In this document: positions 1-64,000 of the stretch, in pieces | Layout: every line of letters starts with the position of its first letter | Position numbering within the stretch: the first letter of the stretch is position 1 | Source: Escherichia phage naam | Sequence record: MN850630.1 | Direction: 5' to 3' (one strand) | DNA: 64,000 bases | Position numbers and translations under genes: made by a program | The notes under the pieces: model-generated | What the model was told of the DNA's origin: nothing | What the model saw: the letters and a program-made list of their open reading frames with translations, nothing else | Database searches by the model: none

Positions 1-165
1 ATTACCGATGTGCATGTTTACCACAACGGTGAAGAGGTGGACTTCCACAAACTGCCAAACGATATGCGCCACTCAATTTACAAACGTGCAGCCCGTGAAC
101 TAGAGTCCTATCTTGATGCAGCGACGACAGCAGCTGCATTTGCCGAAGAAGTGGGAGGTTTCTGA
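1..165 (+). CDS. hypothetical protein (3' fragment, gene starts left of window)
   Basis: Open frame from window edge to TGA at 163-165; stop overlaps next ATG (ATGA). Confidence 0.4.
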   Translation: MTDVHVYHNGEEVDFHKLPNDMRHSIYKRAARELESYLDAATTAAAFAEEVGGF

Positions 166-560
166 TGATTACAGGTGTGAAGATTATCCAATACCACTTA
201 ACCAAGTTGGAAGATGCTGAGAAAGAGCTTGCAGAAGTTCTGAACAGTGGATATACTTTGCTATCATGCGCCTGTTCAGACACCTACGCTGTGTGGACAC
301 TTATCCGGAAGGAAGAGCCTGCAGGGATCTTGGTGCCAAACCCTAAGATTATTAGTGAGGTGGATGACTACCCCCAAGACGGCCTGCCAGAAGGCTGGGA
401 AGTATGGGAAGGTGGTGAAAACCCTGCACCAGGTAAGTGGGTAAAATACAAACTACGTAGTGGTGCACAGTACGCTGACTACTCTGATGACCTAGACTGG
501 AGTCATTCTTCACCAGGATCGTCTGCAAGTTCATATGATATCGTTGCTTTTCAGGAATAA
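165..560 (+). CDS. hypothetical protein
   Basis: 131-aa ORF, GGGAGG RBS upstream, same strand as neighbours. Confidence 0.55.
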   Translation: MITGVKIIQYHLTKLEDAEKELAEVLNSGYTLLSCACSDTYAVWTLIRKEEPAGILVPNPKIISEVDDYPQDGLPEGWEVWEGGENPAPGKWVKYKLRSGAQYADYSDDLDWSHSSPGSSASSYDIVAFQE

Positions 561-572
561 GGAGAGAGTACT

Positions 573-1055
573 ATGTCAGATTTTATGTGGAAAGTAGGCT
601 ATGCCACTCCTGAAATGTGCGAGGCTTGCTTTGTGAAAATAGGCCGCGAGGATATCGACAAAGTGATCCTTAAGTTTCGTGATGTGGCTGTGATCGGCAA
701 CCGGGTGCTTAAGCACTTAAAGAATCTGAAGCTCACTAAAAAGAAGTTCTTCGGACTTTTCGAAGAGAAAGTTGATGCTTGGACCCATTGCATTCAGGAA
801 GCTAAATCTCACTACAGTGCTATCGTTACTCCAGAACGGGTAGCTAAGATGGAAGGATTCATCAACAGCACAGAATTTGAGTGTCTGAAAGCTGCACTTG
901 ATAGTTATCCGAAATGCCTCAAGCACTTGGACAAGTATGCAGAAAAGGATGGGGAAATGTATCTAACCCTGGACGCATATTATGAGATGCAAGAAATTTT
1001 AAATTTAGATTTGACATTGGTATCCACCGAGTACACAATAGGTATCCGGGTTTAA
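573..1055 (+). CDS. hypothetical protein
   Basis: 160-aa ORF, GGAGAG RBS upstream; followed by terminator hairpin. Confidence 0.55.
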   Translation: MSDFMWKVGYATPEMCEACFVKIGREDIDKVILKFRDVAVIGNRVLKHLKNLKLTKKKFFGLFEEKVDAWTHCIQEAKSHYSAIVTPERVAKMEGFINSTEFECLKAALDSYPKCLKHLDKYAEKDGEMYLTLDAYYEMQEILNLDLTLVSTEYTIGIRV

Positions 1056-1060
1056 CACTA

Positions 1061-1089
1061 GGCCCTGCCCGAAAGGGTGGGGCTTTTTG
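1061..1089 (+). terminator. rho-independent terminator (GAAA-loop hairpin + T-tract)
   Basis: GCCCTGCCC-GAAA-GGGTGGGGC followed by TTTTT; near-identical copy at 11197. Confidence 0.6.
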
Positions 1090-1106
1090 CATTAGGAGAC
1101 AGCAAA

Positions 1107-1871
1107 TTGAAATTTATCTACAAAGAACACTACCATAAAGGTGTTGTGTGGAGTCTATTTGACGGGTCTGGTGGTGCAGTCATTGACTGGGCAAAAGCTG
1201 GGTACCTGTGCCTGTGCTTTAATGCAGAAGGCGCTGATCACGGCAGTTATGCAGAGGTGATCACCGATCATCCCAACATTCACTATGTGGACTATTGGAT
1301 TGACCCGTGGTTCCCTCAGGAAACTTTTTGCATGTATCCGGCTCCAGACTTTATTCTTGCATTTCCTCCGTGCACGCATTTAGCGGTATCAGGTGCTGCA
1401 CATTTTAAGAAAAAGCTGGCTAAGGACCCCATGATCCAAATTAATGCTGTAAAGGATGCTCGGGTTGCGGAAGAGCTGGGAGAGATTTACGATTGCCCGT
1501 GGCATGTAGAGAATCCTGTGGGTGTTATGTCCACACTGTGGCGCAAACCTGATTACCGTTTTCACCCTTCGGATTATGGCGGGTATTTACCGGAAGATGA
1601 TGTAAACCCATGGTTTCCTGAATTTATAGCTCCACGTGATGCCTATCCAAAAATAACTTGCGGCTGGATAGGTAATGGATTTATAATCCCAGCCACAAAA
1701 CCTGTCCCGCAAATAGTTGACGCGGTTAGCGGGTATTCCATGCAACACGCCAAGCTGGGTGGAAAGAGTGCAAGAACGAAGATGATTCGAAGCCTCACAC
1801 CACGTGGCTGGGCAAAAGCCGTATTCCTAGCAAACGAGCCTGTAGTAAGGAGCAGAATTAATGGGAAGTAA
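1107..1871 (+). CDS. DNA (cytosine-5)-methyltransferase-like protein
   Basis: Motifs LFDGSGG (motif I), PPCTHLAVSG (PCQ-like, Q to T), HVENPVG (ENV); TTG start 1107 after AGGAGA RBS assumed, longest frame from 1077. Confidence 0.5.
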   Translation: MKFIYKEHYHKGVVWSLFDGSGGAVIDWAKAGYLCLCFNAEGADHGSYAEVITDHPNIHYVDYWIDPWFPQETFCMYPAPDFILAFPPCTHLAVSGAAHFKKKLAKDPMIQINAVKDARVAEELGEIYDCPWHVENPVGVMSTLWRKPDYRFHPSDYGGYLPEDDVNPWFPEFIAPRDAYPKITCGWIGNGFIIPATKPVPQIVDAVSGYSMQHAKLGGKSARTKMIRSLTPRGWAKAVFLANEPVVRSRINGK

Positions 1872-3939
1872 ATTTATGGCATCTGCATACAACCGTTTCG
1901 GTGAGCCAAACCCGAAAGCAACTAAGTATAAAAGTGGGGGAAGTGTGAAACGAGACTATCGTGATGAAAAAGAAGTTGAAACTGTAGAGACTGTTTTAGA
2001 AAATACTAAAATTGTCCCTGTCCCACAACAAAATATCGGTCTGATGGCTGCACAATATTTTGGTGTGCGATCAGCATTGTCACAAGAAGACGGTGTGACA
2101 GTCACTGCAACATATTTCCCATATTACGACCGCTACGGAAATCTGTCCGGTTTCAAAAAGCGTGACTGGACTATTCCTAAAGAACAAAGGGGCCACTTCT
2201 CCGTTGTTGGCATCGTAAAGGCCAACTCCCAGATGTTTGGTCAAAAGCTGTGTGCATCTTCCAACAACCGTAAGCAGATTAACGTTTGTGAGGGAGAAGG
2301 TGATGTTATTGCAGCATGGCAGGCTGCATATCAGATACAAGTAAAAGGGATTCTCACCAACGCTAAAGCCCCGGCAAAGGTGAAGCAGTGGGCTAAAGAG
2401 GTCCAGGACGGGATCGACGCAGTTATCAACGGTGGTGATCTGGCAGGAAAACCCTGCCTGCCTTTTGTTGGAATTAACTGTGGATGTGCAAACGCAGTAG
2501 ATACTTTTGCAAACAATGAGAAGTTTATCCGTAGCTATGGAACAGTTGTGCTGGCAATGGATAACGATGCAGCTAACGAGGTAGAGAAGCAAAAACACGT
2601 CATTAAAGGTGTCGAGGCCACGCACAATATCGCAGCATTTTTGATGGCTGATAACGTTTACCACGTAGAATACCCTGGTGAAGTAAACGACCCTGACGGT
2701 GTAAAAGATATCCGAGACATGCTGAAGGCTAAAAAGCTGGAAGATATTGTCAACATGTTCCGGCATCCTGTTAAATATGTGCCTGATGCTGTGTCGGATT
2801 TAGAAGACTTCTCTATCGAGTCTTTGCGGAAAAAGACTTCCAACGGGGTAGATATCAGCGCAGAGTTCCCAAAACTGCAAAAAATGCTAAAAGGCTTGCA
2901 CAAAGGTACACTCGTAATGCTTACAGGCCCATCAGGTGGCGGTAAAACAACCGTAGCTAAAAAACTGGAACACTGTATTGCAAGATACCTAATGGACCCG
3001 ACATGCCCGAAGGCTGATGACTATGAAGAGGATGATCGTCTATGTATGATCCATCTTGAGGAGGACCCAGAGGAAGCAATTAACTCCTTGTATGCAAACC
3101 AGTTAGGGTTTGATGTTAAAGAGTTTGTTGAAGATCCTAGCCAGTTTTTAACTGATCAAGAACACGCAGAGATTCATCAGTCATGGGCAAAAGCTGGAAA
3201 AATCAAAGTGTTCAAACATTTCGGGTCTATTCCGGTGGATGAGTTGATTACCAAGCTTAAGCAAATGGTTTGCCTGTACCATTGCCGTTATATTGTGCTG
3301 GATCACCTGTCCATGGTAATTTCAGGGCTTAATGTTAAGGATGAGCGAAAAGAACTGGACATGGCTATGACCCAACTGGCTGCGTTTTGTAAGCAGTTTA
3401 ATGTGTTTATCTTGGTGATCGCTCACCTCAAACGTACAGAGATTGTGCCTCCTAAGGACAAGGATGGTAACCCGTTACCTTTCTGGTATCCTGTGCGAAA
3501 AGAGAATTTGCGAGGATCGGCGGGGCTTGAACAGTTGAGTTGGGTAGTCATAGGTGTCGAGGCCGAAGAAATGGTGGATCGTTCTCGTGGGCGTGTCCGT
3601 CTGGTAGGTCTTAAAAACCGTCCAGCAAAAACTTTAGGTATTGCTGACACTTTAGTTATGGACCCGCACACAGGTAAGTTCCATGATGCCAGTAACTGGT
3701 ACTGGGACAAAGAAATGCAAATGTTTACAGACGGAGAAGGTGGGGAGGTTGTTTGGAGACCTCAGGCTATGTTTGAGGATCAGGAGCATGCAGTTGTAGA
3801 AACACCTATGGGCAAGGTTGTGGCTGATAAGGTTGTAACTCCTACTGTTAAGCCTGTTGACACGCAGGAAGACCTCCAGTACGATGATCCGTCCTCTGAC
3901 CATGTTCCTGGTTTTGAGGATGATGAAACACCTTTTTAA
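1861..3939 (+). CDS. fused DNA primase-helicase (TOPRIM + DnaB-like)
   Basis: TOPRIM-like EGEGD and MDNDAANE; Walker A GPSGGGKTT; Walker B IVLDHL; acidic C-terminus EDDETPF. Confidence 0.85.
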   Translation: MGSKFMASAYNRFGEPNPKATKYKSGGSVKRDYRDEKEVETVETVLENTKIVPVPQQNIGLMAAQYFGVRSALSQEDGVTVTATYFPYYDRYGNLSGFKKRDWTIPKEQRGHFSVVGIVKANSQMFGQKLCASSNNRKQINVCEGEGDVIAAWQAAYQIQVKGILTNAKAPAKVKQWAKEVQDGIDAVINGGDLAGKPCLPFVGINCGCANAVDTFANNEKFIRSYGTVVLAMDNDAANEVEKQKHVIKGVEATHNIAAFLMADNVYHVEYPGEVNDPDGVKDIRDMLKAKKLEDIVNMFRHPVKYVPDAVSDLEDFSIESLRKKTSNGVDISAEFPKLQKMLKGLHKGTLVMLTGPSGGGKTTVAKKLEHCIARYLMDPTCPKADDYEEDDRLCMIHLEEDPEEAINSLYANQLGFDVKEFVEDPSQFLTDQEHAEIHQSWAKAGKIKVFKHFGSIPVDELITKLKQMVCLYHCRYIVLDHLSMVISGLNVKDERKELDMAMTQLAAFCKQFNVFILVIAHLKRTEIVPPKDKDGNPLPFWYPVRKENLRGSAGLEQLSWVVIGVEAEEMVDRSRGRVRLVGLKNRPAKTLGIADTLVMDPHTGKFHDASNWYWDKEMQMFTDGEGGEVVWRPQAMFEDQEHAVVETPMGKVVADKVVTPTVKPVDTQEDLQYDDPSSDHVPGFEDDETPF

Positions 3940-3997
3940 TGTTTAACAAAGAGTGGGAGGGGTAGTACAACCGCCTCCCCTTTAAGGAGAACTGTAT

Positions 3998-6775
3998 ATG
4001 AGCATGTGGTCGTTCGATTTTGAGTCATCCGGTTTGCTGGAAGACCCAGATCTTTATTATCACTGCGGCCTGTTTAAAGAGCTGAATAAGAACCGTTTTA
4101 TGCTGTTCCTTCCTCTGAATGACCGCACACACTACTCCGAGGAGGATATAGAGAAGGCCAAGAACTTTATTCTGGCAAAGAAAACTCTTTATAAGGATTT
4201 TGAAGTTCGCATAGCAGATTTTTCGGAGTTGGAAGGTTGGCTTACAGGAAATTCCGACTGGTCACCAACAGCTTTGAACTGCCATAACTGCTACAGTTAT
4301 GACTTTATGCTGATGGAGAGATTATCCGGTATTCATTTTGATATGTTCCGTGATCCTAAATGTATGGGGACTATCAACGACCACCAGGTTAACCTGTTTG
4401 ATACGTTGGCGATGAGCCGAATCTTGTGGCCTGATCGCCCTTTACCAAAAGGTTGTCCGGACTCCGTATTCAACCCGGTTACTAAGAAAATGCAGCCTGT
4501 TGGTCCTCACGGCCTTATGGCATGGGGCTACGCCCTTGGTAACCAGAAAGTTCAAATTGATGACTGGCGCGATCTTCCGTTGTGGAAGTATGTGGATCGT
4601 GTATTCGAGGACGTTATCATCCAGGAGCTACTCTGGAAAGAGCTGGTAGCGGAATCAAAAGGTGTATTCTACGGCAAATCTGACATGCAGAACTTTATGT
4701 ACGATCCTGCCAAAGAGAAGCCGAAAGGGTTCAAGAAGATCACCTGGAAGAACGCATTGCGCCGGGGTATGCTGCAACACTTCCTGATGGAGCTGCAGGC
4801 CCGTCAGGGTGTGTATTTTGACATAGATGGGGCTATTGCTTTACGTGACCGTTGCGATGCTTGGATGAAAGAAATCGCTGATCGTGTTGAACCACAACTA
4901 CCTTTAAAAGAGCTGTCAATGTCTCAGCGGCCCAAGTTCCCTGAAAAGCCGTTTAACCAAGATGGGACAATCTCCAATAATGGTTGGAAATGGTTAAAAG
5001 ATAAGCTTGGCTATCCTGTGGACATGAGTGCTTTAGAGTTCAAGGCCCCGCCTAAGCGAGCATTTACCTCTACAGGAGATGTCAGTAAGATGGGGATAAA
5101 ATGGTGTGAAGAGATGGGCTGCAAAGACCCAGATAAGATGGCTGATTTCTTGAGAGGCTATATTAAGGGCACCTCCACACCACAACCTTTGCCTAAAGAG
5201 CTAATGGATCAGGCAATAAGTGATCTACAGCAGAAGCGAATGCCGGACTGCAAGATACCTATGAAAATCAGCAACCAGGACGACATTAAGCGATACCTGA
5301 TCAGTGCTGGTTGGCTTCCGACAATGTGGAGAACTAAGGATGTAACTAAAGACAGCAAGAAGAAAGCTCTACCTGATGCAGATGTTGATGCACGAGTATA
5401 TGCATATATGGACGAGCTTTTAGAGTCAGAGTATTGTGACCTGATTATCAACTTCTGGAACAAAACTGATGCTAAGTTCCAGACAACCGTGCACAAGTTC
5501 CGAAGCTTTCCTAACTCCGAAAGGATTAAAAAGGAAGTATTCGGGAAAATACGTAGAAAAGCTAGGGCACTTATTACTTCTCCGCAACTGAAAGATACTT
5601 TTGGACACCTATGTCCAAATCTTGAAAAATTGAACGGAGAGATGGCTAAAGATATCGTCTTGTGGTTATCATTGCGAAACCGCAGATCGGTCCTTGATCC
5701 AATCAAGGAGGATAAGGTTGATACTGGTCTTCTTAATCACCCACGTTTGAAGATTGACCATAAGCTTCCTGCTAAAAGCTCTGGATTAACAAACACTTCC
5801 CGACAGAAACACAGTATTTGTGCAAACATGCCTAAACCATCTCCTAAAGTGGTTATGGGTAAAGAGATGCGTAGTCTGTGGGGTGTTCCTCCAGGATACT
5901 TTGAGATCGGTATTGACGGGTCCAACTTAGAGCAGCTTATCGGGGCTTGGGGTGCCTTTGAGTTCGACAACGGCTTGTATTATGATGTTGTAAGTAACGG
6001 AGACGCACACCAAAACAACGCCGAGGCATATACAAAAGTAGCAGGCAGAGAGGTATCTCGTAACGACGGTAAACCTATCACGTATGGGGTTATGTACGGG
6101 GCACAAAAAGACAAAGTTGCAGACATGCTGGATATCTCCCCAGAGTTGGGACAAAGGGTAATTGATGCACTTTGGGATGCCAACCCTGGTCTTAAGGGGC
6201 GTAAAGAAGATCTGGAGAAATTCTGGGAAGCAACGGGTAAGAAGTTTATCTACTCTTTTGATGGTCATGCTATCTGGACCCGATCTAAACACTCTTTACT
6301 TAATGCATACCAACAGAATGGTGGTGCATCGTTGTGTGACTTAGTTGGGATACTCATGCACCACCAAATGGTGAAGCGTGGGTGGTACGATGAAGGTGTT
6401 CGTCGTATTATTTATTACCATGACGAATATCAGCTTCAAGTCCCTGACACACCTAAGTATAAGACTGTGTACACCTTCGACACAATTGAAGAACTGGAAG
6501 CATTTAAGGCAGAGCAGGAGTCCAAACTTCATGTGTTCGACGGTCATAAGTACAAAAAGGCACGCAAGGATGAGGACGGAAACGAAGTGGTTGACAGAGA
6601 CGGAAACACGGTGTACGATCCTATCCTGAACGATGACGGAAAGCTTGAACTTATCTGGAGCCCTGTGGGTGAAATGGTGGTGCATTGCTTCTGGCAAGCT
6701 TCTAAAATGATGGGCGTCCCGTTTCAGATCACAGGTGAATACCTGTGTGGTCGTAATTGGGGTGATTGTCACTAA
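3998..6775 (+). CDS. DNA polymerase, family A, with 3'-5' exonuclease domain
   Basis: 925 aa; exo motif FDFESSG; PolA motif B K..YGVMYGAQ; motif C YYHDEYQL; AAGGAG RBS. Confidence 0.9.
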   Translation: MSMWSFDFESSGLLEDPDLYYHCGLFKELNKNRFMLFLPLNDRTHYSEEDIEKAKNFILAKKTLYKDFEVRIADFSELEGWLTGNSDWSPTALNCHNCYSYDFMLMERLSGIHFDMFRDPKCMGTINDHQVNLFDTLAMSRILWPDRPLPKGCPDSVFNPVTKKMQPVGPHGLMAWGYALGNQKVQIDDWRDLPLWKYVDRVFEDVIIQELLWKELVAESKGVFYGKSDMQNFMYDPAKEKPKGFKKITWKNALRRGMLQHFLMELQARQGVYFDIDGAIALRDRCDAWMKEIADRVEPQLPLKELSMSQRPKFPEKPFNQDGTISNNGWKWLKDKLGYPVDMSALEFKAPPKRAFTSTGDVSKMGIKWCEEMGCKDPDKMADFLRGYIKGTSTPQPLPKELMDQAISDLQQKRMPDCKIPMKISNQDDIKRYLISAGWLPTMWRTKDVTKDSKKKALPDADVDARVYAYMDELLESEYCDLIINFWNKTDAKFQTTVHKFRSFPNSERIKKEVFGKIRRKARALITSPQLKDTFGHLCPNLEKLNGEMAKDIVLWLSLRNRRSVLDPIKEDKVDTGLLNHPRLKIDHKLPAKSSGLTNTSRQKHSICANMPKPSPKVVMGKEMRSLWGVPPGYFEIGIDGSNLEQLIGAWGAFEFDNGLYYDVVSNGDAHQNNAEAYTKVAGREVSRNDGKPITYGVMYGAQKDKVADMLDISPELGQRVIDALWDANPGLKGRKEDLEKFWEATGKKFIYSFDGHAIWTRSKHSLLNAYQQNGGASLCDLVGILMHHQMVKRGWYDEGVRRIIYYHDEYQLQVPDTPKYKTVYTFDTIEELEAFKAEQESKLHVFDGHKYKKARKDEDGNEVVDRDGNTVYDPILNDDGKLELIWSPVGEMVVHCFWQASKMMGVPFQITGEYLCGRNWGDCH

Positions 6776-6824
6776 TGTAAACTATCAACACATGGAAGTG
6801 TTGTTGAGCAAAGAGGAGACTTTT

Positions 6825-7109
6825 ATGGTAGTAGAACCAACAAAAACATTTACATCCATGACTATCCCTGTTATTATGCAGGTGGAGTGTGTTCAGGTAT
6901 CTCAAGTGTGGCCAGGCACTAAAATCCCAACAGGGCCTGATTTCTTTCAGGTTGGGAAAGTGTACAATGTCTGGAAGGCACCAGATTGTCACCCTTTCAT
7001 CAAAGATGACCGTGGAATGCTGTGGTATCTTGGAAATGATTTGACACTGCACCTTGGGAATGCTATTATTGCAGTATTCAGACTTAACAAGAAGGAGACT
7101 GATCAATGA
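6825..7109 (+). CDS. hypothetical protein
   Basis: ATG at 6825 six nt after AGAGGAG; longest frame (6735) overlaps polymerase 3' end. Confidence 0.5.
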   Translation: MVVEPTKTFTSMTIPVIMQVECVQVSQVWPGTKIPTGPDFFQVGKVYNVWKAPDCHPFIKDDRGMLWYLGNDLTLHLGNAIIAVFRLNKKETDQ

Positions 7110-7333
7110 CGACTTTGGTTAAAGCTACCTTTGTAGAAGAAAAGATGACAGACCTGTCATTCTTTAAAGAAGGAAAGACCTACGAGGTTTATTACGATAA
7201 AGCTCGTGCAAACAAGATGATTAAAGACGAGGAAGGGATTGCCTGGTTTATCTCCCATCTGGCAAACGGTGAGTATCATATCTACGGAACCACCCTGCTT
7301 GCCAAGTTTGTAGCTGTTGAAGAGGACCTATGA
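7106..7333 (+). CDS. hypothetical protein
   Basis: 75-aa ORF, AAGGAG RBS, ATGA overlap with upstream gene. Confidence 0.55.
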   Translation: MTTLVKATFVEEKMTDLSFFKEGKTYEVYYDKARANKMIKDEEGIAWFISHLANGEYHIYGTTLLAKFVAVEEDL

Positions 7334-7524
7334 AAGTAAAGTATCTGGCTGAGGGTATGAGTAGGTATTTCACCCTTGGTGAAGAATATTGGCCCTTTAC
7401 AAGCAACGGCGATGTCTACGTGAAAGATAATTTCGGCACGCCGTGGTTTCTGCACCCTAATGGGCTGGGATACTCCATTTACTGCGGTGCAGTGAACAAC
7501 ACAACACTTGCAGAGTTTGTATAG
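7330..7524 (+). CDS. hypothetical protein
   Basis: 64-aa ORF, start overlaps upstream stop; weak RBS. Confidence 0.45.
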   Translation: MKVKYLAEGMSRYFTLGEEYWPFTSNGDVYVKDNFGTPWFLHPNGLGYSIYCGAVNNTTLAEFV

Positions 7525-7534
7525 AGGAGGTAGA

Positions 7535-7906
7535 ATGTTAGTAAAAGGTACCCACACAGTCAAACAACGTATTGAAGTTGAGATTGATGACTGCGAGCTG
7601 AAGCATATTTTACGGTCATGCTCCAACGTTTTGCTCCTTAGCATTCTTCAGGAGCGAGCAGAGAACGAGTTCTTAAATGCACTGGCAGGCCGTCCTGGTG
7701 ACTTCTGTGTGCGTAAGCGTGGTGACAACAAGTCATGGCTGTGGGAGATAGACGCAGAATGGGATTACCACAAAAATGAGGGTATAGATGAGCCTATTCG
7801 TGAATTGACAGACAAAGAGGTTCAGATGTACAATGAAGTTTGTCATTGGGCAACACGCCAACAAATTTACCTCGACCCCGTGTGGCTGATTGAAAATAGT
7901 CATTGA
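7535..7906 (+). CDS. hypothetical protein
   Basis: ATG 7535 after GAGGAGG RBS, in frame with track ORF 7508. Confidence 0.5.
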   Translation: MLVKGTHTVKQRIEVEIDDCELKHILRSCSNVLLLSILQERAENEFLNALAGRPGDFCVRKRGDNKSWLWEIDAEWDYHKNEGIDEPIRELTDKEVQMYNEVCHWATRQQIYLDPVWLIENSH

Positions 7907-7930
7907 CAAGAAGTAAGATTAGATATAAGA
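7903..7930 (+). promoter_or_regulatory. sigma70-type promoter (TTGACA / TATAAG)
   Basis: TTGACA then about 16 nt then TATAAG, upstream of 7983 gene. Confidence 0.5.
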
Positions 7931-7982
7931 TGCTTCACACAAACAGAGCGTTGATTTTTAAATAACTAAGGAGACTGCTAAG

Positions 7983-8237
7983 ATGAAAATTACTTTGAAG
8001 TCAGAATGCGTTGCAAATGACCGAGCTTTTAAAGATTGCACAGTCGGTGCAATTTATGAAGCAGAGTTTTGTGAGAACCCTCTGGTAAAAGCCCTCCTGG
8101 AAGAAGGGGCCCCTTTATCACAAGAAGAGATCGATGAGCTGGAAAACTCAGCACAGTGCCTTACCTTTAAAGATGATGAAGGAGACTCTGTCTGGTGCAC
8201 TGTTAATGAAGTAGTTTTTGTAAAACCTGAACATTAA
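7983..8237 (+). CDS. hypothetical protein, tandem paralog 1 (AF(K/R)DCT family)
   Basis: 84 aa; AAGGAG RBS; shares DRAFKDCT and GDSVWCT motifs with 8301..8561. Confidence 0.55.
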   Translation: MKITLKSECVANDRAFKDCTVGAIYEAEFCENPLVKALLEEGAPLSQEEIDELENSAQCLTFKDDEGDSVWCTVNEVVFVKPEH

Positions 8238-8240
8238 TAC

Positions 8241-8269
8241 TTGACAACAGTGATGGGGCCTAATATAAT
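8241..8269 (+). promoter_or_regulatory. sigma70 consensus promoter (TTGACA-17-TATAAT)
   Basis: TTGACAacagtgatggggcctaaTATAAT directly read. Confidence 0.65.
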
Positions 8270-8300
8270 GGCCCTATCAAAACGAAAGGGGACCACAGCA

Positions 8301-8561
8301 ATGACCAAACAATATCAACGAATTAAAGCCAAGGTTAAGCCAGACTATCTGGAGAAAGACTCTGCTTTTCGGGACTGCACAGCCGACAAAGTTTACACAG
8401 GGGCTGTCCTGTTGAACGATAAGCTTGAAGTAGATGTGCTGGGTAAAGAGGCCGTTATCGAGGATGACAACGGTGACTGTGTTTTCTGCACCACACGGGA
8501 GCTAGAAGTCTTAGAATACTTCGGTGAAATCTTCAACTCCTTAGACGACGAGGAAGCGTGA
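8301..8561 (+). CDS. hypothetical protein, tandem paralog 2 (AF(K/R)DCT family)
   Basis: ATG 8301 after AAAGGGG RBS and downstream of promoter; DSAFRDCT and GDCVFCT motifs. Confidence 0.55.
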   Translation: MTKQYQRIKAKVKPDYLEKDSAFRDCTADKVYTGAVLLNDKLEVDVLGKEAVIEDDNGDCVFCTTRELEVLEYFGEIFNSLDDEEA

Positions 8562-8950
8562 TGAAAAATATTTGGGATATTGATATCTTTGAAGCCTCTA
8601 AGCTTGACGGTGCTGATGGAGTTATTATGGTGTCTGATGGCAAGGCAACACTAACTTCCGGAGATATCATCTATGCCTTGGACGAGCTGGCGCTTCTGAA
8701 ATCTACCGGTAACACTTTAGAGGAGCGTCTTCAAGGCTTCGCCTTCAAAGAAGGCACAAATACCGCCATGATGTGCACCACACGGACAGTTCAGGTTGGT
8801 AACGGTGTCTATATGATCATTGCTGTGTGTCCTAAATTCAGCAACGTCAACAAAGATGATGCTGACGCTGTCAACGATGTGGTTGTTCTCTTCGTGGGTG
8901 ACGCTATGGCAGACCTGATGAATGCAGGAGAAGCGGCAAATGAAGACTGA
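8558..8950 (+). CDS. hypothetical protein
   Basis: 130 aa, GAGGAAG RBS, ATGA overlap. Confidence 0.5.
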   Translation: MMKNIWDIDIFEASKLDGADGVIMVSDGKATLTSGDIIYALDELALLKSTGNTLEERLQGFAFKEGTNTAMMCTTRTVQVGNGVYMIIAVCPKFSNVNKDDADAVNDVVVLFVGDAMADLMNAGEAANED

Positions 8951-9242
8951 AAACATTACCCCAGCAGGGTTCTTAAAAGTATACCGTGAACTGCTATATA
9001 CTACAGAGGACAGTGTTCTAGAGTATCCAGAATATCTTTTGCTGTATAAGTATCTACAGGAAGCTGGTGAAAATCTGCCAGTTAGTGCAGAAGGCGGTCC
9101 GAACTGGGTATACAGCGCATGGAGAAAGGTTGACATTCTCCCAGATCCAGGTAAAGATATGGTAGTTTGGCAGCTTATCAACAACATCGGGATTCCAATC
9201 TTTGATGAAGCTGTTAAAATCTATTTTGAACTTGACGATTAA
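8940..9242 (+). CDS. hypothetical protein
   Basis: ATG 8940 after AGGAGAAG RBS, in frame with track ORF 8922. Confidence 0.5.
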   Translation: MKTENITPAGFLKVYRELLYTTEDSVLEYPEYLLLYKYLQEAGENLPVSAEGGPNWVYSAWRKVDILPDPGKDMVVWQLINNIGIPIFDEAVKIYFELDD

Positions 9243-9259
9243 TATCAGGAGACCTTAAG

Positions 9260-9505
9260 ATGACTGAAGTAGTTGCTCGCGCAGGACAGAAAGTACGTTG
9301 TGTTGAAGTAGGTTTTGGTGGCAAAGGGTGTCAAAACTTGACTCAAGGTAAGGAATACGCTGTTATTTCTGGTGGTGGCGACGAAAGTATTGTGTTCGAG
9401 GGCCACATCCTGGATGCTGAAAACTTTGAAATCTTTGACGACGATGGGGATCCGATCACCTGCCTGCTGGACGGGAATTGGGGAACTTTTGAAGTGATTG
9501 GCTAA
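9260..9505 (+). CDS. hypothetical protein
   Basis: 81 aa, CAGGAGA RBS. Confidence 0.55.
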   Translation: MTEVVARAGQKVRCVEVGFGGKGCQNLTQGKEYAVISGGGDESIVFEGHILDAENFEIFDDDGDPITCLLDGNWGTFEVIG

Positions 9506-9588
9506 CAAATATCTATTGTAATTTACAGAAGGGGATGCTAAAATAGTGTCTCCTTCTATGTTGTTCAAATAAAATCGGAGATTCCATA

Positions 9589-9954
9589 ATGGAACAAATG
9601 AACGATCAAGCGTCGGTTGCGATGAACGAGCAAGAACAACCTCAAGAATTTTTCTTAGGGTTAAGTAAAGATCAAGTGTCTCTTCTGCTAGTGCTTTCTT
9701 CTTTCATGGGAAGACTTCAGGAGCTTACACAACAGCCAGAGGCTGAACAATTATTCCAGGCTCTGCGTGAAGAAGAAAAATATCGTCGTTTGGACTATGC
9801 CTTAGGTTGGGTAGCTCAACAACGGGATATGCTGATGGCCCTCTCTGGGACCACAAGTTTTGCAATGGGCCTGCTGGCTCAAGTTCAGGACAAATTAATT
9901 CAAGCAGGGTTTGCACACACGGCAAACACTAACGAAGAACAAGGAGACAAATAA
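9589..9954 (+). CDS. hypothetical protein
   Basis: 121 aa, coiled-coil-like, GGAGA RBS. Confidence 0.5.
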   Translation: MEQMNDQASVAMNEQEQPQEFFLGLSKDQVSLLLVLSSFMGRLQELTQQPEAEQLFQALREEEKYRRLDYALGWVAQQRDMLMALSGTTSFAMGLLAQVQDKLIQAGFAHTANTNEEQGDK

Positions 9955-11180
9955 TGAGCGTTATCCAACAATTCGCTAACCCGATGAATCCGCGTGAAAC
10001 TGTTTTACTGGCTCACGGCATGATTAAACGTGTCAGCATCAAGCCTATCAAAGGTGCTGATCCTACAACAGGTATTAAAACCACTGTGTGGCAAGGTAAG
10101 AAAATTGAATCCAGCCACACCATCTCTTTACTGATTTCTGAACTGGATTCCTCTGATAACCTGCTTCAAGGTGGTGAAGAAGTCTGGATCAGCATGGGTG
10201 ATAAACTGCTTAAACCGGGTCATCAAGACTCTGTCTCTGTTAAGATTGATGACAAGTGGGAAACCGTAACGCCAGGATGGATCGTAAATATCCCTTTGAA
10301 GGCAAACGAGCATAACGGTAAGACCTATTACAAAGGCTCACTGGCTAAGATGGTTAAGCTGGGTGCAGGAGAGGCTCCAGCAGCGGCTCAGCAGCAAAAA
10401 CAGCAACAAGGTGCACAATCACAAGGCCAGAAGCAGAAACCTCAGCAGAATGCCAATCAGGACGTTTTACGCATCTATGGTGATGTGACTCAGATTGTTG
10501 GCAACGTGGTTACTGTTAATGACCACAAGATTGGCGAAGGTGCTATGGTTGTCACTGATGAGCAGCTTAAAGACCTGGTGGTAGGTGGTCGTGTTGCAGC
10601 CATTGTTGACAAAGACACCGGAAACATTATCAGTGGTTTCAAGGCCTATCCTCCTAAGGCAGAGAACGGCACTCAAGGCTCTGGTGGCAAGCGTAAATCC
10701 TCTTACGACCCTATCGGTGTGGAGACGGGACATAGCATCAATGCGTTGCAGATCATCCTGGATCGCGGGTTTAAGGTGGACGACCCACTAGGCGTGGCTA
10801 AAACACTGCACGTAGTCACCATTGAGCTTAAGAAAGAGTATGCTCAAGCCACCAACCGAACTGAAGATGAAGTAGGTGCCAGTGTCGGCAATGCGGTGTT
10901 GAACGCTTGTCGCCGTATTGACAAGAAAACGAAAGTTGATGATTTTGCAGCGGCAATTACTGCAGAAGCAAAAGATGTCTTGACTAATCTGGCTGAGCCG
11001 TTGTACGATTGGATCAAGAACGGTGCTGGGTCCACTGACCATCAAGAACCTCAAGCTGCCAAACAGGAAGCAGCTCCACAGCAAAACACTGTAGACGCTC
11101 CTCCTGTAAATGACGAGGAAGATGACCCGATGGATCAGAATCCAGCACAGTACGCCTTTGATGATGACATCCCATTCTAA
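9954..11180 (+). CDS. single-stranded DNA-binding protein-like (acidic C-terminal tail DDDIPF)
   Basis: C-terminus ends DDDIPF as in bacterial SSB; Q-rich linker; AAGGAGA RBS; replication neighbourhood. Confidence 0.5.
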   Translation: MSVIQQFANPMNPRETVLLAHGMIKRVSIKPIKGADPTTGIKTTVWQGKKIESSHTISLLISELDSSDNLLQGGEEVWISMGDKLLKPGHQDSVSVKIDDKWETVTPGWIVNIPLKANEHNGKTYYKGSLAKMVKLGAGEAPAAAQQQKQQQGAQSQGQKQKPQQNANQDVLRIYGDVTQIVGNVVTVNDHKIGEGAMVVTDEQLKDLVVGGRVAAIVDKDTGNIISGFKAYPPKAENGTQGSGGKRKSSYDPIGVETGHSINALQIILDRGFKVDDPLGVAKTLHVVTIELKKEYAQATNRTEDEVGASVGNAVLNACRRIDKKTKVDDFAAAITAEAKDVLTNLAEPLYDWIKNGAGSTDHQEPQAAKQEAAPQQNTVDAPPVNDEEDDPMDQNPAQYAFDDDIPF

Positions 11181-11196
11181 CATCTAGTTAACATAG

Positions 11197-11225
11197 CCCT
11201 GCCCGAAAGGGTGGGGCATTTTTGT
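11197..11225 (+). terminator. rho-independent terminator (same cassette as 1061)
   Basis: GCCCTGCCC-GAAA-GGGTGGGGC + ATTTTT after SSB-like gene. Confidence 0.6.
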
Positions 11226-11242
11226 ATAAGGAGATCTGAAAA

Positions 11243-11659
11243 ATGACATTAGAAGATATCATTGTTAAACCTGAGAACTATGACCAATACAACCTGTCAA
11301 CTCAATCTGTAGACCTTGGATGCGCCACGGTCAGTGCGTGGATGGTTAACGGAAAAGAGCTGGATAAATGCTTAGAAGCTCACATGTCTATTAACAAGTT
11401 TCTGGATGAAAATACTCACTGGCTTGAGGGTGCAGGTGTGTATGCTTCATGGTTGGAGAGTATGGGATTCGACTACCAATCTGAAGAGGGGTGGTGGAGC
11501 TATTTAGCTATCTGCCCAGAGACGCTGCAATGCTTCATGAAATATTCTGAAGATTTGGAGTACCGGGCGGTGGTTGATAGTGCTATTGCCCGTTATAGCC
11601 GTAAACCTTTTTCCCACGACATTAAAACTGTGGAAGAATTTGTTGAAGTTTTCTGTTGA
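11243..11659 (+). CDS. hypothetical protein
   Basis: 138 aa, TAAGGAGA RBS. Confidence 0.55.
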   Translation: MTLEDIIVKPENYDQYNLSTQSVDLGCATVSAWMVNGKELDKCLEAHMSINKFLDENTHWLEGAGVYASWLESMGFDYQSEEGWWSYLAICPETLQCFMKYSEDLEYRAVVDSAIARYSRKPFSHDIKTVEEFVEVFC

Positions 11660-11755
11660 CACAAGTTGAAAGGTGTGCAATTATAACTTCATAGAACGGG
11701 AGGACGTGATGAACGAAGAAAACTGGGATGTATAACTAACAGGAGGCCACTGCCC

Positions 11756-11953
11756 ATGATTTATCGAATCCGTGTAAGAGAAGATGCACCAGGCTGTTAC
11801 TTTGACTGGCGTGGGTGGTGGTTTCTCCACCCGATGGATGGACTCACAGATAGAATGCTGGATGCTGCCCTTTATACAGATACCGATATAGAATATAATC
11901 TCTATCTGAAGGATGGTATAGATAACGGTCTATTTGAAGCAATTCCTGTGTAA
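11756..11953 (+). CDS. hypothetical protein
   Basis: 65 aa, CAGGAGG RBS. Confidence 0.5.
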   Translation: MIYRIRVREDAPGCYFDWRGWWFLHPMDGLTDRMLDAALYTDTDIEYNLYLKDGIDNGLFEAIPV

Positions 11954-12021
11954 GAAACTGTGATAGCCATGTTTTATGATCTTCCTGTAGCACCACCACC
12001 TGTTGAACCCGGAGAACTAAG

Positions 12022-12447
12022 ATGATCTATGAAATGCCAAAACTGATTCGTGACGATGCCCAAAACGCTCACACCATTATTATGGGCAAACGAATGGATA
12101 TTATTTGTCATAAAGATTTCTGGGAAGGAAGTTACTTCACAGAGTATTTTGGTAAACTGGACAATGGTCTGCTGATCCAGTTCTACACCGATGCGGAAAA
12201 CAACATTCACTGGGAGTTCGAAACTGAAGATATCCATAAACTTTTCACCTTCCTCGATATTAAGGTTGAGGCCAAGTTTGAAGAAGGTGAGTGCGACGAT
12301 TGTGGATTCTATGAGGTAACAGATTTCTATCTCCCGAGTGGTGAGAACCTTTACTATGAAAGCCACTTCGGTAACTCCAATATGCCACAGTGCTGGACTG
12401 AGTTTTTTGAAATTGCGGAAGAGGAGCTGGCATACCGTGATTATTGA
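12022..12447 (+). CDS. hypothetical acidic protein
   Basis: 141 aa, GGAGAA RBS; preferred over antisense ORF 11974..12498. Confidence 0.55.
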   Translation: MIYEMPKLIRDDAQNAHTIIMGKRMDIICHKDFWEGSYFTEYFGKLDNGLLIQFYTDAENNIHWEFETEDIHKLFTFLDIKVEAKFEEGECDDCGFYEVTDFYLPSGENLYYESHFGNSNMPQCWTEFFEIAEEELAYRDY

Positions 12448-12895
12448 TACTGTAGAGGGAGATCTAATCTCCATTTTCAAGAAAGGGTCAGGCCACATGA
12501 TCCACGGTTGTAACTGCTTTCACACAATGGGTGCAGGTATAGCGAAAGATATTGCCCGTGAGTTCCCTCAAGCACTGGCAGCCGACAAAGAGACTGCTTA
12601 TGGTAATCTAGACAAGTTGGGTATGTTTTCTTGTTGGGAGCATTTTGCCAAGAACAGGGTCGTATATGGAATCAACCTGTATACCCAGTTCTACCCAGGG
12701 CCCAATGCTGAATACTTCTCAATCATGAAAGGTTTTGAGCGAGTCAACGAGGTATTCAAAGGTGTGTCATTGCCGTTCTACATTCCTAAAATCGGATGCG
12801 GTATTGGCGGTCTAAAGTGGGAACATGTAGAAGATGTAATTAATCTTGCAACCACAGATATTGATGTGGTTGTGGTAGAGTACAAAAAGTGTTGA
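12437..12895 (+). CDS. macro-domain-like protein (putative ADP-ribose binding/processing)
   Basis: GDLISIF...HGCNCFHTMGAGIAKDI resembles macro-domain GDIT...NAAN..GGGV..AI motif; GTG start 12437 after GAGGAG. Confidence 0.45.
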   Translation: MIIDTVEGDLISIFKKGSGHMIHGCNCFHTMGAGIAKDIAREFPQALAADKETAYGNLDKLGMFSCWEHFAKNRVVYGINLYTQFYPGPNAEYFSIMKGFERVNEVFKGVSLPFYIPKIGCGIGGLKWEHVEDVINLATTDIDVVVVEYKKC

Positions 12896-12920
12896 CGACC
12901 ATCTTCTGAGGTGATATAGT
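12892..12920 (+). promoter_or_regulatory. sigma70-type promoter (TTGACG-17-TATAGT)
   Basis: Hexamers with 17-nt spacer read directly. Confidence 0.5.
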
Positions 12921-12949
12921 TCCCACAACAGCTAAGAGAGGAGAGCACT

Positions 12950-13120
12950 GTGGAGACTAAAATCTTAATTCTTGCTGTGGTAGATACAACCGAAGGAGCT
13001 ATATTCGAATCTGCAGGAGGGTATTTCTACCTACCATACGGAAAAAGAACTTCCGAGCCAAGTAAAGATTCAATCCTCAAAGTGTTCCCGTGTGCTTTCT
13101 GGCTGGAGATTTTGGTATAA
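12950..13120 (+). CDS. small hypothetical protein (56 aa)
   Basis: GTG start after AGAGGAGAG RBS, downstream of promoter; not in ORF track (under 60 aa). Confidence 0.35.
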   Translation: METKILILAVVDTTEGAIFESAGGYFYLPYGKRTSEPSKDSILKVFPCAFWLEILV

Positions 13121-13146
13121 GATTGCAGAGGATTTGGGAGAGAATT

Positions 13147-13341
13147 ATGAGAAACAAGAAAGAGCTTTACTCTGGTGAGTGGATCAACGATCAACAGGTG
13201 GGAGAGGTAACCTGCTTCAGATGTTTTACCAGGTACAATCTTAAAACTGCACCAAAAAGTGTTCCAAAGACTGATGGTTATTACATAAAAGAACCTCATT
13301 GCCCAAAATGTAAATGCCGATTGTGCTGGAGCAATCTGTAA
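13147..13341 (+). CDS. small Cys-rich (zinc-ribbon-like) protein
   Basis: CFRCF ... CPKCKCRLC cysteine pairs; ATG 13147 after GGGAGAG. Confidence 0.45.
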   Translation: MRNKKELYSGEWINDQQVGEVTCFRCFTRYNLKTAPKSVPKTDGYYIKEPHCPKCKCRLCWSNL

Positions 13342-13345
13342 GAGG

Positions 13346-13373
13346 TTGACATCTGAAAACTGCAGTGTATAAT
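13346..13373 (+). promoter_or_regulatory. sigma70 consensus promoter (TTGACA-16-TATAAT)
   Basis: Read directly upstream of 13405 gene. Confidence 0.65.
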
Positions 13374-13404
13374 ATACGCATAAACTAACAGAGAGCGATG
13401 CATT

Positions 13405-13596
13405 ATGGTAATTTTTAACCGGGATGGTATCATAGTTAGACAGCACCCGTTCCTTGAATACTATCAAATTGAGCAATGGTGCTACGGGGATTGCAGTCAC
13501 TCCTATGGGCAAAGTTGGGGATATCGTACAGTTTTTGAATCAACAGATCTTGACAAAGTAAGACAGAAAGTTTTAGAACTTATTAACAACAAGTGA
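13405..13596 (+). CDS. hypothetical protein
   Basis: 63 aa downstream of consensus promoter. Confidence 0.5.
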   Translation: MVIFNRDGIIVRQHPFLEYYQIEQWCYGDCSHSYGQSWGYRTVFESTDLDKVRQKVLELINNK

Positions 13597-13603
13597 GTAT
13601 GAT

Positions 13604-13939
13604 ATGGTAACATTAGAAAGACGTAAAGCTATCGCCGCCACACTGGCAGACATCTTTTGGGAGTGCAATTTAAAAGATACCCGATATTGTGGCGCATCTG
13701 TAGATGCATTATTCCCACGGCCCACTATTGTTGCAATGGGAAACCTGTCAAACGTGGTGTATGGAGCATGGGACAAAGAAGGTGGATTTTATATCTGGCA
13801 ACCTGACTACGGGACCTGGAAAGAGGTAAGGGGTGCGGATGACTTTGGGCCTGCAGTTGCCAAAACGATGGATGGCTGGCAAATTTATGTTGGAAATGAC
13901 ATGAAGCTGAAAGGCGAGATTGTTTACTGGTTACCTTAA
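13604..13939 (+). CDS. hypothetical protein
   Basis: 111 aa, GTGAG RBS. Confidence 0.55.
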   Translation: MVTLERRKAIAATLADIFWECNLKDTRYCGASVDALFPRPTIVAMGNLSNVVYGAWDKEGGFYIWQPDYGTWKEVRGADDFGPAVAKTMDGWQIYVGNDMKLKGEIVYWLP

Positions 13940-13959
13940 GAAAGTGCAGGAGATAAAGT

Positions 13960-14205
13960 ATGAACAAAGGGTGGACATTTGTAGACGGCGTTGAAAACAT
14001 GCCTCTAGGAAAGTATATTGTAGCCATGGCAGATGAGAATGGCAAGGTTGATTTCGGAGCTTGCGAGATTGTTCTTGCAGGATCTGGTGACCATGTGCAC
14101 AAAACTGGGATAATTAACGGTCATTTCTACTTTGATTACAACCCTGTTGTGGCGTATATGGCTATGCCAGAGTTAGAGCTCCCAAAGGAGGGTGCAGATG
14201 TTTAA
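13960..14205 (+). CDS. hypothetical protein
   Basis: 81 aa, CAGGAGA RBS. Confidence 0.55.
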   Translation: MNKGWTFVDGVENMPLGKYIVAMADENGKVDFGACEIVLAGSGDHVHKTGIINGHFYFDYNPVVAYMAMPELELPKEGADV

Positions 14206-14395
14206 GCTTAAATCTGCATGGAACATCGCTGTGGGGGACGAGATCCGCATCCCAGGTGGAAAGACCATTATGAAGATATCACGTATCGAGTATGAAGGTG
14301 ATCGTGTATTTCATATCTTTGCAGAAGATGGTCGAGAAATTTATATACAGGCAGGCTCTCATATCTATATCCATAAGAAAGGGGACGACAAATGA
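14192..14395 (+). CDS. hypothetical protein
   Basis: 67 aa, GGAGGG RBS. Confidence 0.55.
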   Translation: MQMFKLKSAWNIAVGDEIRIPGGKTIMKISRIEYEGDRVFHIFAEDGREIYIQAGSHIYIHKKGDDK

Positions 14396-14724
14396 CAGAG
14401 ATCATCGTTTCAACTGCAGGGTATGTATTCCTGACAATCATTGCGTTGGCTATTCTGGTGGCGGTGTATGGATTTGTTATCCTGCCTATTCTTGAGACAT
14501 TTAGCTTGTGTCGGTGTTGGAGAAAAGCTTACGGACCACAACCGTGGAAAGACTGGTTTCATTTGGTGCGTATAGCGTTCTCTTATGCCTATGATCACTC
14601 CAGCAGTGCATGCGTAACCGGGTACCATGCCTACAACTGGAACTGGGAAGGGCTGGGGAGATGGACTGTTACAAAAACTATACCCTTACGGTTGTATAAA
14701 GGAAAGAACACACTGGGAGCCTGA
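14392..14724 (+). CDS. putative membrane protein
   Basis: 110 aa, hydrophobic N-terminal helix, AAGGGG RBS, ATGA overlap. Confidence 0.5.
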   Translation: MTEIIVSTAGYVFLTIIALAILVAVYGFVILPILETFSLCRCWRKAYGPQPWKDWFHLVRIAFSYAYDHSSSACVTGYHAYNWNWEGLGRWTVTKTIPLRLYKGKNTLGA

Positions 14725-14759
14725 TATTTTAAGTTATCAGGTTGCCAGAGATCAGGAGG

Positions 14760-15260
14760 ATTTCTAAAATGGATTTCCTCCTTTTGATATTTTACCTACC
14801 AGGATATTTTAAAATCCTTAGAAAATCAGAAAATGGATCGAAAACTAAAATGGATTTTTCAGAGCAGGCACGACGAGATGAACCACTCATCCTATCGTCT
14901 GCACCATATTCCAGACCACCATTACAGATTTCCCGCACATGCTCACACCCTTCTACTAGAACTTCCCCCACTTACCCTTGACCTTTTATAGTAATAATCC
15001 AACCACTACCTTGAAGTTGTGGCGCAGCTTTCCAAGTACTCGATCTGTTTTTCGTTTCAAAGATTGAATTTTCTGAAAATTTTTCTCGATAAATTTCTCA
15101 GTACTCGATCTGTTTTTCGTTTTCTGAATCGGATTTTCTGGAAATCGTTCCGGCTCTCGACCTGAAATTTTTGGGGACGAAATCGATTTTTCGTTTTCAG
15201 AAATGGATTTTTAAAATTTCTATATGGGAATATTTTAGTGGATACTATTTTATAGGAAAT
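14760..15260. repeat. AT-rich non-coding region with iteron-like direct repeats and palindromes
   Basis: AAATGGAT(T/C) four times; 23-nt direct repeat AGTACTCGATCTGTTTTTCGTTT at 15038 and 15100; palindromes ATTTTCTGAAAAT, AGGATATTTTAAAATCCT. Confidence 0.6.
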
Positions 15261-15358
15261 TGTTACGGAGGGTAATTAGCGTGCTAATTAAATTTATTAA
15301 ATGCGAGGAGTTCTCATTTAGAATTTTGAATGATAATCATTCTCGTTTGCAGAATAAC

Positions 15359-15400
15359 GGGCAGGCCCGGTGATTGTCTCCCGGCCCCTGTTGCCCCGGC
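15359..15400. repeat. GC-rich conserved hairpin element, copy 1
   Basis: GGCAGGCCCGGTGATTGTCTCCCGGCCCCTGTT; conserved core GGTG(A/G)TTGTCTCCC. Confidence 0.55.
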
Positions 15401-15498
15401 TTGTTATTATAGTATCACACAGGACAAAGAAGGCAAGGATTTTTTGCATAAATTTTTAAATGATAATGATAACCGTTCTCATTTTATGCAGCGCCCAT

Positions 15499-15535
15499 CC
15501 CCGGTGGTTGTCTCCCCCGTCACCGGTGCCTGCCG
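15499..15535. repeat. GC-rich conserved hairpin element, copy 2
   Basis: CCGGTGGTTGTCTCCCCCGTCACCGGTGCCTGCC; stem CCGGTG/CACCGG around TTGTCTCCC. Confidence 0.55.
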
Positions 15536-15737
15536 TCCTTTCGATAGGTATATTGTGCCACCTGGCGGGGCCGCTGTCAACACCTTTTCAAAAAATTTTT
15601 CTAACCTGATGCGCTAACCGTTGCAACCTGGCGGGGCCAGCCTGGCAGGACCTAACTGACCAGGTGGGAGAGGGTGAAATCTTGCAAACCTGGTAGGCCC
15701 ATGCTGTAGGGTAAACAATTGAAGAGGAGGTACAAAA

Positions 15738-15980
15738 ATGAAAGGTAATGCTACTCACCTGGGAAATGTAGCGATTAATGACGCTGAGGCTATCACCCTG
15801 GTTGAAAAGGCTATGGCGGGAGCGTTGGAACATAAAGAAGAGTACGAAAAAATGATGGTTAACCTGGCAGGGGCGGCGGCTGGAGAATTCTGCCCAAAAA
15901 ATAATTCTAACCAATGGTTGACAGCTCGGATAGTTCTGTTATTCTTATCCTCGCAAGGTGAACAACACCACACTAATTAA
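15738..15980 (+). CDS. hypothetical protein
   Basis: 80 aa, GAGGAGG RBS. Confidence 0.55.
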   Translation: MKGNATHLGNVAINDAEAITLVEKAMAGALEHKEEYEKMMVNLAGAAAGEFCPKNNSNQWLTARIVLLFLSSQGEQHHTN

Positions 15981-15997
15981 CAGAGAGGATAAAAATC

Positions 15998-16195
15998 ATG
16001 AACGCCTACGGAATTAAAGTACGTCGCAACACTCGCCAGGCCGTCACCGATCAAATGGTTTGCCAGGTGGACGTAACCATCAACAACGGGCAAGGCCTTT
16101 ATAAATTCCGTCGCGGTCAGAGCTATACCCGGCAACAGCTTAATCGTTGCGCCCTGACAAAAGGCCAGATCAACCACTGGTTTAATAAAAAATAA
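15998..16195 (+). CDS. small basic protein
   Basis: 65 aa, R/K-rich, AGAGGA RBS. Confidence 0.5.
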   Translation: MNAYGIKVRRNTRQAVTDQMVCQVDVTINNGQGLYKFRRGQSYTRQQLNRCALTKGQINHWFNKK

Positions 16196-16198
16196 GTA

Positions 16199-16227
16199 TT
16201 GACATATAGTCCGACACCAAATACACT
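16199..16227 (+). promoter_or_regulatory. sigma70-type promoter (TTGACA-17-TACACT)
   Basis: Read directly upstream of 16260 gene. Confidence 0.5.
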
Positions 16228-16259
16228 AAAAGCACAAAAGACACTAAGAGGATAAAATC

Positions 16260-16658
16260 ATGAAAACCACTACCTTTAATTTTGATAATGCGGACTTTTC
16301 TTTTTCTGATGTCAAGAACTGCCGCCGTGATCGTGGATTCTACAAGGCTTATAATCTGGTTGGCCTGGACGATGACAATAATTTGCACGAAGTAGCTGAG
16401 ATCCGGTATTATGCCGCCGCCAGCGGGAACACTCACTACTGCGTGTTTTGGATTCACGACAACAAGAACAATAAGTACGGTTATACTGGCGGCAAGGCGA
16501 GCGGTCACGGTTACGATAAAGCTAACGCAGCACTTGAGAGCGCATTAAATGCTATGGGGATCACTGCCGACGGCTGGATCTACGAAGAAGAGTTTTTGTC
16601 GGCACTTGCTGACCACCTGGGCTATAAAAAACACATTGTAACATGCGCCCACGAATAA
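16260..16658 (+). CDS. hypothetical protein
   Basis: 132 aa, AAGAGGA RBS. Confidence 0.6.
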   Translation: MKTTTFNFDNADFSFSDVKNCRRDRGFYKAYNLVGLDDDNNLHEVAEIRYYAAASGNTHYCVFWIHDNKNNKYGYTGGKASGHGYDKANAALESALNAMGITADGWIYEEEFLSALADHLGYKKHIVTCAHE

Positions 16659-16664
16659 AAATCA

Positions 16665-16692
16665 TTGACACGCTGCAAAATTTAAGTAAACT
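16665..16692 (+). promoter_or_regulatory. sigma70-type promoter (TTGACA / TAAACT)
   Basis: Read directly upstream of 16741 gene. Confidence 0.5.
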
Positions 16693-16740
16693 AGACACAA
16701 AAGGCGGGAATGTTTCCCGCCAGCACAAAGGAAAAAGATC

Positions 16741-17136
16741 ATGAATAAGAACGTACGCCGCATCATGAACGAACTGGCAAACGATGAAAAAATTATTGAT
16801 ATGCATTTGGTCAACATTTGCCGCCGTTGTGTAACATATAACAACCGCGCCGCAAAAGCGCGTGAGATGAACGCAAAAGGCACCTTAAAGCCCTTTCAGG
16901 TGGTTGTAAAATCTATAACTAGCGCAGCAGGCCAGGCGCAGGACCACAACAACGAGAGCGCTAATATTGATCCGTCTTACGTAATGAAACGGATCCGGAC
17001 TTGCAAGAATAAAGAGCAGGTATATAACGTCATAGATTGGCTGGACTCCCTGGGCGATGTGGTTTACAATAGGTTTTCTGCAGCTATCGAGATCCAGCTT
17101 GACAGATTGGACGGGAAAGTACTAAAAACTTATTGA
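16741..17136 (+). CDS. hypothetical protein
   Basis: 131 aa, AAAGGAAA RBS. Confidence 0.6.
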   Translation: MNKNVRRIMNELANDEKIIDMHLVNICRRCVTYNNRAAKAREMNAKGTLKPFQVVVKSITSAAGQAQDHNNESANIDPSYVMKRIRTCKNKEQVYNVIDWLDSLGDVVYNRFSAAIEIQLDRLDGKVLKTY

Positions 17137-17138
17137 GT

Positions 17139-17184
17139 TTATTTTTAGATGGCCTTGACACCAGGGCCATCAATAAAGTAAACT
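17139..17184 (+). promoter_or_regulatory. hairpin-embedded promoter element, copy a
   Basis: TTATTTTTA-GATGGCC-TTGACACCAG-GGCCATC-AATAAAGTAAACT; -35 TTGACA inside a 10-bp stem, TAAACT -10-like. Confidence 0.5.
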
Positions 17185-17216
17185 AACCACAGTTGAGCGG
17201 AAAAGGAGGCTTAAAG

Positions 17217-17336
17217 ATGAGCACTACACGCCAGCACACAAAGGTAACCATCATCGTTTGCATCATTGGGTACATCCTGGCGCAAATGTTGATGGGTAGC
17301 GCCAACGGTGTCGCAAAATTTTTCTTAAACTTTTAA
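17217..17336 (+). CDS. small membrane peptide (39 aa)
   Basis: AAAGGAGG RBS 6 nt before ATG; hydrophobic core; under track length cutoff. Confidence 0.4.
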   Translation: MSTTRQHTKVTIIVCIIGYILAQMLMGSANGVAKFFLNF

Positions 17337-17364
17337 TTGACAAGCTAACTTAAATCGATATAAT
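17337..17364 (+). promoter_or_regulatory. sigma70 consensus promoter (TTGACA-16-TATAAT)
   Basis: Read directly upstream of 17416 gene. Confidence 0.65.
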
Positions 17365-17415
17365 AAGCACATAAACGGGAAAACTTCCCAGAACACACAA
17401 AAGGAGAAAAACACC

Positions 17416-17757
17416 ATGACTACTATGACCGCCTCAGAAAAAGCTATGCAGATCGCTGAACTGAAAAAACAGATCGCAGACCTTGAGAATAAGATCGATA
17501 ACTTTGAAATCGACGAGGACAAGTACGACGAAAACTATGATGAATGGTTAGACGAGATCTACGGCGAAATTATGATCGGAAACATTTCTTTTCTTCCGTC
17601 GCGTATCCTCAAGGAGCTAGATCCTATCGCTTACCGCTGCGGATTTAGCGACTACATCGACAGCCTGGATATTGAGGACGATGAAGAATACCAGGAATTA
17701 CAGACAGAGTTAGAAGAAGCAAAAGAAGAGCTTGCGGAGCTGGAAGAAAACGAGTAA
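17416..17757 (+). CDS. hypothetical acidic coiled-coil protein
   Basis: 113 aa, AAGGAGAA RBS. Confidence 0.6.
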   Translation: MTTMTASEKAMQIAELKKQIADLENKIDNFEIDEDKYDENYDEWLDEIYGEIMIGNISFLPSRILKELDPIAYRCGFSDYIDSLDIEDDEEYQELQTELEEAKEELAELEENE

Positions 17758-17759
17758 GC

Positions 17760-17805
17760 TTATTTTTAGATGGCCTTGACACCAGGGCCATCAATAAAGT
17801 AAACT
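17760..17805 (+). promoter_or_regulatory. hairpin-embedded promoter element, copy b
   Basis: Identical 45-nt element to copy a. Confidence 0.5.
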
Positions 17806-17846
17806 TTATACTGTTAACACTGAACTAATGCATAGGAGTTAAAACC

Positions 17847-18092
17847 ATGGCAGCACTAATCACCAAATATTATGCCCCTACCAACACCAAAAGCGCCCGT
17901 ATCATGGTAAAAGGCTTCGGACGTAAAAAGGTGTACACCTGGGATTATGCCTTAGACACGGAAGACAACTACACCAACGCGATGACCGATTTTATTAATG
18001 ATCTGAACACGCGGATCTTGACAAATTATAAAATTACCGATATTGCCTATATAGGGGAAGGCGGGATCTGTTTTGTCGGTATCGTCAAATAA
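17847..18092 (+). CDS. hypothetical protein
   Basis: 81 aa, TAGGAG RBS. Confidence 0.55.
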   Translation: MAALITKYYAPTNTKSARIMVKGFGRKKVYTWDYALDTEDNYTNAMTDFINDLNTRILTNYKITDIAYIGEGGICFVGIVK

Positions 18093-18103
18093 GCTGTTTT
18101 TTC

Positions 18104-18127
18104 GGTGGTCCTGGTAGCAGGGCCATC
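18104..18127 (+). promoter_or_regulatory. degenerate copy of hairpin element
   Basis: GGTGGTCCTGGTAGCAGGGCCATC preceded by T-tract, followed by TATAAAGATAG. Confidence 0.3.
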
Positions 18128-18167
18128 TATAAAGATAGTTTATCAATACAATGAAAGGAGAAAGTAC

Positions 18168-18521
18168 ATGATCAGCGGGGCAAGTTTTATTATTGGCGCT
18201 ATTGCTACGGCTTTAATTGTAAACAAGATCCAATCTAAAAACGAAAAAGATAGCAACGCCCTTACAGAATACCCGTTTTGGGTATTCAACGACAATGAAG
18301 ACTATATTATCAAGTACAAGAATGAGAAGGGCGACCAGGTAACACCGCGACCGATCCCGGCTTACAAGATGCAAGAAACACTATACCGCCTAAAGGCTGG
18401 AGGCGCAAAAATCGTAGACTTTTGGGGATACGATCACACAGATCAGGAAGTTATAAAGCGCCGTATCCGGGCTATTCAGGCCAATATTGAAGTTAGCAAG
18501 GGGGGAATATATGAAGATTAA
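18168..18521 (+). CDS. putative membrane-anchored protein
   Basis: ATG 18168 after AAAGGAG; N-terminal hydrophobic helix. Confidence 0.55.
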   Translation: MISGASFIIGAIATALIVNKIQSKNEKDSNALTEYPFWVFNDNEDYIIKYKNEKGDQVTPRPIPAYKMQETLYRLKAGGAKIVDFWGYDHTDQEVIKRRIRAIQANIEVSKGGIYED

Positions 18522-18708
18522 TTTTGAGAAGATTGTAAAGCGATCTCATGATTCCGAAGAGCTGCCGGAACGCCGCCAGCGCAACAATAAACTGAATAAG
18601 CCAAAAAGATTTGGGAAGATCTGGCGGAATCATTATGATCGCAAATTACCGGGCCTGCTTTTGGAACGTGAACGACAGGCGGAACGATACCGCCACAAAG
18701 GCAAATAA
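18511..18708 (+). CDS. small basic protein
   Basis: ATG 18511 after AAGGGGGG; R/K-rich 65 aa. Confidence 0.5.
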   Translation: MKINFEKIVKRSHDSEELPERRQRNNKLNKPKRFGKIWRNHYDRKLPGLLLERERQAERYRHKGK

Positions 18709-18716
18709 CAACCAAC

Positions 18717-18742
18717 GCCCCGCCATTGTGCGGGGCTTTTTA
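18717..18742 (+). terminator. rho-independent terminator
   Basis: GCCCCGC-cattgt-GCGGGGC + TTTTT. Confidence 0.65.
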
Positions 18743-18879
18743 TTTCTATCCTACGAATAGCGCCCCTGGTTGGCCCTGTAAGCGCCAAAAAGGCCCCACC
18801 TATACAATCGCCCCCCTTTAACCTGAAAACATCGCTTAGGGCCGTTTTATGGCGTTAAAAATATCATTGACAGTGATTT

Positions 18880-18907
18880 TATTTAAAGCTTGACATCTTA
18901 AACAGGT
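18880..18907 (+). promoter_or_regulatory. sigma70-type promoter (TTGACA / TATACT), second TTGACA 23 nt upstream
   Basis: Read directly upstream of 18950 gene. Confidence 0.5.
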
Positions 18908-18949
18908 TAGCTATACTAACCACATCAAAGAGAGAAAGGAGTAAACGCC

Positions 18950-19210
18950 ATGCGTAAATTAAAAAATTTTGATAAAGTTGATGTTGTCCTGAATAATTTT
19001 TACTACTGCAACAACAAGGCCATTTGGTGGCGTGATAGTTCCACCGATAAAGTTAAAGCTCGCTTTCTCCAAGGGCACTGGCAAGGCCGTCCAGTGATTA
19101 AAATACTGGGGCAACTGGTAGCGTTTAAAAATTGCCGCCGTGTTGATGACGTTGAAGAGATCTTGAACATTTTACGCCACAATAATTTAAAAAATAGTGT
19201 TGACAAGTAA
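18950..19210 (+). CDS. hypothetical protein
   Basis: 86 aa, AAAGGAG RBS. Confidence 0.55.
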   Translation: MRKLKNFDKVDVVLNNFYYCNNKAIWWRDSSTDKVKARFLQGHWQGRPVIKILGQLVAFKNCRRVDDVEEILNILRHNNLKNSVDK

Positions 19211-19227
19211 ATCTCGATAAGTATACT
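19200..19227 (+). promoter_or_regulatory. sigma70-type promoter (TTGACA-16-TATACT)
   Basis: Read directly upstream of 19285 gene. Confidence 0.55.
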
Positions 19228-19284
19228 TAAACACACAGGCGGGAAAACTTCCCGCCACTAACAAAGAAAATAGGAGAAAATATC

Positions 19285-19908
19285 ATGACCACCGTTAACA
19301 TTACCACAGGTTACAATTTATCTTTCGACGTGCTGACCGACGAACAAAAAGAAAAAGCTATTGAAATGGTCCGCGAAAGAGAAGAACACAGCGGGGATAA
19401 TTTTTTTGCAGAAAGTGTAATTGAACACTATAAAGAATATGTCTTTCCAGAGTACGGCCTTGAAGATACCGAAGTACGTTGGTCCGGCTTTTGGTGTCAA
19501 GGCGATGGCGCGTCAATCAGTGCTGAAAACGTGGATTTAGAAAAATTCTTGCGTAAAGTAAAGGCCCTGACCAAGTTCCGATCAATTCGTCACTTGTTCG
19601 GCACAATGCACGATGGCGAGTTATCAGCCAGTGTTGAACGTATCCCGTTTAGCCATTATCATCACGAAAACACAATAGGAGGGTGCATCGATACTAATTG
19701 GCTAGACCTGACCACCAAGCAAGAGGACAAAGTTGAAGAGCTGGAAGAGCTGATCACCGAGACGGTACGGGAGCTATCACGCAAGGTTTACGTAGACCTG
19801 GAGGAGGCCTATCTTGAACAGTTTACTACCGAAAACCTGATCGGCCTTATTGAAGCCAATGATTGGCGGTTTGATGTGGATGAATATGGGGAGATGAGTT
19901 TTTCATAA
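19285..19908 (+). CDS. hypothetical protein
   Basis: 207 aa, TAGGAGAA RBS. Confidence 0.6.
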   Translation: MTTVNITTGYNLSFDVLTDEQKEKAIEMVREREEHSGDNFFAESVIEHYKEYVFPEYGLEDTEVRWSGFWCQGDGASISAENVDLEKFLRKVKALTKFRSIRHLFGTMHDGELSASVERIPFSHYHHENTIGGCIDTNWLDLTTKQEDKVEELEELITETVRELSRKVYVDLEEAYLEQFTTENLIGLIEANDWRFDVDEYGEMSFS

Positions 19909-19998
19909 ATAAAGTGTTGCAATAATCTAAAAACCTGCTATATTAAAAACTCAAGGGGCGAGATGACTTGCCCCCCACAAAACAAAGAGGAAAACATC

Positions 19999-20379
19999 AT
20001 GAAAAACACTACTAAAGCTATTGACACCGTTATGTTTAACCTGGTTACATTCCGTGAAGATATGAAAGATCTTCCACGTGAAACAGTGTGCGACCATATC
20101 GAAAACTATCGCAAACTAATCAAAGAGTTGCCTTTAAAACGTGACCAGTACGCGGCTAACGCTATGCTTAACGCCATGATCAAAAAGATGATCCAGTGTG
20201 ATTTAACTCTGGCCTATGATTATGCAGGCGGTCGTTTTGCAGTATACAATCAGCCCGTGCCCGGTATGAGCACCACCGAAGAATTGCACGCGTTAAATCT
20301 GAAACAAGATGTATGGGATAACATGCCCCGCGTGGTGGTGTGGGCAGAAAGCGGAAAGATTTACGGCGATAATTTTTAA
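19999..20379 (+). CDS. hypothetical protein
   Basis: ATG 19999 after AAAGAGGAAAA, in frame with track ORF 19963. Confidence 0.55.
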   Translation: MKNTTKAIDTVMFNLVTFREDMKDLPRETVCDHIENYRKLIKELPLKRDQYAANAMLNAMIKKMIQCDLTLAYDYAGGRFAVYNQPVPGMSTTEELHALNLKQDVWDNMPRVVVWAESGKIYGDNF

Positions 20380-20389
20380 TCAGGTAACA

Positions 20390-20415
20390 GGCGGCATATT
20401 TGCCGCCTTATTGTT
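20390..20415 (+). terminator. rho-independent terminator
   Basis: GGCGGC-atattt-GCCGCC + TTATTGTT. Confidence 0.5.
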
Positions 20416-20443
20416 AAACAGAACTGCAAAAGAGGTACATAGA

Positions 20444-20815
20444 ATGGAATTTATTATTTTGGCTGTAGTAGTTGCCTTGTTCAACGCCTGGATCGCTGGC
20501 AAGATGGGTAGATCCGCCTTTTTATGGTTTATTATATCTATTTTCCTGGGGGTGGTTGCAACTATTGTACTTGTTATCCTTGCAATTGTTGACAAGGGGA
20601 ATAATAGAAAGGGTAAAGTATTTTCAGACCTGTACGACGCTCAAACATTTGTCAACGCCTACTACAGCGATCTTCCAGTCTCCCTACGTTGCAGCCTTGC
20701 ACAACAGGTTTTCGATGAAGCTAAAACCAGAGATCACGCCCATGAGATTTGTTTAACTGAGGCGGATCGCCTATTTGAGAGGAATAGAAAATATGTGGAC
20801 CAGCCGTTTAAATAA
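20444..20815 (+). CDS. putative membrane protein
   Basis: ATG 20444 after AAGAGG; two predicted hydrophobic helices. Confidence 0.55.
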   Translation: MEFIILAVVVALFNAWIAGKMGRSAFLWFIISIFLGVVATIVLVILAIVDKGNNRKGKVFSDLYDAQTFVNAYYSDLPVSLRCSLAQQVFDEAKTRDHAHEICLTEADRLFERNRKYVDQPFK

Positions 20816-20925
20816 TGCCACGTTAATTAACCCCTTTAGTGAAGATTTGAAGCCAGCCGCCTGGCGGGATGGATTCAATAACGAAAGCTTTATTTTCAGG
20901 CCTGATCTTAAGGAATTTTATAACA

Positions 20926-21051
20926 ATGGATCGAACAACGACAGAGATAATTTTTCTTGTAATGTGCGTGGTGATAATACTCCTGGGGGCCATTGCAAAC
21001 CACGTCACTGCTAACAGGAGGAAAGGGGGAGACGATGACACCCAAGGATAA
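20926..21051 (+). CDS. small membrane peptide (41 aa)
   Basis: Hydrophobic helix then charged tail; AAGGA RBS about 11 nt upstream; alternative frame 20775..21014 not favoured. Confidence 0.35.
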   Translation: MDRTTTEIIFLVMCVVIILLGAIANHVTANRRKGGDDDTQG

Positions 21052-21154
21052 GCCCCGCACCGATAAGGCGCGCCGTGTTATGGTATGGCTTGAGATCATC
21101 GCCCTTGAAATATTGTTAGGCGTAGGGATGTATTTTATCGCTGTAAGTAACTGA
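21035..21154 (+). CDS. small membrane peptide (39 aa)
   Basis: CAGGAGGAAAGGGGG RBS; basic N-terminus then hydrophobic helix; followed by terminator. Confidence 0.4.
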   Translation: MTPKDKPRTDKARRVMVWLEIIALEILLGVGMYFIAVSN

Positions 21155-21168
21155 TAACGGCCCCGATC

Positions 21169-21200
21169 CCTGGGGCCTAACTTTTCAAATTTTTTTCTCC
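21169..21200 (+). terminator. rho-independent terminator
   Basis: GGCCCC-gatccct-GGGGCC followed by T-rich tract. Confidence 0.5.
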
Positions 21201-21294
21201 CTGAGTGTTGCAATCCGATCCAGAATATGGATAATAACAATCAACGGGGAGACACTCCCCACCGCATAGACAAAGTTCCAAAAGGAGAAACAAA

Positions 21295-21495
21295 ATGAGC
21301 AACAATATCCGCGTTATTAACTTCAAAAAAGAAGAAAAAATTGCCGTGCTGATTGACGGTCAAGAAATCTTTAAAGGTGATTATGAAGATCATCAAACGG
21401 CGATTAGTATCACTCGCGTGATTGGTTACCATAATTTTTACCCTCAAGGCGCTGAGGCAGCAGTAAAACGAATTAAAGAGATTGTAGGCCTGTAA
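21295..21495 (+). CDS. hypothetical protein
   Basis: 66 aa, AAAGGAGAA RBS. Confidence 0.55.
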   Translation: MSNNIRVINFKKEEKIAVLIDGQEIFKGDYEDHQTAISITRVIGYHNFYPQGAEAAVKRIKEIVGL

Positions 21496-21498
21496 AAT

Positions 21499-21544
21499 TT
21501 ATTTTTAGATGGCCTTGACTCCAGGGCCATCAATAAAGTAAATT
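21499..21544 (+). promoter_or_regulatory. hairpin-embedded promoter element, copy c
   Basis: Same element, TTGACT variant in loop. Confidence 0.5.
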
Positions 21545-21586
21545 TAAACCCTGTTAAAATAATCAGTGCAAAAAGGAGTAATGATC

Positions 21587-21886
21587 ATGTTTATCCAGGC
21601 TAATAATCTTTATTTCTTTGATGGTCAGATCGTAGACGGCGTGGAGGTGGAAATAACCGGGTGCCCTGGCGGTCAGGTTATGACTTTTCGGAATAATGCC
21701 TTTGATGATTCTCATATCGTTATGAGAATGGAAGTTAGTAAGCTGGATGACAAGAAAACACTTATCGACTATTCCGTCAAAGATCATCCAGACTACCACA
21801 TGATCTATGGTGATTTGTGCATTGTTGACCGTGACAAGGTGAACGGCATTGTTATAGCCATTGTGAACGATGTTTTCTCTGAATAA
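21587..21886 (+). CDS. hypothetical protein
   Basis: ATG 21587 eight nt after AAGGAG. Confidence 0.55.
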   Translation: MFIQANNLYFFDGQIVDGVEVEITGCPGGQVMTFRNNAFDDSHIVMRMEVSKLDDKKTLIDYSVKDHPDYHMIYGDLCIVDRDKVNGIVIAIVNDVFSE

Positions 21887-22110
21887 TTCCGGCAAATGAT
21901 GCAAAATAAGGCCCCTAGCAGGGCCTGCAGCGATATAATCACATAAAGGCTATGCGGTTGCATGGCCTTTATTATTTTAGCGTTACAGCGGCCCCAAGGC
22001 GCTTAAAAAATTTTTAAAGAAGTACTTGCATCAAGTCCTACAATATGGATAATAGGACGTGTCAGGGGGGCGGCCCCCAATCATTAACCGGATAGATAGG
22101 AGTTAAAATC

Positions 22111-22395
22111 ATGGCTATTGTCACCGTTGGCGATGTAGTGGAAATGGAAGCAAAATACTTAAAAGCGGGTATGCATATCCTACGGAATGATCAAGAATTG
22201 TTATTAACGATGGTAGACTATAATCCCGGCCAGGATTATCCAAGCATCGACTACTTTTTTGAGTATGTTGATGAAGAATTGAAAGAGGATGAGACTTATC
22301 AGGGTGAATTCTGCAATTTCTTTTGCCCTGATGAGGTTGTAAAAGTTATCTATCAACCTGGCGTACCTTTCCCGCTGCACGCTATCAATAAATAA
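22111..22395 (+). CDS. hypothetical protein
   Basis: 94 aa, TAGGAG RBS; GC hairpin after stop. Confidence 0.55.
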   Translation: MAIVTVGDVVEMEAKYLKAGMHILRNDQELLLTMVDYNPGQDYPSIDYFFEYVDEELKEDETYQGEFCNFFCPDEVVKVIYQPGVPFPLHAINK

Positions 22396-22457
22396 ACCTG
22401 GCGGGGCCGAAAAGGCCCCCGCCTGAAATTATGAAAAATAAAAAGAGGCAAACTATC

Positions 22458-22688
22458 ATGATGGAACAAATTAAACGCGCTGAGGCTATTAATGGCAATG
22501 TGATCTATTTTGTCAGCAATAACGAAAAAGGCGTACCATATGCGGCGGTAATAGTACAGCCTGACGGCAATTATTGGTTTACTGTATACGGATCTTATTC
22601 TTTCGGGCGTCCGGTGCATGATAGAATTTTAAAAGTAGCGAACCCAACCGGGAAGAATATCACAGCAGAAAAATTTTTTGAAAAATAG
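22458..22688 (+). CDS. hypothetical protein
   Basis: ATG 22458 after AAGAGG. Confidence 0.5.
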   Translation: MMEQIKRAEAINGNVIYFVSNNEKGVPYAAVIVQPDGNYWFTVYGSYSFGRPVHDRILKVANPTGKNITAEKFFEK

Positions 22689-22716
22689 TTGACATGGCCT
22701 TATAAGACTGTAGAAT
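22689..22716 (+). promoter_or_regulatory. sigma70-type promoter (TTGACA-16-TAGAAT)
   Basis: Read directly upstream of 22764 gene. Confidence 0.55.
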
Positions 22717-22763
22717 ATAAATCAAAGGGGCAAGCCCCATCAACGGCAAAGAGGATAAAAATC

Positions 22764-22943
22764 ATGGCTATTATTGCAAAGACTGAGATCGTAGGCTTAG
22801 ATTCTATTCTCCTCGCATATGAGGAAGCTATAGAAATGTATGTGGTTTCCTATGGTGAGTATATCCGTGAATATAAATCTATTGATCTGGCTTTTGAATG
22901 TTATATTCGCCAGGTTAATAAAGCGTACGATGATTATCGTTAA
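22764..22943 (+). CDS. hypothetical protein (59 aa)
   Basis: ATG 22764 after AAGAGGATAAAA, downstream of promoter. Confidence 0.45.
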   Translation: MAIIAKTEIVGLDSILLAYEEAIEMYVVSYGEYIREYKSIDLAFECYIRQVNKAYDDYR

Positions 22944-23034
22944 AATAGTTTGACAACAAACAACCATCTAACAAAGCATAACACATAAGGTGGTAGAATG
23001 ATCCGCCACCTGGAACAAAGAAGAGGTAAACACC

Positions 23035-23280
23035 ATGAAAAGCAATAAAGGTTATAACGGTTACAAAAACAAAACTCATTGGAATGTAAGCCTTTGGATT
23101 AATAACGATGAGTCCTTGTACCGGTTGGCCCAAGGCTTTATTAACGCTAATGCTAATCGTAATGATGCGGCGCGGGATATGATGCTTTTTCTGGAGCTAA
23201 CCGGACAAGATAAGACCCCGGACGGCTTCAAGTACAGCACTACGGCGATCCGTGCCGCGATGGTTGGAATGAAACACTAA
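23035..23280 (+). CDS. hypothetical protein
   Basis: 81 aa, AAGAGG RBS. Confidence 0.55.
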   Translation: MKSNKGYNGYKNKTHWNVSLWINNDESLYRLAQGFINANANRNDAARDMMLFLELTGQDKTPDGFKYSTTAIRAAMVGMKH

Positions 23281-23357
23281 AAGCACATAGCCGCCTTACC
23301 CTGGGGCTGTAGTAGCGGTCCCATGAATAAGGTTACTAACAGAAGAGAATAAACACC

Positions 23358-23462
23358 ATGAAACAGAAATTAATTGATGCGGTGATCCTGGTTATTGCCC
23401 TGGGTATTGGCCTGATTGCAACCATGGCTAATGTGATCTTGTCTTCCAACGGTATCGGGTGA
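23358..23462 (+). CDS. small membrane peptide (34 aa)
   Basis: AGAAGAGAA RBS; single hydrophobic helix. Confidence 0.4.
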   Translation: MKQKLIDAVILVIALGIGLIATMANVILSSNGIG

Positions 23463-23471
23463 GGTTGGCAA

Positions 23472-23687
23472 ATGATCACTAACAAAACAGGCAAAACGGA
23501 ATTTTTACGCAACTTACAGATCGGCAAGCCTGAGATCTGGTATTGCACTAAAACACCACGTGACGAAATGAAAGACTTCACCGCCACGCTGCAACGGGTA
23601 AAGATATCCATCACGCAGAAAAAGGCCTTATTAGTGGTGGAAGGTGAGATCCCCCAAACCGTTGTTATAGTTGAACGTACAGCATAG
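23472..23687 (+). CDS. hypothetical protein
   Basis: 71 aa, GAGG RBS. Confidence 0.45.
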   Translation: MITNKTGKTEFLRNLQIGKPEIWYCTKTPRDEMKDFTATLQRVKISITQKKALLVVEGEIPQTVVIVERTA

Positions 23688-23778
23688 TTTAATTTATACC
23701 GATACCTGAAAATTAACCAACAAGGCATAAACAGGCTGTTACCGCCGCCTTAAACGTAGCAGAAAGAGGATAGACACA

Positions 23779-24063
23779 ATGAAAAAGATGATCGCAGTGG
23801 TTGCCCTGGTTGTTGGACTTAATGCGCCTGTAATGGCTAAAGAGCTGGCAAAAGAGGTTAATCTAACGGATATTCATGCCGTCAATCGAATCGGGGTTAC
23901 TTATCGCTTATGCCTTGCCGCTAAAACTTTTAAGGACGGCACGACAGAGTACTACGGATTCGAGGGTGTCCGGTGCGGTGAACTTGCTCGCGACCTTAAG
24001 GAAGATCCAGACCTGGAGGATCTGCCCATCACCGTAAACGGGAAAACTTACGTAAACCGTTAA
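23779..24063 (+). CDS. putative secreted protein (signal peptide)
   Basis: N-terminus MKKMIAVVALVVGLNAPVMA signal-peptide-like; AAAGAGGA RBS. Confidence 0.55.
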   Translation: MKKMIAVVALVVGLNAPVMAKELAKEVNLTDIHAVNRIGVTYRLCLAAKTFKDGTTEYYGFEGVRCGELARDLKEDPDLEDLPITVNGKTYVNR

Positions 24064-24065
24064 CC

Positions 24066-24200
24066 ATGAGAAAGATAATTATTACCATGGGGATCGTGGC
24101 GGCAATGTTGGCGATCTTTCCCTTTATGGTTAGGTATGTGCTGATTAATGTTGTCCTGGTAGTCAGCGATCTGGTGTTATATATTAACTCATTGTTTTAG
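24066..24200 (+). CDS. small membrane peptide (44 aa)
   Basis: Hydrophobic; weak RBS. Confidence 0.3.
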   Translation: MRKIIITMGIVAAMLAIFPFMVRYVLINVVLVVSDLVLYINSLF

Positions 24201-24208
24201 GCGCGATA

Positions 24209-24400
24209 ATGACAGCGGAAGAAGTTAAAAAAGTACTGGCGGTACTGCGTTATCATAATCATTGCAAGGTGAAGAATGATCCTGATTATCTTGATTCATC
24301 CCTTGAAGAGGATACACTACAAGCCATAAGCAACATGCAAGAATTGCTTAAGCGTATGACAGAGAAAAACCGACCGGACTACATAGGGGGTAAAATATGA
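24209..24400 (+). CDS. hypothetical protein
   Basis: 63 aa ORF; weak RBS. Confidence 0.45.
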   Translation: MTAEEVKKVLAVLRYHNHCKVKNDPDYLDSSLEEDTLQAISNMQELLKRMTEKNRPDYIGGKI

Positions 24401-24708
24401 TCGCTATTACGCCAACCGTTTTAGATTGGTATCGGCAACGCATAGCGCCTCCGCTGGCTATCTTCAAAGATGCGGAAGCAAAACAACGCCGGATCTCAAT
24501 ACATGAGATCATCAACCTTAACGCTGGAGGCACACCATACCGCCCAGGACCTGGCCGTGAGATGGACAATACGTTAGCGATCCTGAAGATACGCCGTAAA
24601 CGGTCCTCCCTTACGCTGGACTCATTACACACAATGCAGCCTCCGTTCCAGGTGACCGGGAAACGGATCGCCAGGTCCTGGACAAAGGCCAATGATCGGA
24701 CCGTATAA
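24397..24708 (+). CDS. hypothetical protein
   Basis: 103 aa, ATGA overlap, GGGGG RBS. Confidence 0.5.
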   Translation: MIAITPTVLDWYRQRIAPPLAIFKDAEAKQRRISIHEIINLNAGGTPYRPGPGREMDNTLAILKIRRKRSSLTLDSLHTMQPPFQVTGKRIARSWTKANDRTV

Positions 24709-24794
24709 ATAAAAGTGTTTTGGTACTGATTTTGGGGTTGACTTGTTCGGCCCCTTTTGCTATTCTTATTAAACGGGCGGCACTTGGGAACAGG

Positions 24795-24817
24795 GGGAGA
24801 CAATCACCAGGCCTGCC
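24795..24817. repeat. GC-rich conserved element, copy 3 (inverted relative to copies 1-2)
   Basis: GGGAGACAATCACCAGGCCTGCC is reverse complement of copy-1 core with one mismatch. Confidence 0.55.
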
Positions 24818-24842
24818 TGTCATATAAGAACTATAAAAACCG

Positions 24843-24871
24843 TTGACATCTGCCATGGGGTGAGGTAACAT
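24843..24871 (+). promoter_or_regulatory. sigma70-type promoter (TTGACA-17-TAACAT)
   Basis: Read directly upstream of 24926 gene. Confidence 0.5.
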
Positions 24872-24925
24872 TTATCTTGAAGGGGCAAAAGTGCCCACAC
24901 AACAACCAGAAGAGAGGAAAACATT

Positions 24926-25198
24926 ATGTCAAGCTGGATTAATCAAGAAGTCGAATCACGTTTTAATGCTATTTGGGATCTCATCGAAAAAGAGGACGGA
25001 ACATCAAGCCCTTATCTCAATAATCTTGAATTCCATTTCGTGGAAGCGATGAACGCAGAACATGATCACGAAGGTGGTGCGGATGAATTCGCTAAAGGAT
25101 ATGGCTTCAACAATGCCAACGAAATGATCGAGGCGGTTGTACTCCAGGCTGAGGAAGATTATCAATTAAAAACGCTTGAATTCTGCCGCCGTAAGTAA
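24926..25198 (+). CDS. hypothetical acidic protein
   Basis: 90 aa, AGAGAGGAAAA RBS. Confidence 0.55.
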   Translation: MSSWINQEVESRFNAIWDLIEKEDGTSSPYLNNLEFHFVEAMNAEHDHEGGADEFAKGYGFNNANEMIEAVVLQAEEDYQLKTLEFCRRK

Positions 25199-25260
25199 TA
25201 AGATAATGACACGGGCCAAAAGGCCCACTAAACAAAAACCACATAAAGAGGAAAAACATC

Positions 25261-25524
25261 ATGAAACGCCTTGATCAGCTCAAATTAGTTCAATATATGG
25301 CTTATCGTGTTCTTGAAGTCCAGAAAGGTAGCAAAAAAGAGGTTTGCGAGAAAGCTTATAAGATCTTCACTCGCAAAAAAGATGACTGGATGCTACGCCA
25401 GACCAAAAAGGCTGACATCTTGGGGTACCTGGAAGAAGAGATCCGCCTTGAAGAGCAAGAAGAGATCCGCCGTAGTGAGGCAGATTATCAGGCAGCTTGG
25501 GAAAACTGGATGAGCAACAAATAA
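25261..25524 (+). CDS. hypothetical protein
   Basis: 87 aa, AAAGAGGAAAAA RBS. Confidence 0.55.
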   Translation: MKRLDQLKLVQYMAYRVLEVQKGSKKEVCEKAYKIFTRKKDDWMLRQTKKADILGYLEEEIRLEEQEEIRRSEADYQAAWENWMSNK

Positions 25525-25590
25525 TACAACAAGTTACGGTCAGGGGGGTAATAAAGCCCCTTGATCGCATAAAAATTATGCCATCTCTGG

Positions 25591-25619
25591 TTGACAGGGA
25601 TCGGCAGTTTTGCTATATT
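25591..25619 (+). promoter_or_regulatory. sigma70-type promoter (TTGACA-17-TATATT)
   Basis: Read directly upstream of 25669 gene. Confidence 0.55.
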
Positions 25620-25668
25620 CTTTTTTGAAGGGAAGTTGTAAGAAAATTAACTAAGAGGTAAAAACACC

Positions 25669-26088
25669 ATGAACATTAAATCTAATAATCCGGCATATAG
25701 CTTTGATAACGCTTTTTGTCACGGTCCGGCGGCGAAAGGATTCGAAATCGATGGTAAACTAATTATTGTCAATGTTGACGGGGAAGAGGTTGCAGTATAT
25801 CCGGTGGCAGACGTAAAAAGCCGTTTACAATGCCGCATGGATGTTACCGCCTATCAGCTTGATCCGGTCCGCATAGTTGCCCTGGTCCTGGAAGAAGAAA
25901 TTAAAGCCATGCACCATAGCAACAGATTTATTGGTGACGCGCAGGATAATATGAAAGTATGCCGCCATAAAGTTAATGAAGTGCTTAAAGAGTACGGCTA
26001 TAAAGATCTTATGATCAAACGTGAGGAAAAATTCCGCTACCGTAACGACCTGGCAAATCGGATTTTTGAAATATACGAATCATTATAA
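25669..26088 (+). CDS. hypothetical protein
   Basis: 139 aa, AAGAGG RBS; last gene of plus-strand block. Confidence 0.6.
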   Translation: MNIKSNNPAYSFDNAFCHGPAAKGFEIDGKLIIVNVDGEEVAVYPVADVKSRLQCRMDVTAYQLDPVRIVALVLEEEIKAMHHSNRFIGDAQDNMKVCRHKVNEVLKEYGYKDLMIKREEKFRYRNDLANRIFEIYESL

Positions 26089-26106
26089 TTTTTTAACTGA
26101 ATTATC

Positions 26107-26132
26107 AAGGGGCTTAGGCCCCTTTCTTTTTG
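26107..26132 (+). terminator. rho-independent terminator
   Basis: AAGGGGC-ttag-GCCCCTT + TCTTTTTG. Confidence 0.65.
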
Positions 26133-26135
26133 TCT

Positions 26136-28580
26136 GCTCTTCCCCCTACCATAAACGGCCCTACCTGGCAAGTGGAATAATTGACGAGCCATCAATCCTA
26201 CACACTGTACAAACATACATGTAAAATAGCTATTGCATAACCTTTCATTGTGTGGTAGCGGTGCTATTTTTTACCAGTTTTCCTTCCAAAATTGCACGTA
26301 ATGCCGCTATTGCACAAATTTTAACCTGATGCACATCTCCAATATCTTGTCAACAACTAAAAATCTTTATAAGTCATACACTTACACAGCATCGAAAGCG
26401 TGTTCTACGCGAAAAATCGAGTATAACTATAGCCGCCAGATCTCAGAATTCACGTACGCACGCCATTCTATAGCCTGCAAAGTATTTATTCCAACCACAG
26501 AATAACGGAATAGTCAATACCTGCATAAAATAATTATTAGTGTAAACTGCATAACATAAATCAGCTCAGGTGTCAACATTTTTCGTAAACAGTCCGAAAT
26601 TATCACGATGAGTTATCATAAACAGAGAAATCTTTAGTCGTCTAATGTTTACTGTACATTACTATACTGACTGGAATCATTAGATGACTAAGAGAAAGAT
26701 AAGAAATAATTAATAATGTAATTGTTTTACCTGTAACAATAAGGCAACTATGCAAACGAATGGCATGGCGCGACGGAGTCGCGACATAATATAAAAGCAG
26801 TAACCATCACCCCCGTGATAGTTTGTCTGCAATCTATTAATCAGATCATAGTTGCCTTGTATTCAGTTAATCATGACATGATAAGCAAGGCAACTATAGA
26901 TCTTCTAATAGTTGCCCTGCTTTTATATTATGTCATAGAAACACCCGAAGGGGTGACCAAAGGTCACCTGGCATAGCCAGTGAAAGATTATTAACTTGCT
27001 AATAGTTATCATGCAAACGAATGGCATGGCTGATTATCGGTGTGTAAACAGTCAATCATGTAAATGGTTAGCATGTGAACAATCAGAAATGTAAACAATC
27101 CAGTGTGTAAACTAATAGGTGTGTAAAAGTGTCATGTTGTGTCAGTTAGGTCACATTATGTCAGACAAGTTTTTCTCCTCTTTGTCAAGTGCTGCATGAA
27201 AAATTTACAAGCTTGTATGGTAGCATTTTTGCGGCCCTGTTTACATTCAGTGTTGTATGTATAATCCTTGTTGTGTGGGCGTTTAGACGTCTGGACGGTC
27301 AGAAGTCTGCAGGTTAATATCTAATCTATCGGCTGCTAACTATATCCCACACAAATAGTAAGAAATATAATTGTTATGTGCGTAAACAGTAACCCATGTT
27401 ATCAATCCCTGTATGTATCGCCAGTGGTGCGCATAATGGGTATTATGTTAAATTGCCCGTAATGATAACAGTTCTCACAATGATAGGTATTCTCATTCAC
27501 CCCCACAAGATAGGTTGCAAATGTTGTGCCACTGTGTGAACGGCCTGGCCTATTAATTTGCCTCACTGCCTTGATATTTGAGAATTATTATAAGAATGAG
27601 AAGTATTCCCATTTCGTCCGCCTGGCAGCACTCCTGTAGGTCAGGTCAAAATCGTGGTAGAACTAGACCTATCCGGATATTTCTGGCTGACTCTTCAGGT
27701 CTGTGTGGGAAAAGCCAACCTCTCCGGCGGGGCAGGGGGAGGTCAATTAAAAAATTTACGTGGTGTATGAAGCGCTCTTCAGGTAAGGCAGGTATTATGG
27801 GATGAAACCCGCTTCAGGCAATGATATTTGTGGGTGTGATATTTGCTGGAAGGCCAGATATGACGGGACTCCCGGCGGGGCAGGGGTAGTACAGACAGGG
27901 AAAATATGGGGATGTAGTTGGGGAAATTGATCAGACAGGTAGAGTATGGAATATGTTACAGGTATGTTAAATATGGAGGTTGAATATCTGTAGGATTTGT
28001 GTGTAAAATCAAAGACTTAAGGGGTGTTGTGGTATTTTCTATAAATAATTCAAGTTTAATAGGCAATATTTGTCTCTATCCGCTTTGTGTGGTAAACAGA
28101 TTCAGATGAGATTGGTTTACAAGTGTATACATAATATACAAATTAAAGATACAAGAAACCCCCCTCCCCCTTCGGCTACCATTCACCTTTTCCTCTGACT
28201 GGTACTTAAACACTTATTCAGACTCTTCAGGTTATCACCCATATATCATATGGCAGTGACTGGTGTCCTCCGGCCCCTCTTTCGTCACCCGTCCGCTTCG
28301 CCATGCTAATGCCATAGCTAATGGTTCGGTTGTTCACCCTGTTCACTCAGGTGTATCTCTATACCCCTTCAAACCGAAGAGAACAGAAAACCCGAATTAC
28401 TCGGTAAAAGAAAAGAGAAGAACTTAATTTTATCAGGATAGGCAAGAATGTCAAGGCATGACTGCTCACTAAACAAGCAAACAGTCATGTGTGGGAGGTA
28501 AGTGATTGTGGTGGTAGGAAATTTAGTTGAAAGATGTGTTATAGGTGCTTCCAGCACTTTAGCCGGGCAGCTAATTGTGT
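26136..28580. other. repeat-dense non-coding region between convergent gene blocks
   Basis: No convincing ORF; direct and inverted repeats, GTGTAAAC-like motif cluster, GC-rich direct repeats. Confidence 0.6.
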
Positions 28581-28581
28581 G

Positions 28582-28797
28582 TCAGTCCAGCGGTTCATCC
28601 TCTACTTCACTGAAATCAATGTTCATGGTCTCTTCCCAACCATCGATCTCAGCACAAGAGTGGAGTTCTTTAGGGTTTACTCCCAAAGCCTCAGCAACAG
28701 AGTCTATATTTAACACCTCTGGCAGGTATGATTCATCGAATTCAAGGTAAATCAGGCCACGAGTGTTGTCAGCTCCACCAAATATCTCTATCTTCAT
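28582..28797 (-). CDS. small acidic protein
   Basis: 71 aa, GAGGAG RBS. Confidence 0.5.
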   Translation of the reverse strand: MKIEIFGGADNTRGLIYLEFDESYLPEVLNIDSVAEALGVNPKELHSCAEIDGWEETMNIDFSEVEDEPLD

Positions 28798-28918
28798 AAA
28801 ATCTCCTCTGGGAATGAGAGTGTGAACAGGGTTTTATACGTTCCAATACGCTGGAATTATGCACGTTTGCCTCTTCAGGCCATGCTTTAGCATGAGGAAC
28901 CTGTGTGGGCTCGGTGCT

Positions 28919-29131
28919 TCATAGTCTACCACCTCTGAACTCTTCGTGCTCAGGCATAATAGAGAACCAGATATCTACGATGTCCTCCCACGTCAGGTCA
29001 TCAGCCTCAGGATCTGTCTGGGACGAAGATGAAGAGTCCTCAGAATCTAAGTTTTCCTCTTTAACTGGCTCATCCAAGGGACATATGGTCACTCCTTTGG
29101 ATGTCTCTTCAGATGCATGTGTGTTGATCAT
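28919..29131 (-). CDS. small acidic Ser-rich protein
   Basis: 70 aa, AGGTGGG RBS. Confidence 0.5.
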   Translation of the reverse strand: MINTHASEETSKGVTICPLDEPVKEENLDSEDSSSSSQTDPEADDLTWEDIVDIWFSIMPEHEEFRGGRL

Positions 29132-29229
29132 GTCCCACCTGTGAGTATTCCGGCAACAGCCGCTATGGACGTAATGATCATCAGGATCACCACTAAAACT
29201 TCGGACAATGTTCTCATTGTGTATTCCAT
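29128..29229 (-). CDS. small membrane peptide (33 aa)
   Basis: Hydrophobic; stop overlaps next ATG (ATGA); weak RBS. Confidence 0.35.
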   Translation of the reverse strand: MEYTMRTLSEVLVVILMIITSIAAVAGILTGGT

Positions 29230-29249
29230 ATTCTACAAACTATGTGTGG

Positions 29250-29278
29250 ATACTATCACGAGAGCGGTAATGTGTCAA
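29250..29278 (-). promoter_or_regulatory. sigma70-type promoter (TTGACA-17-TAGTAT)
   Basis: Hexamers on minus strand with 17-nt spacer. Confidence 0.5.
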
Positions 29279-29440
29279 CAGAAACGCCGCGAGGGTTTGG
29301 TTAAAATCCGAGCGTATGGTGATTTGGGTCAAAACGGACGTGCGTTCTCGCTACGCTCGAAAGAGAGATTTGTTTGTAGGAAGCTCTTAAACGCTCTGTA
29401 ATGAGATTATCTGTCCAAGGTATGCAATCGTGCACCAGAT

Positions 29441-29466
29441 AAAGAAAAGGACGCCACAGAGCGTCC
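29441..29466 (-). terminator. rho-independent terminator
   Basis: GGACGC-tctgtg-GCGTCC + TTTTCTTT on minus strand. Confidence 0.55.
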
Positions 29467-29491
29467 TAGGTGTCTTAAATTTGATATTTTG

Positions 29492-29803
29492 CTATACCCA
29501 TGAGGGCTTATCAAGGTTGGAGTAGCTGAAAGGTGTCAAAAGGTGACTGTCAAAATCTCTCAAACTATCTAAATCTTTTTCCTCGTCCTGACACCATCTG
29601 TGCCTACATTTATTGTTGTAGTGCATAGAATGCATAGCGTTCTGCAATTTAACAGGCACAAGTGATTCAGGAGTAGATAGTATTGTTGGGTATGCCAGAA
29701 CCACCTCAAACAGTGGAAACACATCGAAACTAAAGTCTACCTCTGCAGAGGTTGATGGCATGTAAGAGTATTTAGCCGCCTTTGTAGACATAATCCACCT
29801 CAC
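29492..29803 (-). CDS. hypothetical protein
   Basis: 103 aa ORF, start overlaps upstream stop. Confidence 0.5.
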   Translation of the reverse strand: MRWIMSTKAAKYSYMPSTSAEVDFSFDVFPLFEVVLAYPTILSTPESLVPVKLQNAMHSMHYNNKCRHRWCQDEEKDLDSLRDFDSHLLTPFSYSNLDKPSWV

Positions 29804-30126
29804 ACAGGTTTGATAATACCTTTACCGAATAACTCTTCGTATCTAATCTTATCCGGATCCCACTCCTGGATAATTTCGAAGACAATATCCAACCCTGGGA
29901 TAATCACTTCTCCAGTGTCGAGCTTAGCAAGAACAAAACCGGAAGGTTGAATGGTTTCCCAGTTGCGCCGATTGGAATAGAAGACCTCGAAAATATCGCC
30001 GACCTTTATCTGTTGATCAAGATGTTCAAGATTCTCTTTCATATAGACGCAGCGGATTTTTCGTGCAGGCCATAGACCACCTGCATCACGTTCATTTAGC
30101 TCTTTTACAGTAATCGGTATACCCAT
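29800..30126 (-). CDS. hypothetical protein
   Basis: 108 aa, GAAGGAGA RBS. Confidence 0.55.
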   Translation of the reverse strand: MGIPITVKELNERDAGGLWPARKIRCVYMKENLEHLDQQIKVGDIFEVFYSNRRNWETIQPSGFVLAKLDTGEVIIPGLDIVFEIIQEWDPDKIRYEELFGKGIIKPV

Positions 30127-30147
30127 CTCAAATCTCCTTCATAGATA

Positions 30148-30176
30148 GTAAAAAGAGGGGCCCAAGCCCCCCTCTT
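30148..30176 (-). terminator. rho-independent terminator
   Basis: AGAGGGGGC-ttgg-GCCCCTCT + TTTT on minus strand. Confidence 0.6.
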
Positions 30177-30181
30177 TGTCA

Positions 30182-30487
30182 TTATTCTACAGAGCGTTTG
30201 AACAGAATGTCTGCCTCAGACATGTGCTCAACCTCTTCTTCGATTTTAGCGCGACGTTTTTCAGCCTCATAGCGGATATCGAACTCGGTAGCCACCAGAG
30301 ATTTGATGAATTTAGGAGAATACAGGTGATCCTGCTTCTCAACGAGAATGATATCCTTAATGGCATCTTTCAGATCTTTAATCTGAAGTTGGAGTTCCAC
30401 CAGTTCTTCGATTGTTTTGCGAAGGCGATCACGCTCTGCAGTGTCAGAAGGAAGAGAGGTGAACAGTTCAACTTTAGATTTAGCCAT
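30182..30487 (-). CDS. hypothetical coiled-coil protein
   Basis: 101 aa, AAGGAGA RBS. Confidence 0.55.
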   Translation of the reverse strand: MAKSKVELFTSLPSDTAERDRLRKTIEELVELQLQIKDLKDAIKDIILVEKQDHLYSPKFIKSLVATEFDIRYEAEKRRAKIEEEVEHMSEADILFKRSVE

Positions 30488-30515
30488 AGTAAGAGTCTCC
30501 TTATGTTGTTTTAAA

Positions 30516-30767
30516 TTAGCGTTCTACAAAAATACCGTTCAGTTCAATAACCAGGAATTTCTGGTCTTCACTATCGTCTCGTGCCAGCACCTCACAGACG
30601 TATCGGTCATCCCCATCATCATCGCAGTCAAATACAAGACTGAGGACTTTATCATTATAAACCTTCGCCACTACCGCCTCGTAAGTATTGCCGATTGTGA
30701 ATCCAAGATAATCTCCGATGCATTTGACAACAACATGGTCGCCAGCATTCAAGTCAATCTTCGTCAT
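30516..30767 (-). CDS. small acidic protein
   Basis: ATG at 30767 after AAGGAGCG; D/E-rich. Confidence 0.5.
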   Translation of the reverse strand: MTKIDLNAGDHVVVKCIGDYLGFTIGNTYEAVVAKVYNDKVLSLVFDCDDDGDDRYVCEVLARDDSEDQKFLVIELNGIFVER

Positions 30768-30894
30768 TACTGCGCTCCTTGGGTAATAATACTGTATGTA
30801 AAACTTTAACCAGAGATGTGAATAACGCCCCAAAACACACCGATAGCGCTAAAACAGACAAGGCCATCATCAAAGCTTCAGTAAAATCAGTCAT
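30754..30894 (-). CDS. small membrane peptide (46 aa)
   Basis: GAGGTGAGGA RBS; hydrophobic helix; overlaps next start by 14 nt. Confidence 0.35.
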   Translation of the reverse strand: MTDFTEALMMALSVLALSVCFGALFTSLVKVLHTVLLPKERSNDED

Positions 30895-30913
30895 TCCTCA
30901 CCTCTTGTTAGTC

Positions 30914-30942
30914 ACTATACTATCATTTATCCTTGCCGTCAA
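30914..30942 (-). promoter_or_regulatory. sigma70-type promoter (TTGACG-17-TATAGT)
   Basis: Hexamers on minus strand. Confidence 0.5.
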
Positions 30943-31186
30943 GAACTTTTTTAAATCTTTCAGGGATATCCCCCGTTCTTAGATAGTTCATGACCTCACA
31001 AGGTTCCCACTTGAATTTCTTACAGAGCAGGGCGGCTGAGATTGTTTCATTGCGAAAAGAAAGGATATTAATATCCCACTCTGAGAACCCCAACTTCCGA
31101 AGGGTAGCTACAGAAATCCTCACCGCAACCCAGCAGCAAAAACATGCAACAAACGCCACTGCTACAACCCACATCAGGATGTTCAT
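30923..31186 (-). CDS. putative membrane-anchored protein
   Basis: 87 aa, N-terminal hydrophobic helix, AAGGTG RBS. Confidence 0.5.
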   Translation of the reverse strand: MNILMWVVAVAFVACFCCWVAVRISVATLRKLGFSEWDINILSFRNETISAALLCKKFKWEPCEVMNYLRTGDIPERFKKVLDGKDK

Positions 31187-31275
31187 ATAAGCACCTTACT
31201 GAAATACAAGACACAGTGTTAAGGTTACTGACCAGCAAATAATTAGCAGGACCATTGCAACCTTGGCAAGATTTA

Positions 31276-31563
31276 TCATAGTGCCTCTAAGATTTCATAT
31301 CCTTCAGGTCGAAATACAAGCCACTCCGTGGCTCCGTTTGGTCGATACGCTTTATACAGAACAACCTGATCTCGGCACATGCACATGGCTACATAGTTTT
31401 CATCCACACCTGCAGCCTGCATTGCATCTTCTTCTCCGGCAACTGCTTTGCTTACAACTTCCTTGGTAGGCAGGTGTGCGATCAGCTCGTCACCATCATT
31501 AATTCCAAAATGACTGAGTTCTCCATTGGTATCTTTAATCTTAATCTTAACCAGATCTTTCAT
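31276..31563 (-). CDS. small acidic protein
   Basis: 95 aa; in tightly packed array with stop-start overlaps. Confidence 0.5.
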   Translation of the reverse strand: MKDLVKIKIKDTNGELSHFGINDGDELIAHLPTKEVVSKAVAGEEDAMQAAGVDENYVAMCMCRDQVVLYKAYRPNGATEWLVFRPEGYEILEAL

Positions 31564-31892
31564 TAGTCTTTCTCCAGGTTCAAAGGTCCTAAGATTTCAT
31601 ATGCCAGATTAGAAGTTACCAGAGGGTCTTCTGCATCTTTAGTATTGTACCACCCGTGAATAACCAGAGTCCCACTTTGTTTCATATCCAACTGGAACTG
31701 TTCTGCAGTTTCCTCATCCATCTCTAAGATCTCCATGAGGTATTTGATGTTAGGAAGGTATGCAGCTGTTACAGTTCCCTCTACCAAACCTTCGGGCCAA
31801 CCTACATCCGGATGACAAGTAGGAACCAGATTAGTCAGCTTAATAGTGTACGCTTTTTCTGCACGAGCCTTCAGTAACGGGTCAATCTTCAT
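31563..31892 (-). CDS. small acidic protein
   Basis: 109 aa. Confidence 0.5.
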   Translation of the reverse strand: MKIDPLLKARAEKAYTIKLTNLVPTCHPDVGWPEGLVEGTVTAAYLPNIKYLMEILEMDEETAEQFQLDMKQSGTLVIHGWYNTKDAEDPLVTSNLAYEILGPLNLEKD

Positions 31893-32242
31893 TATTCGTC
31901 CTCCTCTTCGGTGCCTGCTTCCAGTAATAAGTTAAGAATATCTTCTGCACAAGGTTCATAGAACTCTTGGCCTTCATTATCGATGATTTTGTAGTCATCT
32001 CCACGAATAATCAGGGGATCACTCTCAAAATTATCGAGACCTTTAACAACGACAACACGATCGATTGCCATCATTGTAAGAACTTTATCGACATCTTCCT
32101 CTGCTACACCATACTGCAGCAGAATGTCTTTGGTAGGAGGAACAGCATCCACCACAACGCCGTTACCAAAACCTTCTGGGAGTTTAGCTAAAATATCTTC
32201 CGGAACCACATTCACATCAAAACCGGTAATTTCTACTTTCAT
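31892..32242 (-). CDS. small highly acidic protein (paralog family C)
   Basis: 116 aa, very D/E-rich; similar to 32243..32503 and 33667..33936. Confidence 0.55.
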   Translation of the reverse strand: MKVEITGFDVNVVPEDILAKLPEGFGNGVVVDAVPPTKDILLQYGVAEEDVDKVLTMMAIDRVVVVKGLDNFESDPLIIRGDDYKIIDNEGQEFYEPCAEDILNLLLEAGTEEEDE

Positions 32243-32503
32243 TTACAGCACCTCTTCGTCAACTACTTCATAAAAATGGCCTGGGATTGCAATAGCGTTC
32301 TCACCTTCACCTACAAACACAGTTCCGTCAAGAATCAACATCATAAGAATTTCTGTAATATCCTCTTCCGGAACGTTGCCAAAACCTTTAATCAGCTCGT
32401 AGGTTGGAATATTTACCTCTAAGATGTCACCATCTTTAGAACGGAAATCAACACCGTCCTGAATCTCTGCCGTTTCAAGGTTTTTCAATTTAATCTTCAT
32501 CAA
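32243..32503 (-). CDS. small acidic protein (paralog family C)
   Basis: 86 aa. Confidence 0.55.
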   Translation of the reverse strand: MMKIKLKNLETAEIQDGVDFRSKDGDILEVNIPTYELIKGFGNVPEEDITEILMMLILDGTVFVGEGENAIAIPGHFYEVVDEEVL

Positions 32504-32579
32504 TCGGTCTCCTGTCTTGTTAAGATGAAGGTATTATTTCACACAGGGTTGGCGTTGTCAACACCTGTGTGCAAGAAAA

Positions 32580-32975
32580 TTACTGAAACAGTGCGGATAA
32601 ATTACCTTCTGGTGGGAACTTATCTGCCAAAAACGGTGTTAGCACAGTAGCCTTCTGAAGATCTGGGGTCCACTCGTTGTTCAGAACATCCCAGTAGTAC
32701 GCAATGTTGCTGTGTGGGTGCCGCATTACGAACTTTTTTCCTTCGTAGTCATCTGAAACCTCTACAGAAGAAATAACAACAGAATCTTCAAGGGTTTCTT
32801 CATAGAAAGATCCGCCTTCAAATTTCCAACGAGATGCAAGAGCCCCTGCCTTGAACGCTGCAGATAACGGACTGTCGGCAAGAACATACATTTCTTGCAC
32901 TCTGTCGCTGCGATCTTTGCTTCTTACGTTGTATACAGTATCTGAGCTATACTCAACACGGTATAGGCTTACCAT
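32580..32975 (-). CDS. hypothetical protein (paralog family B)
   Basis: 131 aa; shares HP..YW..W-TP motif region with 34782..35180. Confidence 0.55.
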   Translation of the reverse strand: MVSLYRVEYSSDTVYNVRSKDRSDRVQEMYVLADSPLSAAFKAGALASRWKFEGGSFYEETLEDSVVISSVEVSDDYEGKKFVMRHPHSNIAYYWDVLNNEWTPDLQKATVLTPFLADKFPPEGNLSALFQ

Positions 32976-33307
32976 TACCGCACCTCCTCAATAACTTCCA
33001 CATCTGAACCTACCACAAATGCAAAAGGACAGGTTTCATGAAAGACATCCGGATCGCCGCCAAGCTTGCTAACAATCTCTCCACCACTAATAAACACAAG
33101 CTCACCGATATTCATCAGATTGCTGAAATAGTACCCATAATGATTAAAGAATGCAGCAGGGTCAGGTAGACTAGTAGCCTCAAGCACTACATCAGTTGAG
33201 GTTACTTTCTTATCATAACCTCTCGCCTTTTGAGATGCAAGATCTGCAGAATCCTCAGGCGACCGGAGATGCACAGGAATTGTTTCACCAATAAAGCGTA
33301 CTTTCAT
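32975..33307 (-). CDS. small acidic protein (family A-like)
   Basis: ATG at 33307 (MKVRFIGE...), track start 33334 is TTG. Confidence 0.5.
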   Translation of the reverse strand: MKVRFIGETIPVHLRSPEDSADLASQKARGYDKKVTSTDVVLEATSLPDPAAFFNHYGYYFSNLMNIGELVFISGGEIVSKLGGDPDVFHETCPFAFVVGSDVEVIEEVR

Positions 33308-33311
33308 ATTA

Positions 33312-33575
33312 TCACCCAACAACCATAGCTTCAAAAGGGGTCATGAACGAATAAACGGCATCATCATCTGCTTCAGGGAATGCTCCCAAAGACTTCATGT
33401 CTGAGCCCTTGACAAATACAAGGTTTTGATCAAAAGCTTCTTGAGGATCAATCCGATACATATTTCGTAGAATATCGCCTACCTCCTCATCAAGAGGTGA
33501 GTATGCTGTGCACGTTTTTCCGATCAAGCTTTGAGAATCAGGGTATCCACCTGAAGTTTTAAAATAAACAATCAT
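33312..33575 (-). CDS. small acidic protein (family A-like)
   Basis: 87 aa. Confidence 0.5.
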   Translation of the reverse strand: MIVYFKTSGGYPDSQSLIGKTCTAYSPLDEEVGDILRNMYRIDPQEAFDQNLVFVKGSDMKSLGAFPEADDDAVYSFMTPFEAMVVG

Positions 33576-33666
33576 ATAGTATCACCTCTGGTAAGAGATT
33601 GGGATTCCTTTCCCACAAATAATTACAAACCTTCCTTATCGAGGAAGTATGCTAATCCAAGCAGGA

Positions 33667-33936
33667 TTATTCCTCTACAATCTCATACACATCCGGAGTT
33701 ACAATCAACTCTTCTCCGTTACCCGGTGCAACAAACACCACCATGCCTTCAGGTGTGTGCTTTTTAGCCATCTCGATAACATCTTCTCGCAGAGCTGGCT
33801 CCATCAGATCAAAACCTTCACCCAGGGCATCACGAACCACCTTCATATAGTCAACTGGTTGTGCTTCGACAATCATACCTTCAACCAGTTCACAGTTTTT
33901 GTCTGCCAGCTCAGTTTTGAATAATTTAATTTTCAT
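33667..33936 (-). CDS. small acidic protein (paralog family C)
   Basis: 89 aa. Confidence 0.55.
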   Translation of the reverse strand: MKIKLFKTELADKNCELVEGMIVEAQPVDYMKVVRDALGEGFDLMEPALREDVIEMAKKHTPEGMVVFVAPGNGEELIVTPDVYEIVEE

Positions 33937-33962
33937 TTAGAGGTCTCCTCAATTATTTGATA

Positions 33963-34064
33963 TTAATAGCCGTAACCTAACACATTAACTACAACTGCGA
34001 TTGCAAACATAATTTCAAAGCATGCAATCTCTACATTTGGGACTAATTTCTTGATCACACCCAT
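33963..34064 (-). CDS. small membrane peptide (33 aa)
   Basis: GAGGTG RBS; hydrophobic. Confidence 0.35.
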   Translation of the reverse strand: MGVIKKLVPNVEIACFEIMFAIAVVVNVLGYGY

Positions 34065-34073
34065 TGTAGCACC

Positions 34074-34391
34074 TCATTCTCTAAAGTCAATCTTTACTTT
34101 GCCTTTCCCCTTACCTTTCTTTCCACCGCATTTAGCCAGTTGACGTGCTGCAACATCTACCATACGGTCAGTTGCCTCGTAAGCATCACTGCCTTTAGCT
34201 TTGGCAATAACTTCTTTTCCAGAATTGTCAAAAATGAACGCCATAACTTCCTGGTGATCATTTTCAACTTTTACACTCACACGTGCATAGTTGGCAGAGG
34301 GATGCAAACGCTCCAGCTTAGACATTTTGTGGGAAATGAAAGACACCATACCTTCAGTGATTTCTACGTTGCCAGTGATTTCAATTTGCAT
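34074..34391 (-). CDS. hpf: ribosome hibernation promoting factor / RaiA-like protein
   Basis: N-terminus MQIEITGNVEITEG matches HPF/YfiA MQLNITG..VEIT; KLER and ARQLAK motifs; 105 aa with Lys-rich tail. Confidence 0.75.
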   Translation of the reverse strand: MQIEITGNVEITEGMVSFISHKMSKLERLHPSANYARVSVKVENDHQEVMAFIFDNSGKEVIAKAKGSDAYEATDRMVDVAARQLAKCGGKKGKGKGKVKIDFRE

Positions 34392-34473
34392 AACGTGTTC
34401 CTTTTAAAGAAGAGGGAACCAAACCCTCTTTGAAAACAATGATACTAAATCTGAAGCGTTGTGTCAACAGTTT

Positions 34474-34764
34474 TTACAGATTGTTGTCGATAGTTTTTAA
34501 AATATCCACAGCAAGATCTGCCATTTTTCGAACATACTCTGCAAACTCAACAGGATCCTTGATCAAAGAATTCACAGGGTCGTACCCTAGAGCGTTCAAA
34601 ATGGCTGCAGCATCTACAACCTTCTCATCATTTGCGAAGATCTCTCCATCAAACTTGTAGGTCCATTTTGAGTCAATCTTGGCAGGGAATGATTGGTCAA
34701 CGCTTGTTACACCATCCTTTTTAAACGCTCCGGTGTTATCAGTGTCTAGAACTAAATCCATCAT
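34474..34764 (-). CDS. small acidic protein
   Basis: 96 aa. Confidence 0.5.
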   Translation of the reverse strand: MMDLVLDTDNTGAFKKDGVTSVDQSFPAKIDSKWTYKFDGEIFANDEKVVDAAAILNALGYDPVNSLIKDPVEFAEYVRKMADLAVDILKTIDNNL

Positions 34765-34781
34765 GTTAGTACCTCACCGTT

Positions 34782-35180
34782 TCAGTTTAGCTTTTCTTCA
34801 ACAACCCCATAGCTCGGGACAGAGTCAAGAGCTTTCTGGTTTAAAAGTGGTGTAGCAGAATCTGCAAACGGTGTCCAAGTTTTTGTTCTGGCATTCCAGT
34901 AATGCTTCACTCTGGAATCTGGATGCACTATAACAAAAACTTTTTCACTTGTCAACACATTAATTTCTTCTACACCCTTGCTGATAATTTCTCCGTCATA
35001 GCCACCAGTCTGGTATCCTTCGTACCAGGTTCTTGCATATGCATAGCCAGCCTGCCAGCATGCAGCCTCCTCCGAGGTGGAGACTACGTAGAAGTCTTTC
35101 TCAAATTCTGGGATACGCCCTTGCTTTACGCTCCAAGCTCCGCGAATTTTCATTGTAACTTTGAACAGTTTATTTTTCAC
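34782..35180 (-). CDS. hypothetical protein (paralog family B)
   Basis: 132 aa, paralog of 32580..32975. Confidence 0.55.
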   Translation of the reverse strand: MKNKLFKVTMKIRGAWSVKQGRIPEFEKDFYVVSTSEEAACWQAGYAYARTWYEGYQTGGYDGEIISKGVEEINVLTSEKVFVIVHPDSRVKHYWNARTKTWTPFADSATPLLNQKALDSVPSYGVVEEKLN

Positions 35181-35192
35181 AACGGTTACCCA

Positions 35193-35447
35193 TCACAGCT
35201 CTACAATCTCTGCATCTGACCCTGCCCCAAAGGCATAATAGGATTCTTCCCCGAAATAATATTCCGGTGCACCAGCAGCGATCAGGTCTGATCCCAAGAT
35301 AAACACCACGTTGTGGCCTACATAACTGTGATGTTGCCGCACAGGATCATCCCACGGCAACCCTTCAAAGTATACCGCAGGAACGACCTTTCCCTTCAGG
35401 AAGGATTGTCCCAAGTAGACGTTAGAATCAAGAATTTTAACCTTCAT
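35193..35447 (-). CDS. small acidic protein (paralog family A)
   Basis: MKVKILDSNVYLGQ...GKV N-terminus shared with 35437..35664 and 39075..39308. Confidence 0.55.
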   Translation of the reverse strand: MKVKILDSNVYLGQSFLKGKVVPAVYFEGLPWDDPVRQHHSYVGHNVVFILGSDLIAAGAPEYYFGEESYYAFGAGSDAEIVEL

Positions 35448-35664
35448 TCTCGTCCTCCACTATCTCTACATCCTCACCAAGGGCAAAGTTGTAGGTCCAC
35501 TGGCTGTCAAAGCAGTCCTGAGATGCACCAGCGGAAATAAGATCTGCACCTTTTATTTTTAAAAGGTCAGGATAATCTTCGTTAGGGATAGCGGTAAACA
35601 CTTTCCCCACTAAGGGCTCCTGACCAATATAGAAGCTTGAATCTAAAACTTTAACTTTCATCAA
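35437..35664 (-). CDS. small acidic protein (paralog family A)
   Basis: MKVKVLDSSFYIGQ...GKV. Confidence 0.55.
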   Translation of the reverse strand: MMKVKVLDSSFYIGQEPLVGKVFTAIPNEDYPDLLKIKGADLISAGASQDCFDSQWTYNFALGEDVEIVEDENEG

Positions 35665-35948
35665 CGGTCTCCCTCAGGCGGTTGTGGGACGTAAACACTG
35701 TTACGAATATCGTCAGCAGTGTAGTAATAAGTGGTTCCAACCCTATCTCGGGCTGCAATGTACTCTGCTATACCAATAAGTGCCATTGATTTGGTGGCGT
35801 ATCTTCCCCACTCGTTAGCTCCCCAGTAGAATTTAGACCAGTAGGGAATAATACCGAACAAATATACCTTTTGACGAACTTCCCAGTAAGTGCCTTTTCC
35901 GACAAGTTTAAACTCTACTTCACCACTGTTAATCTTTTTCATTATCAA
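35661..35948 (-). CDS. hypothetical protein
   Basis: 95 aa, W/Y-rich. Confidence 0.5.
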   Translation of the reverse strand: MIMKKINSGEVEFKLVGKGTYWEVRQKVYLFGIIPYWSKFYWGANEWGRYATKSMALIGIAEYIAARDRVGTTYYYTADDIRNSVYVPQPPEGDR

Positions 35949-36241
35949 TCTCCCTCTACCGTGGTCGGATTGTCAGTAAGAAATTGAGCATTGGCTGGAG
36001 GCACGCCTGACATTTTCCACACAACCATAAGTTTGTAACCAGGAACTCTATTAAGTGCAGATCGAGTAGAGTTTGTGCACGTATACTTTCGCTTTCCAAA
36101 CCCGTTCTCCATCATAATCCAGTACCCAGTATCTTTGTCACCAGGTATCGGTAGACCACCTTCATCAACCCACTGAATGGACCACGGCACGATGGCTACA
36201 GCTTTATATTTAAACTTTTTAAACCACTCAAAAAGTTTCAT
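35945..36241 (-). CDS. hypothetical protein
   Basis: 98 aa. Confidence 0.5.
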   Translation of the reverse strand: MKLFEWFKKFKYKAVAIVPWSIQWVDEGGLPIPGDKDTGYWIMMENGFGKRKYTCTNSTRSALNRVPGYKLMVVWKMSGVPPANAQFLTDNPTTVEGD

Positions 36242-36244
36242 AAT

Positions 36245-36334
36245 TCAGCCTCGCATAGACATAATCACTATAAACAGGCAAACAATGAATCCGAATGCCA
36301 CGCCACCCATAAACGTTAATATTGATGCAATCAT
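36245..36334 (-). CDS. small membrane peptide (29 aa)
   Basis: Hydrophobic; fills gap between adjacent genes. Confidence 0.35.
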   Translation of the reverse strand: MIASILTFMGGVAFGFIVCLFIVIMSMRG

Positions 36335-36336
36335 AG

Positions 36337-36522
36337 TCAATCAGCCTCGCTTGGCAACTCTTCTACCTTAACATGCCGAAAAGTGTTACCGTAATGGTTG
36401 ATCCATGACATCAGCTCGCTTTCTTGCTCTTCCTCTGGGATGAACTCTCGAATGCTGACAAGTTTTAAGAAAACCCAATCACAATCTGCACCCATTCTAC
36501 CAGACAGGCAATAGTGCTTCAT
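36337..36522 (-). CDS. hypothetical protein
   Basis: ATG at 36522 after GGCGGGGG, avoids overlap with upstream gene. Confidence 0.45.
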   Translation of the reverse strand: MKHYCLSGRMGADCDWVFLKLVSIREFIPEEEQESELMSWINHYGNTFRHVKVEELPSEAD

Positions 36523-36538
36523 AAAACCCCCGCCTGGT

Positions 36539-36733
36539 TTAGAATATTGCTTCTTCCATTGCACCTGAGAGCAACAAAGAGGTGATCTGGCTAACATTCA
36601 TCTCAGACTCTACTTCCTCCCCTTTGAAAGGTTCGCGGCAGAATAGGACTGTTTCAGGACTTTTACTTCGAACAATATAATACAAATCATTCAATGTGTT
36701 GTAGTAATAAGTGTTAAAACGTAAGTTTTTCAT
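36539..36733 (-). CDS. hypothetical protein
   Basis: 64 aa. Confidence 0.45.
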   Translation of the reverse strand: MKNLRFNTYYYNTLNDLYYIVRSKSPETVLFCREPFKGEEVESEMNVSQITSLLLSGAMEEAIF

Positions 36734-37017
36734 TTTCTAGTCCCCTTCTTAGATTTTTGTGTAGAAACGCTTTCTGCAATACGAGACAAACGTTCTTCTG
36801 AAGCCTTGCCTATTCCAGGTTTTTTGAGTGGGTTATCTTTATGACCACAATCCAATTGGATATTGGATACCTCTCCAACCTTGTAAGTCAATTCTAGCAA
36901 AAGGTTGTCGTCCTTGTCAAATGTTCTTACGATAAATTTTTTATCGTTCTCCTGAACTTCGTATCGGGTACCCGCAGTATACAGCATGGTGCCATCCGCA
37001 TAGGATATCCAGATCAT
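36730..37017 (-). CDS. hypothetical protein
   Basis: 95 aa, basic C-terminus. Confidence 0.5.
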   Translation of the reverse strand: MIWISYADGTMLYTAGTRYEVQENDKKFIVRTFDKDDNLLLELTYKVGEVSNIQLDCGHKDNPLKKPGIGKASEERLSRIAESVSTQKSKKGTRK

Positions 37018-37361
37018 TGAACCTCCTTCTGCTGCAACAGCATTAACTCTTTGTTGGAGATTTTTACTGCTGTTTTTATTGTTCCATCTTCACGAAACCA
37101 CGACCAGAACTCTACAGTGTCCCCACTGTCAAGCAAAGCATACCCGTGGTAGAAGTCTTTGTCCTTAGACAGTTTCTCATCTATGTCTGCATCGACACAT
37201 TCGTGATCCATAGCATTTTGCCTGAATGCATCGGTTATACCAATGCACGCCTTGCTCTCAAGACTGGTATATCCGATATCTTTTAATTCAGTTTCCCAAG
37301 TCCAGTACCCTATAAAAGCTAAAACAGCTACCCACATTAATAACGTTTTAATCTTTGGCAT
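37014..37361 (-). CDS. putative membrane/secreted protein
   Basis: N-terminal hydrophobic segment LLMWVAVLAFIGYWTW. Confidence 0.5.
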   Translation of the reverse strand: MPKIKTLLMWVAVLAFIGYWTWETELKDIGYTSLESKACIGITDAFRQNAMDHECVDADIDEKLSKDKDFYHGYALLDSGDTVEFWSWFREDGTIKTAVKISNKELMLLQQKEVQ

Positions 37362-37423
37362 TCTCTCTACCTCTTTCTTAGTTTATTTCACTATGGCACA
37401 TCCTTTGTGCCATATCTCAACCA

Positions 37424-37885
37424 CTACTTAAATAGTAGTCCAAAATAGTGCAAAATTAACAGAAGTTGAACTACACCTAGTGCAACGGCGAGTATGTTAA
37501 TCTTAGAATCGAAAAACTTCTTAACTTTTACTCTAAAAGGTTCCTTAATGTCCTTTACGATCCTATTTATAGATGATTTCATATCCCTGATTACCATCCT
37601 AAACATTAGAGACGGATCTTCCTTCTCTGTAATAGAATCGAAAACATACTCTCTTCGGTCATAAGGACCTCCAGATCTGCGTATTAACCTCTCCACAGAG
37701 ACCTCGTACGACACACCTGTAACGTAATCATCTATGATAAGTAGTGACGGGTCTTTATCGTCCAAGGGTATTAAAGTTATCTTTCCAGATTTTGTTAAAA
37801 TTTCTCCTTTTTCAAGCAAGGTGTACCAATGCTCTCTACCAAGATTGTTGAGGCACGTTTTTACATATTTAACAAACATCGTCAC
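37424..37885 (-). CDS. putative C-terminally membrane-anchored protein
   Basis: 153 aa; C-terminal hydrophobic helix ILAVALGVVQLLLILHYFGLLF. Confidence 0.5.
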   Translation of the reverse strand: MTMFVKYVKTCLNNLGREHWYTLLEKGEILTKSGKITLIPLDDKDPSLLIIDDYVTGVSYEVSVERLIRRSGGPYDRREYVFDSITEKEDPSLMFRMVIRDMKSSINRIVKDIKEPFRVKVKKFFDSKINILAVALGVVQLLLILHYFGLLFK

Positions 37886-38067
37886 CCCTCATCGCACGTC
37901 TGATATAACCACTCTATGAAATCTTGATACCATTCGCCCTCTGAGCGCTCCGTAGGCCAATAATCTTCACCCTCTCGTGCATTAAAATCTGAGTATTCAA
38001 CTTTCCACTCCTTTACCAGCTCGTGGAGAAGGTTTTCAGCCTGCTCTAAAGATTTATTTTTTGCCAT
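37882..38067 (-). CDS. hypothetical protein
   Basis: ATG 38067 after AAAAAGGAGA; track start 38085 is TTG. Confidence 0.45.
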   Translation of the reverse strand: MAKNKSLEQAENLLHELVKEWKVEYSDFNAREGEDYWPTERSEGEWYQDFIEWLYQTCDEG

Positions 38068-38150
38068 TGCTGTCTCCTTTTTCAAGATAGTTATACATCA
38101 GAACTGCACCACCTAAGATGGCTACCAGTAACAATATCCCAGATAGCATC

Positions 38151-38303
38151 TCAATAAACATGGCTTGAAACACTGGAAGGTCTCCCTAAATTAACGCACC
38201 ATTTTAAATACATGCTCTTTTCCCATAAAGGTGCCTGGCTAAGATCTGCGTAGAACGCAATCTCTTTAAGAACAGTATAGATAGTTTTAGGTGCGGTCTC
38301 CAT
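38151..38303 (-). CDS. small hypothetical protein (50 aa)
   Basis: ATG 38303 after AGGAAGGAGAG. Confidence 0.35.
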   Translation of the reverse strand: METAPKTIYTVLKEIAFYADLSQAPLWEKSMYLKWCVNLGRPSSVSSHVY

Positions 38304-38514
38304 CCCTACTCTCCTTCCTGATATTCTTGTAGTAATCAACTAGGCACATTATTACGATGAAGATAACAACAGGCCAAAAAGGTGCAGCAGTGATGATGGT
38401 GATAAAATCATCAAACTTCACCCTTCGTCTGGACACGATGCATACACCTGTCAAGAATACCGCTGTTATAACGGACATTACCAGGTAACCTATTAGCACA
38501 ACATTTATACTCAT
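38287..38514 (-). CDS. putative membrane protein
   Basis: 75 aa, two hydrophobic segments. Confidence 0.45.
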   Translation of the reverse strand: MSINVVLIGYLVMSVITAVFLTGVCIVSRRRVKFDDFITIITAAPFWPVVIFIVIMCLVDYYKNIRKESRDGDRT

Positions 38515-38544
38515 TGGTCCTCCCTTTGTAGGTTAAATTGTATA

Positions 38545-39078
38545 CTACAAATGGTCGCTGAGGGTGTCAAGAAAATTATCCCGTTCTTTCTCAGAGTTTT
38601 CATGTGTGTAGCTGAAAAACATATCGAGAATAACCTTATTGATATATTCCAGCTCCTCTGTGTTCAGATGCTTAGCAGGATCTACAATGACATCCCAAAT
38701 ATCATACAGACCACACTCATGATACCCATAACGCCACTCAATTGTCAAGCTGAGCGGCAAATCTTTACCTTCACAAACAACCTTCCATCTACATATGTTG
38801 GTATCTGGTCGTACCTGTGCACGGTACACCTGCACAAAATCCAATTTGAATTTGAGGTACTCGTCATACAATTTAAGCACAAAGCTCTCGATTTGTGGAG
38901 ACACTTTTGCAGCAAACTGTGCGTATTTGTACTTGCACTGGATGATCTTTCTGCGTTTTGCAGTTAAATTTTTTGCCGCCAGTTGTTCTTCAGTGTATCT
39001 CCACCTACGATCAACAAACGCAACAGGGTCTTTGTCCCCATAGAGGTCTTCCCAGTTAATCAGAAGCATACCTGTCAC
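38545..39078 (-). CDS. hypothetical protein
   Basis: 177 aa. Confidence 0.55.
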   Translation of the reverse strand: MTGMLLINWEDLYGDKDPVAFVDRRWRYTEEQLAAKNLTAKRRKIIQCKYKYAQFAAKVSPQIESFVLKLYDEYLKFKLDFVQVYRAQVRPDTNICRWKVVCEGKDLPLSLTIEWRYGYHECGLYDIWDVIVDPAKHLNTEELEYINKVILDMFFSYTHENSEKERDNFLDTLSDHL

Positions 39079-39308
39079 TCCTCCACAACTTCAAGGCCTT
39101 TACCGCCTCGCTCTGGCAGATTACTTAAAGATAGGTAATACATATAATCAGGAGAGATCCTGCCAGACTCTGCACCTGCAGCTAGTAAATCCTTCCCTTT
39201 AACCAGGACAACATTCTCGTTTGCAGATAGCCGTTTTGCTTCCACAATTTTACCGACACAGTCAACCAAGGAAGGGTACCCTAAATCTGTAAGAAATTTA
39301 ACTTTCAT
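39075..39308 (-). CDS. small protein (paralog family A)
   Basis: MKVKFLTDLGYPS...GKIV; KGKDLLAAGA resembles family A. Confidence 0.5.
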   Translation of the reverse strand: MKVKFLTDLGYPSLVDCVGKIVEAKRLSANENVVLVKGKDLLAAGAESGRISPDYMYYLSLSNLPERGGKGLEVVEE

Positions 39309-39345
39309 GCTACCTCCTACCTACCGTCCCTGGTAAGATAAATTA

Positions 39346-39744
39346 TTACTGAACAGAGCGCGGTGCTGGGAAGGATAACTCTTCTAAAGAGAAGATTTCA
39401 TTTCCTACCACCCAAGTTGCTGGGTCATCTGGATCAACAGGTTGGATAATCATTACCTCATCCGCCTCGCACACACGTTTCCCACCCATAGTAGCGTCAG
39501 CCACTAACATACGCGGCTCTTCAGAAATGCACAGGTAGCCACCTCGGCCCACTGTTCCTTCCACGGGATCCTGCCCTTTGACCACAATGAATACCTTCTC
39601 TCCTGTGGCGATATTACTTTTCACACTAACAGTTTGACCAACTTTAGATGTACCGATCTTGGTGGCTTCAAACATTAAATCCCGAATTACTGTTGCATAG
39701 TTGCCGGACACTTTCTTACCTTCTTTAGTAATCTCAATCTTCAT
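39346..39744 (-). CDS. hypothetical protein
   Basis: 132 aa. Confidence 0.5.
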   Translation of the reverse strand: MKIEITKEGKKVSGNYATVIRDLMFEATKIGTSKVGQTVSVKSNIATGEKVFIVVKGQDPVEGTVGRGGYLCISEEPRMLVADATMGGKRVCEADEVMIIQPVDPDDPATWVVGNEIFSLEELSFPAPRSVQ

Positions 39745-40013
39745 AATCTAGGCTCCTTAAATGAATCTATGTAATCAATTAAATCCCAAGCATCCCTATG
39801 ACCTGTCAGAGGGTATACTTCTCCAAGAGGGATCATAGCAATAAGTCTATCAAAAACCCAATCTGGACGCAACATTTTATGGTGATACTCCCACTCACCT
39901 TCTACAGACTTTTTCTGAGTGATCAGGATCTCTGTGTAGTGTTTCGCCTGTCTTGAGTAGATTGAGAATGACTTGTACATAAATGGCCCCCTCTTGTTGA
40001 AAACAAAATACAC
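39741..40013 (-). CDS. hypothetical protein
   Basis: 90 aa. Confidence 0.5.
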   Translation of the reverse strand: MYFVFNKRGPFMYKSFSIYSRQAKHYTEILITQKKSVEGEWEYHHKMLRPDWVFDRLIAMIPLGEVYPLTGHRDAWDLIDYIDSFKEPRL

Positions 40014-40015
40014 TA

Positions 40016-40303
40016 CTACCAGGTCACTGTCAAGTAGGCAACTGTGTTATTTTTCTCCGGAGAGATGCCAACAACATCCACCTGCAGACCTCCTGCCCTC
40101 AAATCCCCAACAATGTGTGGGAAGTAGTCTGAGAGGTGTGATGGGAGATTTATCGAAAATCCACATCCCAGAAAGCCTGCTAACGCTTTATTTTGTATCT
40201 CCCCAACAATCGCATCATAAATAGAGTTAAGCTCGTCAGGAAGCGTTACAGGACGTTTTAGCGCTAACTGGTGCAACTTGTCCTTAGCACTCATTTTCAT
40301 TTC
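40016..40303 (-). CDS. hypothetical protein
   Basis: Internal ATG chosen to limit overlap with MTase gene. Confidence 0.45.
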   Translation of the reverse strand, partial: EMKMSAKDKLHQLALKRPVTLPDELNSIYDAIVGEIQNKALAGFLGCGFSINLPSHLSDYFPHIVGDLRAGGLQVDVVGISPEKNNTVAYLTVTW

Positions 40304-40830
40304 AAGTCTGCCTCTGGTGGTGCCAACCACATAAATGGCGGCAAGTCTAGACGGTTTTTCTTGTCCCATACAAAATATGCATATGCCTGCCCATCCGTTC
40401 TACCATTAGATTGGAATGACGGACGCTTAGATATTGTGATCACAGTGGTAGGTGCATTATCAAGCCACCATTCAAATCTGGCCTTGCTTTCCAGAAAATT
40501 AAGACGCAAAAGCATAATAACTACGTCGGCATCTTTCAACGCCTTGTCCACAAACTCACGAGCCAGGCTGTACGGCGGGTTGGTGATAATACAGTCAACA
40601 TGGTTGTATTCTGTATTCAGATAGTCAACACCTTCTTGGATTTCTCCCCATGCAGATCCTAACGGCATACGGGAGTAGAACACACCTGAGGCACTATTCC
40701 TGCAAGGCTCTAAGTAGGTCCAGTCTTCTGGGAACGGAATAAGGTAATACAGCCCTTCTGCACACCACTCCGGTGTCACATACTCATCGTAGGCGTTACG
40801 TTGTTCATCAGGTTTTCTAGCACAAGTCAT
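40297..40830 (-). CDS. DNA N6-adenine methyltransferase-like (small amino-MTase)
   Basis: Motif ITNPPYS (NPPY catalytic motif), YVTPEW N-terminal motif. Confidence 0.6.
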   Translation of the reverse strand: MTCARKPDEQRNAYDEYVTPEWCAEGLYYLIPFPEDWTYLEPCRNSASGVFYSRMPLGSAWGEIQEGVDYLNTEYNHVDCIITNPPYSLAREFVDKALKDADVVIMLLRLNFLESKARFEWWLDNAPTTVITISKRPSFQSNGRTDGQAYAYFVWDKKNRLDLPPFMWLAPPEADLK

Positions 40831-40844
40831 GCAAATCTCCAGAT

Positions 40845-40868
40845 CATAAAAGCCCTCCGAAGAGGGCT
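40845..40868 (-). terminator. rho-independent terminator
   Basis: AGCCCTC-ttcg-GAGGGCT + TTTTAT on minus strand after ClpP-like gene. Confidence 0.55.
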
Positions 40869-40881
40869 TTAGAATTAATGT

Positions 40882-41931
40882 TTAAGCTTCTTCGACAATT
40901 CCTGCACCCAGGATTTTTTCATTGAGCTCTTTTGCTGTTTTAATAATATTGTCCACAAGACGCTTGCGAGTCTTATCTTTCACCTTAACCTCTTCACCGC
41001 CGTTCAGAGTAGTCTTCAATTGAGACAGAATATCCTGAAGTTCAACGACAGAGAATCTCTGCAGATCTTCTGAAGTAATCTCACCCAGGGCAATTCGGAC
41101 GGTCTCGCCACTTTCCATCTGCAGATTCAGGAACACAGTGTGAACATCACCTTTCGAACCACCCGCTTTTGCAGATTCAACAGCATGAACTAACTCATCT
41201 AAAGATGTGCACTGATGAATCTCCGGAAGACCTGCTTCACCTAACACGCCTTCTTCATCACCTTTTGCCAGAAGCTTTTTCGGTTTTTGTCCGTTCTGGA
41301 TGCGTTGTATGTTGCCTTCATCCAGAATAATAGCTCCAGTGCGTGCTGCCAACTCTTCTCCGTCCAACCACACTTCGCCACCAGCTGTGATGGATGCGAT
41401 CTCATCTTCTGTCAGCACCCCACCGTAGTATTTTTCGATCAGGTGTTCAAAACGTTTTTTCCAGTAGCTGACCTGAGTATTCATGTTAACACCGTTACCA
41501 TAAGTGCCACCTTGATAGTAGTGGAACATAAATTCTGTGTCCGGAGCCACAGTACGTTCTTTGCAACCAAGCCATAAGATTGTTCCAGCAGAGCAGCACA
41601 TCCCTTCAGCATGTGCAACAACGCTTGCCTGAGACTCGCGGAATGCCTGCAGATAGGCCATTGCAATGTGCACGCAACCACCAGGGCTATTGATGATCAC
41701 ACGAATGCTTTCTTCCGGCTGCGCCATACGGATCGTCTGCAGACGAGACATATGATCCTGCAGGTCCTCCAAATCGTCGATATAAAGAACGTGGTCAACA
41801 ACAGGTGTTGGGTAGCTGTATGTTTCCATGATACCGCCCGGCATACCAAACATTTTATTACTCATAGGTTCGAAACCGTTCTGTTTTTCTTTCATGCCGT
41901 GTACCATGGTGCTGCGAGGTGTTAAATTCAT
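40882..41931 (-). CDS. ClpP-family serine protease-like protein with C-terminal extension
   Basis: INSPGG, GMCCSAGT (Ser motif), FHYYQGG (His motif) as in ClpP; about 150-aa coiled-coil-like C-terminal region. Confidence 0.7.
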   Translation of the reverse strand: MNLTPRSTMVHGMKEKQNGFEPMSNKMFGMPGGIMETYSYPTPVVDHVLYIDDLEDLQDHMSRLQTIRMAQPEESIRVIINSPGGCVHIAMAYLQAFRESQASVVAHAEGMCCSAGTILWLGCKERTVAPDTEFMFHYYQGGTYGNGVNMNTQVSYWKKRFEHLIEKYYGGVLTEDEIASITAGGEVWLDGEELAARTGAIILDEGNIQRIQNGQKPKKLLAKGDEEGVLGEAGLPEIHQCTSLDELVHAVESAKAGGSKGDVHTVFLNLQMESGETVRIALGEITSEDLQRFSVVELQDILSQLKTTLNGGEEVKVKDKTRKRLVDNIIKTAKELNEKILGAGIVEEA

Positions 41932-41991
41932 GAGAAATCCTTAATATTGGAAGTTGAAAGCTATTTATTTAAACCTGATTCACATTTACCT

Positions 41992-42426
41992 TTATTTAGC
42001 AATCACTATGGAGTACTTACGATTGTCAGAAGCATCACAACTCAATGATTGCCAATCTACCACATACCACGTATCATTGTCAACAATTACTTTATCGCCT
42101 GTTCTGTAGCAAGTGCTGCTTTCAATAATTCGAGACTCGATAAAGAATCTGTGTCGGCGCTCACGTAGCAACGCTAAGTTGATTATATTACCACCGCTGT
42201 CCTTGGTCCACACATTCTTGGATCCTTTATTTGCCAAAATTGTCTCACCGTTATAGACAAATAGGCAGTATATTTTATTCAGTTTCTCTTGTATTGTAGC
42301 CATACTGTCCTTCTCTTTGTTTTGTCCGATAATAATATCTAAAGCTTGCCTATTTGTCAACAACTGTTTTAGATATTTAAGGGTGGAATAACCACCCTTC
42401 TGTATTACTCGGAAACAGGGGTCCAA
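41992..42426 (-). CDS. hypothetical protein
   Basis: 144 aa; start uncertain. Confidence 0.45.
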   Translation of the reverse strand: MDPCFRVIQKGGYSTLKYLKQLLTNRQALDIIIGQNKEKDSMATIQEKLNKIYCLFVYNGETILANKGSKNVWTKDSGGNIINLALLRERRHRFFIESRIIESSTCYRTGDKVIVDNDTWYVVDWQSLSCDASDNRKYSIVIAK

Positions 42427-43193
42427 ATATGATTTGCACGATCCTCAATAAGATTGAGTGCGATTTGACGACCCAACCCGGAACGAACGACATCGTCTGG
42501 ACTATCAAAGCTGATCATTCCAACCTCAGGATCTGGATGACGAGTAAAGAAATCCGTCACCCATGCAAGGCCAGATTTACCAGGGATGTCACGTTGGCTA
42601 TTATCACCCATAATTACAAGGGTGGCTTGATCAGAGATCCTTGTGATAATTGACAACATTTCTTCAGGGTTAGTTTGCTGTGCCTCGTCAATCAGGACAA
42701 AGCATCGCTCATCGAAACTACGACCACGAATGCTTTCAACTTCACAAATCTCGATACGACTGTTCTGACCGTCTCCCAGCATTGCGGCAAAAGCACCTTT
42801 GCCAACACGACGACAAATCGTGTCCATCATGCTTCGAAGATAGGGCCACAGTTTCTGCATTGCATTTCCTGGTTTAAATCCTGAAGTCTTTCCTGTCTGG
42901 ACGTAAGGACGTGCAACAATGATCTTATCAATCTCGTTCTTACGCAGAAGATCACCTGCATATGCAGATGCCATAAATGTCTTACCGGATCCAAACACAC
43001 CGTTTACAATAATAATCTTACGTGACCCTAGATAATCAAGATACTTTTGCTGCTTCTTATTCATTGGTCGGAGAGCTGGAGCGGTGTGCTCTCTTTCGTC
43101 AGCAAATTTCTCAGCAGCCTTACGCAGGCGATCAGATTTGCGAGCCTCTCTAGCTTCATCACGCATGCGTTTTGTTTCTTTAGCTCGACCCAT
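42405..43193 (-). CDS. phoH: PhoH-like ATPase
   Basis: Walker A GVFGSGKT; LIDEAQQ Walker B region; 262 aa. Confidence 0.8.
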   Translation of the reverse strand: MGRAKETKRMRDEAREARKSDRLRKAAEKFADEREHTAPALRPMNKKQQKYLDYLGSRKIIIVNGVFGSGKTFMASAYAGDLLRKNEIDKIIVARPYVQTGKTSGFKPGNAMQKLWPYLRSMMDTICRRVGKGAFAAMLGDGQNSRIEICEVESIRGRSFDERCFVLIDEAQQTNPEEMLSIITRISDQATLVIMGDNSQRDIPGKSGLAWVTDFFTRHPDPEVGMISFDSPDDVVRSGLGRQIALNLIEDRANHIWTPVSE

Positions 43194-43231
43194 GTTGGGA
43201 CTCCTTTCAGATTGAGATGTGCCAAGTACTT

Positions 43232-43582
43232 TTACTGCAACAGTTTTTCAATAGCCGCTTCCATGCTGCTTGCAACAGCCTGAACTCGGATATTCATCTC
43301 TTCTTGGTGGATCAGCTCCTTAAGCTCTTTAATGGTAAATTCTTTAGAGAAACCTTCCACCATAATCTTGTGCAAGGCTTCTTGCGTGTCTACTTGCAAG
43401 AACTTTTCCAGTTTGTTGGCAGAGGCTTCTAAATCAGCCCGAATACGAGGGTCATCTGTGCGATTCAGCATTAGGCGTAAGCCATCAAGATTAGTAGAAA
43501 TAGCATCTGCATGTTGAGTAACTAACCGTGGCAAAATGAGATCTACAAACTTATTAGCCAAATCGATACGTTCTTGTGTCAC
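43232..43582 (-). CDS. hypothetical protein
   Basis: 116 aa, GTG start. Confidence 0.5.
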   Translation of the reverse strand: MTQERIDLANKFVDLILPRLVTQHADAISTNLDGLRLMLNRTDDPRIRADLEASANKLEKFLQVDTQEALHKIMVEGFSKEFTIKELKELIHQEEMNIRVQAVASSMEAAIEKLLQ

Positions 43583-43692
43583 TGTTGCACCCCCTCTTCA
43601 TCTTCATGATGTTTCTTTTCACGCTTGTGTTTTTTCTTAAGCTCAAGCGCAATCTCTTTCTTGTACGCCTTCTTCAAGGCTTTTTTAGCCAT
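43579..43692 (-). CDS. small Lys-rich protein (37 aa)
   Basis: GGAGGTG RBS; stop overlaps next start. Confidence 0.35.
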   Translation of the reverse strand: MAKKALKKAYKKEIALELKKKHKREKKHHEDEEGVQQ

Positions 43693-43754
43693 TTGGCACC
43701 TCCTCTGCTTTCATTACGACAATTATAACCGACTTAACAAAGCTTTGTCAACGA

Positions 43755-44228
43755 TTAGTCAACCTGAACCCAACCATCTGCTACCTTTTTAAACATTCTT
43801 TGGTTATCACTGCCTCTAAAGGGTTTTTTGGTGGGGTTATCTTTTTCGTACTTACCGTCCATAATGTAATCAACACTATCTTTAATGTAATCGGGGACTT
43901 CTTCAAACAAATACCCTGTGTACACCCAGATAGTTTTTGTGTTGCCGAAGTGTTCACGGATAGCGCGAATGATCGAGTACATACCATCAATATTGTAAGG
44001 CGCTAAAGGTTCGCCACCGCATAATGTAACGCCAGTAATGTGTTTCGGCTCTATAGAGTGAAGTATACTCTCAATAGTGTCATTTGTTAACGGTTCCCCT
44101 TTAGCTGGTGACCAAACACTTTTGTTTTGGCAACCGACGCAGTGATGTGGGCAACCAGAACAGAACACCGTTGTCCTAATGCCTGGGCCGTCAACCATGC
44201 TACACTCTATAATATTAACAACATTCAT
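43755..44228 (-). CDS. nrdG: anaerobic ribonucleotide reductase activating protein (radical SAM)
   Basis: DGPGIRTTVFCSGCPHHCVGCQN cysteine motif; near nrdD. Confidence 0.85.
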   Translation of the reverse strand: MNVVNIIECSMVDGPGIRTTVFCSGCPHHCVGCQNKSVWSPAKGEPLTNDTIESILHSIEPKHITGVTLCGGEPLAPYNIDGMYSIIRAIREHFGNTKTIWVYTGYLFEEVPDYIKDSVDYIMDGKYEKDNPTKKPFRGSDNQRMFKKVADGWVQVD

Positions 44229-44461
44229 TCCTTATCCTCTTTTAGGTAAGGATATTCAGGCCCACAATAAGCTCTATCCAAGAAAACAGCTTCTTCCCCT
44301 CTGGAATCAGTAGATCTATAATACCCATCACCATGGTAACTAACGAACCAGTGGCACCCATCATCGCTTTCTACTGTTGTGGCTCTGTCCGAATGAAAGA
44401 TAATTTCGTAATCCTTACCGAATGTAAACCATCTGTTAGCTTTTACACAGACACCTATCAT
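44225..44461 (-). CDS. hypothetical protein
   Basis: 78 aa, ATGA overlap with nrdG. Confidence 0.5.
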   Translation of the reverse strand: MIGVCVKANRWFTFGKDYEIIFHSDRATTVESDDGCHWFVSYHGDGYYRSTDSRGEEAVFLDRAYCGPEYPYLKEDKE

Positions 44462-44612
44462 AAGGAACCTCTCTTCTGTGATGTGCTTCTATTCAAGATA
44501 AACCTATAAAAGTCCATTTGATGAAGCCGTATAACTTTTTATACTTACGCTTCAGTGCTAACAATTTTATCTTGATTTTCTTGATAGATTTCCGCATTTC
44601 GACCCCTTATGC

Positions 44613-44729
44613 TTATAAGTACTCCGCATCGCATTCAGGGCAATGCCAAATAAAATCGTCCAGTGCCTTGCACCAACGAAGATTGCAACGACAACCACAC
44701 TTGCAAATTTTATAAATACCTGATGACAT
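44613..44729 (-). CDS. small Cys-rich peptide (38 aa, zinc-ribbon-like)
   Basis: GGAGGTG RBS; CKCGCRC ... CPEC cysteines. Confidence 0.4.
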   Translation of the reverse strand: MSSGIYKICKCGCRCNLRWCKALDDFIWHCPECDAEYL

Positions 44730-44781
44730 ACTGCACCTCCTTAGTTAATAGCATGTTTAAGATATGCATATCTTTCTACAA

Positions 44782-45714
44782 TCATTTACCACAAATCTTC
44801 TTGTATACCTCTTCTACCGTGTCAAACACTTCAGGCCTGTAGTAGAAAAACTCAGTGCTACCGTCAAATTTTACAGGAAAGTTTATTTTATACTTGCTCA
44901 AGGCCTTATGCACAGATTTTTCTAAATCTACCATGTTTTGAGTTGATCCGCTCCATGTTTTTACTACGTGAAGAGTGTGGACACCTGCGCCAGATTTACG
45001 AGCACTGTTAAGCACCTCATTTTTCCTCCTGTGCATTTTAACGCATACACCGATTTTCATAAGTGTTGGCACTTCTAAGTCATCAACCATAATGTAGAGT
45101 TTACCGTACTCATGAGATAAGAATCCATTTTGTGCGCATTTACAGCAGCCACGACCACTTTTTAGGTTATTAGGTTTAGCAGACCACTTATACCCACAAA
45201 TTTTGCACCTACATTGCACTTTTGTGTTATCATTGGCAATTTTCTCTAATATTTCTATGTCTGGGTTGGCTTTGTGGATAATTGCAGCGTGCTCCTTATG
45301 GGTTAACGCTTGACTTTGCCCACGTCTTAAGTCATAGCACTCTGGGCAGCCGTTTCTTTGGTATAAGTGGTTTTCAGGGTATTGTTCAAACACACCGTGT
45401 TCAGGGCAAACAATTTTTACAGGCGTTCTCATGTTCGCATATTTGACTAATGAGTAATCGTACTTGTCCCCATGAACAGCCATAGCCTCTTTTATGAACT
45501 CTTCAGTGTTCTTTTTCGCTGACCCACCACACCTTGGACAACCATGATTCTTGAAAGCATGTGCCACAGGGGTTTGCCAGAACTCACCGTGCTCAGGACA
45601 AATTATACACACAGGTGTCTTGTTGTTTTTATACTCCACTTTGAAGTAATCATATTTGTCACCATGTATAGTCTGAGCTTTTTCTATAAACTCTTCGGTT
45701 GTTAGTCTTCTCAT
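44782..45714 (-). CDS. T5orf172/GIY-YIG-like domain protein with repeated zinc ribbons (homing-endonuclease-like)
   Basis: Three repeats of GDKYDY...CPEHG...GCP.CG; C-terminal KIGV...TEFF resembles T5orf172 domain. Confidence 0.5.
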   Translation of the reverse strand: MRRLTTEEFIEKAQTIHGDKYDYFKVEYKNNKTPVCIICPEHGEFWQTPVAHAFKNHGCPRCGGSAKKNTEEFIKEAMAVHGDKYDYSLVKYANMRTPVKIVCPEHGVFEQYPENHLYQRNGCPECYDLRRGQSQALTHKEHAAIIHKANPDIEILEKIANDNTKVQCRCKICGYKWSAKPNNLKSGRGCCKCAQNGFLSHEYGKLYIMVDDLEVPTLMKIGVCVKMHRRKNEVLNSARKSGAGVHTLHVVKTWSGSTQNMVDLEKSVHKALSKYKINFPVKFDGSTEFFYYRPEVFDTVEEVYKKICGK

Positions 45715-45785
45715 TACCAGACCAGACCCTTCCGCTATTCACTTTATATTGCATACTATAGAAAAGAGGAATAGAAGTCAATAAA

Positions 45786-45817
45786 AACAAAAAAAAAATG
45801 AGAGCATCCTTGCTCTC
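45786..45817 (-). terminator. rho-independent terminator
   Basis: GAGAGCA-aggatg-CTCTC + 10-nt T-tract on minus strand after nrdD. Confidence 0.65.
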
Positions 45818-45828
45818 CACCTCTTTCC

Positions 45829-47967
45829 TTATTTACTCAACGGACAACAGTCTACATTCCCAACATGTTTAACACGTTCGATAACCTCTGCTTGTTTACC
45901 TGTGTTATACGGCCTACTGTTCGGGCTGGAGAGATAGCCAGACACTCTTCGGATCACTGAGATATATTGTTCATCGTGGCATCCGCACGCAGGGCAGCAG
46001 AACCCTTTAGCTGTTGCACTGAACTCACCAGAGAAACCACACTTGAGACATTTATCCACAGGTTGGTTAATACCAAAATACATAATGTGTTTATACCCGA
46101 AGTCAACAAGAGCCTCTAAAGCATCAAGGTTGTTTTTCAGGTTAGGTGTCTCTACGTATCCGATGTTGCCACCGGAGGAGATCATAGCAAAACCTTCCTC
46201 ATACTCCCACTTATCAAAAGGAGAGCTATTGATCCATACTGGCTGATGGAAACTGTTGGTGAGATATTCATGCTCGTGCTTTAACACTTCTGGATATTCA
46301 CGATCCAGACAGGTTGCAGCTTTATAGCATAGACTCTCAGAAGGAGTGCCGTACAAGCTAAATGCTAGTCTACTTTCCTTCTTGTATCGCTCACAAGCAT
46401 CTCTCATGTGCTGAAGGATTCCAAGAGCTAAAGCCTTGTCACCTTCTCTGCCCAAAATCTGACAGGTTTCATACACACCAATGTACCCAATGCTGATGGA
46501 AGCGTACCCGTCATAGAAGAGTTTATCAATACTTTCTTCAGGATCCAGGCGAGCAAGAGCGCCTTCACACCACATGATGGGGTTCTGCCCTGACTTTGTT
46601 CCTTTTAGACGGTTAACCCTTACAAGGTGAGCCTCGTATGCAAGATCCAAGTATTCGTCAAGAACTGCAAAGAAATCAACACCTTCCGTCTTAGCTTTTG
46701 CCGCAATCATTGGCAGGTTAAGGCTAACAACGCCTAAGTTAAATCTGCCAAGGTATTTCTCCTCGCCTGTTTCCAAGTCATTGTATTTGCTAAGAAAACT
46801 CCGGCAACCCATGCTCGTTACTTTGCCATCTGTCGAGCCTGTCACTTTTCTATTTAGTGGTACAGATACGAAGTCAGGATAGATACGTTCTGCACAGCAT
46901 TCCAGAGCTAATCGTTTCAAATCATAGTTAGGATCTCCAGGGTTCATGTTGACACCCTCTTCTAGGAAGAACAGCACTTTAGGGAACACAGGTGTGATCC
47001 GTTCTTCACCAAGACCCATTTTGTGGACTTTCAAGTAATTTTTGGTAATCATTCTACCAAAGACCGAGGTATCCAGTCCTAAACTTAATGTGATGAATGG
47101 AGTTTGCCCGTTGACAGAAGTTAACGTATTGATTTGATAGAGCAAAGTCTGCATGCTGTCAAATACGTCTTTATCTGTCATTTGCATTGCAACAGTCTCA
47201 GCATCTGGCAACCAATGTTCCTGGCAAAATTTAAGGTTCTTCTCATAGGTCGCTTCAGCATACTGTGCCAGATAATGATCAATATGGCTCATAGTCTGAC
47301 CCCCATATTGAGCACTAGCTACTGCACTAGAGATTTGGCTAAGGATTGTTGTTGCAACCCCTATTGACTTAGGCTTACTGACATGGGCGTTACCAATGTT
47401 GAATCCGTTTTCCAACATATCTGGATAATTTACCAAACAACAGTTTGTTAACGGACTGATCAAGTAGTCAAGATCATGCACATGGATGAAGCCTCTATTG
47501 TGCTCTTCTGAGACACGGTCTGGCAGGATCTGTGTTGATGCAAGGTGTTTGCTAAGAATACCTGCAAGCAGGTCGCGATGAGTGTGTACATGATTAGTAG
47601 GCTTATTTGCGTTTTCTTTTGTAAATTCATCACAAGTTCGATCCAAGAAGCCACTAATATCTGCAAGCAGTTTTCCACCTGCCTCTCTGTTATTATCTCT
47701 TGTCTGTCTATACTGGATGTATTCTCTGGCTGCACATTTTAAACCCATATCCATAAGAGCATCTTCAACAAGGATATGGATATTTTTTACAGAGATCGTG
47801 CACTGGTCGGTTGGTAGATTGTTAGCAACAACTTCATTAACCGCGCAGGCGATCCGGTAAGCTTCTTCTTCAGTATGCCCAGACTCAAGTAAGGCGGACT
47901 CTGCCGCCTTGATCACCTTAATTCCGTTATAGAACTCTTCTCTACCGTCCCGTTTTACAACTTTCAC
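45829..47967 (-). CDS. nrdD: anaerobic ribonucleoside-triphosphate reductase
   Basis: 712 aa; C-terminal glycyl-radical motif RVSGYL and Zn-binding CxxC pairs. Confidence 0.85.
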   Translation of the reverse strand: MKVVKRDGREEFYNGIKVIKAAESALLESGHTEEEAYRIACAVNEVVANNLPTDQCTISVKNIHILVEDALMDMGLKCAAREYIQYRQTRDNNREAGGKLLADISGFLDRTCDEFTKENANKPTNHVHTHRDLLAGILSKHLASTQILPDRVSEEHNRGFIHVHDLDYLISPLTNCCLVNYPDMLENGFNIGNAHVSKPKSIGVATTILSQISSAVASAQYGGQTMSHIDHYLAQYAEATYEKNLKFCQEHWLPDAETVAMQMTDKDVFDSMQTLLYQINTLTSVNGQTPFITLSLGLDTSVFGRMITKNYLKVHKMGLGEERITPVFPKVLFFLEEGVNMNPGDPNYDLKRLALECCAERIYPDFVSVPLNRKVTGSTDGKVTSMGCRSFLSKYNDLETGEEKYLGRFNLGVVSLNLPMIAAKAKTEGVDFFAVLDEYLDLAYEAHLVRVNRLKGTKSGQNPIMWCEGALARLDPEESIDKLFYDGYASISIGYIGVYETCQILGREGDKALALGILQHMRDACERYKKESRLAFSLYGTPSESLCYKAATCLDREYPEVLKHEHEYLTNSFHQPVWINSSPFDKWEYEEGFAMISSGGNIGYVETPNLKNNLDALEALVDFGYKHIMYFGINQPVDKCLKCGFSGEFSATAKGFCCPACGCHDEQYISVIRRVSGYLSSPNSRPYNTGKQAEVIERVKHVGNVDCCPLSK

Positions 47968-48242
47968 TTTTTCTCTCCAAAACCATTCTTAACAAAAGAG
48001 ATGAAATCGTCGGCACCGCCTATATGGACACTGTCAAGATCGCTTTCTAAGAAGATCTGCGGCAACGTTCTGGGGACAATTGGACTGCACTTCTCAATAA
48101 GCTCTTCTTTTGTGTAGCCCTCGCCAAGTGTCTTATATACAAAAGGCAGACCTTTGCTGATTGCAAATTCTTTTGCTCTGACACAATGTGGGCAGTTATC
48201 CTTACCGTAAATGATGATGAAAAAAGATTTTTCGCAGCTCAT
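47964..48242 (-). CDS. glutaredoxin/NrdH-like redoxin
   Basis: CPHC active-site motif, 92 aa, between nrdD and nrdB. Confidence 0.7.
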   Translation of the reverse strand: MSCEKSFFIIIYGKDNCPHCVRAKEFAISKGLPFVYKTLGEGYTKEELIEKCSPIVPRTLPQIFLESDLDSVHIGGADDFISFVKNGFGEKK

Positions 48243-48245
48243 ATA

Positions 48246-49334
48246 TTAAAACTCCCAAATTTCTTCTTCAGCGTCGTTAACAGTTGTGTTGACGCGGTAG
48301 TCAGTGTTCGACATTTCTTGGTTCGCCGTCTGTTGTAATGAAGGTTTCATCCACACCTGCATAAACGGTAGCGGGTCCTTTGTTGGCGGCACAAAGTCTT
48401 TGTCGATGTCGTAGTAATCATAAATCGGTGAGCAGTTATAGTCAACCCACTCTTTAAGCAACGGTGAGTTAAGACCTATAATCGCTCTTCCTTCGCTGAA
48501 AATATAGTCACTCCAACCGTACTCTTTGGTTCGTACTTCATCAAGAATCTCTTTTAACTCCCCTTTTATCTCCAGGAAGCTTTTCTCCCATGCGGGATCG
48601 TTAAGCAAGATATCAATGATGGCAAAATCACCTTTCGAATGTAGCATTTCGTCAAGCATGATTTTTTGAACAAGCTGCGCCACCTGAACAAAAATACCCT
48701 GTTCAGCTACTGCGAAAGTGCATGCAAAACTTGCAATAAACTCAATACTTTCTAGAGCTAAAAGTGCAAAAAGCGCTCTAAGAATGCATTTCCGCACAAT
48801 ATCTTCTTCAACACTAGAAGGATCCAGGCGGTATTTTGCACCAATAACCTCAAGCTCTTGCATGTATTTGACAATAACGCCGGATCTGCTCAGAACGTTT
48901 TGGTTTTCCTGAATCTCTTCTATAATCTCACGGGCATTGGGGAGGCATTGTCTAACAATCTCTGAGTAAGTTAGTGCGTGAAGAACTTCAATCTCTGACT
49001 GTTTCATCAATAGAGTGAAAAGCTCACTATTAGTGATGAATGGTGAAAAGAGGCAGATGATCGATCTTGCCGCAACGCTATCAGCCTCCCATTGCCACAT
49101 CAAGGTCTGCACCATCACGTCATAAGTTGACTTTGAGCATGTTACAAAATCTGAAATAGATTGCGACAAATCCACTTCATCCTCTGTCCAATCTTGCTCT
49201 TTTTGTTTTTTGTATAGTTCAAACAGTTGTGGATATTTTTTGTTGATAGAGTCGTACATACCCATTTGCTGTCCCAGAAACAACGGATAGTCACCAGTTT
49301 TATGAGCGGTGTTCTCAGCATTAAATACAGCCAT
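48246..49334 (-). CDS. nrdB: ribonucleotide reductase small subunit
   Basis: About 360 aa downstream of nrdA; ATG 49334 after GAGGT (longest frame overlaps nrdA). Confidence 0.75.
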   Translation of the reverse strand: MAVFNAENTAHKTGDYPLFLGQQMGMYDSINKKYPQLFELYKKQKEQDWTEDEVDLSQSISDFVTCSKSTYDVMVQTLMWQWEADSVAARSIICLFSPFITNSELFTLLMKQSEIEVLHALTYSEIVRQCLPNAREIIEEIQENQNVLSRSGVIVKYMQELEVIGAKYRLDPSSVEEDIVRKCILRALFALLALESIEFIASFACTFAVAEQGIFVQVAQLVQKIMLDEMLHSKGDFAIIDILLNDPAWEKSFLEIKGELKEILDEVRTKEYGWSDYIFSEGRAIIGLNSPLLKEWVDYNCSPIYDYYDIDKDFVPPTKDPLPFMQVWMKPSLQQTANQEMSNTDYRVNTTVNDAEEEIWEF

Positions 49335-49372
49335 TATTCTACCTCTAAAATGGGGCCGAAGCCCCTTTAAAA

Positions 49373-51688
49373 TTATAGTGCACAGCTTTCGCAATACGGA
49401 TCTTCAACTGAACTATCTGCAATCAAAGGATAGTTCTTTCTGGTTTCATCTTCAGCCTGTTTCTTGGCATGAAGTTCCTCTGCCAAGGAGTCACCAGCAC
49501 CAACCCTGGAGTTTAAATAATACCATGTCTTCATCCCGAATTTAGTGGCACGGATAAGGTACCCTAGCTGCTCCTTCATTGAAATTTTACCATCTTTCAA
49601 CTTGGTGTAGTCTATGTATAAATCCGCGCTGATTGCCTGACCTGTGAATTTTTGAATCACAGCATACATATCGATCATGTCGTTAGTATCAACGTCCCAA
49701 GCCGAGGTGTAATACTCTTTCAACTCATCATAGTCAGGAACGATAAACAGCACCTGCCCTTGTGGCGACTTTTTAAAGATAATGTGCTCACGGACAGGAT
49801 AAACCCCGTTAGTGGTGTTTGTTGCCAGCGAAGAGCTTTCATTAGGCATATATGCTTCAAGAACGCTATTACGTAGCCCACCATTTTCAATGATTTCTTT
49901 ACGTAACCCTTCCCAATCCTGTTTAAGAGAAGGATCTTTCACCACGCTATCGACCTCTTTGTTATAGGTGTCGATTGGTAACCAACCTTCTGGATATTTT
50001 GTTTTATGCATCCACTCGCAGACACCACGCTCTTTTGCCAACCGTAAACTTGCCTTATGCAAGCTGTAGCTGTGAAGTTCTGCAAGATCGTGAACGAGCT
50101 GTTTACTCTCAGGAGATCCGTAAGTAACCTTGTGGCTGGCAATAAAATGTGCAACATTGGTAAGGCCAACCCCGATGGATCTGCGTTTTTTAACTGTGCT
50201 TTCCATATTTTCATACGGATATGTCATGATTTCCATAACATTGTCAATCATAAGCACCGTATAGTATGCAACATCCTCATACTCTTCTGGAGTAACCCTT
50301 CCGGCTACAAGAGATGACAGGAAGCACAATGCAACCTCTCCATCATCAGCATCGTACTTGAAGATATTACGCATATCTGAATAGCCTTTTGTCGGGAGGG
50401 CTATTTCTGCACACAGGTTACTTGAATAGATCACATCTTTAAAAGGTGTATGTCTATTCATCTCATCTGTCCAGTATACATACAGCCTTCCCACCTCAGT
50501 ACGCTGCGTGATCAGCTCAACAGCAAGATCTCTAGCTCGGATCCATGTTTTAGGAATACTGTCATCTTTAGCGATACGATCAACCTCTGCATCAAACTCC
50601 TCCATAGACATGGTGAAGATACCCTCATGTAGTTGAGGCGCGTGCTTATAAGAAACAAGCATCCAATCTAAATTCTTAGCCACACGGTTGATAAACGACC
50701 TATTAATACCGATGGAGTAGTCCATGGTGTTGATTCTTTTTGAAGCAACAGTCATAGGGTTTCTCAAACGGATTAGCTCATCAATCTGCGGGTCTAGTGC
50801 AAGGAATGATACTGTTGCAGAACCGCCACGTGATTGTTGTCTGTTCTCCTTAACCCCAGCATCAATACCTCGATAATATGGAATCTTACCCATGTGTTTA
50901 ATAGTGTTACCACGAACACCATCACCTGCAGATCTTGATGATAAATAGTAGCCGATACCCGCTTGGTTAACCGTCATTGTGTACGCAACTTCACGTGCCA
51001 CACCAATAGATTTTGCTGTATCGTCAGCTTTTATTACACAACAAGATGCATACCCTGTCTTACCTGTGCGCAGCCCGTTTAAGTACGGTGTCGGGGCATT
51101 GATCTTTAAGTCGGACAGATAAGTGTATAATTTTACAACATCGTTGATACGACGTTCTTTCGGCATATTCTTCATGACAGCCATTGCTATCCCCATAAAC
51201 ATCATCTGGGGAGATTCAAACAGGGTGTCTTTAAGAGTATCCTTGATCCCGTATTTGTCGCGAAACTGTTTAAGGACTGCATAGCCATAACCGAGATCTT
51301 TACTGTGGTCAATAACAGCGTCTAAAGTGTTTAGCTCGGTAAAGCTATAGCCCATATTCTCCCAATACCCTTTCTCAACCATGGTATTGTAAAATGATGG
51401 TAAGGAAGGGATCTTTGTAAACCCTCCAAAAGCCTCTTTATAAATCTGACCAATAAGAACACGACCAGCCATACGGGAATGTGCTTCGTCTTTACGGCTA
51501 ACACAGGAGTCTATGATAGCTTGGTTAACTTCTTTGGTTGTACATCCATCATACAGTCGTTTGTATGCATCCAGTGCAATGTGTGACCAATTGCCGTTAC
51601 CGTCGTCACCGAAAATAGCTGCCTTATTTAAACGTTCTGGATCGAATGCCACTTCACATCCGTTGCTTTTAATTACCTTGGTGATCAA
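49373..51688 (-). CDS. nrdA: ribonucleotide reductase large subunit, class Ia
   Basis: SNLCAEIALPT active-site motif, C-terminal CESCAL; 771 aa; TTG start after GGAGG. Confidence 0.9.
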   Translation of the reverse strand: MITKVIKSNGCEVAFDPERLNKAAIFGDDGNGNWSHIALDAYKRLYDGCTTKEVNQAIIDSCVSRKDEAHSRMAGRVLIGQIYKEAFGGFTKIPSLPSFYNTMVEKGYWENMGYSFTELNTLDAVIDHSKDLGYGYAVLKQFRDKYGIKDTLKDTLFESPQMMFMGIAMAVMKNMPKERRINDVVKLYTYLSDLKINAPTPYLNGLRTGKTGYASCCVIKADDTAKSIGVAREVAYTMTVNQAGIGYYLSSRSAGDGVRGNTIKHMGKIPYYRGIDAGVKENRQQSRGGSATVSFLALDPQIDELIRLRNPMTVASKRINTMDYSIGINRSFINRVAKNLDWMLVSYKHAPQLHEGIFTMSMEEFDAEVDRIAKDDSIPKTWIRARDLAVELITQRTEVGRLYVYWTDEMNRHTPFKDVIYSSNLCAEIALPTKGYSDMRNIFKYDADDGEVALCFLSSLVAGRVTPEEYEDVAYYTVLMIDNVMEIMTYPYENMESTVKKRRSIGVGLTNVAHFIASHKVTYGSPESKQLVHDLAELHSYSLHKASLRLAKERGVCEWMHKTKYPEGWLPIDTYNKEVDSVVKDPSLKQDWEGLRKEIIENGGLRNSVLEAYMPNESSSLATNTTNGVYPVREHIIFKKSPQGQVLFIVPDYDELKEYYTSAWDVDTNDMIDMYAVIQKFTGQAISADLYIDYTKLKDGKISMKEQLGYLIRATKFGMKTWYYLNSRVGAGDSLAEELHAKKQAEDETRKNYPLIADSSVEDPYCESCAL

Positions 51689-51915
51689 TTTGCTTCCTCC
51701 ACTTCATTAACGTATTTATCAAGGCAGGTATCAGTATCTTGCTGGATAAAGGTATCCTCTTCTACAGAGATATTTATAATTTTACCTGTATACTCGTCAT
51801 AATAAACATCATCATACATTTTAATATCGTTTGTCAGGCCGTTGAACCAAAGCCAACCAACATACTCTGCCCGACTTGCAAAACCAAGATCCTTCCACTT
51901 GGAGTTATGACTCAT
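51685..51915 (-). CDS. hypothetical protein
   Basis: ATG 51915 after AAGGTGG; longest frame 51993. Confidence 0.4.
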   Translation of the reverse strand: MSHNSKWKDLGFASRAEYVGWLWFNGLTNDIKMYDDVYYDEYTGKIINISVEEDTFIQQDTDTCLDKYVNEVEEAN

Positions 51916-51925
51916 CTTCACCACC

Positions 51926-52387
51926 TTAGCTTTCAATACCGAATAATTTTTCCAGGCGATGCAGATCTTCAAAATTAAAAGGTTCATCAACAATATGAAT
52001 ATCTTCAGCCTTTTCAGATTGTTTTGTATACTTTCTTACATTAACACGATCCTCTACAGGGATATCATACGGAAGATCTTGAACAAGCATTGCCTCACCG
52101 GGTGCTTTATCTACATCTAAAATATCTACACCGTTATACATTTGCGGGTATCTAAAGTCTGCACGCATGACACCAGCAAATACATCTGCCTTTCGATAAT
52201 GTGTTGGCTTATTTTTGCATCGAACGTTTTTTCCACGAAGAACATCAATACTTTTTAAATCAAACCCTACGGCAAAGAGTGCAGCTCGGAGACCGTTTCG
52301 TGTGCGAACGTTAAACCCGGGAACGGTAGATAGGAAATCCAAAGTAACTGAAATAAATGTCTTTTTAGGAATCATAACATTACTCAT
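51926..52387 (-). CDS. hypothetical protein
   Basis: ATG 52387 after GGAGAC, downstream of consensus promoter. Confidence 0.45.
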   Translation of the reverse strand: MSNVMIPKKTFISVTLDFLSTVPGFNVRTRNGLRAALFAVGFDLKSIDVLRGKNVRCKNKPTHYRKADVFAGVMRADFRYPQMYNGVDILDVDKAPGEAMLVQDLPYDIPVEDRVNVRKYTKQSEKAEDIHIVDEPFNFEDLHRLEKLFGIES

Positions 52388-52427
52388 ATCTGTCTCCATT
52401 TCTGGCCCACTAACAAAGTGAGCCATT

Positions 52428-52456
52428 ATTATAGATTATCTAATACTATTAGTCAA
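52428..52456 (-). promoter_or_regulatory. sigma70 consensus promoter (TTGACT-17-TATAAT)
   Basis: Hexamers on minus strand between ThyX-like and next gene. Confidence 0.6.
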
Positions 52457-52485
52457 CACAAAAATTACCTATCGCTGTGATAGGA

Positions 52486-53469
52486 TTAACCTTTCACGAA
52501 GTGGTTATTAAGCAGTTGTCTGTGCTGAACCCACCCACAAAAGTTGGCAGACCAGAATTTACCATCACGATCTTGATGGGTTACACCTTCCTGCCAAGTA
52601 CTGATGTCTTGTGTGATTTCACATGAAGACAGGTAGTAGTTTAAACGTTCCATTGCGTTATCGTGATCCATAGGTGTTGCCTGGTGCTCGTAAGGGCTTG
52701 CATGAATACGATCCCCACCAATCAATTTTTTAGCCACACTGTCTGCCTTTTCAAACGTGCTGTCAATATTTCGATAAGATACTTGTGCACAGCAACTAGC
52801 ACTGATAGACAGAGCTTCTTTAGTATCGAGAATGCAGAGCTTTCCTTCTGTGTCACGTACAGCGTAGTTAAACTCCCCGTCCAAATAAACGTGCTCTACA
52901 TATGGAGTGTGCCATTGACCCGGTTTAAGGATTTCAGGAGTGCTATTCACAAGAGCCTCCCACATACAATTAGCCAACATCTGAATCGTAGGATCCGCAT
53001 CGTGCCAGCAACGGAGGTGGAAAAAATTATTCCACTCGGTGCTTGTTACAACTGTTTTCATGCGTTGAAAAGGCTCCACTAAGCGGTTACATACTTGCTT
53101 ATGGTAACCAGCAAGGGCGAACTTCTCTGCATGCCAAGCGGCGTTTTTTGCAGCTTCTTTCCAAAATTCTTCAGGAGTTAACTCCATGTCAGTGTACTCT
53201 ACACGGATCTTTTGATCGTGTTCCCCACCATCTTCCATCCCTCGCTTATTTGCACCGAAGCGAACTGGCATTGCCGGATTCTCCACAATCTGTTGCAGCA
53301 TCTTGCCGACAGGAACTGCACGGGAAGACATGGCGTTTCGGCTGAATACTCGATGCGTCATAAGCTCTGAGTGAATAATTCGAGGATACTCTAGCTCAAA
53401 AGTGGTGATGCGCTTACCTTTCTCGGAAATGCTGTCAGCAATGATCTTTGCAGTGCACAGTTTTAGCAT
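52486..53469 (-). CDS. thyX: ThyX-like protein (putative flavin-dependent thymidylate synthase)
   Basis: THRVFSRNAMSSR resembles ThyX RHRx7S motif; nucleotide-metabolism neighbourhood. Confidence 0.55.
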   Translation of the reverse strand: MLKLCTAKIIADSISEKGKRITTFELEYPRIIHSELMTHRVFSRNAMSSRAVPVGKMLQQIVENPAMPVRFGANKRGMEDGGEHDQKIRVEYTDMELTPEEFWKEAAKNAAWHAEKFALAGYHKQVCNRLVEPFQRMKTVVTSTEWNNFFHLRCWHDADPTIQMLANCMWEALVNSTPEILKPGQWHTPYVEHVYLDGEFNYAVRDTEGKLCILDTKEALSISASCCAQVSYRNIDSTFEKADSVAKKLIGGDRIHASPYEHQATPMDHDNAMERLNYYLSSCEITQDISTWQEGVTHQDRDGKFWSANFCGWVQHRQLLNNHFVKG

Positions 53470-53669
53470 TATTTAGCTCTCCTTGTTTTAATTTTGGAAA
53501 TTTCGTCTGGGTTTATGTTGGCCTTAAATGCAAGGTATCTGTTGAACATATCGGAGCACATGTCTTGGGTGATCCTGGAGGCATACACCAGCTTACCTCC
53601 CAGATCATACACCTCTAGCCAGTCACCGTATCTGACTACAGGATCGCCACCTTTAGAACATCTGCCCAT
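53469..53669 (-). CDS. hypothetical protein
   Basis: 66 aa. Confidence 0.45.
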   Translation of the reverse strand: MGRCSKGGDPVVRYGDWLEVYDLGGKLVYASRITQDMCSDMFNRYLAFKANINPDEISKIKTRRAK

Positions 53670-53670
53670 T

Positions 53671-54264
53671 TCAAATACCTTCTAAAAACTTTCCTATTTT
53701 ATACCAGCTATTAGCGGTATAGTCAACACTGACCTTTAACTCCTCGAATTGCTCATAAGGCGTATCTTTTAGGATTTTAATAACTTCAGGTCGTGAAGCG
53801 AATTGGTTCAGGTATTCATGCCTGTCGTCAATTATAACATCTACAGCCACATTTCCTTTGAAATGTGTGGCGTAGAAGCCGTGACCCTGGGTGTGATCGT
53901 CCAGATCCATAAAATCACTGGTCCAACGCTTTAAGAACCTTGATTTAGATGCAAGGTGACCTTTCTTGCATACCGAGATAAATGCAAGCTTGTGACCACG
54001 AGCCACCAAATCTTTCATAACCTCAATAGCCCCCTCTTCGGGCTTAAGAAAGTCGTAGAGGAACGGGTCACTCCAGAAATCAAAAGGCCCTATGATGTTT
54101 TCTTTGGGGCGATCAGGCCAATACTTTGACAGATCGTAATACATTAACCCATTAGAAGGTTTAGTGACTGTCTTACTGGCTGGACCATACAAACGCTCCA
54201 ACCACTCCCACCATGCTGTTCCTGAATCTACCAGTGTCAGATCTACATCAATTCCGATTAACAT
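53671..54264 (-). CDS. HAD-family phosphatase (putative 5'-deoxynucleotidase)
   Basis: N-terminal IGIDVDLTLVD (DxDxT HAD motif I). Confidence 0.55.
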   Translation of the reverse strand: MLIGIDVDLTLVDSGTAWWEWLERLYGPASKTVTKPSNGLMYYDLSKYWPDRPKENIIGPFDFWSDPFLYDFLKPEEGAIEVMKDLVARGHKLAFISVCKKGHLASKSRFLKRWTSDFMDLDDHTQGHGFYATHFKGNVAVDVIIDDRHEYLNQFASRPEVIKILKDTPYEQFEELKVSVDYTANSWYKIGKFLEGI

Positions 54265-54875
54265 TCTTCTTGGGCCTCTTTAGCATCAATATACTTGCAC
54301 ACAATCTCCGATGCACACTCCCAAGGTGCACCTTCAGGGTTTACAACATCAAACTCAACCCCTTTTATTCCGTTCTTTTCCAGACTTAGATAGGTTCTGG
54401 AATCATTTCCCCAGTCATATCCGACACGGTGAATACGGAACAACAACAGATCTCCACCTGTGCTGTATGCGTACTCACTAAGGCATGCCAGCTCCTCTTT
54501 GAATCCACCATCGGAGTAAACAACAACCCCTTTACCTTTAGGGAAATCTTTCTTCAAGGATGTGACTGCGGCCTTACCGAAAGCATCTTCACCAAAGATA
54601 GGTTTAATCAGATTTTCACTACAATGGATCATCCATTCTCGCGGAGAAACATGCTTGCCGTCTATCATTAAGAAAGGGCAAGGCTCTTCTTTGTAGTGGC
54701 GGTCATAAAGTGCATTCCAGAGTTGAGGAGTTACACCAGCTGCCTTAATTGCCACGCTGAAGAGCATCTCCTTAACCTCGCGGTGGTGTGAGTTAGGAAT
54801 AGCTTCCAACAAGAGATCTGCAATGTGATCCTTACCACTGCTGGGTGGGGCGTTAAGAACAATAATATCCATCAA
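54258..54875 (-). CDS. P-loop kinase-like protein (putative dNMP kinase)
   Basis: N-terminal LNAPPSSGKDHIADLL P-loop-like motif. Confidence 0.45.
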   Translation of the reverse strand: MMDIIVLNAPPSSGKDHIADLLLEAIPNSHHREVKEMLFSVAIKAAGVTPQLWNALYDRHYKEEPCPFLMIDGKHVSPREWMIHCSENLIKPIFGEDAFGKAAVTSLKKDFPKGKGVVVYSDGGFKEELACLSEYAYSTGGDLLLFRIHRVGYDWGNDSRTYLSLEKNGIKGVEFDVVNPEGAPWECASEIVCKYIDAKEAQEEC

Positions 54876-55075
54876 AAACCTCCGTGGTATTCTTCAACTG
54901 CATCAATAATACTTTTACACTTATCTACCAGCTCGTTAGCCACTACAGCATCGTCCTCCCAAACAGCTTCCTCAATCTGATCAAGCAATGATCGCATCTT
55001 ACCCATCATTTCTGGGATAAAGTTTTCTGAAAAACTGTCTGGAATTGTTAACTTTAGTGTCATTGTGGTCTCCAA
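54872..55075 (-). CDS. hypothetical acidic protein
   Basis: 67 aa. Confidence 0.45.
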   Translation of the reverse strand: METTMTLKLTIPDSFSENFIPEMMGKMRSLLDQIEEAVWEDDAVVANELVDKCKSIIDAVEEYHGGF

Positions 55076-55090
55076 TCATACCATGCGTTA

Positions 55091-55549
55091 TTAGAAGTTT
55101 GTTTTTACACGTCCCTTTTCATCAACTTCGTTGTTAGCTAAAAGCGTTACAAAGTCTGTGAAACGGACATGAAGAACTCTTTTCTTATCAAGGTATCCTA
55201 AAGCCACCCCTGAGAAATTTAGCATCAAAGGGGCTAAAGAAGCTCTAGCACTGAAATGCTGTTGTTCTACCCTTCCAACACCCTTAGTATAGGATGGGTT
55301 GAGATTGTAAGTTCTGAATCCAAGTTTTGTTGGGGCTTTAGAATTAAAAACAACTTTGTAGCGTTTCTTACTCAACTTATGCTCCAGGATAAGTATTCCC
55401 TTATCGCCCTTGATAAGTTGAAAATCTGTAAAGTGCTCTTTTAAGACGAAAGGTAGTGCCAGTCCCATTGCCTGCCCCCTTTGTACCGCTGTCTCACCAA
55501 AAGCTTTCGCATCAGTGAGTTCTTTGGTCAAGTCTATGCTTTTGATCAT
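55091..55549 (-). CDS. hypothetical protein
   Basis: 152 aa. Confidence 0.5.
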   Translation of the reverse strand: MIKSIDLTKELTDAKAFGETAVQRGQAMGLALPFVLKEHFTDFQLIKGDKGILILEHKLSKKRYKVVFNSKAPTKLGFRTYNLNPSYTKGVGRVEQQHFSARASLAPLMLNFSGVALGYLDKKRVLHVRFTDFVTLLANNEVDEKGRVKTNF

Positions 55550-56360
55550 ACCTGGTCTCCAAAATGTATTGTAGTTCTTTCTTACCTATACTCTTCATTC
55601 CGGCAGTCTTACCTGCTTCTTCTTGAAAAGAAGAATAGCATTCAGCAAACACTCTGTCAACACCGTCAACTAAAGATTTTATGAAATATGTCGATTCTTC
55701 AGATTTTGGGTCATCATCCTCCAATACTTTTCCAGCATTATACCCAACACGTCTTACACAGAAGTCGTAGTCATCTGGAGTGCTAAAAGAAAATAACTTA
55801 TTCTCTCCAATCTCTACAGGATCCCTATTACACGCCTTTTTCTCCCAAATTTGGAAAACACACGGCACGTCATAAGGTTTGCCATTAAGTAAAAACGAAT
55901 TCTTAGGGCACCTTTCGCTGTAGACAAGGTGCATCGACATGTCCAATTTGTTTGCAAAAAATATTTTTTCAAATGTCCGTGGCAAGATGAAGGCTATGGC
56001 CCCTCCAAGCTCTAGCAATGATGCACAATGGTTGAAGAATTTGCAAGCTAGAGATGAATTCTTGCCAAATGGTGGGTTACCTATGAAGACATCTGCCTTG
56101 GGGTGCACCTCCAAGAAGTTTGCCTGAATGCACGGTGTTGGCCCTTCAAATTCAGGATCTGGTACTAAATCGTACGACAGTATCTCTGAAAATAGTTTTG
56201 AAAAAGAACCCCTCCCAGCAGAGGGCTCAACGTATGCACAATTCCCATAGTTATCTTTTACTTTACCAACAAGATATTCTGCATACTCAGGGTTTGTGTA
56301 ATATTTGTCGTTGGACTCTTTCTTGCTCAAAGTGCCTCCAAAAGGAAAAGGGAGGCGCAA
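55512..56360 (-). CDS. DNA amino-methyltransferase (N6-adenine or N4-cytosine)
   Basis: Motif I EPSAGRGSF, motif IV GNPPFG, N-terminal YYTNPE. Confidence 0.55.
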   Translation of the reverse strand: MRLPFPFGGTLSKKESNDKYYTNPEYAEYLVGKVKDNYGNCAYVEPSAGRGSFSKLFSEILSYDLVPDPEFEGPTPCIQANFLEVHPKADVFIGNPPFGKNSSLACKFFNHCASLLELGGAIAFILPRTFEKIFFANKLDMSMHLVYSERCPKNSFLLNGKPYDVPCVFQIWEKKACNRDPVEIGENKLFSFSTPDDYDFCVRRVGYNAGKVLEDDDPKSEESTYFIKSLVDGVDRVFAECYSSFQEEAGKTAGMKSIGKKELQYILETRYDQKHRLDQRTH

Positions 56361-56375
56361 GCCTCCCTATAATTG

Positions 56376-57359
56376 TTAGATTATCTGAATCAGGGTGTTT
56401 TTCATTTCTTCTCTGGTGCGGATGTTGTTACGGTCACGAACAACAGATCCACAACCTTCGCAGCGATATGTTTTAAATGCACTCAGTTGAGTATACGCCA
56501 AAGCTTCTTCCTCGTGAAGGTGCTCTCCACCACAGCGTGGGCAACGAACTTTTGGCTCCTCATCCTGGTAGTACAATGACATGTTGGGGTGCTGCTTAGC
56601 AAACGGGCGAGCCAGCAAATACAGGCCTTCCAGAGATAGGATATCGCCAACATTGTACTCCCGCATCTGTTTAAACGCCTCAAGATCACCGTGAACACAC
56701 TTGATCCACATTTCAAATGTGTGGTCAATCAGTTTCTGTCGGGCAAGTTGGAAGTATTTGCATGCATACTCCAAAGTGTTTGCATTCAAACGGAATGCCT
56801 TCTTGATCATTTTAAGGGTGTCAACCTCTTTGTAGGGGCTTGTTGGAGGCAATCCGTGAAATGCAAATCGTTGGTTGGCCCACCCACAGTCAAAACCTGA
56901 ATTGTGGGCTACTGCGACATCACATTTATCCAGATAATACCACAAATCCTGAATCAATTCGAGATCATTGTGAATATCCTCATCCCACATTTTGTAATCA
57001 GGAAGAGCGCAGTCAACCACACTAGGACTGTCTAACCACTTACCTGCGAAAGTTAGCATGTAGGGCATAATTTCAATACCGCAGGTTTGAATGTTGGTCT
57101 TATAGTGCCCAAAGAACCAGCCGTTTGTTGGAGATGTCTCTGTATCATACACCCAAACTTTAGCACCTTTGTGCTCTTCAAGGAAGCGCTCCGTTGCTTC
57201 TCCTACAATCTCTGACATATTCTCTTGTGCACGTTTAAGCTGTAGTCGGATCCAGCTCTCACGTGACTCACGGCCTAAAAATTCACGAGCAATTTGTCTA
57301 TTAGTGTATCCCTGTTGCTTTAGTGTTAAAATTTGCTCAAGAGTTAACTTTGTCATCAT
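56376..57359 (-). CDS. DEDDy-type 3'-5' exonuclease-like protein with N-terminal HTH
   Basis: YDTETS (Exo I), AHNSGFD (Exo II), YNVGD (Exo III); C-terminal CPRCGG...CEGCG. Confidence 0.5.
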   Translation of the reverse strand: MMTKLTLEQILTLKQQGYTNRQIAREFLGRESRESWIRLQLKRAQENMSEIVGEATERFLEEHKGAKVWVYDTETSPTNGWFFGHYKTNIQTCGIEIMPYMLTFAGKWLDSPSVVDCALPDYKMWDEDIHNDLELIQDLWYYLDKCDVAVAHNSGFDCGWANQRFAFHGLPPTSPYKEVDTLKMIKKAFRLNANTLEYACKYFQLARQKLIDHTFEMWIKCVHGDLEAFKQMREYNVGDILSLEGLYLLARPFAKQHPNMSLYYQDEEPKVRCPRCGGEHLHEEEALAYTQLSAFKTYRCEGCGSVVRDRNNIRTREEMKNTLIQII

Positions 57360-57371
57360 CGTTAAGATTCC

Positions 57372-57593
57372 TTAGTAAAACTGAAGAATGTCTTTTAAAG
57401 CGAAGTCACGATATTCGCCCTTGTCTACATCGAAGGCACGCATCAACCACTGCTCTTCTTTATGATACTCTGTAGAGCCAAACCATAAATTAGGCTCAGT
57501 AACGCAGCGATCTGCAACAACACCTTTCCAGTTACGGTATTTCATCCTGATCAGGACTGAGTCGCAAGGATTGAATACCTTTTTCATCCCCAT
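57372..57593 (-). CDS. hypothetical protein
   Basis: 73 aa; start uncertain. Confidence 0.4.
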   Translation of the reverse strand: MGMKKVFNPCDSVLIRMKYRNWKGVVADRCVTEPNLWFGSTEYHKEEQWLMRAFDVDKGEYRDFALKDILQFY

Positions 57594-58137
57594 AGAAATC
57601 TCTCTCCTCAGTTTTCTTTATAAACTCCTGCATGTAGGACTCAATAGCCTCATGCTTGGTGCACTCTGGATTAATGACAAGATTGAGATCTGATTCTGCT
57701 CGTGCAATGATCGTAGCTTTAGAGCATCTCCTCAAGAACTTTGTCATATCATCTCTGTAGTTTTTGTGGAGCGGGAAGTCGCTGTAGTCTTTCTCCAAAT
57801 AGTCAGCCATCCGGCGCAACGCCTCTGATAAACTGCAATCTGTATACTCGTTACAGTATTTCATCCAGTATTTAAGCACATACCCCTCAAAGGTATTAGT
57901 GCATTGTGACAAAACACCCCTGCAACGACCAGTCAGATGGTCATGATCCAAACAAGGCTTACGAAGTGGCTCGCACAAGATCGGATCAAGACCATCCTGC
58001 TCCTCTGACAATTCTTTTCGAAAGTTGGCTATGTCCTTAGAATCTTTTAACCACCCGTTATGAACGGGGGCTTTGACAGCTTTCTTTCTTATTTTACGCT
58101 TTGCGATAATCCCTCCAGATGCGCCCTGCCTATCCAA
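57532..58137 (-). CDS. endonuclease VII-like (Holliday junction resolvase)
   Basis: CLDHDHLTGRCRGVLSQCTN matches T4 endo VII HLDHDH...RGLLCNLCN. Confidence 0.7.
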   Translation of the reverse strand: MDRQGASGGIIAKRKIRKKAVKAPVHNGWLKDSKDIANFRKELSEEQDGLDPILCEPLRKPCLDHDHLTGRCRGVLSQCTNTFEGYVLKYWMKYCNEYTDCSLSEALRRMADYLEKDYSDFPLHKNYRDDMTKFLRRCSKATIIARAESDLNLVINPECTKHEAIESYMQEFIKKTEERDFYGDEKGIQSLRLSPDQDEIP

Positions 58138-58718
58138 TAAGCATCTGCGAGATCGGCCTTACCTTGTACCAAATTGATCCCATCTAGGAACCCAGGTTCA
58201 GATACTTCGCAGGCCTTAACCATCAACTTTTTATCCATCGTAACAGGTTTCTTCACAGTATGCTCTTTACCTGTCTTTTTGTCAAGCTTTTTCTTCTCCT
58301 CGAAAGCAAGTTCCTCAGGAAGATGACTACGAGCAAACTTTTTGGCAGTTGTTGGTGTCACTGTGTGGACCTTAAACAGGCCGTCATTTTCACAATCGGC
58401 TAAGGCATCCCAAAGCATAACTTCAAGACCGTAAAACAACCCAGCCAGTTCACGTGTGGCATCCCCGCGTGATCCAAAGGAAAGCCCTTCCATAACTACG
58501 GTGTCAACGCCGTGAGTGTGGATATAATATCTGACCTGTTTGCAGATCCAGTCAATACGCTCAGCCGCTGTTGCAAAAGAAACCGTCCCTGGTTTCTTCT
58601 CTTTTGCAGATGAGCTTTGAGTTCGTAACACAACCTTATGAACAGGCTTTCCATCGTCCCATACAACGCAAGCTGTGTGTGTCAACGACTGGTCTATGGA
58701 TAATAGACGCTCTCTCAT
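58089..58718 (-). CDS. RuvC-like resolvase/nuclease
   Basis: LSIDQS..T, VVMEG, ADLADAYWIG resemble RuvC catalytic segments. Confidence 0.45.
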   Translation of the reverse strand: MRERLLSIDQSLTHTACVVWDDGKPVHKVVLRTQSSSAKEKKPGTVSFATAAERIDWICKQVRYYIHTHGVDTVVMEGLSFGSRGDATRELAGLFYGLEVMLWDALADCENDGLFKVHTVTPTTAKKFARSHLPEELAFEEKKKLDKKTGKEHTVKKPVTMDKKLMVKACEVSEPGFLDGINLVQGKADLADAYWIGRAHLEGLSQSVK

Positions 58719-59050
58719 GCTTCCTCATCCTCCTCTCCTTCATCAGGAGCATAAGCCTTATCTTTGAACAATACGAGAGAGCAAAGCTTAACATCTGTTT
58801 CCACACTGGTGAACATGCATAACCGCTCGCCCTCAATCAACTCACAATCCTCTTTTAAAACAGCAGACCATACACGGTCATCTGCGTAATCATCCGTGTA
58901 CAGGATGTATGAAATGGTGTCATCTTCATACAACCGCCACATACCTGTGGCAACAACGAATGTATTTTTTGTTTTAAGTGTCCCTGTTGTGTGATCATCC
59001 TCAAAAACAGCTTCCATAATTGCGTTATCTACAGAATTTTTAGTCATCAA
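58715..59050 (-). CDS. hypothetical acidic protein
   Basis: 111 aa. Confidence 0.5.
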   Translation of the reverse strand: MMTKNSVDNAIMEAVFEDDHTTGTLKTKNTFVVATGMWRLYEDDTISYILYTDDYADDRVWSAVLKEDCELIEGERLCMFTSVETDVKLCSLVLFKDKAYAPDEGEEDEEA

Positions 59051-60186
59051 ATTGCTCCAACATTTCTAAGAACGTTAACAAGTTTTGTTTGATCATTGAA
59101 TGTTCGCTTCATATACAAACAGTCAAAAATTATACTCATCCATTGACCTACGGAAATTCTACGATCAATACCATTGAAGTCAGTATACTTAACAACACCT
59201 TTCGGGAACCACTTCTTGTACTGATCAATAATAGCCATCCACATCTCCTTTGGAGTGCTGCACTGAGACAGTAGGTAGAATGCTGAGGCATCTCCAAACT
59301 TACCCTTACCGATAAGTCCCTGATACGGCTTGATGTTGTCAGCAGAGTCACCACACAGCATTTGGTATCCGAAGAACAGCATTCCGTAACCACCAACCTC
59401 TCCATTAGGCTTCATGAAGATGTTCCCCATACCGTTATCGATCAGCATAGGGGTTTCTCTTACAAAATCTCCCTTATCGTTTCGCATGGGATCGAACACA
59501 AGCCCCGGTAGTGTTCTTTGGTCCTTATCAATAGAGATAATAAACTTGTTGAACTTACCTGTTTTTTGGTAGTGGTTCCAACCTTCAAATTGCTGGATAG
59601 CTAACCAGTCGTCAGCCTCGATACCGTTGATCACTTGAGCATTATACTGCTTTTGGAGATACTGTCTTGCATCTCCAAGCAGCAGTGGTCGAAGAGTATT
59701 GTTACGGTTGGCTTTATATCTTTCCGGCATGGGAAGATCTAGTCTGAAATTACCTGTGCCTCCAAGTACCCCCACGCACCGATCTTCCGGAATACCGAGA
59801 TAATTAAGGACTGCATTAGCTTTACACTTAATTGTGTGCAAGCAGTTCTCTACAGGATCAGGGGTTTGGATATCCAAGACATCGAAATCTTCTCGTGTCC
59901 ACGGAATAAACTCCTTGCCAGCCTTTTTACATGCAGCTTCACGGTTGGTATTCTCAGCTTTTAACCAACCACCAACGGTGTTCTTCTGCCGCCCCCAGAA
60001 CTCTGTTCGTGTTTTAAACATCTTCTTACGTCCGGAGGCTTTGTGTGTTACCTCAATTGTCCTTTTTTCACAACTTGCTGCAGCTTGATATGCAACCTGA
60101 TCGAAGTCATAATAAACTATAGCGTCAGGTTCAAGAAGATCAGCCAGACAATCTATGGACTCAATAAGTGGATATTCTCTACTCAA
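59047..60186 (-). CDS. 5'-3' exonuclease / flap endonuclease (RNase H-like)
   Basis: RYKANR, GIEADDW, LCGDSADNI, GLIGKGKFG match PolI 5'-nuclease/FEN motifs. Confidence 0.8.
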   Translation of the reverse strand: MSREYPLIESIDCLADLLEPDAIVYYDFDQVAYQAAASCEKRTIEVTHKASGRKKMFKTRTEFWGRQKNTVGGWLKAENTNREAACKKAGKEFIPWTREDFDVLDIQTPDPVENCLHTIKCKANAVLNYLGIPEDRCVGVLGGTGNFRLDLPMPERYKANRNNTLRPLLLGDARQYLQKQYNAQVINGIEADDWLAIQQFEGWNHYQKTGKFNKFIISIDKDQRTLPGLVFDPMRNDKGDFVRETPMLIDNGMGNIFMKPNGEVGGYGMLFFGYQMLCGDSADNIKPYQGLIGKGKFGDASAFYLLSQCSTPKEMWMAIIDQYKKWFPKGVVKYTDFNGIDRRISVGQWMSIIFDCLYMKRTFNDQTKLVNVLRNVGAI

Positions 60187-60487
60187 AGACCCTCCTGTTA
60201 GTTATTCTGCAAGATGGTTGGATGCTGTAATGGAAGGCATCATCACTCTCTGCAATAAGTGACTCAACATCCCAATACTTTTCAAAAAGGAACGGATTAG
60301 ACCCCCAGTGGTGGGTTATTTTCATCAAGGAGTCTGGTATCATATAACCACAGATCTTAATTACATCGCCAGGTTGAATTGTGTTTTCATGAAGGTTGCT
60401 TGCCTTCTTCAGAATCATACCTTTATGATTCTCGTTTGCATACAACTGGACAATATCTTTATCTTCAACAATAAAAATTTTAAGCAT
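60179..60487 (-). CDS. hypothetical protein
   Basis: 102 aa. Confidence 0.5.
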   Translation of the reverse strand: MLKIFIVEDKDIVQLYANENHKGMILKKASNLHENTIQPGDVIKICGYMIPDSLMKITHHWGSNPFLFEKYWDVESLIAESDDAFHYSIQPSCRITNRRVFE

Positions 60488-60546
60488 ATCTAGTTCTCCT
60501 AGTTTATAGATATTTGACCGATAATATCAGATTAATAACACTTTTG

Positions 60547-60840
60547 TCAAGACTTTTTAGTCTTTCTTGGAGAGCTTTTTGTTGATCTTTTCCTTTTGTG
60601 GTAGATTCCAAGTGCAGCGTTTTCTTGGGCGCACGTTTTAACAGTTCTCAGACAAGAACTTTCAGCTTTAGGCAGGTTTAACTCCCACCAACCAAGCCAG
60701 TAAAGTTCTGATTCAGACAACTGCTCAGATTCAGCCTTCCGATACAAGGCTTGCATACCTCTGATGATATCGTCCAGAGGTGTATCGAATACAAAAGCTG
60801 TCTTATCGAATTTCTCTTTTACAGGTTTCTTAGCCATCAA
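60547..60840 (-). CDS. hypothetical protein, basic C-terminus
   Basis: 97 aa. Confidence 0.45.
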   Translation of the reverse strand: MMAKKPVKEKFDKTAFVFDTPLDDIIRGMQALYRKAESEQLSESELYWLGWWELNLPKAESSCLRTVKTCAQENAALGIYHKRKRSTKSSPRKTKKS

Positions 60841-61294
60841 GGTAACCCTCTATCCACGAAAAGTCAGTCTTCCACTCTGGAACTTTACTAAGCTCACGCC
60901 ACTCTGCAAAGCAGTCTCGGTAATACGCCTCTGCCATACCTTTGGTGATCTTATTCACCTTAGCCAACTGATTAACTGCCTGAGCATACTTTCCACGAAT
61001 ATTTGCTAATCCAGGATGCACCGATGTGTGACAATCTGGGCACAACGCTATCAGTCCGACAAGCCGGATCACTCCCTCTTCGAAAGTGTAAAGTTCATGA
61101 CACTCCACTGGGTGTTTGCTGCCTTTACCGCCGCACACCTCACAGGTGTAGTTGGCTTCTCTATAGCACTTCTTGCGGATCTTATCCCACTCACTCTTCT
61201 TTACAGCGTTTCGGAGGTTATTATACCAAGCTGTTTCTGGGATCAGTTGCACAATAAGCCTGCGTTCAGACTTCATTAAACGTCCGTCTTCCAC
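60830..61294 (-). CDS. putative HNH/zinc-finger nuclease-like protein
   Basis: CEVCGG...ECHE...CPDCH arrangement. Confidence 0.4.
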   Translation of the reverse strand: MEDGRLMKSERRLIVQLIPETAWYNNLRNAVKKSEWDKIRKKCYREANYTCEVCGGKGSKHPVECHELYTFEEGVIRLVGLIALCPDCHTSVHPGLANIRGKYAQAVNQLAKVNKITKGMAEAYYRDCFAEWRELSKVPEWKTDFSWIEGYLDG

Positions 61295-61303
61295 GTATCC
61301 TCC

Positions 61304-61510
61304 TCATTCAAAGAAATGGGTACGAGGGCAGGAACCTGCCTCTCCTTGTTTCACAAGTTCGTAGAGCTCACCTTGGCTTGTCTCATAAAGGCAAATACGT
61401 TTACCATTGTCCCGATATACATCGACAAGATACGCTGTTTCACCTGCAAACACTACACCACAGGCCAGACATGCCGCCATGAACAAAATTGCCAACAGAA
61501 AATCTTTCAT
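61304..61510 (-). CDS. small secreted/lipoprotein-like Cys-containing protein
   Basis: Signal-peptide-like N-terminus MKDFLLAILFMAACLACG; next to endolysin. Confidence 0.5.
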   Translation of the reverse strand: MKDFLLAILFMAACLACGVVFAGETAYLVDVYRDNGKRICLYETSQGELYELVKQGEAGSCPRTHFFE

Positions 61511-61573
61511 GGTTAAACCCTCTCAAACATTTTATGAGGTGACAATACCACGTCCGTGTGGTTATGTCAATGA

Positions 61574-62044
61574 TCAATCCAGGACAACACCGCCTGCCTT
61601 TTTAAACACCTCGATCAACTTCTCGATCTTCTGTTCATGCTGACCATATCCAGCGCCGGGTAACGAAGCCCAGCGGGAACGGCATTTGCGGATAGCTTCG
61701 TGGATACGCCCTTCGTCAATGTCGGCGAGAGCCTTGCACTCACGGATCAGTTGCAACGCAATCTTGTCCTGACTGGCATGGCCAAAATCTGGTAATCCTA
61801 ACTGTTTCATGTAGTGTTTAGCAAACTTCTCCAAAACCTGGTAACGCCCAGCAGCGGAGGAGGTAAGCTTAGCATTTAGCTTAACGTAAACACCGGGATG
61901 CTTGCTGTAATCGCTGAACAGCTTGCCTCCGACTATGACATCGTACCCTCGATCCTTGGTAGGTTGTCTACCATTATCTGTGCCTTCCGAATATGCGATC
62001 ATATCCAAGAAAGCTTTTCGTTGAACATTTTTATCAAGTTTCAT
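61574..62044 (-). CDS. endolysin, lambda R-type lytic transglycosylase
   Basis: QRKAFLDMIAYSEGTDNGRQ...GYDVIVGG nearly matches lambda R. Confidence 0.85.
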   Translation of the reverse strand: MKLDKNVQRKAFLDMIAYSEGTDNGRQPTKDRGYDVIVGGKLFSDYSKHPGVYVKLNAKLTSSAAGRYQVLEKFAKHYMKQLGLPDFGHASQDKIALQLIRECKALADIDEGRIHEAIRKCRSRWASLPGAGYGQHEQKIEKLIEVFKKAGGVVLD

Positions 62045-62168
62045 TTTTCATACTCTCCAGTTTACTAATAACTAACCCGATCAACAACACTGCATAGTGT
62101 GGTTATGCAGGTGCCAATTGAAAAACCATTATTCAATTGGCTACCGTTACCTACTGAACCTTCCTACA

Positions 62169-63452
62169 TCATTCCAGCACCTCCCAAGTGTCCGGGTTAA
62201 CATTTCGGACGCAGATACCGACAGGGAATTGGTAATTGTTGTCTTCTGTCCTTGCTTGATATTTGAAGGTGACAAACTTGCCGATCATTTCCTGCATCCT
62301 GTCATAGCTACGCTCCTCGTGCGTGCCTTTCATCTTCATTTTAACAACAACACCTTCCTTGTCAACACAGATAAGAACACCTTCATCATTCTTATCTTTC
62401 TCAACGTCAATAACTTTCACCTCTGAGTCGTTGAACTTTTTCCATTTCAATGCTTCAGATGTTCGCTGACCATACTCATATTTACCACAGAAGTTACGCA
62501 TAATGGTACCTTCATATCCCTCAGACATAAATATACCAACAGACTCTTCGCACCGATCAACTGTGTATGCAAGCTCTGCATCAACAACCTTAATATGATC
62601 AAGCATCAAAGAAGCAATAGCACCATTTGCCTCCATAAGATCCTTACAGCGTCCAGACTCTGTTTCAGGATCCCACCACACCTTATCGCTAGGAATATCG
62701 AAAATATGATACTCTAAGTCGTAGCTGCAGTACCCTCCGTAACGCAAATCATCACGAACAGGCTCAACATCAACAGGAATGTCCATCTTGTTGAAGTTTT
62801 TGTATGTTGCTAAACCTGCTTTAATCGCAGCCTGACGGCGTTTTTTATCTGCCTCGTAGTCTTTATCGATCTCGGCCTGAATTTCTTCCTGTGTGCGCCA
62901 CCGTTTAGCAAGAGACACTATTTTCTGCAGAGGCAGACCATGAATATAGAGCTCTCCGTCGAGCTGTTTAATCCCGGTGGTTAGGTGGAAAGAGCGAAGT
63001 TGCTCCAGAAGCTTCCCTTGAATAGGGTAGGACTTATTACCACGGGAAATAAATTTAGGCTCACCATTCTGGAAAACAACAAGTAGACGAAGGCCATCTA
63101 ACTTACGCAAGATCCAGCAAGGTAATTTAAGTGCCTTGCCACGCTTCAGATAGTCATGCACCAACATGGGTAGAAGATCAACACCTTGCTCACAATCTTC
63201 CATACTCTCCACGTACCCAAGTCGGACCTGTTTTTCCCACTTACTGATCGCTTCCAGCTCGGCCTGTTGCTCAGCTGTAGTTTCATTGGCGCGACCCACG
63301 TTCTTAGGTGTGCAGATCGTCTCTTTGTATTGCAGTTTACCATCAAGCTTGCCAAACTCTACGATAACCTTATCACCATCCGTGAATACTTTCCACTGTT
63401 GGTAGCTGCCATCTTTATTCAGTGCGTACAGTGTTGTTTTGATTTGATGCAT
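62169..63452 (-). CDS. ATP-dependent DNA ligase
   Basis: Adenylation motif RKLDGLR (KxDG); 427 aa. Confidence 0.75.
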   Translation of the reverse strand: MHQIKTTLYALNKDGSYQQWKVFTDGDKVIVEFGKLDGKLQYKETICTPKNVGRANETTAEQQAELEAISKWEKQVRLGYVESMEDCEQGVDLLPMLVHDYLKRGKALKLPCWILRKLDGLRLLVVFQNGEPKFISRGNKSYPIQGKLLEQLRSFHLTTGIKQLDGELYIHGLPLQKIVSLAKRWRTQEEIQAEIDKDYEADKKRRQAAIKAGLATYKNFNKMDIPVDVEPVRDDLRYGGYCSYDLEYHIFDIPSDKVWWDPETESGRCKDLMEANGAIASLMLDHIKVVDAELAYTVDRCEESVGIFMSEGYEGTIMRNFCGKYEYGQRTSEALKWKKFNDSEVKVIDVEKDKNDEGVLICVDKEGVVVKMKMKGTHEERSYDRMQEMIGKFVTFKYQARTEDNNYQFPVGICVRNVNPDTWEVLE

Positions 63453-63721
63453 TACTCGGCCTCTTCCTTAAAAATTTTAAACATCTCTTCTTTACTCATT
63501 ACCAACCAGTCTCCCATAAAGTCAACTAACCAATCTCCCTGGTACAAGACTAGGTTACCAAACGGCTCTACAAGCTCACACATGCGACGAAGATCTCTGG
63601 TCCGAACAGGTGACGATGTAAACACACCTGTATCAATCCACCGTTGCAGATCAGATACTGATGAAGAGCTTCCGTCAAACTGGTGTGCTTCTACAGGTTT
63701 AGCAAGATTAAATAACGGCAT
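63452..63721 (-). CDS. hypothetical protein
   Basis: 89 aa. Confidence 0.5.
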   Translation of the reverse strand: MPLFNLAKPVEAHQFDGSSSSVSDLQRWIDTGVFTSSPVRTRDLRRMCELVEPFGNLVLYQGDWLVDFMGDWLVMSKEEMFKIFKEEAE

Positions 63722-63980
63722 TGCAGTCCTCCTTATCTAATAGGTCTTTTATCGGGTAAACAAGCAGGTGTGGATCGTAATAATTTATAGTTTTATTCTG
63801 CCACACTATGAACTTAATTACAACTAAATTTACCACATCTTTATCTCCATGTAGTCCAACACACAGATTTGTCCATATTTTGTGGTTGAATACTTTGCTG
63901 TCGATGTAGATCTTAGTGTCAAACTTATCCTCTATCCTGCCTATGAGTTTAACCAACTCTTTCATCTGATCCCCAAACAC
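63708..63980 (-). CDS. hypothetical protein
   Basis: 90 aa; true start may lie further upstream near window edge. Confidence 0.4.
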   Translation of the reverse strand: MFGDQMKELVKLIGRIEDKFDTKIYIDSKVFNHKIWTNLCVGLHGDKDVVNLVVIKFIVWQNKTINYYDPHLLVYPIKDLLDKEDCNAVI

Positions 63981-64000
63981 AGCATCGTTTTCAAGATCTC

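Follow-up and report, generated by a model that had tools for sequence, protein, structure and literature searches.

Why does a lytic phage carry a gene resembling that of a bacterial ribosome hibernation factor, and what does its product do to the ribosomes of the host? The question is raised by a small open reading frame in the window, by which we mean the whole stretch of 64,000 nucleotides analyzed here, and it bears on the viral control of host translation and on whether viruses can exploit or reverse dormancy. It is also relevant to phage therapy against slow-growing bacteria. The phage belongs to the rV5-like Vequintaviruses, and its gene is already known. It corresponds to ORF144 of rV5 (ABI79209, "sigma 54 modulation factor"), annotated since the rV5 deposit of 2006, and the rV5 protein was described among virus-encoded ribosomal proteins and expressed in E. 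coli by Mizuno et al. (2019, Nat Commun 10:752, PMC6375957). The Vequintavirus HPF was later cited as already described (Mathieu et al. 2020, PMC6969025), and our search of the literature for later functional work on phage HPF or RaiA found none that was relevant. We therefore claim no new object. What we add is an analysis of selection, of promoter conservation, of synteny in a sister lineage and of the contact residues and tail, together with a re-reading of the 2019 data.

The 3 kb around the gene are 99.9% identical to phages PMBT16 and nomine and 99.8% identical to AlexBoehm, and 120 phage records match. The gene itself is 99 to 100% identical to annotated genes of rV5, AlexBoehm, nomine and PMBT16, and the protein is found at 95 to 100% identity in 117 Vequintavirus records, where its labels include "sigma 54 modulation factor," "ribosome hibernation factor," "hpf" and "RaiA." The rV5 protein shares 99% amino acid identity with it, is encoded at the same position downstream of the same promoter (P144), and differs only at the penultimate residue (G104R).

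The 105-codon reading frame starts with ATG and ends with TGA (Table 1). Its product begins with MQIEITGNVEITEG, has KLER at residues 25 to 28 and ARQLAK at residues 82 to 87, and ends in a Lys/Gly-rich tail. The original prediction had singled out this HPF-like N terminus, the two motifs and the tail, and the corresponding columns do align with those of E. coli HPF (MQLNITGNNVEIT, KLEQ and ARQLTK), with the tail occupying residues 89 to 105. The Shine-Dalgarno sequence is kept in all seven aligned Vequintavirus sequences. The genes nearby are arrayed leftward and code for small proteins, and the description of this array as acidic was borne out, since 10 of 16 neighboring products have a pI of 4.0 to 4.7; with a pI of 9.0, the HPF homolog is among the few basic proteins in it. 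An antisense reading frame at 34140..34433 (plus strand, 97 amino acids) was rejected as spurious because it is the minus frame that matches the family and shows more synonymous than amino acid changes.

Table 1. Coordinates of the HPF homolog gene, its parts and its upstream signals in the window
Feature	Coordinates	Strand	Basis and remarks
Phage HPF homolog CDS	34074..34391	minus	105 aa plus TGA stop; ORF, Pfam and TIGRFAM matches
Core HPF domain, residues 1-88	34128..34391	minus	AlphaFold2, Foldseek, dN/dS, contact residues
Lys/Gly-rich C-terminal tail, residues 89-105 (GGKKGKGKGKVKIDFRE), plus stop	34074..34127	minus	pLDDT, charge, alignment
Shine-Dalgarno AAGGA	34399..34403	minus	Read from sequence; 7 nt upstream of the HPF homolog ATG
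Predicted sigma-70-type promoter, TTGACA-17 nt-TATCAT	34439..34467	minus	Consensus scan; corresponds to rV5 P144

Profile searches agreed with the identification of the product as an HPF/RaiA homolog. Pfam PF02482 (Ribosomal_S30AE) matched over profile positions 1 to 83 of 88 with an E value of 1.8e-12 and 48.3 bits, against a curated gathering cut-off of 23.7 bits, and TIGR00741 scored 45.9 bits against a cut-off of 40.9, thus passing the threshold for the HPF/YfiA family. The best-scoring NCBIfam model was the short-HPF equivalog NF007780 (YhbH), at 55.8 bits, below its cut-off of 125 bits, and the RaiA equivalog NF007654 reached 17.6 bits against a cut-off of 158. Judged by its sequence, then, the phage protein is neither a short-HPF equivalog nor an orthodox HPF. 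The best matches by sequence among solved structures were E. coli HPF (2RQL, 4V8H and 6H4N; E of about 5e-12 over residues 1 to 89) and also V. cholerae HPF, whereas YfiA entries had E values of at least 0.3. In pairwise alignments, E. coli HPF was 43% identical to the phage protein and E. coli RaiA/YfiA was 25% identical; these identities and the low RaiA equivalog score mean that the core is HPF-like and not RaiA-like.

The predicted structure leads to the same family. The AlphaFold2 model had a mean pLDDT of 83, with block means of 85 to 95 over residues 1 to 80 and 78 over residues 81 to 90, and it showed the β-α-β-β-β-α arrangement that the original prediction expected of an HPF (β1, 2 to 7; α1, 13 to 29; β2, 33 to 42; β3, 47 to 55; β4, 60 to 67; α2, 70 to 89). 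When the model was compared with the PDB by Foldseek, the top 35 matches were all HPF, YfiA or protein Y, with TM scores of 0.8 to 0.9 and rmsd values of 1.1 to 1.5 Å to 4HEI, 2RQL and 6H4N (V. cholerae and E. coli HPF). The original prediction thus withstood both of its own refutation tests, by profile and by fold. That the phage protein is a true member of the HPF family is virtually certain. No second Pfam domain was found in the 105-residue protein; its one domain is homologous to the N-terminal domain of the long HPFs of Firmicutes, Thermus and others, but it lacks their C-terminal dimerization domain and their length of about 180 to 190 residues. We conclude that it is a Vequintavirus (rV5-type) homolog of the short bacterial HPF (YhbH lineage).

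The first structural neighbor that is not a hibernation factor was the T7 dGTPase inhibitor Gp1.2 (7U66_G; E = 1.2e-3, TM 0.45 to 0.53), and a related "inhibitor of dGTPase" was likewise found in the viral library. This likeness is weak and probably reflects a generic α/β sandwich.

Selection on the gene was assessed in GenBank phage loci (an IMG/VR scan gave two loci only). Across core codons 1 to 88 in 11 Vequintavirus copies, 28 variable codons differed synonymously only, compared with 9 that carried an amino acid change, and pairwise dN/dS was 0.02 to 0.11 at dS values of up to 0.67. The core is under strong purifying selection, and these values exclude a nonfunctional passenger gene.

A word-indexed homolog search returned near-identical phage copies, one relative at 64% identity, and nothing else. 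This relative (P0004) belongs to a sister phage lineage and is found there in syntenic position; the surrounding 7 kb of that lineage aligns to the Vequintaviruses over about 30% of its length at 73 to 82% identity. Because the 64% copy is syntenic, the gene must be older than the split between the Vequintaviruses and the sister lineage. When 1.84 billion representatives were scanned exhaustively with HMMER, no relative other than P0004 had an E value below 1e-10, and the closest true cellular proteins, which carry PF02482, were at most 45% identical. One of the near cellular relatives (P0012) is a fusion of HPF to PTS EIIA(Ntr) (HPF-PtsN), reflecting the hpf-ptsN neighborhood of the rpoN operon. 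The second-best match of the scan (P0006, 1160 amino acids, eight stretches) was discarded as a false positive caused by tandem PPC-domain repeats. The phage clade thus branched off the proteobacterial hpf lineage long ago and has since diverged, rather than having been acquired recently. With E. coli HPF as the query against the phage collection, about 117 of 129 positive records were Vequintaviruses. Proteins of the same fold and Pfam family (phrog_8990) are also found in other large myoviruses, namely, Cronobacter phage GAP32 (K4F6Q6), Escherichia phage PBECO4 (L7TII8) and Xanthomonas phage XaC1, but those of GAP32 and PBECO4 are only 16 to 26% identical to the rV5 type and so represent separate acquisitions.

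Does the gene have a promoter of its own? A consensus scan found a sigma-70-type promoter, matching the consensus at 11 of 12 positions, about 48 nt upstream of the ATG, and the rV5 record carries the annotation "Sigma70-type promoter; P144" upstream of ORF144. The −35 box and its flank (AAACTGTTGACACA) were invariant in all eight aligned sequences, including that of the distant sister lineage, in which the rest of the leader has diverged. The gene is therefore predicted to have its own conserved promoter of the host type, which suggests transcription by unmodified host RNA polymerase early in infection. Our literature search for a Vequintavirus transcriptome or proteome time course found none. 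The extended −35 motif was also considered as a recurring promoter class, but it does not recur as such within the window. A 7-bp hairpin in the leader, at the predicted 5′ end of the transcript (34410-34430, minus strand; AAGAGGG...CCCTCTT), was set aside: its stability is like that of shuffled sequence (z = −0.45), and it is partly conserved, not clearly compensated, and absent from the sister lineage.

Downstream of the HPF homolog, a 33-amino-acid hydrophobic reading frame (MGVIKKLVPNVEIACFEIMFAIAVVVNVLGYGY; 33963-34064, minus strand) starts 10 nt past the HPF stop, and its GAGG RBS overlaps that stop. The rV5 record (ORF145) and those of many relatives annotate this frame, which is probably cotranscribed with HPF. 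In a sister-lineage contig (L003), no gene is called between HPF and the next gene, which lie 83 nt apart.

We then compared the phage protein with the short HPFs of E. coli and other Enterobacterales (PDB 2RQL, 4V8H, 6H4N and 4HEI), to which it is 42 to 43% identical and with which it shares the fold, the N terminus, the KLE and ARQLxK motifs and most contact residues. The ribosome-contact residues of enterobacterial HPF were taken from bioRxiv 10.1101/2025.10.07.680626. In E. coli numbering, K26, Q29 (as R), E44, E60, D75, R83, K87 and K91 are kept in the phage clade, while seven positions are changed in the alignment (Y30L, R33S, T53F, H55F, K80V, K89G and K93G). The replacements at T53, H55, K80, K89 and K93 set the phage protein apart from the short HPFs, although residues like the changed contacts are present in some cellular homologs. 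A further difference lies in the setting of the gene, which is found outside an rpoN operon, on a lytic phage and under a predicted sigma-70 promoter.

The largest departure is at the C terminus. Past K87-C88, cellular short HPFs have a helical K-H-K-x-K-L-K-x-H end (KHKDKLKQH in E. coli); in its place, the phage protein has a Gly-Gly pair followed by a flexible, 15-residue Lys/Gly tail, and residues 91 to 105 are predicted to be disordered (pLDDT below 50 in AlphaFold2). The tail carries a net charge of +4.8 and the core one of −2.2, and the protein is basic because the tail outweighs its slightly acidic core; as a whole, it has a net charge of +2.8, compared with −1 for E. coli HPF and −3 for YfiA. 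This basic, flexible tail in place of a helical C terminus is the distinguishing feature of the phage protein.

These differences bear on the idea that the protein is an orthodox HPF, which together with host RMF would turn 70S/90S particles into 100S and so raise the dosage of HPF for ribosome storage in starved or stalled hosts. Its core is nearest to the 100S-promoting HPF lineage and not to RaiA, and length is no obstacle in itself, since the HPF of P. aeruginosa has 102 amino acids. However, the end of the C-terminal helix, where K89, K93 and H95 contact rRNA and uS7 in cellular HPFs, has given way to the Gly-Gly break and the flexible tail, and the score lies under the HPF equivalog cut-off. 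When we add that expression of the viral protein left 100S unchanged even though RMF was in the lysate (PMC6375957), this idea appears improbable.

In E. coli, HPF promotes 100S formation, whereas RaiA is thought to prevent it, in that its longer C-terminal tail would block the binding of RMF (PMC10502375). RaiA (YfiA, protein Y) has the fold and the ribosomal site of the family, and, like the phage protein, it extends past the length of HPF; the phage tail exceeds that of E. coli HPF by 10 residues. It could thus plausibly reach the same region as the tail of RaiA. The two tails are nevertheless unrelated in sequence, that of RaiA being longer with an acidic end and that of the phage protein being polybasic.

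A G/A-rich run (34097-34127), in which single-base indels arise readily, encodes the tail, and 1-nt indels shorten the tail in APECc02 (L006, 901-1206; 101 amino acids) and Murica (L007, 901-1200; 99 amino acids). The tail of the sister lineage has another sequence but is still basic. Variants are also seen near the N terminus. The HPF of phage inoa (L015, 295-594) is without GNVEIT (six residues), a loss that seems to stem from deletion between two direct repeats of GAAATCACTG, and those of V18, A6-1 and Murica have an extra Asn (GNNVEIT), as does E. coli HPF. Some of these length variants (inoa, APECc02, Murica, V18 and A6-1) could be sequencing errors.

A number of these points can be set against the ribosome experiments of Mizuno et al. 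The viral HPF was detectable in the lysate but not in purified 70S or 100S ribosomes, and the abundance of 100S and the stability of 70S were unchanged; the explanations offered were growth phase, loss of binding, or the salt wash (PMC6375957). The ribosomes came from cells at an OD600 of 1 and were pelleted for 20 h through 500 mM NH4Cl (PMC6375957). Sucrose-gradient profiles after expression, which the original prediction proposed as a test, had thus already been published.

The supplementary mass spectrometry data of that study allow the negative binding result to be judged against host factors (PMC6375957). In washed ribosomes from cells expressing bS21, RaiA was detected with a score of 22.6, and in those from cells expressing bL12, it scored 137, between S17 and S14. 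In washed ribosomes from cells expressing the viral HPF, RaiA was absent from a list of 71 proteins whose depth is about that of the bL12 list (S17, 110; S14, 101; lowest score, 11). HPF and RMF were absent from all three lists of washed ribosomes. In the crude extract of cells expressing the viral HPF, however, RaiA scored 188, HPF 210 and RMF 217, and the viral protein was present, though no more abundant than the host factors. Because host HPF, which was in the lysate, was also never kept on washed ribosomes, the negative binding result of 2019 is uninformative.

The same data bear on whether the protein has left the ribosome altogether and uses the HPF scaffold and its basic tail for another nucleic acid or protein target. 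Its absence from purified ribosomes (PMC6375957), the seven changed contact positions, the lack of an equivalog assignment and the Gp1.2 neighbor, at a TM of only 0.45 to 0.53, would fit such a change of use. Yet genuine host HPF was likewise missing from these preparations, and the most conserved rRNA contacts (R83, K87, K91, D75 and K26) are kept under strong purifying selection, and we regard such a repurposing of the fold as very unlikely.

RaiA was missing only from the sample with the viral HPF, a weak hint of competition for a shared site, although it comes from single, nonquantitative shotgun runs (n = 1). It would fit an idea raised by Mizuno et al., in which the protein is a decoy that binds weakly at the HPF/RaiA site and evicts host RaiA and HPF, with its long tail blocking RMF. 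Being displaced easily by initiation factors and mRNA, such a decoy would wake hibernating ribosomes for phage translation. Besides the missing RaiA, the salt-labile or undetectable binding (PMC6375957), the loss of some basic contacts and a tail longer than that of E. coli HPF, the tail of RaiA being thought to block RMF (PMC10502375), are all consistent with it. Against it stand the n = 1, nonquantitative nature of the RaiA evidence, the unchanged levels of 100S (PMC6375957), and the retention of the gene in APECc02 and Murica in spite of their truncated tails. We consider a decoy of this kind unlikely. The related notion that a deliberately weak, tail-modified HPF mimic acts as a viral anti-hibernation factor is offered tentatively and is itself rather doubtful; by evicting RaiA and HPF and keeping RMF off idle ribosomes, it would cancel a starvation- or defense-induced block to phage translation, yet it would give way easily when phage mRNAs initiate.

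The original prediction had favored direct interference with host translation, by shutting down host ribosomes or preventing their dimerization. Its identification of an HPF stood, but the functional part did not fare as well: published expression saw no stable association with ribosomes and no change in 100S, albeit in an assay that, we argue, could not have detected binding. In its shut-off form, the protein would block the A and P sites of free 30S and 70S and so inhibit initiation on host mRNAs. HPF-family proteins do occlude the tRNA and mRNA sites, and the predicted promoter is of the early type. Such a block would, however, inhibit phage translation equally, with no mechanism of selectivity visible, and continuous arabinose induction of the viral HPF, from an overnight preculture to an OD of 1, was tolerated with normal ribosome profiles (PMC6375957). 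Host shut-off is thus very improbable.

Taken as a whole, the evidence is best explained by an HPF-family protein that binds idle ribosomes and manages the ribosome pool, a reading to which we give slightly better than even chances. That the protein still binds the canonical ribosomal site we consider fairly likely. In the mechanism that we propose, host RNA polymerase would transcribe the HPF homolog early in infection. The protein would then dock, reversibly and in a salt-labile manner, in the decoding channel of the 30S subunit (the A/P-site region) of nontranslating ribosomes, using the residues retained on its α1/α2 face (K25, R28, D75, R83, K87 and K91 in phage numbering) and competing with host RaiA and HPF for the one site. 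Its disordered, basic Lys/Gly tail would probably run along 16S rRNA in the mRNA channel, toward the region of RMF and the anti-Shine-Dalgarno sequence. The net effect would most likely be that the phage manages the pool of idle ribosomes, which would remain intact and quickly reusable, especially in slow-growing hosts; general shut-off of translation is less likely. The physiological purpose, of which we are less confident, may be to keep the ribosome pool intact and reusable, or it may be to cancel host hibernation actively.

Several database labels at and around this gene deserve correction. Among GenBank records MT884008-11, OR062525, OR062528 and OR062530, several label the HPF homolog "ATP-dependent protease La type I," a name without support. 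RefSeq names the product "RaiA," which the RaiA model score reported above does not support. The rV5-type protein forms a PHROG of its own (phrog_12469), listed as "unknown function." An 89-amino-acid acidic gene at 33667..33936 (minus strand) that is also called "sigma 54 modulation factor" was considered as an HPF paralog and rejected, as it had no Pfam match and its name goes back to APECc02 gp082, from which many records were annotated. It seems that the name was displaced from the true HPF gene, two genes upstream, and was afterwards copied to other records. Finally, 18 records titled "UNVERIFIED: Campylobacter phage" (MG0656xx, e.g., L014 = MG065644; host, C. jejuni) are Vequintaviruses 96 to 99% identical in this region to E. 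coli rV5-like phages and are probably mislabeled or contaminant assemblies.

Elsewhere in the window, a segment of about 2.5 kb (26090-28580), at the convergent junction of the rightward and leftward gene blocks, is without any reading frame longer than 75 amino acids. It is unannotated in rV5 and AlexBoehm too. ARAGORN and Rfam found no tRNA or curated RNA family anywhere in the 64-kb window, this segment included. The GC content of the segment is 0.35 to 0.39, compared with about 0.43, and short repeats are scattered through it; for instance, 20 nt are repeated exactly in direct orientation at 26750/27011, and an 18-nt inverted repeat without mismatches lies at 26783/26917. The segment may serve as a replication origin or represent an uncharacterized RNA region.

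Follow-up and report, generated by a model that had tools for sequence, protein, structure and literature searches.

A putative non-capsid ClpP-fold serine peptidase encoded outside the head module of the rV5-like Escherichia phage naam

Does a ClpP-like protease gene that lies outside the head genes of a phage encode a displaced prohead protease, or an enzyme with other substrates in the infected cell? This question is raised by a 349-aa ORF on the minus strand at positions 40882-41931 of the window, that is, the whole stretch of 64,000 nucleotides of Escherichia phage naam (MN850630.1) analyzed here. An earlier note on this DNA, made from the sequence alone, had offered two readings of the gene: a prohead protease-scaffold fusion displaced from the structural module, or a protease used against host proteins. 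We compared the protein with curated profiles, structures, complete genomes and published virion proteomes, and the evidence is set out below.

The locus and its probable transcription unit

The window belongs to a Vequintavirus (rV5-like phage). It is colinear with positions 32008-95932 of Escherichia phage PMBT16, to which it is 99.9% identical over the locus (40000-43200), and the protein is 100% identical to its counterpart in phage ime. The gene corresponds to rV5 ORF 122 (rv5_gp117), which has been annotated since the rV5 genome paper of 2013, and more than 100 deposited Vequintavirus genomes carry it; it is an already known entity, to which the present analysis adds no new one. The name "ATP-dependent protease subunit", found in more than 100 phage records, is derived from homology. 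The literature searched yielded no functional work on ClpP homologues encoded outside phage structural modules and no Vequintavirus transcriptome, and the CRISPRi-ART paper, which includes phage EdH4, contained nothing on this gene. The abundant rV5 virion protein gp133 was considered as the ClpP-like protein and rejected, as it is the product of ORF 133, with 151 aa and one transmembrane domain.

The start ATG (41931) is preceded by AAGGA. Upstream of the gene lies a 103-aa ORF (41992..42303, minus strand; phrog_5456, rV5 ORF 121), which is probably co-transcribed with the protease gene, followed upstream by a sigma-70-like promoter (TTGACA-17-TATTAT, 11 of 12 matches; 42332..42360, minus strand) that is the same as rV5 promoter P121. 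Sigma-70-like promoters occur genome-wide in rV5, so that this promoter alone does not fix the timing of expression. A terminator-like hairpin, AGCCCTC-TTCG-GAGGGCT followed by TTTAT (40846..40868, minus strand), was read from the sequence immediately 3' of the protease stop codon. Two terminators are annotated in the EdH4 record somewhere inside the 3.2-kb matched region.

The earlier note had placed the gene between a methyltransferase and PhoH, and this placement was correct, with the 103-aa ORF separating the protease gene from PhoH. The PhoH-like P-loop ATPase gene occupies 42405..43193 (minus strand; PF02562, E=3.6e-47), and a DNA N6-adenine methyltransferase-like gene lies downstream of the protease at 40297..40830 (minus strand; phrog_799, E=8e-66). 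The same order of the methyltransferase gene was observed in CR9, and also in Barba35A, but there with an unrelated Dam. The wider neighborhood comprises nrdAB, nrdDG, thyX, PhoH, Dam and ligase genes. A PADLOC search gave no defense-system match to the protease.

The protease core and its relation to ClpP

The ClpP-family motifs reported earlier are real, with INSPGG starting at residue 80, GMCCSAGT at residue 110 and FHYYQGG at residue 136. The Pfam profile CLP_protease (PF00574, clan SK, ClpP/crotonase fold) matched residues 59-168 with E=3.5e-12 and 47 bits against a cut-off of 20.2, and a Foldseek comparison of the AlphaFold model with solved ClpP structures gave top matches with E of about 1e-8 and TM of 0.63-0.74 (target-normalised). 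The protein belongs to the CLP_protease superfamily. The protease core was assigned to residues 45-212 (41296..41799, minus strand) on the basis of Pfam, AlphaFold, Foldseek and hhalign. It is preceded by an N-terminal region (residues 1-44; 41800..41931, minus strand) that is variable, predicted to be disordered, and carries the family motif N-x-F-G-x-P-G ... Y-P.

Cellular ClpP (MEROPS S14; E. coli, PDB 1TYF / 6WR2) shares this fold over about 170-190 residues. The catalytic Ser and His align between the two, as does the SPGG oxyanion motif, and both have a handle-like helix after the His, which the AlphaFold monomer of the window protein places at residues 150-169. Ser114 (codon TCT, 41590..41592, minus strand) aligns with ClpP Ser97, and His137 (codon CAC, 41521..41523, minus strand) aligns with ClpP His122. 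Glu186 (codon GAA, 41374..41376, minus strand) is the likely third member of the triad; it was placed by secondary-structure register and cross-lineage alignment and not by MAFFT pairwise alignment. Ser114, His137 and the SPGG motif of the oxyanion region were invariant in 21 family members, and the Ser, the His and the GG pair were invariant across nine distant phage lineages. The position of Glu186, taken from that register to be equivalent to ClpP Asp171, was acidic (D or E) in 8 of 9 lineages, and most of the close long-form relatives have Q there.

Unlike cellular ClpP, to which it is only about 20% identical, the protein is phage-encoded, has Glu or Gln in place of Asp, and adds a 137-residue C-terminal extension. 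The axial N-terminal loop and the docking pocket of ClpP are not conserved in it. By hhalign, residues 1-39 did not align with ClpP residues 1-19, leaving the axial loop with no counterpart. The pocket by which E. coli ClpP docks the IGF/LGF loops of ClpX/ClpA consists of Y60, Y62, F82, I90, M92, F112 and L114, and these residues mapped in a single hhalign profile alignment (96% probability) to R77, I79, E99, H107, E109, T127 and A129. Five of these positions are polar (R77, E99, H107, E109 and T127), and none of the five varies among family members. Judged from this one alignment, the hydrophobic ClpX/ClpA docking pocket does not appear to be conserved.

The best curated profile was NF045542, "head maturation protease, ClpP-related", with E=1.8e-16 and 60.6 bits, half of its cut-off of 120. 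The clpP equivalog TIGR00493 scored 33.2 bits against a cut-off of 308.6, and the other ClpP NCBIfam models were all far under their cut-offs. Several "head maturation protease" PHROGs also matched, at 1e-14 to 1e-22. The profile scores thus put the protein nearer to the ClpP-related head-maturation proteases (61 bits) than to ClpP of cells (33 bits), so that it may plausibly have evolved from a head protease. Because both curated definitions failed and the unfoldase docking pocket appears to be missing, "ATP-dependent Clp protease subunit" is probably a wrong name for the protein.

Among the PHROG families, the match to phrog_5410 was full-length (E=2.2e-154; residues 24-345 aligned to positions 4-322 of the 323-position profile), which indicates that the extension is conserved in this family. 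The short-form family phrog_1827 matched with E=3.2e-40.

The C-terminal extension and the separate head protease

The C-terminal extension had been described as about 150 aa, charged and coiled-coil-like. It is real and charged, covering residues 213-349 (137 aa) with 31% charged residues versus 21% in the core, but the coiled coil was not upheld, as the AlphaFold model shows a linker and a compact domain. The charged linker (residues 213-262; 41146..41295, minus strand) is variable and partly disordered according to AlphaFold and the family alignment. The alpha/beta domain that follows (residues 263-349; 40885..41145, minus strand) is modelled with pLDDT of 80-91 as a beta-hairpin and a helix-loop-helix of two long helices, and its placement relative to the core is uncertain in the model (pTM 0.51). 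F293, E297 and R322 are invariant in this domain, and L298 and L325 are nearly so. In a search among 1.84 billion representatives, the domain was restricted to the PHROG 5410 clade. Homology between the extension of the window protein and the C-terminal extensions of the ICP1 and CR9 proteins was undetectable by BLAST or hhalign. By eye, the CR9 extension has a pattern like that of the window protein.

The earlier observation that the window contains no head genes is accounted for by the complete PMBT16 genome, in which the head module lies at 104.7-110.9 kb, outside the colinear region. In PMBT16, the ClpP-like gene is at 72.8-73.9 kb on the minus strand, and the portal (106.5 kb) and major capsid protein (MCP; 109.8 kb) genes are on the plus strand. 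The head module is thus about 33 kb from the ClpP-like gene and on the opposite strand. Adjacency to the portal and MCP genes, which would have pointed to an ordinary prohead protease, was not found, and the non-structural context of the gene holds.

Directly after the portal gene, PMBT16 encodes an XkdF/Peptidase_S78_2 prohead protease (107836-108408; PF14550, E=1e-17). Genes for a scaffold-like protein, a decoration protein and the MCP come next. This one genome therefore encodes two phage serine proteases; the XkdF/S78_2 protease showed no similarity to the ClpP-like protein, and its fold family is unrelated. Nor did the C-terminal domain of the ClpP-like protein show similarity to the scaffold-like head-module protein. 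In RefSeq and PHROGs, the head protease of these phages is mislabelled as "DNA methyltransferase".

Published virion proteomes of the related phages W70 and CB7 contain the head-module XkdF/S78_2 protease, and the ClpP-like protein is not listed in either. In the accessible part of the rV5 report, no detection by MS is marked for the ClpP-like protein, and no tryptic peptide of it appears in the MS tables, which may be truncated. Because proteases can be lost after maturation, this absence is compatible with a transient role in procapsids.

ClpP-related head proteases (NF045542; PHROGs 1684, 94, 2976 and 133) resemble the window protein in having the ClpP fold and often a C-terminal extension. 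A true head-module member, Gordonia phage Blino gp4, is 428 aa with a long C-terminal extension and differs in gene context. Unlike these proteases, the window protein is not encoded between portal and MCP, comes from a phage with another head protease, is missing from the virion proteomes, and has a C-terminal domain unrelated to the scaffold-like protein. The name "head-maturation protease" should not be used for it.

Proposed role, rival explanations and the PhoH linkage

Non-structural ClpP-fold peptidases are widespread in large lytic phages, and were found in rV5-like, ICP1, T5-like, KVP40-like, N4-like and Pakpunavirus types. Besides the window, we sampled 12 other homologue loci of large lytic phages (ICP1, CR9, phiPsa267, PaP1, N4-like AD45-P1 and 1.025.O, KVP40-like D490, Kpn9-P3, Barba35A, T5-like PSTCR5, helene 12B3 and phiAB441), and all 13 were in non-head locations (nucleotide metabolism, replication or other). 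The PHROG 1827 / 5410 homologues, such as ICP1 gp211, phiPsa267 gp047, PaP1 gp041 and CR9 gp221, are 28-35% identical to the window protein in the core (E=1e-12 to 1e-27). Like it, they are encoded in regions of nucleotide metabolism, replication or early genes, and they are often linked to PhoH; most differ in being short (about 180-245 aa) and in lacking its C-terminal domain. According to published work on ICP1, gp211 lies in a nucleotide-metabolism block (gp176-211), a subset of whose genes peaks at 12 min, and the capsid protease is the separate gp125 in a late cluster.

The explanation that we favor, with a probability of about 0.6, is that the gene encodes a second, non-capsid ClpP-fold peptidase that is active in the cytoplasm, with capsid maturation carried out by the separate XkdF/S78_2 protease. 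A second protease is preferred to a displaced head protease because the portal gene of the phage already has a protease gene beside it. The present analysis established the fold, the conservation of the Ser and the His, the place of the gene in the genome and the existence of a separate head protease, whereas the literature supplied the absence of the protein from virions and the location of the homologue in ICP1. According to this proposal, the protein would be a catalytically competent serine peptidase with a Ser114-His137-Glu186 triad, belonging to a phage-specific family made up of PHROG 5410 and the short-form PHROG 1827. It would probably be expressed as part of a two-gene unit from the sigma-70-type promoter, within an early/middle nucleotide-metabolism and replication block, and would act in the infected cytoplasm and not in the procapsid, capsid maturation being left to the protease beside the portal. 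The subunits may assemble into a ClpP-like ring. At its apical face, the site of the docking pocket in cellular ClpP, the ring would bear the C-terminal domains, each tethered by a flexible charged linker. With these domains in place of the pocket, the enzyme would most likely work without canonical docking of a host unfoldase, and might thus be independent of ClpX/ClpA, the C-terminal domain possibly selecting or delivering host or phage substrates. A protease directed at host proteins, the other reading in the earlier note, would be in keeping with the evidence.

As a main reading, the displaced prohead protease-scaffold fusion was rejected on synteny, the XkdF protease, the virion proteomes and the dissimilarity of the C-terminal domain to the scaffold-like protein. 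The XkdF/S78_2 protease and scaffold-like gene in the head module disfavor it as a present-day function, as do the rV5 (in its accessible part), W70 and CB7 virion lists and the presence in ICP1 of gp125 besides gp211. Stated as a second capsid-assembly factor, that is, a ClpP-related prohead protease with a scaffold-like or capsid-targeting C-terminal domain, encoded afar and acting in procapsids, this reading is improbable. The rank of NF045542 among curated profiles, the head-maturation PHROG matches and the long extensions of true head proteases such as Blino gp4 argue for it. Scaffolding proteins have helix-loop-helix coat-binding motifs, which the terminal helix-loop-helix loosely resembles, with weak HeH/SAP hints. 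Against it are the NF045542 score at half the cut-off, the head-module protease and scaffold-like gene products found in W70 and CB7 virions, the virion lists without the ClpP-like protein, the distant position on the opposite strand amid nucleotide-metabolism genes, the unrelated C-terminal domain, and the occurrence of homologues in N4-like phages and in phages whose head proteases are of the gp21 or gp125 type. It is equally doubtful that the protein serves as a proteolytic subunit for host ClpX/ClpA, either by itself or mixed with host ClpP in one ring, and so diverts ATP-dependent proteolysis during infection. The ClpP fold, the Ser-His-acid triad, the handle-like helix and the common record name would fit such a role, but the score is far below the clpP equivalog cut-off, the names are homology-derived, the pocket residues are replaced by invariant polar ones, the axial loop is not alignable, and, from the topology of ClpP, seven C-terminal domains would be expected to exit at the apical face where unfoldases dock. 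The least probable reading, to which we give very little credence, is a degenerate or decoy ClpP, weak or inactive, that sequesters host factors or poisons host ClpP rings. It could draw on the non-conserved canonical Asp (Glu here, Gln in most close relatives) and on the failure of all curated ClpP cut-offs, but it is weakened by the invariance of the Ser, the His and the SPGG motif in the 21 members and of the Ser, the His and the GG pair in the nine lineages, the pattern expected for an active enzyme.

In a further alternative, the peptidase and the PhoH-like ATPase encoded nearby would be the two components of one phage machine, such as a module for NTP-driven degradation or for RNA/protein turnover. 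We consider this unlikely, and the narrower idea that PhoH and a ClpP-fold peptidase whose docking face has been remodelled form a virus-specific NTP-dependent degradation or turnover machine is slightly more doubtful. The evidence in favor of a partnership is that 7 of the 13 sampled loci, or 6 of 11 non-structural lineages, had PhoH on the same strand no more than about 1.5 kb upstream, giving a binomial tail of 6e-6 if the probability under random placement is at most 0.05, a value calculated on a small sample of hand-picked loci with kinship ignored. The linkage may, however, merely reflect descent of a shared nucleotide-metabolism module, and it was absent from the PaP1, N4-like, KVP40-like, T5-like and Sugarlandvirus-type loci. 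In addition, the PhoH profile matches AAA_30, AAA_19 and UvrD, that is, the SF1-helicase-like P-loop class, whose members are not known unfoldases. If the partnership were true, it would give a function to the mis-named "ATP-dependent protease subunits" and to PhoH, which has long been an orphan among the "auxiliary" genes of phages. For both of these orphan families, the linkage is a concrete lead that can be tested. The pair of PhoH followed by a ClpP-like gene was found in rV5, CR9, ICP1, Otagovirus, Barbavirus, Vibrio phage helene 12B3 and Acinetobacter phage phiAB441, and in phiPsa267 and Barba35A the two genes are directly adjacent or overlapping.

Genomic position of the ClpP-like gene

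The ClpP-like open reading frame (40882-41931, minus strand, 349 aa) has AAGGA 5' of its ATG, and the ClpP-family motifs reported in the earlier note were confirmed (INSPGG, GMCCSAGT and FHYYQGG begin at residues 80, 110 and 136, respectively). Pfam CLP_protease matched residues 59-168 (E=3.5e-12; 47 bits, threshold 20.2), and a phmmer search of PDB sequences returned ClpP chains only (top E=9e-8). The gene lies, as previously described, between a DNA methyltransferase-like gene (40297-40830; phrog_799, E=8e-66) and the gene for PhoH, a P-loop ATPase (42405-43193, minus strand; PF02562, E=3.6e-47), with a 103-aa ORF lacking a Pfam domain (41992-42303, minus strand; phrog_5456) between PhoH and the protease. 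Escherichia phage PMBT16 and phage ime share 99.9% identity with the locus (40000-43200), and some 100 further rV5-like phages (Vequintavirus) share 97-99%; the protein was 100% identical in phage ime. It corresponds to rV5 ORF 122 (RefSeq rv5_gp117), which the rV5 paper of 2013 (PMC3606486) lists as 'ClpP (ATP-dependent) protease subunit, 349 aa, 38.5 kDa'. Public records from 2008-2013 onward already contain the gene, its location and its resemblance to ClpP, and more than 100 genomes repeat them.

The complete genome of PMBT16, colinear with the window over 32008-95932, has a plus-strand head module spanning 104.7-110.9 kb. The module includes TerL (104717-106264) and the portal gene (106455-107921; Portal_Mu, phrog_113). 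Directly 3' of portal is a 190-aa gene (107836-108408), and the module further contains a 325-aa gene (phrog_2970) and the genes for a decoration protein (phrog_2680) and the MCP (Phage_cap_E, E=3e-40). The 190-aa product matched Pfam Peptidase_S78_2 (XkdF-type phage serine protease, E=1.1e-17), indicating that PMBT16 encodes a dedicated prohead protease at the canonical position. The ClpP-like gene is located about 33 kb away on the minus strand (72824-73873), in a block with nrdA/B, nrdD/G, thymidylate synthase, PhoH, MTases, nucleases and ligase. It is thus not adjacent to portal or MCP, and the non-structural context recognized from the window holds in the complete genome. The rV5-like Peptidase_S78_2/XkdF head protease (rv5_gp063 in rV5) carries the label 'DNA methyltransferase' both in RefSeq rV5 and in PHROG 1530, which looks like a propagated mis-annotation, and is named 'hypothetical protein' in PMBT16.

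Homologue loci were compared in 12 further phage groups and one true head-module contrast. The gene occupied a non-head position in ICP1, PaP1, phiPsa267, CR9, Barba35A, helene 12B3 and phiAB441, in the N4-like AD45-P1 and 1.025.O, in the KVP40-like D490 (beside DHFR), in Kpn9-P3 (a dNMP kinase on one side and a holin on the other) and in the T5-like PSTCR5 (amid tRNA genes, a peptidoglycan hydrolase and a Ser/Thr phosphatase gene). In contrast, Gordonia Blino gp4, a weak actinophage match, was the sole head-module case, with the order TerL, portal, protease, scaffold and MCP.

Family, active site and docking surface

In a search of 5.8 billion proteins, the long form (about 300-355 aa) was limited to 38 clusters, whose members come exclusively from phages of the rV5, 4MG, Hena1 or SalP219 type or from metagenome contigs that carry no label. 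When 21 of these clusters were aligned, core residues 45-212 were free of gaps (mean identity 63%), the linker (213-262) was variable and gappy, and the last 87 residues were nearly without gaps, with F293, E297 and R322 fully conserved and L298 and L325 almost so. Ser114 and His137, the aligned counterparts of ClpP Ser97 and His122, were invariant in the 21 members and also across nine lineages (rV5, ICP1, CR9, phiPsa267, PaP1, AD45-P1, D490, Barba35A and Kpn9-P3). By secondary-structure register, Glu186 occupies the position of ClpP Asp171; eight of the nine lineages have D or E there, and most close relatives have Gln. AlphaFold2 (mean pLDDT 75.7) predicted a confident ClpP core together with a disordered N-terminus (1-42) and a disordered stretch at 223-235. 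The C-terminal extension, thought earlier to be coiled-coil-like, was instead modelled as a compact domain (helix 244-257, beta-hairpin 267-281, long helices 295-309 and 322-342; pLDDT 80-91). Foldseek against the PDB retrieved ClpP structures only (TM 0.63-0.74).

The profile search proposed in the earlier note, ClpP versus prohead protease families, was performed with NCBIfam and PHROGs. Because the top NCBIfam match, NF045542 'head maturation protease, ClpP-related' (60.6 bits, cut-off 120), and the clpP equivalog TIGR00493 (33.2 bits, cut-off 308.6) both scored below cut-off, the protein is a curated member of neither family. By profile score the phage head-protease branch is nearer to it than cellular ClpP is, which fits descent from an exapted head protease. 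Among PHROGs, the long-form family phrog_5410 (E=2e-154) and the short-form family phrog_1827 (E=3e-40), which share the label 'ATP-dependent protease, other', preceded the head-maturation PHROGs (1e-22 or weaker).

The unfoldase-docking pocket of E. coli ClpP, which we take from the ClpP-ADEP and ClpX literature to comprise Y60, Y62, F82, I90, M92, F112 and L114, corresponded to R77, I79, E99, H107, E109, T127 and A129 (profile alignment, 96% probability). R77, E99, H107, E109 and T127 showed no variation in the family, and the axial N-terminal loop of E. coli ClpP had no counterpart in the alignment. On sequence grounds, host ClpX or ClpA appears unlikely to dock in the canonical way, and 'ATP-dependent protease subunit', a name in wide use, is therefore probably a misnomer.

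Virion proteomes, expression and possible roles

Published virion data were consistent with a non-structural protein, the ClpP-like protein being absent from each of the three sets considered (W70, CB7 and rV5). The 28-protein virion proteome of W70, a related member of Vequintavirinae that may or may not encode a phrog_5410 homologue, includes the head-module protease (phrog_1530) and a phrog_2970 protein and lacks phrog_5410 (PMC11370258). The sole protease in the virion table of CB7 (Certrevirus) is the 'prohead core protein protease', a portal neighbour (PMC7344957). Among rV5 genes, ORF 122 carries no 'MS evidence' flag, and none of six of its tryptic peptides was present in the accessible portion of the rV5 MS tables. 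The unexpectedly abundant rV5 gp133 was considered as the ClpP-like protein and ruled out, being a separate 151-aa membrane-anchored protein.

In ICP1, the capsid cluster gp122-126, including the predicted maturation protease gp125, is late, and some of the nucleotide-metabolism genes in the range gp176-gp211 reach their peak at 12 min (PMC7567579); the ICP1 homologue is gp211. A near-consensus sigma-70 promoter (TTGACA-17-TATTAT, 42360-42332; rV5 P121) precedes the 103-aa ORF, and a GC-rich hairpin with a short T-rich tract (TTTAT) directly follows the protease stop codon, which suggests that the two genes form a unit. The 103-aa ORF is probably co-transcribed with the protease from this promoter and could be its partner or regulator; no homologue of it was detected at the other lineages' loci. 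Expression timing in rV5 is not fixed by promoter type alone.

We favor, with a probability of about 0.6, an active phage-specific ClpP-fold peptidase that is cytoplasmic, not a capsid protease, and probably independent of canonical ClpX/ClpA docking. Such an enzyme would be made alongside nucleotide-metabolism genes, and its clade-specific C-terminal domains, on charged linkers, would sit on the apical face and bind substrates or partners. The displaced prohead protease-scaffold fusion raised earlier, that is, a second procapsid protease or scaffold, shares the profile leaning toward head proteases and is improbable given the separate protease beside portal and the virion lists. A core for host unfoldases would suit the ClpP fold, and the altered docking pocket leaves it similarly improbable. 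An inactive decoy, to which Gln at the Glu186 position in most close relatives might point, is very improbable with Ser114 and His137 invariant.

A functional pair with PhoH is also unlikely, and the linkage itself is a testable lead. In 7 of 13 sampled loci (the rV5-type window, CR9, ICP1, phiPsa267, Barba35A, helene 12B3 and phiAB441), a phmmer scan placed a PhoH homologue no more than about 1.5 kb upstream on the same strand, and the Barba35A order (PhoH, Clp, Dam-type MTase) is that of the window. Linkage in 6 of 11 non-structural lineages gave a binomial tail of 6e-6 assuming random co-location at p=0.05, a statistic from a small hand-picked sample that ignores shared descent of the nucleotide-metabolism module. 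To our knowledge, linkage of PhoH with a ClpP-like gene has not been reported. The literature searched yielded no functional study of this protein or of any non-structural phage ClpP homologue; the family is widespread, and both common annotations are probably wrong.

Other features of the window

A 153-aa ORF with a hydrophobic C-terminus (37424-37885, minus strand) corresponds to rV5 ORF 133, whose product is among the predominant virion proteins by MS (PMC3606486). The gene is situated among small early-region genes despite this abundance; PMBT16 calls it 'HNH homing endonuclease (intron)', and a Pfam search found no domain. Between nrdD and nrdG, a 310-aa ORF (44782-45714, minus strand) that combines repeated treble-clef zinc-finger/DUF723/CapR modules with a C-terminal T5orf172 (GIY-YIG-like) domain resembles a mobile insertion of the homing-endonuclease type; the corresponding position in rV5 holds small ORFs only. 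Colinearity with PMBT16 was lost at 21880-26107, a hypervariable region of very small ORFs around a GC skew sign change, where short blocks of 89-93% identity and gaps were found, compared with about 98% identity elsewhere.

Follow-up and report, generated by a model that had tools for sequence, protein, structure and literature searches.

The stretch of DNA analysed here, 64 kb in all and called the window below, is part of the genome of a Vequintavirus, a myophage of E. coli that resembles rV5. Its nrd region, 43700-48300, is 99.5% identical to that of phage A51.2 and finds matches in 121 phage records. All genes of this region lie on the minus strand, and the table gives them in transcription order together with the features discussed below. 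A sequence-only reading of the window had placed a 310-aa gene and a 38-aa Cys-rich ORF between nrdG and nrdD; an ORF check confirmed the coordinates and the minus-strand orientation of both. Two further small ORFs, of 78 and 34 aa, were absent from that reading and separate nrdG from the 38-aa ORF.

Features of the nrd region of the window, in transcription order
Feature	Position	Strand	Remarks
Glutaredoxin gene	47964-48242	-	first in transcription order
nrdD	45829-47967	-	712 aa
Diverged 3' tract of nrdD ('A-type')	45866..46008	-	143 nt, adjoins cassette
Cassette-specific nrdD end and stop	45829..45865	-	...VKH-VGNVDCCPLSK-stop for rV5 ...VKH-YGSCGC-stop; from alignments
Intrinsic-terminator-like hairpin	45790..45817	-	GAGAGCA-AGGA-TGCTCTC, then T10; from terminator scan
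Sigma-70-like promoter match	45753..45781	-	TTGACT-17-TAGTAT, 9/12 consensus; frequency no higher than in shuffled sequence
310-aa endonuclease gene (predicted)	44782-45714	-	between nrdD and 38-aa ORF
Zinc module 1 (predicted), DUF723 type	45529..45705	-	aa 4-62; Cys 36, 39, 59, 62
Zinc module 2 (predicted), DUF723 type	45337..45513	-	aa 68-126; Cys 100, 103, 123, 126
Zinc module 3 (predicted), CapR/DUF4379 type	45136..45300	-	aa 139-193; Cys 168, 170, 173, 190, 193
T5orf172 (GIY-YIG superfamily) nuclease domain	44794..45105	-	aa 204-307
Cassette-specific spacer	44747..44781	-	35 nt, downstream of endonuclease stop codon
38-aa Cys-rich ORF	44613-44729	-	after 310-aa gene
34-aa ORF	44493-44597	-	between 38-aa and 78-aa ORFs
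78-aa ORF	44225-44461	-	PHROG 3249, 'putative minor capsid protein'
nrdG	43755-44228	-	last of the series

Comparison with relatives shows that part of this region is variable. The genome of rV5 aligns to the window at 43700-44746 and again at 45866-48300; between these two blocks lie 67 bp in rV5 and 1119 bp in the window. The 1119-bp segment, 44747-45865, which we call the cassette, occurs at full length and at least 98.4% identity in 18 phage records, whereas a probe across the rV5 empty site gives an uninterrupted match in 92. The cassette is therefore present, with exact junctions, in only about 15% of the related rV5-like E. coli phages, and the proposal of a homing-endonuclease-like insert in the nrd operon is upheld by this comparison of nrdG-nrdD regions. 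What the earlier reading missed is that the insert starts inside nrdD and that the mobile unit comes with a diverged nrdD 3' end. Around the insert, a search for terminal, inverted or direct repeats and for a target-site duplication returned only short, chance-level matches. A transposon was therefore rejected; the lack of terminal repeats and of a target-site duplication is what homing, not transposition, leads one to expect. An exact 26-mer of the cassette/nrdD junction had no match among IMG/VR viral contigs.

The distribution of the cassette suggests more than vertical descent alone. In a similarity ranking over 1-25000, cassette-bearing and cassette-free genomes are interleaved, and by this measure the carriers form no apparent clade; A51.2, the best match in the nrd region, lies outside the top 45. 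The same cassette is also found in different flanking contexts, with two nrdG-side arrangements and with or without a nrdD insertion at 47107/47108. In I29 and CM1, for example, it is 99.6% identical, the 78-aa and 34-aa genes are absent and the nrdG-side stretch is only 82-83% identical. Shared descent could nevertheless account in part for the 18 near-identical copies. Across the nrd region, carriers are closer to each other (96-99.5%) than to non-carriers (94-97%), a pattern that would suit an ancestral, immobile resident gene deleted in most Vequintavirus lineages, so that the polymorphism would record gene loss. We regard gene loss as very improbable, as the empty site of rV5 is an intact 60-bp intergenic region with a homologous AGGA hairpin and no deletion scar, and the 92 empty sites hardly differ among themselves. 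Gene loss is also at odds with the interleaving of carriers over a separate 25-kb region, with the sharply bounded nrdD tract of 68% identity that accompanies the cassette, and with the several unrelated module arrangements found at the same site, both described below.

A second presence/absence polymorphism lies about 140 bp downstream of the cassette and comprises the 78-aa and 34-aa genes (44225-44608), which are missing in I29, CM1, JEP1 and AlexBoehm, where homology breaks at 44609. We also noted some 19 'Campylobacter phage' records in GenBank (MG0656xx), given C. jejuni as host, that are 97-98% identical to the E. coli Vequintavirus region; this host label looks doubtful.

The cassette consists of a new nrdD C-terminus, a terminator-like hairpin, a promoter-like site, the 310-aa gene and a 35-nt spacer. 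Homology of nrdD to rV5 by blastn ends at 45866, and homology resumes at 44746, exactly where the 38-aa ORF has its ribosome-binding site. The terminator-like hairpin has a predicted RNA fold of -17.7 kcal/mol (z = -4.8). At the corresponding place rV5 has an intergenic hairpin with the same AGGA loop, which makes this stretch of the cassette a divergent counterpart of the resident sequence and not unrelated DNA. A regulatory hairpin at the beginning of the endonuclease gene was considered and rejected, as the fold there is no better than that of shuffled sequence (z = -1.3). The T run at 45790-45799, ten nucleotides long in the window, has 1-4 additional nt in A51.2, CM1 and I29. The two NrdD tails (45829-45865 in the window, L001:1592-1613 in rV5) both end in a Cys pair, DCCPLSK versus SCGC or SCSC, and are otherwise unrelated; this shared pair, together with the overlap of the glutaredoxin gene with the nrdD start, hints at a function for the terminal Cys pair of NrdD.

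The 38-aa ORF is real but does not belong to the insert, of which the earlier reading had made it part. It encodes seven Cys residues, as described (MSSGIYKICKCGCRCNLRWCKALDDFIWHCPECDAEYL), and has a perfect Shine-Dalgarno sequence (AAGGAGGT) 6 nt before its ATG. It lies outside the insert, since rV5 and each of the ten relatives examined have it, whether or not they carry the endonuclease gene. In rV5, where its counterpart is MSKGIYKICKCGCRCNLRWCKALDDFIWHCPECDAEYL (L001:1414-1530), and in AlexBoehm, the ORF is present and the endonuclease gene absent; in I29, CM1, JEP1 and AlexBoehm it directly abuts nrdG. The Cys pattern is kept even in the most divergent copy, that of O157 typing phage 14, and the ORF falls in PHROG 20137, a 38-residue family labelled 'ribonucleotide reductase'. 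Conservation of this kind indicates a resident phage gene of the nrd operon, distinct from the mobile cassette, and its product may act with the anaerobic reductase as a small zinc-ribbon partner. The rV5 annotation misses this ORF and has in its place an overlapping 75-aa frame (gp109).

The 310-aa ORF is present exactly as first described, and its product has four parts: two DUF723 zinc modules, one module of CapR/DUF4379 type and a C-terminal T5orf172 domain. Four Pfam families scored above their curated cut-offs: DUF723 (50.2 bits, cut-off 20.9, in two stretches), CapR (41.0 bits, cut-off 24.2, best stretch residues 157-194), DUF4379 (39.3 bits, cut-off 24.5, best stretch residues 150-195) and T5orf172 (PF10544, GIY-YIG clan; 33.4 bits, cut-off 20, E = 6.5e-8, residues 207-307). 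The match to PF10544 covers model positions 4-100 of 101, and this domain search bears out the T5orf172/GIY-YIG-like region first noticed from the sequence alone. MUG113 reached 20.3 bits, just under its cut-off of 22.3, and PHROG 681 ('endonuclease') matched at 3.8e-65. A sequence search of PDB chains gave no match at E <= 1, and no paralogue of the gene was found elsewhere in the 64-kb window.

The zinc modules had been taken for three tandem GDKYDY...CPEHG...GCPxCG repeats. Two of them are indeed true copies: modules 1 and 2, both DUF723, are 57% identical (E = 7e-26). The third is divergent, being 29% identical to module 2 (E = 5e-4) and lacking GDKYDY and CPEHG, and its matches point to a related zinc finger of the CapR/DUF4379 treble-clef type. 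The Cys ligand columns (CxxC...CxxC or CxC) are invariant or nearly so in 21 homologues, and all three modules are predicted zinc-finger DNA-binding modules of the DUF723, DUF4379 and CapR families. The architecture had been called unusual, a judgement that did not survive comparison with the databases: the same array occurs in more than 7,900 database proteins, many of them with more repeats, and the match to PHROG 681 tells the same story. A published survey describes 229 phage T5orf172 homing endonuclease genes, 87% of which have zinc fingers of the CapR/DUF723/DUF4379 type, often repeated (Barth et al., 2023; PMC10448857, where DUF4379 is spelt DUF4397 in most places). The combination of zinc repeats with T5orf172 is thus common and already published, and the gene is no new kind of element.

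In the nuclease domain, residues Y207, K220, G222, R230, E265, H269 and E288 are invariant in 21 homologues. An AlphaFold model made with these homologues as input has a mean pLDDT of 85.7, and in it the T5orf172 domain is predicted to adopt the GIY-YIG alpha/beta fold. The T5orf172 nuclease Odn (ICP1 gp88) cleaves DNA in vitro, and its E180A mutation abolishes cleavage (Barth et al., 2021; PMC8263062). Alignment with Odn matches the Tyr, the Lys-x-Gly, the Arg (R230) and the Glu (E265, equivalent to Odn E180), so that the Arg and Glu required for catalysis in Odn are retained; the second Tyr of the GIY-YIG motif is a Lys (KIG).

Could the gene encode a domesticated or decaying endonuclease, one that does not cut and serves as a CapR-like DNA-binding regulator or is on its way to loss? 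Module 3 matches the CapR homology domain, and CapR is a satellite protein, a domesticated repressor of the T5orf172 family (10.1101/2020.11.28.402263; PMC10448857). The change from YIG to KIG might be read in the same way, but KIG is also found in Odn, an active nuclease. The copy in Shigella phage CM1 has a one-base insertion in an A run, at the equivalent of about 44921, and the resulting +1 frameshift after residue ~266 truncates the nuclease domain, removing its conserved C-terminal part; this is either gene decay or a homopolymer sequencing error. The other three of the four inspected copies are intact and identical at the protein level, however, and Y207, R230, E265, H269 and E288 are invariant across the 21 homologues. 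Moreover, a patchy distribution with a linked flanking tract is what one usually sees with an element that is still mobile or was so until recently. We therefore consider domestication or decay unlikely, and infer that the gene probably encodes an active, free-standing homing endonuclease.

The intergenic site between nrdD and the 38-aa ORF is a hotspot contested by several alleles. At least five other T5orf172 alleles occupy it in other Vequintaviruses: those of WalterGehring (330 aa; bas51_0186, 'putative homing endonuclease'), nom (321 aa; nom_106, a gene of the WalterGehring type), Mangalyan (386 aa; gp119), JEP1 (311 aa; JEP1_174, equal to the Mangalyan allele minus its first zinc module) and O157 typing phage 14 (386 aa; ECTP14_02315). 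They have three or four zinc modules in differing combinations and orders, their nuclease domains are similar to each other, and their overall amino-acid identity to the 310-aa protein is 44-52%. With the window allele they have zinc modules in common, and the T5orf172 domains are close relatives. These alleles sit after an rV5-type nrdD stop and hairpin, and come without the replaced nrdD end, the T-run terminator and the promoter-like site of the window cassette. Depositors have labelled the A51.2 and I29 copies of the 310-aa gene as T5 ORF172-domain proteins.

A separate insertion affects nrdD itself, which is uninterrupted in the window and split in relatives exactly at 47107/47108. The inserted DNA is about 798 bp, with an HNH endonuclease gene, in WalterGehring and Mangalyan, and about 257 bp in CM1; in JEP1, the annotation divides nrdD into three pieces, two of which are separated by an HNH homing endonuclease gene. 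Depositors annotate the split gene as a joined CDS or as containing a 'phage intron'. An Rfam scan of 43000-49000 (E <= 0.1) and of three related loci with nrdD-splitting insertions matched no family, nor did any intron family reach the gathering threshold, and the intron annotation therefore lacks confirmation here.

The 143-nt tract at the nrdD 3' end, which adjoins the cassette, is 68% identical to rV5, in comparison with about 97% for the rest of the gene; it contains 46 mismatches in 143 nt, as against 56 in 1959 elsewhere in nrdD (Fisher p = 1.6e-29). Its edge is sharp, with the last mismatch at 46003 and the next only at 46063. The codon differences from rV5 comprise 27 synonymous and 7 non-synonymous changes, in a segment whose product includes RRVSGY, the glycyl-radical motif, as well as the second CxxC of the zinc ribbon at the NrdD C-terminus. 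A donor of this tail was sought at two levels: in DNA searches only Vequintavirus records matched, and at the protein level the next best matches were rV5-type tails (81%) and the Seunavirus PVP-SE1 (77%), with no donor among them.

We assigned nrdD tails to classes in 109 records by identity to the window tail. Nineteen are A-type (at least 95% identity), 16 are B-type (80-90%) and 74 are rV5-like C-type (about 70%). All 19 A-type records have a T5orf172 gene at the site, which is this cassette in 18 and a related allele in JEP1. Base-by-base alignment showed that the B-type tail is a mosaic, which starts as A-type at about 46003 and switches to C-type at about 45938, and all eight B-type records checked have an empty site (AlexBoehm, RudolfGeigy, Gotham, EmilHeitz, C2, two bov phages and HeinrichReichert). 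The tail of JEP1 is A-type down to about 45897. The mosaics are thus nested: they share an upstream edge near 46003 and either end at about 45938 (B-type) or about 45897 (JEP1), or continue into the cassette. The idea that the tail type predicts the endonuclease allele in general was rejected, as nom and WalterGehring share a 98%-identical gene and differ in their tails; this WalterGehring-type allele occurs with a C-type tail in WalterGehring and a part A-type tail in nom, and the tail type is therefore not tied to the endonuclease allele generally.

A common upstream edge with variable extents is the expected outcome if a break occurs near that edge and the donor is then copied over variable distances. 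Because 16 records have only the upstream part of the tract, with an empty site in the eight checked, the cleavage site is suggested to lie within that upstream part, and the tract as a whole (45866..46008) is a candidate region for both the target and the immunity of the endonuclease. Short conversion tracts would then leave resistant empty sites, and long ones would transfer the gene. Similar mosaics could also have arisen from one old introgression followed by ordinary crossovers; the diverged tract may then be left over from hitch-hiking and play no part in immunity.

Taken together, these observations make it likely that 44747-45865 and the diverged nrdD tract, 45866-46008, constitute a free-standing homing-endonuclease cassette. 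A plausible mechanism can be drawn from what is known of other free-standing homing endonucleases in phages and from the mosaics in this region. In a mixed infection, the enzyme would cut cassette-free relatives in or near the nrdD 3' end, and repair that copies the cassette-bearing genome would transfer both the cassette and the flanking nrdD polymorphisms. The cassette-bearing genome would escape cutting through the recoding of its own nrdD 3' end, in which about 32% of nucleotides differ and the protein is largely preserved. The cassette would also supply a replacement nrdD stop codon and terminator, and a promoter-like match precedes its own gene.

The same nuclease could in principle act mainly in competition between phages or against parasites, destroying competitor or satellite DNA in the manner of Odn, with self-propagation secondary. 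T5orf172 nucleases can be used in this way (PMC8263062), and the gene has its own promoter-like match (9/12 consensus, a class of match no more frequent here than in shuffled sequence). Set against this are its classic homing-endonuclease position beside a conserved gene of an essential pathway, the allelic competitors at the same site, the linked recoded flank, and zinc modules without a RepA_N-like or satellite-derived domain; besides, cutting the nrdD of competitors is mechanistically the same as homing. We judge a primary role in competition to be distinctly unlikely. Odn itself binds DNA through a RepA_N domain and has the replication origin of a satellite as its target, unlike the present protein with its three zinc modules, and in contrast to Odn the 310-aa gene looks like a selfish homing element.

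Free-standing homing genes of other families provide a useful comparison. In T-even phages, GIY-YIG and HNH endonucleases of the Seg and Mob groups, such as SegG and MobE, are encoded by free-standing genes between conserved genes, often in nrd operons. Their cleavage site is a distant one, in an adjacent conserved gene; markers that flank it undergo co-conversion, and polymorphism in sequence makes the host genome immune. These behaviours have been shown experimentally for the T4 enzymes. The window cassette resembles them as a free-standing gene between conserved genes, and target distance, co-conversion and immunity would be of the same kind. It differs in belonging to the T5orf172 subfamily, with KIG for YIG, and in its DNA-binding modules.

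A further likeness is to zinc-finger T5orf172 genes, of which Vibrio phage ICP1 has examples, with N-terminal zinc-finger repeats and a C-terminal T5orf172 domain (PMC10448857). A third of such genes lie near ribonucleotide reductase genes (33%), and they are found at genetic-exchange boundaries (Barth et al., 2023; PMC10448857). The gene described here shares this ribonucleotide reductase neighbourhood, the shuffled DNA-binding repeats and the exchange-boundary location. It is unlike the published cases in its Vequintavirus lineage and its site between nrdD and the 38-aa ORF; and the allele of the window, as known from sequence, exchanges the nrdD C-terminus for another and adds a terminator together with a promoter-like site. 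Of the new details, the most useful are this replaced C-terminus, the sharply bounded recoded nrdD tract and the nested partial tracts.

A more specific proposal, which we offer tentatively and hold to be possible rather than probable, is that target, nrdD patch, escape products and re-targeting together form a 'cut-and-patch' unit. The target may be the zinc-ribbon/glycyl-radical segment of nrdD, about 45938-46008, in cassette-free alleles, and the recoded last ~60 nrdD codons with the stop and terminator may serve as an immunity patch that the element carries with it. Escape may then explain the 16 records that have just the upstream portion of the tract, their target having been converted while the gene was not acquired, and the alleles with reshuffled zinc modules, at least five in number, may record repeated re-targeting in an arms race. 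If this is true, the genus would be a natural dataset for the DNA-recognition code of DUF723 and CapR modules.

For annotation, these results mean that the 310-aa gene, a 'hypothetical protein' in most records seen, should be described as a T5orf172-type homing endonuclease, and that the 38-aa gene should stand apart as a conserved gene of the nrd operon. With about 120 near-identical genomes available, the locus is therefore a convenient system for mapping T5orf172 targets and the specificity of individual modules for DNA. More broadly, the cassette is an example of a free-standing endonuclease gene that drags along part of an essential gene in recoded form. The nested partial tracts seen where the endonuclease gene is absent point to a target region, and such partial conversion tracts may create resistant empty sites.

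Follow-up and report, generated by a model that had tools for sequence, protein, structure and literature searches.

The question raised by this locus is what a ThyX-like protein of unusual length and signature produces for the phage that encodes it: ordinary dTMP, or a modified pyrimidine, as a preliminary description had suggested from its position beside a kinase and a nucleotidase. The window analysed here is a stretch of 64,000 nucleotides from Escherichia phage naam (MN850630.1). The source genome is a Vequintavirus (rV5-like), and the region is 95–99.5% identical to 120 Vequintavirus records, with all of its features on the minus strand. Its open reading frames and its promoter are already known: a 2013 publication on rV5 lists gp106 as a thymidylate synthase of 327 aa, gp107 as a protein of 153 aa, and P107 among the promoters.

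The two neighbours named in the preliminary description are indeed present: a P-loop deoxynucleoside monophosphate (dNMP) kinase (54258..54872; phrog_139, 1.1e-44, and the annotation of relatives) and an NT5C/HAD-type 5'(3')-deoxyribonucleotidase, the rV5 gp104 (53671..54264; Pfam NT5C, 27.3 bits against a cut-off of 24.8). Along the minus strand they are followed by an uncharacterised gp105 homologue of 66 aa (53469..53669), whose stop codon overlaps the ATG of the ThyX-like gene (TAATG), and by the ThyX-like coding sequence itself (52486..53469; 327 aa), orthologous to rV5 gp106, which is annotated 'thymidylate synthase'. Then come the homologues of gp107 (51926..52387; 153 aa, phrog_5557) and gp108 (51685..51915; 76 aa, DUF8047-like), and the ribonucleotide reductase (RNR) genes nrdA (49373..51688; class Ia large subunit, named from the annotation of relatives) and nrdB (48246..49334; small subunit, with a 362-aa start taken from relatives). 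The best joint explanation of the locus is that the protein is a rearranged flavin-dependent thymidylate synthase that makes ordinary dTMP, and that P107 heads a gp107-gp108-nrdAB transcript, and we consider this probable.

Several comparisons support placing the protein in the ThyX superfamily, as an atypical member. It has the ThyX fold, and its score against Pfam Thy1 (PF02511) is 37.3 bits, above the gathering cut-off of 24.8, with an alignment that spans only profile positions 60–190 of 191. It matches phrog_85, 'thymidylate synthase', at 7e-113, and it fails the NCBIfam thyX equivalog TIGR02170 (39.6 bits, cut-off 87.9). A PDB search with the single sequence gave no matches, and one with the family profile gave only marginal ThyX matches (E 0.5–1.6). 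Structure prediction, which had been proposed for both this protein and gp107, was informative for the first (AF2 model, pLDDT 83.5), but the gp107 model is poor (pLDDT 56). At 327 aa, it exceeds the solved ThyX chains (191–270 aa) in length, and the preliminary description had already called it longer than typical ThyX (about 220–250 aa); in BFVD, numerous further ThyX entries from phages likewise measure 300–350 aa, and the long form has more than 7,500 homologues (clusters), in large lytic phages.

The signature motif that first drew attention to this gene lies at residues 38–50 (53320..53358) and reads THRVFSRNAMSSR. Compared with the strict signature RHRxxSxNxxSxR, only the initial R differs, being T here, while H, R, S, N, S and R are all present. 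In an alignment of 30 relatives (51–82% identity), a regular expression finds the motif near residue 38 in 29, and T38, H39, R40, N45, S48 and R50 are invariant; the threonine, a change correctly read from the sequence at the outset, is therefore a family trait and not a local mutation. HMMER aligns the motif to residues 78–90 of Thermotoga maritima ThyX, and the equivalents of H79, R80, S83, N85, S88, R90, R147, N169, L173 and R174 are conserved, most of them invariantly. Among these, R90 and R174 are the uracil-recognising arginines. About 80 columns of the alignment are invariant, including nearly all mapped catalytic positions. The fixed changes are R78 to T38, E86 to A46, Y91 to A51, Q75 to E35, R74 to S34 and H178 to D157, at residues that are among the FAD or dUMP contacts of the T. 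maritima enzyme.

The second peculiarity of the protein is its domain order. The canonical N-terminal module, which contains the AARVS helix and HxSPxEH (profile positions 1–59), is missing from the N-terminus, and hhalign places a relocated copy of it at residues 195–266 (52672..52887). This copy comprises a beta hairpin, the segment 'SCCAQVSY', similar to AARVSF, and 'IHASPYEH', similar to GHETPFEH. Translation and a regular expression locate HASPYEH at residues 256–262 (52684..52704), the equivalent of T. maritima H53–H59, on the side of the active site where flavin and folate bind. Each of the 30 relatives has a single match to H.[ST]P.EH, within residues 253–280 and always downstream of the ThyX motif, which is the reverse of the canonical order; S231, H256, S258, E261 and H262 are invariant. 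The C-terminal sub-alignment scores 23.1 against the canonical ThyX N-terminus in hhalign, compared with a mean of 10.4 (sd 2.0, maximum 17.3) for 200 column shuffles, although the match is that of a short motif (z about 6), its extended alignment being of low probability, and the relocated region is the least confident part of the AF2 model (pLDDT 57–69). When the C-terminal halves of four relatives were scanned by themselves with Pfam, no Thy1 match appeared, so that the relocation is based on the profile-profile comparison and the invariant motif. It may also be suggested that the C-terminal half is a second, degenerate ThyX copy, as hhalign pairs residues 187–323 with T. maritima 7–178 at about 2% probability.

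Canonical ThyX proteins (T. maritima TM0449, PBCV-1 A674R and M. tuberculosis ThyX) share with the phage protein the S..S.R pattern, the R147, N169 and R174 equivalents and HxSPxEH, but they measure roughly 190–270 aa, carry R-H-R where this family has T-H-R, and retain the residues equivalent to E86, Y91, R74, Q75 and H178 that are replaced here. In them the N-terminal module comes first, whereas here it is found in the C-terminal half, with some 60 more residues as a tail behind it. In this reading, the product of 52486..53469 is a ThyX superfamily enzyme of a widespread phage subfamily with rearranged architecture. Its catalytic core comes first, with a strand before the motif, T-H-R...S..S.R, and the R147, N169 and R174 equivalents, and the C-terminal half carries the module with the AARVS helix and HxSPxEH, the parts that bind flavin and folate. 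Literature searches on permuted ThyX or on the biochemistry of the ICP1 thymidylate synthase found nothing relevant, nor was a biochemical report found for any member of the long subfamily.

The position of the gene in related phages is informative about its function. In close and distant relatives this slot has four kinds of content: a canonical ThyX, ThyA together with DHFR, the long ThyX-like gene, or none of these. Interchangeable dTMP synthases would be expected to give such a pattern. Between loci L015 and L012, whose flanks are 94–95% identical, a clean cassette swap exchanges the long ThyX-like gene for a 236-aa ThyX that scores 144.7 bits against Thy1 and passes TIGR02170 (126.4 against 87.9). 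L012 has an extra 107-aa open reading frame beside its canonical ThyX; this was considered as a counterpart of the C-terminal extension of the long form and rejected, as the two show no similarity. L016 and L018 (Aeromonas phage vB_AdhM_TS9) hold a ThyA, which passes TIGR03284, together with DHFR. Among the slot variants, DHFR accompanies the ThyA version only, as expected if ThyX-type enzymes regenerate THF.

Canonical ThyX, which is interchangeable in situ with the long form of the phage, likewise lies among nucleotide genes. PolB (PDB 4p5a), which methylates UMP/dUMP at C5 in polyoxin biosynthesis, keeps its domains in the canonical order and belongs to an antibiotic gene cluster, whereas the phage gene has a dNTP-supply context and a slot that true thymidylate synthases also occupy. 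Phage T5 has canonical DNA and a block formed by the dmp 5'-deoxyribonucleotidase, a dNMP kinase, ThyA, DHFR and NrdAB. The present block resembles it in joining a nucleotidase, a broad dNMP kinase, a thymidylate synthase and RNR, but T5 uses ThyA and DHFR, like L016 and L018, while this phage has a ThyX-type enzyme and no DHFR in the block. The enzyme would most likely methylate dUMP with the help of CH2-THF, FAD and NAD(P)H, yielding ordinary dTMP, and, together with the nucleotidase, the dNMP kinase and the class I and III ribonucleotide reductases, would supply the replication of unmodified phage DNA.

Downstream of this gene, a scan found a hairpin with a T-run directly after the ThyX-like stop codon, a weak terminator-like site (52458..52484; RNA fold −9.9 kcal/mol, z −3.2) that is absent from the rV5 supplementary files, terminator table included. 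It is followed by a sigma-70-type promoter, TTGACT-17-TATAAT (52456..52428), which agrees with the consensus at 11 of 12 positions and is the P107 published for rV5. In a scan of 9.5 kb this site ranks first, the weaker matches being in total no more numerous than chance would give, and the 200 nt upstream of the gp107 homologue contain a promoter-like site with at least 10/12 positions in 14/14 related loci, from about six lineages. The preliminary description had recognised this promoter and assigned it to the 153-aa gene as its own. The near-consensus site does lie upstream of that gene, but P107 appears to be better read as the head of an operon of gp107, gp108, nrdA and nrdB than as private to gp107, the genes being closely packed: 10 nt separate the gp107 stop codon from gp108, and nrdA overlaps the gp108 stop codon. 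After the weak hairpin, this host-type promoter would start a transcript near 52421 that would carry gp107 (153 aa), gp108 (76 aa), nrdA and nrdB. As to the start of gp107, a mechanical list of open reading frames gives a 166-aa version from the ATG at 52426; the 153-aa start is supported by the Shine-Dalgarno sequence GGAG (52394..52397), six nt before the ATG at 52387, by homologues that begin with MS(D/K), and by the −10 hexamer, which abuts the ATG at 52426.

The gp107 gene is real and, as described before, has no recognisable motif: no family or fold was detected in Pfam, NCBIfam or a PDB profile search, and an exhaustive and a second profile search returned hypothetical proteins of similar phages only. 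A homologue in JLBYU08 is labelled 'putative thymidylate synthase', a label for which no support was found. The gp108 protein is 38–49% identical to the L016–L018 homologues, which carry precomputed matches to PF26220 (DUF8047), although our Pfam scan gave no PF26220 match even for these. A gp108 homologue follows the gp107 homologue in all loci examined, and an RNR gene, nrdA or nrdD, comes next in every one of them, down to about 33% identity and including lineages that lack nrdAB. The gp107 and gp108 genes are a conserved pair at the head of the RNR operon, and a tentative guess is that they have an accessory or regulatory function connected with RNR and the supply of dNTPs. It could well be, though we lean the other way, that the pair has nothing to do with nucleotide metabolism and consists of early host-takeover or anti-defence genes that share the RNR promoter. 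No family, fold or motif links either protein to nucleotide enzymes, and the pair is also found in relatives that lack the thymidylate synthase. In relatives, HNH, CapR/T5orf172 and Dam-like methylase genes insert freely between the pair and nrd, which indicates that tight coupling is not required. This reading has to account for the constancy of the gene order across lineages and for the fact that the RNR gene is always directly preceded by a gp108 homologue.

With regard to the enzyme, it could be argued that the ThyX-like protein is an altered or inactive relic, which would serve in nucleotide binding, as a scaffold of a dNTP-synthesis complex, or as a PolB-like methylase of a substrate other than dUMP. 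This is unlikely, given the roughly 80 invariant columns with nearly all mapped catalytic positions among them, the abundance of homologues in large lytic phages, and the replacement of the gene in its slot by bona fide thymidylate synthases, which argues for dTMP synthesis as its function.

The modified pyrimidine suggested in the preliminary description finds no support in the comparison. According to this idea, the enzyme would make 5-hydroxymethyl-dUMP or a methylated dCMP, the kinase would phosphorylate it, and the virion DNA would be non-canonical. The motif and several ligand-contact positions do deviate invariantly from characterised ThyX, the protein stays below the thyX equivalog cut-off, and a dNMP kinase and a nucleotidase adjoin the gene. 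In T4, gp42 dCMP hydroxymethylase acts with the gp1 kinase, and SPO1, ViI and M6 have a dUMP hydroxymethylase; a C5-transferring enzyme beside a dNMP kinase is found here as well. The exocyclic methylene intermediate of the ThyX mechanism is, in principle, trappable (discussion in PMC8989533). However, the known pre-replicative pyrimidine hydroxymethylases, including those of T4, SPO1, ViI and M6, all belong to the ThyA family and not to ThyX (PMC8989533), and a PF00303 (ThyA family) scan of the nine proteins between 51685 and 56360 gave no match. Those pathways also include further modification or exclusion genes and yield DNA resistant to restriction-modification (RM) systems. Neither feature is seen here: in a close relative, the annotation over ±6 kb shows no post-replicative modification genes (5-hmdU DNA kinase, aGPT-Pplase or glycosyltransferase), and the Vequintavirinae are reported to be exceptionally sensitive to RM systems of types I, II and III, against which they lack 'any effective protection' (PMC8594841); digestion of rV5 DNA by XbaI is also reported (PMC3606486). 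A literature search on DNA modification or nucleoside analysis in Vequintavirus found nothing relevant. The kinase matches an ordinary dNMP kinase family, an equivalog-level ThyX or ThyA with DHFR occupies the slot in related phages, and the uracil-recognising arginines R90 and R174 are conserved, so that the synthesis of a modified pyrimidine is very improbable. Sensitivity to RM systems is, in itself, compatible with a subtle or partial base change. It is also very improbable that the long ThyX, with T-H-R and without the E86, Y91 and R74 equivalents, releases another C5-substituted pyrimidine nucleotide or acts only partially, causing a low-level or subtle base change that the tested RM systems do not notice, with gp107 and gp108 as dedicated partners of this nucleotide pathway.

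For the phage, a rearranged thymidylate synthase would be routine, one more route to dTMP and dNTPs during infection, and the undescribed architectural variant of ThyX is a modest curiosity amid ordinary nucleotide-supply genes. The thymidylate synthase slot provides a clean natural example of non-orthologous displacement, and the gp107 and DUF8047 pair, always ahead of RNR genes, is a small, testable starting point towards RNR-associated factors. A modest enzymological interest is that, in a very large phage subfamily annotated as 'thymidylate synthase', the order of the domains departs from the canonical one and the signature motif is altered. Since three subunits contribute to a ThyX active site, the relocated flavin and folate module could alter the assembly of the enzyme or its sensitivity to ThyX inhibitors.

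The interval 51600-54900, in which every gene lies on the minus strand, is 95-99.5% identical at the DNA level to 120 phage records (117 with at least 80% query coverage), nearly all of them Escherichia Vequintavirus, the rV5-like myoviruses. The three top matches (99.5%) are GenBank entries without annotation under the names Campylobacter phage C7, C9 and A112b, a host label that looks doubtful given their placement among ~100 E. coli Vequintavirus genomes. The gene order of JLBYU08, an annotated relative, in the direction of transcription, is dNMP kinase, 5'(3')-deoxyribonucleotidase, a 66-aa ORF, FAD-dependent thymidylate synthase, gp107 homolog, gp108 homolog, nrdA, nrdB, glutaredoxin, nrdD and nrdG. 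For rV5, gp106 was listed as 'thymidylate synthase, 327 aa, PF02511', with the thymidylate synthase of Vibrio phage ICP1 as best match, together with gp107 (153 aa, without homolog), gp108 (76 aa) and, as one of 33 predicted promoters, P107, TTGACTAATAGTATCAGATAATCTATAAT (PMC3606486). The observation made in the preliminary description is accurate, yet already in print.

The ThyX-like ORF (52486..53469, minus strand; 327 aa in translation) harbors the ThyX signature noticed earlier at residues 38-50, reading THRVFSRNAMSSR. It scores 37.3 bits with Pfam Thy1 (threshold 24.8), aligning residues 23-178 only to profile positions 60-190 of 191, and matches PHROG 85 'thymidylate synthase' at 7e-113; the NCBIfam thyX equivalog model gives 39.6, under its cut-off of 87.9. 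More than 7,500 clusters match the protein, and the best matches among those with a named source come from large phages (Klebsiella, Salmonella, Erwinia). The change of R to T at the first motif position also holds: the T is invariant across an alignment of 30 relatives with 51-82% identity. The protein is indeed longer than typical ThyX, but length by itself is not unusual, since many BFVD phage 'thymidylate synthase' entries have 300-350 aa. What is odd about the enzyme is genuine and common to the entire family. Combined HMMER and hhalign alignments to T. maritima ThyX, with its sequence confirmed over most of its length, give a map of residues assigned to FAD and dUMP contacts in the T. 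maritima structures. Conserved, T. maritima to phage, are H79=H39, R80=R40, S83=S43, N85=N45, S88=S48, R90=R50, R147=R129, N169=N148, L173=L152 and R174=R153, and the replacements fixed in the family are R78 to T38, E86 to A46, Y91 to A51, Q75 to E35, R74 to S34 and H178 to D157. Upstream, the stop of the gp105 homolog (66 aa) overlaps the ThyX-like ATG as TAATG (53466-53472), which suggests translational coupling; gp105 homologs are kept in phages without a thymidylate synthase at this place.

Canonical ThyX begins with a module of ~60 residues, formed by beta-1, the AARVS helix and a helix ending in GHxSPxEH, whereas the aligned core of the phage protein is preceded by 22 residues, too few for such a module. 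Its C-terminal half holds 'SASCCAQVSYR' and 'IHASPYEH', with S231, H256, S258, P259, E261 and H262 invariant. When residues 195-327 were compared, profile to profile, with the first 66 residues of three canonical ThyX proteins, HASPYEH was paired with HETPFEH at a score of 23.1, against a mean of 10.4 (sd 2.0, maximum 17.3) in 200 column shuffles. In the global alignment, residues 195-266 pair with the T. maritima segments beta-1, AARVSF and GHETPFEH. The motif H.[ST]P.EH occurs once per protein, at residues 253-280, in 30 of 30 relatives, and in all of them it lies downstream of the signature motif (~residue 38), reversing the canonical order. Another alignment, weak at about 2% probability, hints that the C-terminal half in its entirety could represent a degenerate, partial second copy. 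On the strength of a short, highly conserved motif, the protein is read as a segment-swapped, circular-permutation-like ThyX. The predicted model is least confident in the region of the relocated module (pLDDT 57-69). A literature search found no description of this arrangement, and the module relocation is what the present analysis adds to the published gp106 annotation.

Tracing gp107 homologs through another 17 loci revealed that the block of NT5C nucleotidase, a variable slot, gp107 homolog, gp108 homolog and ribonucleotide reductase (RNR) is kept down to ~33% identity. The slot holds the long ThyX-like gene in the window, L002, L007-L010, L015 (4866-5819) and L017; a 236-aa canonical ThyX in L012 (4783-5493) to L014 (Thy1 144.7 bits over the full length; TIGR02170 126.4, above 87.9; PDB 6j61, E 6.5e-24); ThyA (above the TIGR03284 cut-off) together with DHFR in L016 (3493-4898) and in L018, Aeromonas phage vB_AdhM_TS9 (3492-4906); and nothing in L003 (5846-6001) to L006 and L011. 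On either side of the slot L015 and L012 share 94-95% identity, with a clean cassette exchange between them, and the slot offers a clear example of non-orthologous displacement in situ. DHFR is present only with ThyA, the pattern expected on chemical grounds should the ThyX-type genes encode genuine flavin-dependent thymidylate synthases, which give THF and not DHF. Mobile endonuclease genes are found throughout the nucleotide block of related phages (L003:6747-9878, L011:7478-10859, L012:3421-4344, L018:5575-6618), with nrdD interrupted around HNH-type ORFs and CapR/T5orf172-type genes inserted beside the slot or downstream of the gp107 homolog.

It had been proposed that the enzyme could make a modified pyrimidine in place of plain dTMP. 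Comparative evidence argues against such a product, as the slot accepts canonical ThyX or ThyA plus DHFR instead, and independent phenotypic evidence from the literature agrees: Vequintavirinae are reported to be exceptionally sensitive to type I, II and III restriction-modification systems (PMC8594841), and XbaI cuts rV5 DNA (PMC3606486). Contradicted by both synteny and published phenotypes, the modified-base reading is not supported and looks unlikely. Literature searches on the Vequintavirus group found no report of modified bases. Phage T5, whose DNA is canonical, has the same combination of a nucleotidase, a dNMP kinase, a thymidylate synthase and an RNR, a precedent that also weighs against the proposal. 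So does the reliance of the pre-replicative pyrimidine modifications known so far on ThyA-family hydroxymethylases (PMC8989533).

A neighbouring gene (55512-56360, minus strand) encodes a putative methyltransferase of 282 aa that contains FIGNPPFG, an NPPF motif, matches Eco57I/MTS models of Pfam weakly, and has relatives annotated as SAM-dependent methyltransferase; judged by sequence, it is likely an orphan N6-adenine DNA methyltransferase. It shares 38 nt with the next ORF (55091-55549), and in L012, L016 and L018 a similar methylase separates the gp107 homolog from that of gp108. Between it and an exonuclease-like gene sits a perfect 8-bp GC-rich hairpin, AGGGAGGC-TTGC-GCCTCCCT (56349-56368), with a terminator-like score on both strands.

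The predicted promoter at 52456..52428 (minus strand) matches 11 of 12 consensus positions and ranks first in a scan of 9.5 kb, where the total of weaker matches is at chance level. A modest hairpin with a T-run lies 3' of the ThyX-like stop (52484..52468; -9.9 kcal/mol, z -3.2), and could not be located in the rV5 supplementary files, terminator table included. Downstream, 10 nt separate the gp107 stop from the start of gp108, which has its own Shine-Dalgarno sequence and whose stop is overlapped by the TTG start of nrdA. Given this tight packing, the promoter, assigned earlier to the 153-aa gene, is best read as the head of gp107, gp108, nrdA and nrdB, not as private to that gene. In 14 of 14 viral loci, from about six lineages, the 200 nt that precede the gp107 homolog contain a promoter-like site (at least 10/12); as such matches number ~4 per 19 kb of scanned strand in the window, this conservation is far beyond chance.

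For the gp107 homolog (51926..52387, minus strand), the start at 52387 (153 aa) is favoured over a 166-aa ORF from 52426, because GGAG lies 6 nt upstream, homologs start MS(D/K) and the -10 hexamer abuts the ATG at 52426. As described earlier, the protein lacks a recognisable motif: searches of Pfam, NCBIfam and PDB gave no relative. It belongs to phrog_5557, a PHROG without assigned function, and its family is a small one, with 22 clusters at 50% identity and 118 at 90%, all hypothetical; the long contigs among those recovered reach up to ~148 kb. Its conserved motifs are ISVTLDFL, AALYAVGF, VNVRC..PY.YRKT, DLPYD.PV and NTRKYTK. One homolog is labelled 'putative thymidylate synthase' (JLBYU08_22, L001 6327-6827, GenBank OK272482), which no search supports and which is probably annotation spill-over from the neighbour gene. 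The gp108 homolog (51685-51915, minus strand; 76 aa, acidic) is 38-49% identical to proteins carrying precomputed PF26220 (DUF8047) matches, and in the related phages examined the next gene downstream is always nrdA or nrdD. The gp107/gp108 pair is retained without thymidylate synthase, and with nrdD in place of nrdAB, which associates it with RNR and not with ThyX. An accessory or regulatory role in RNR or dNTP metabolism is a weak guess, and it is roughly as probable that the two are generic early genes. The points of remaining interest are an uncharacterised ThyX of variant architecture and the RNR-linked gp107/gp108 pair.
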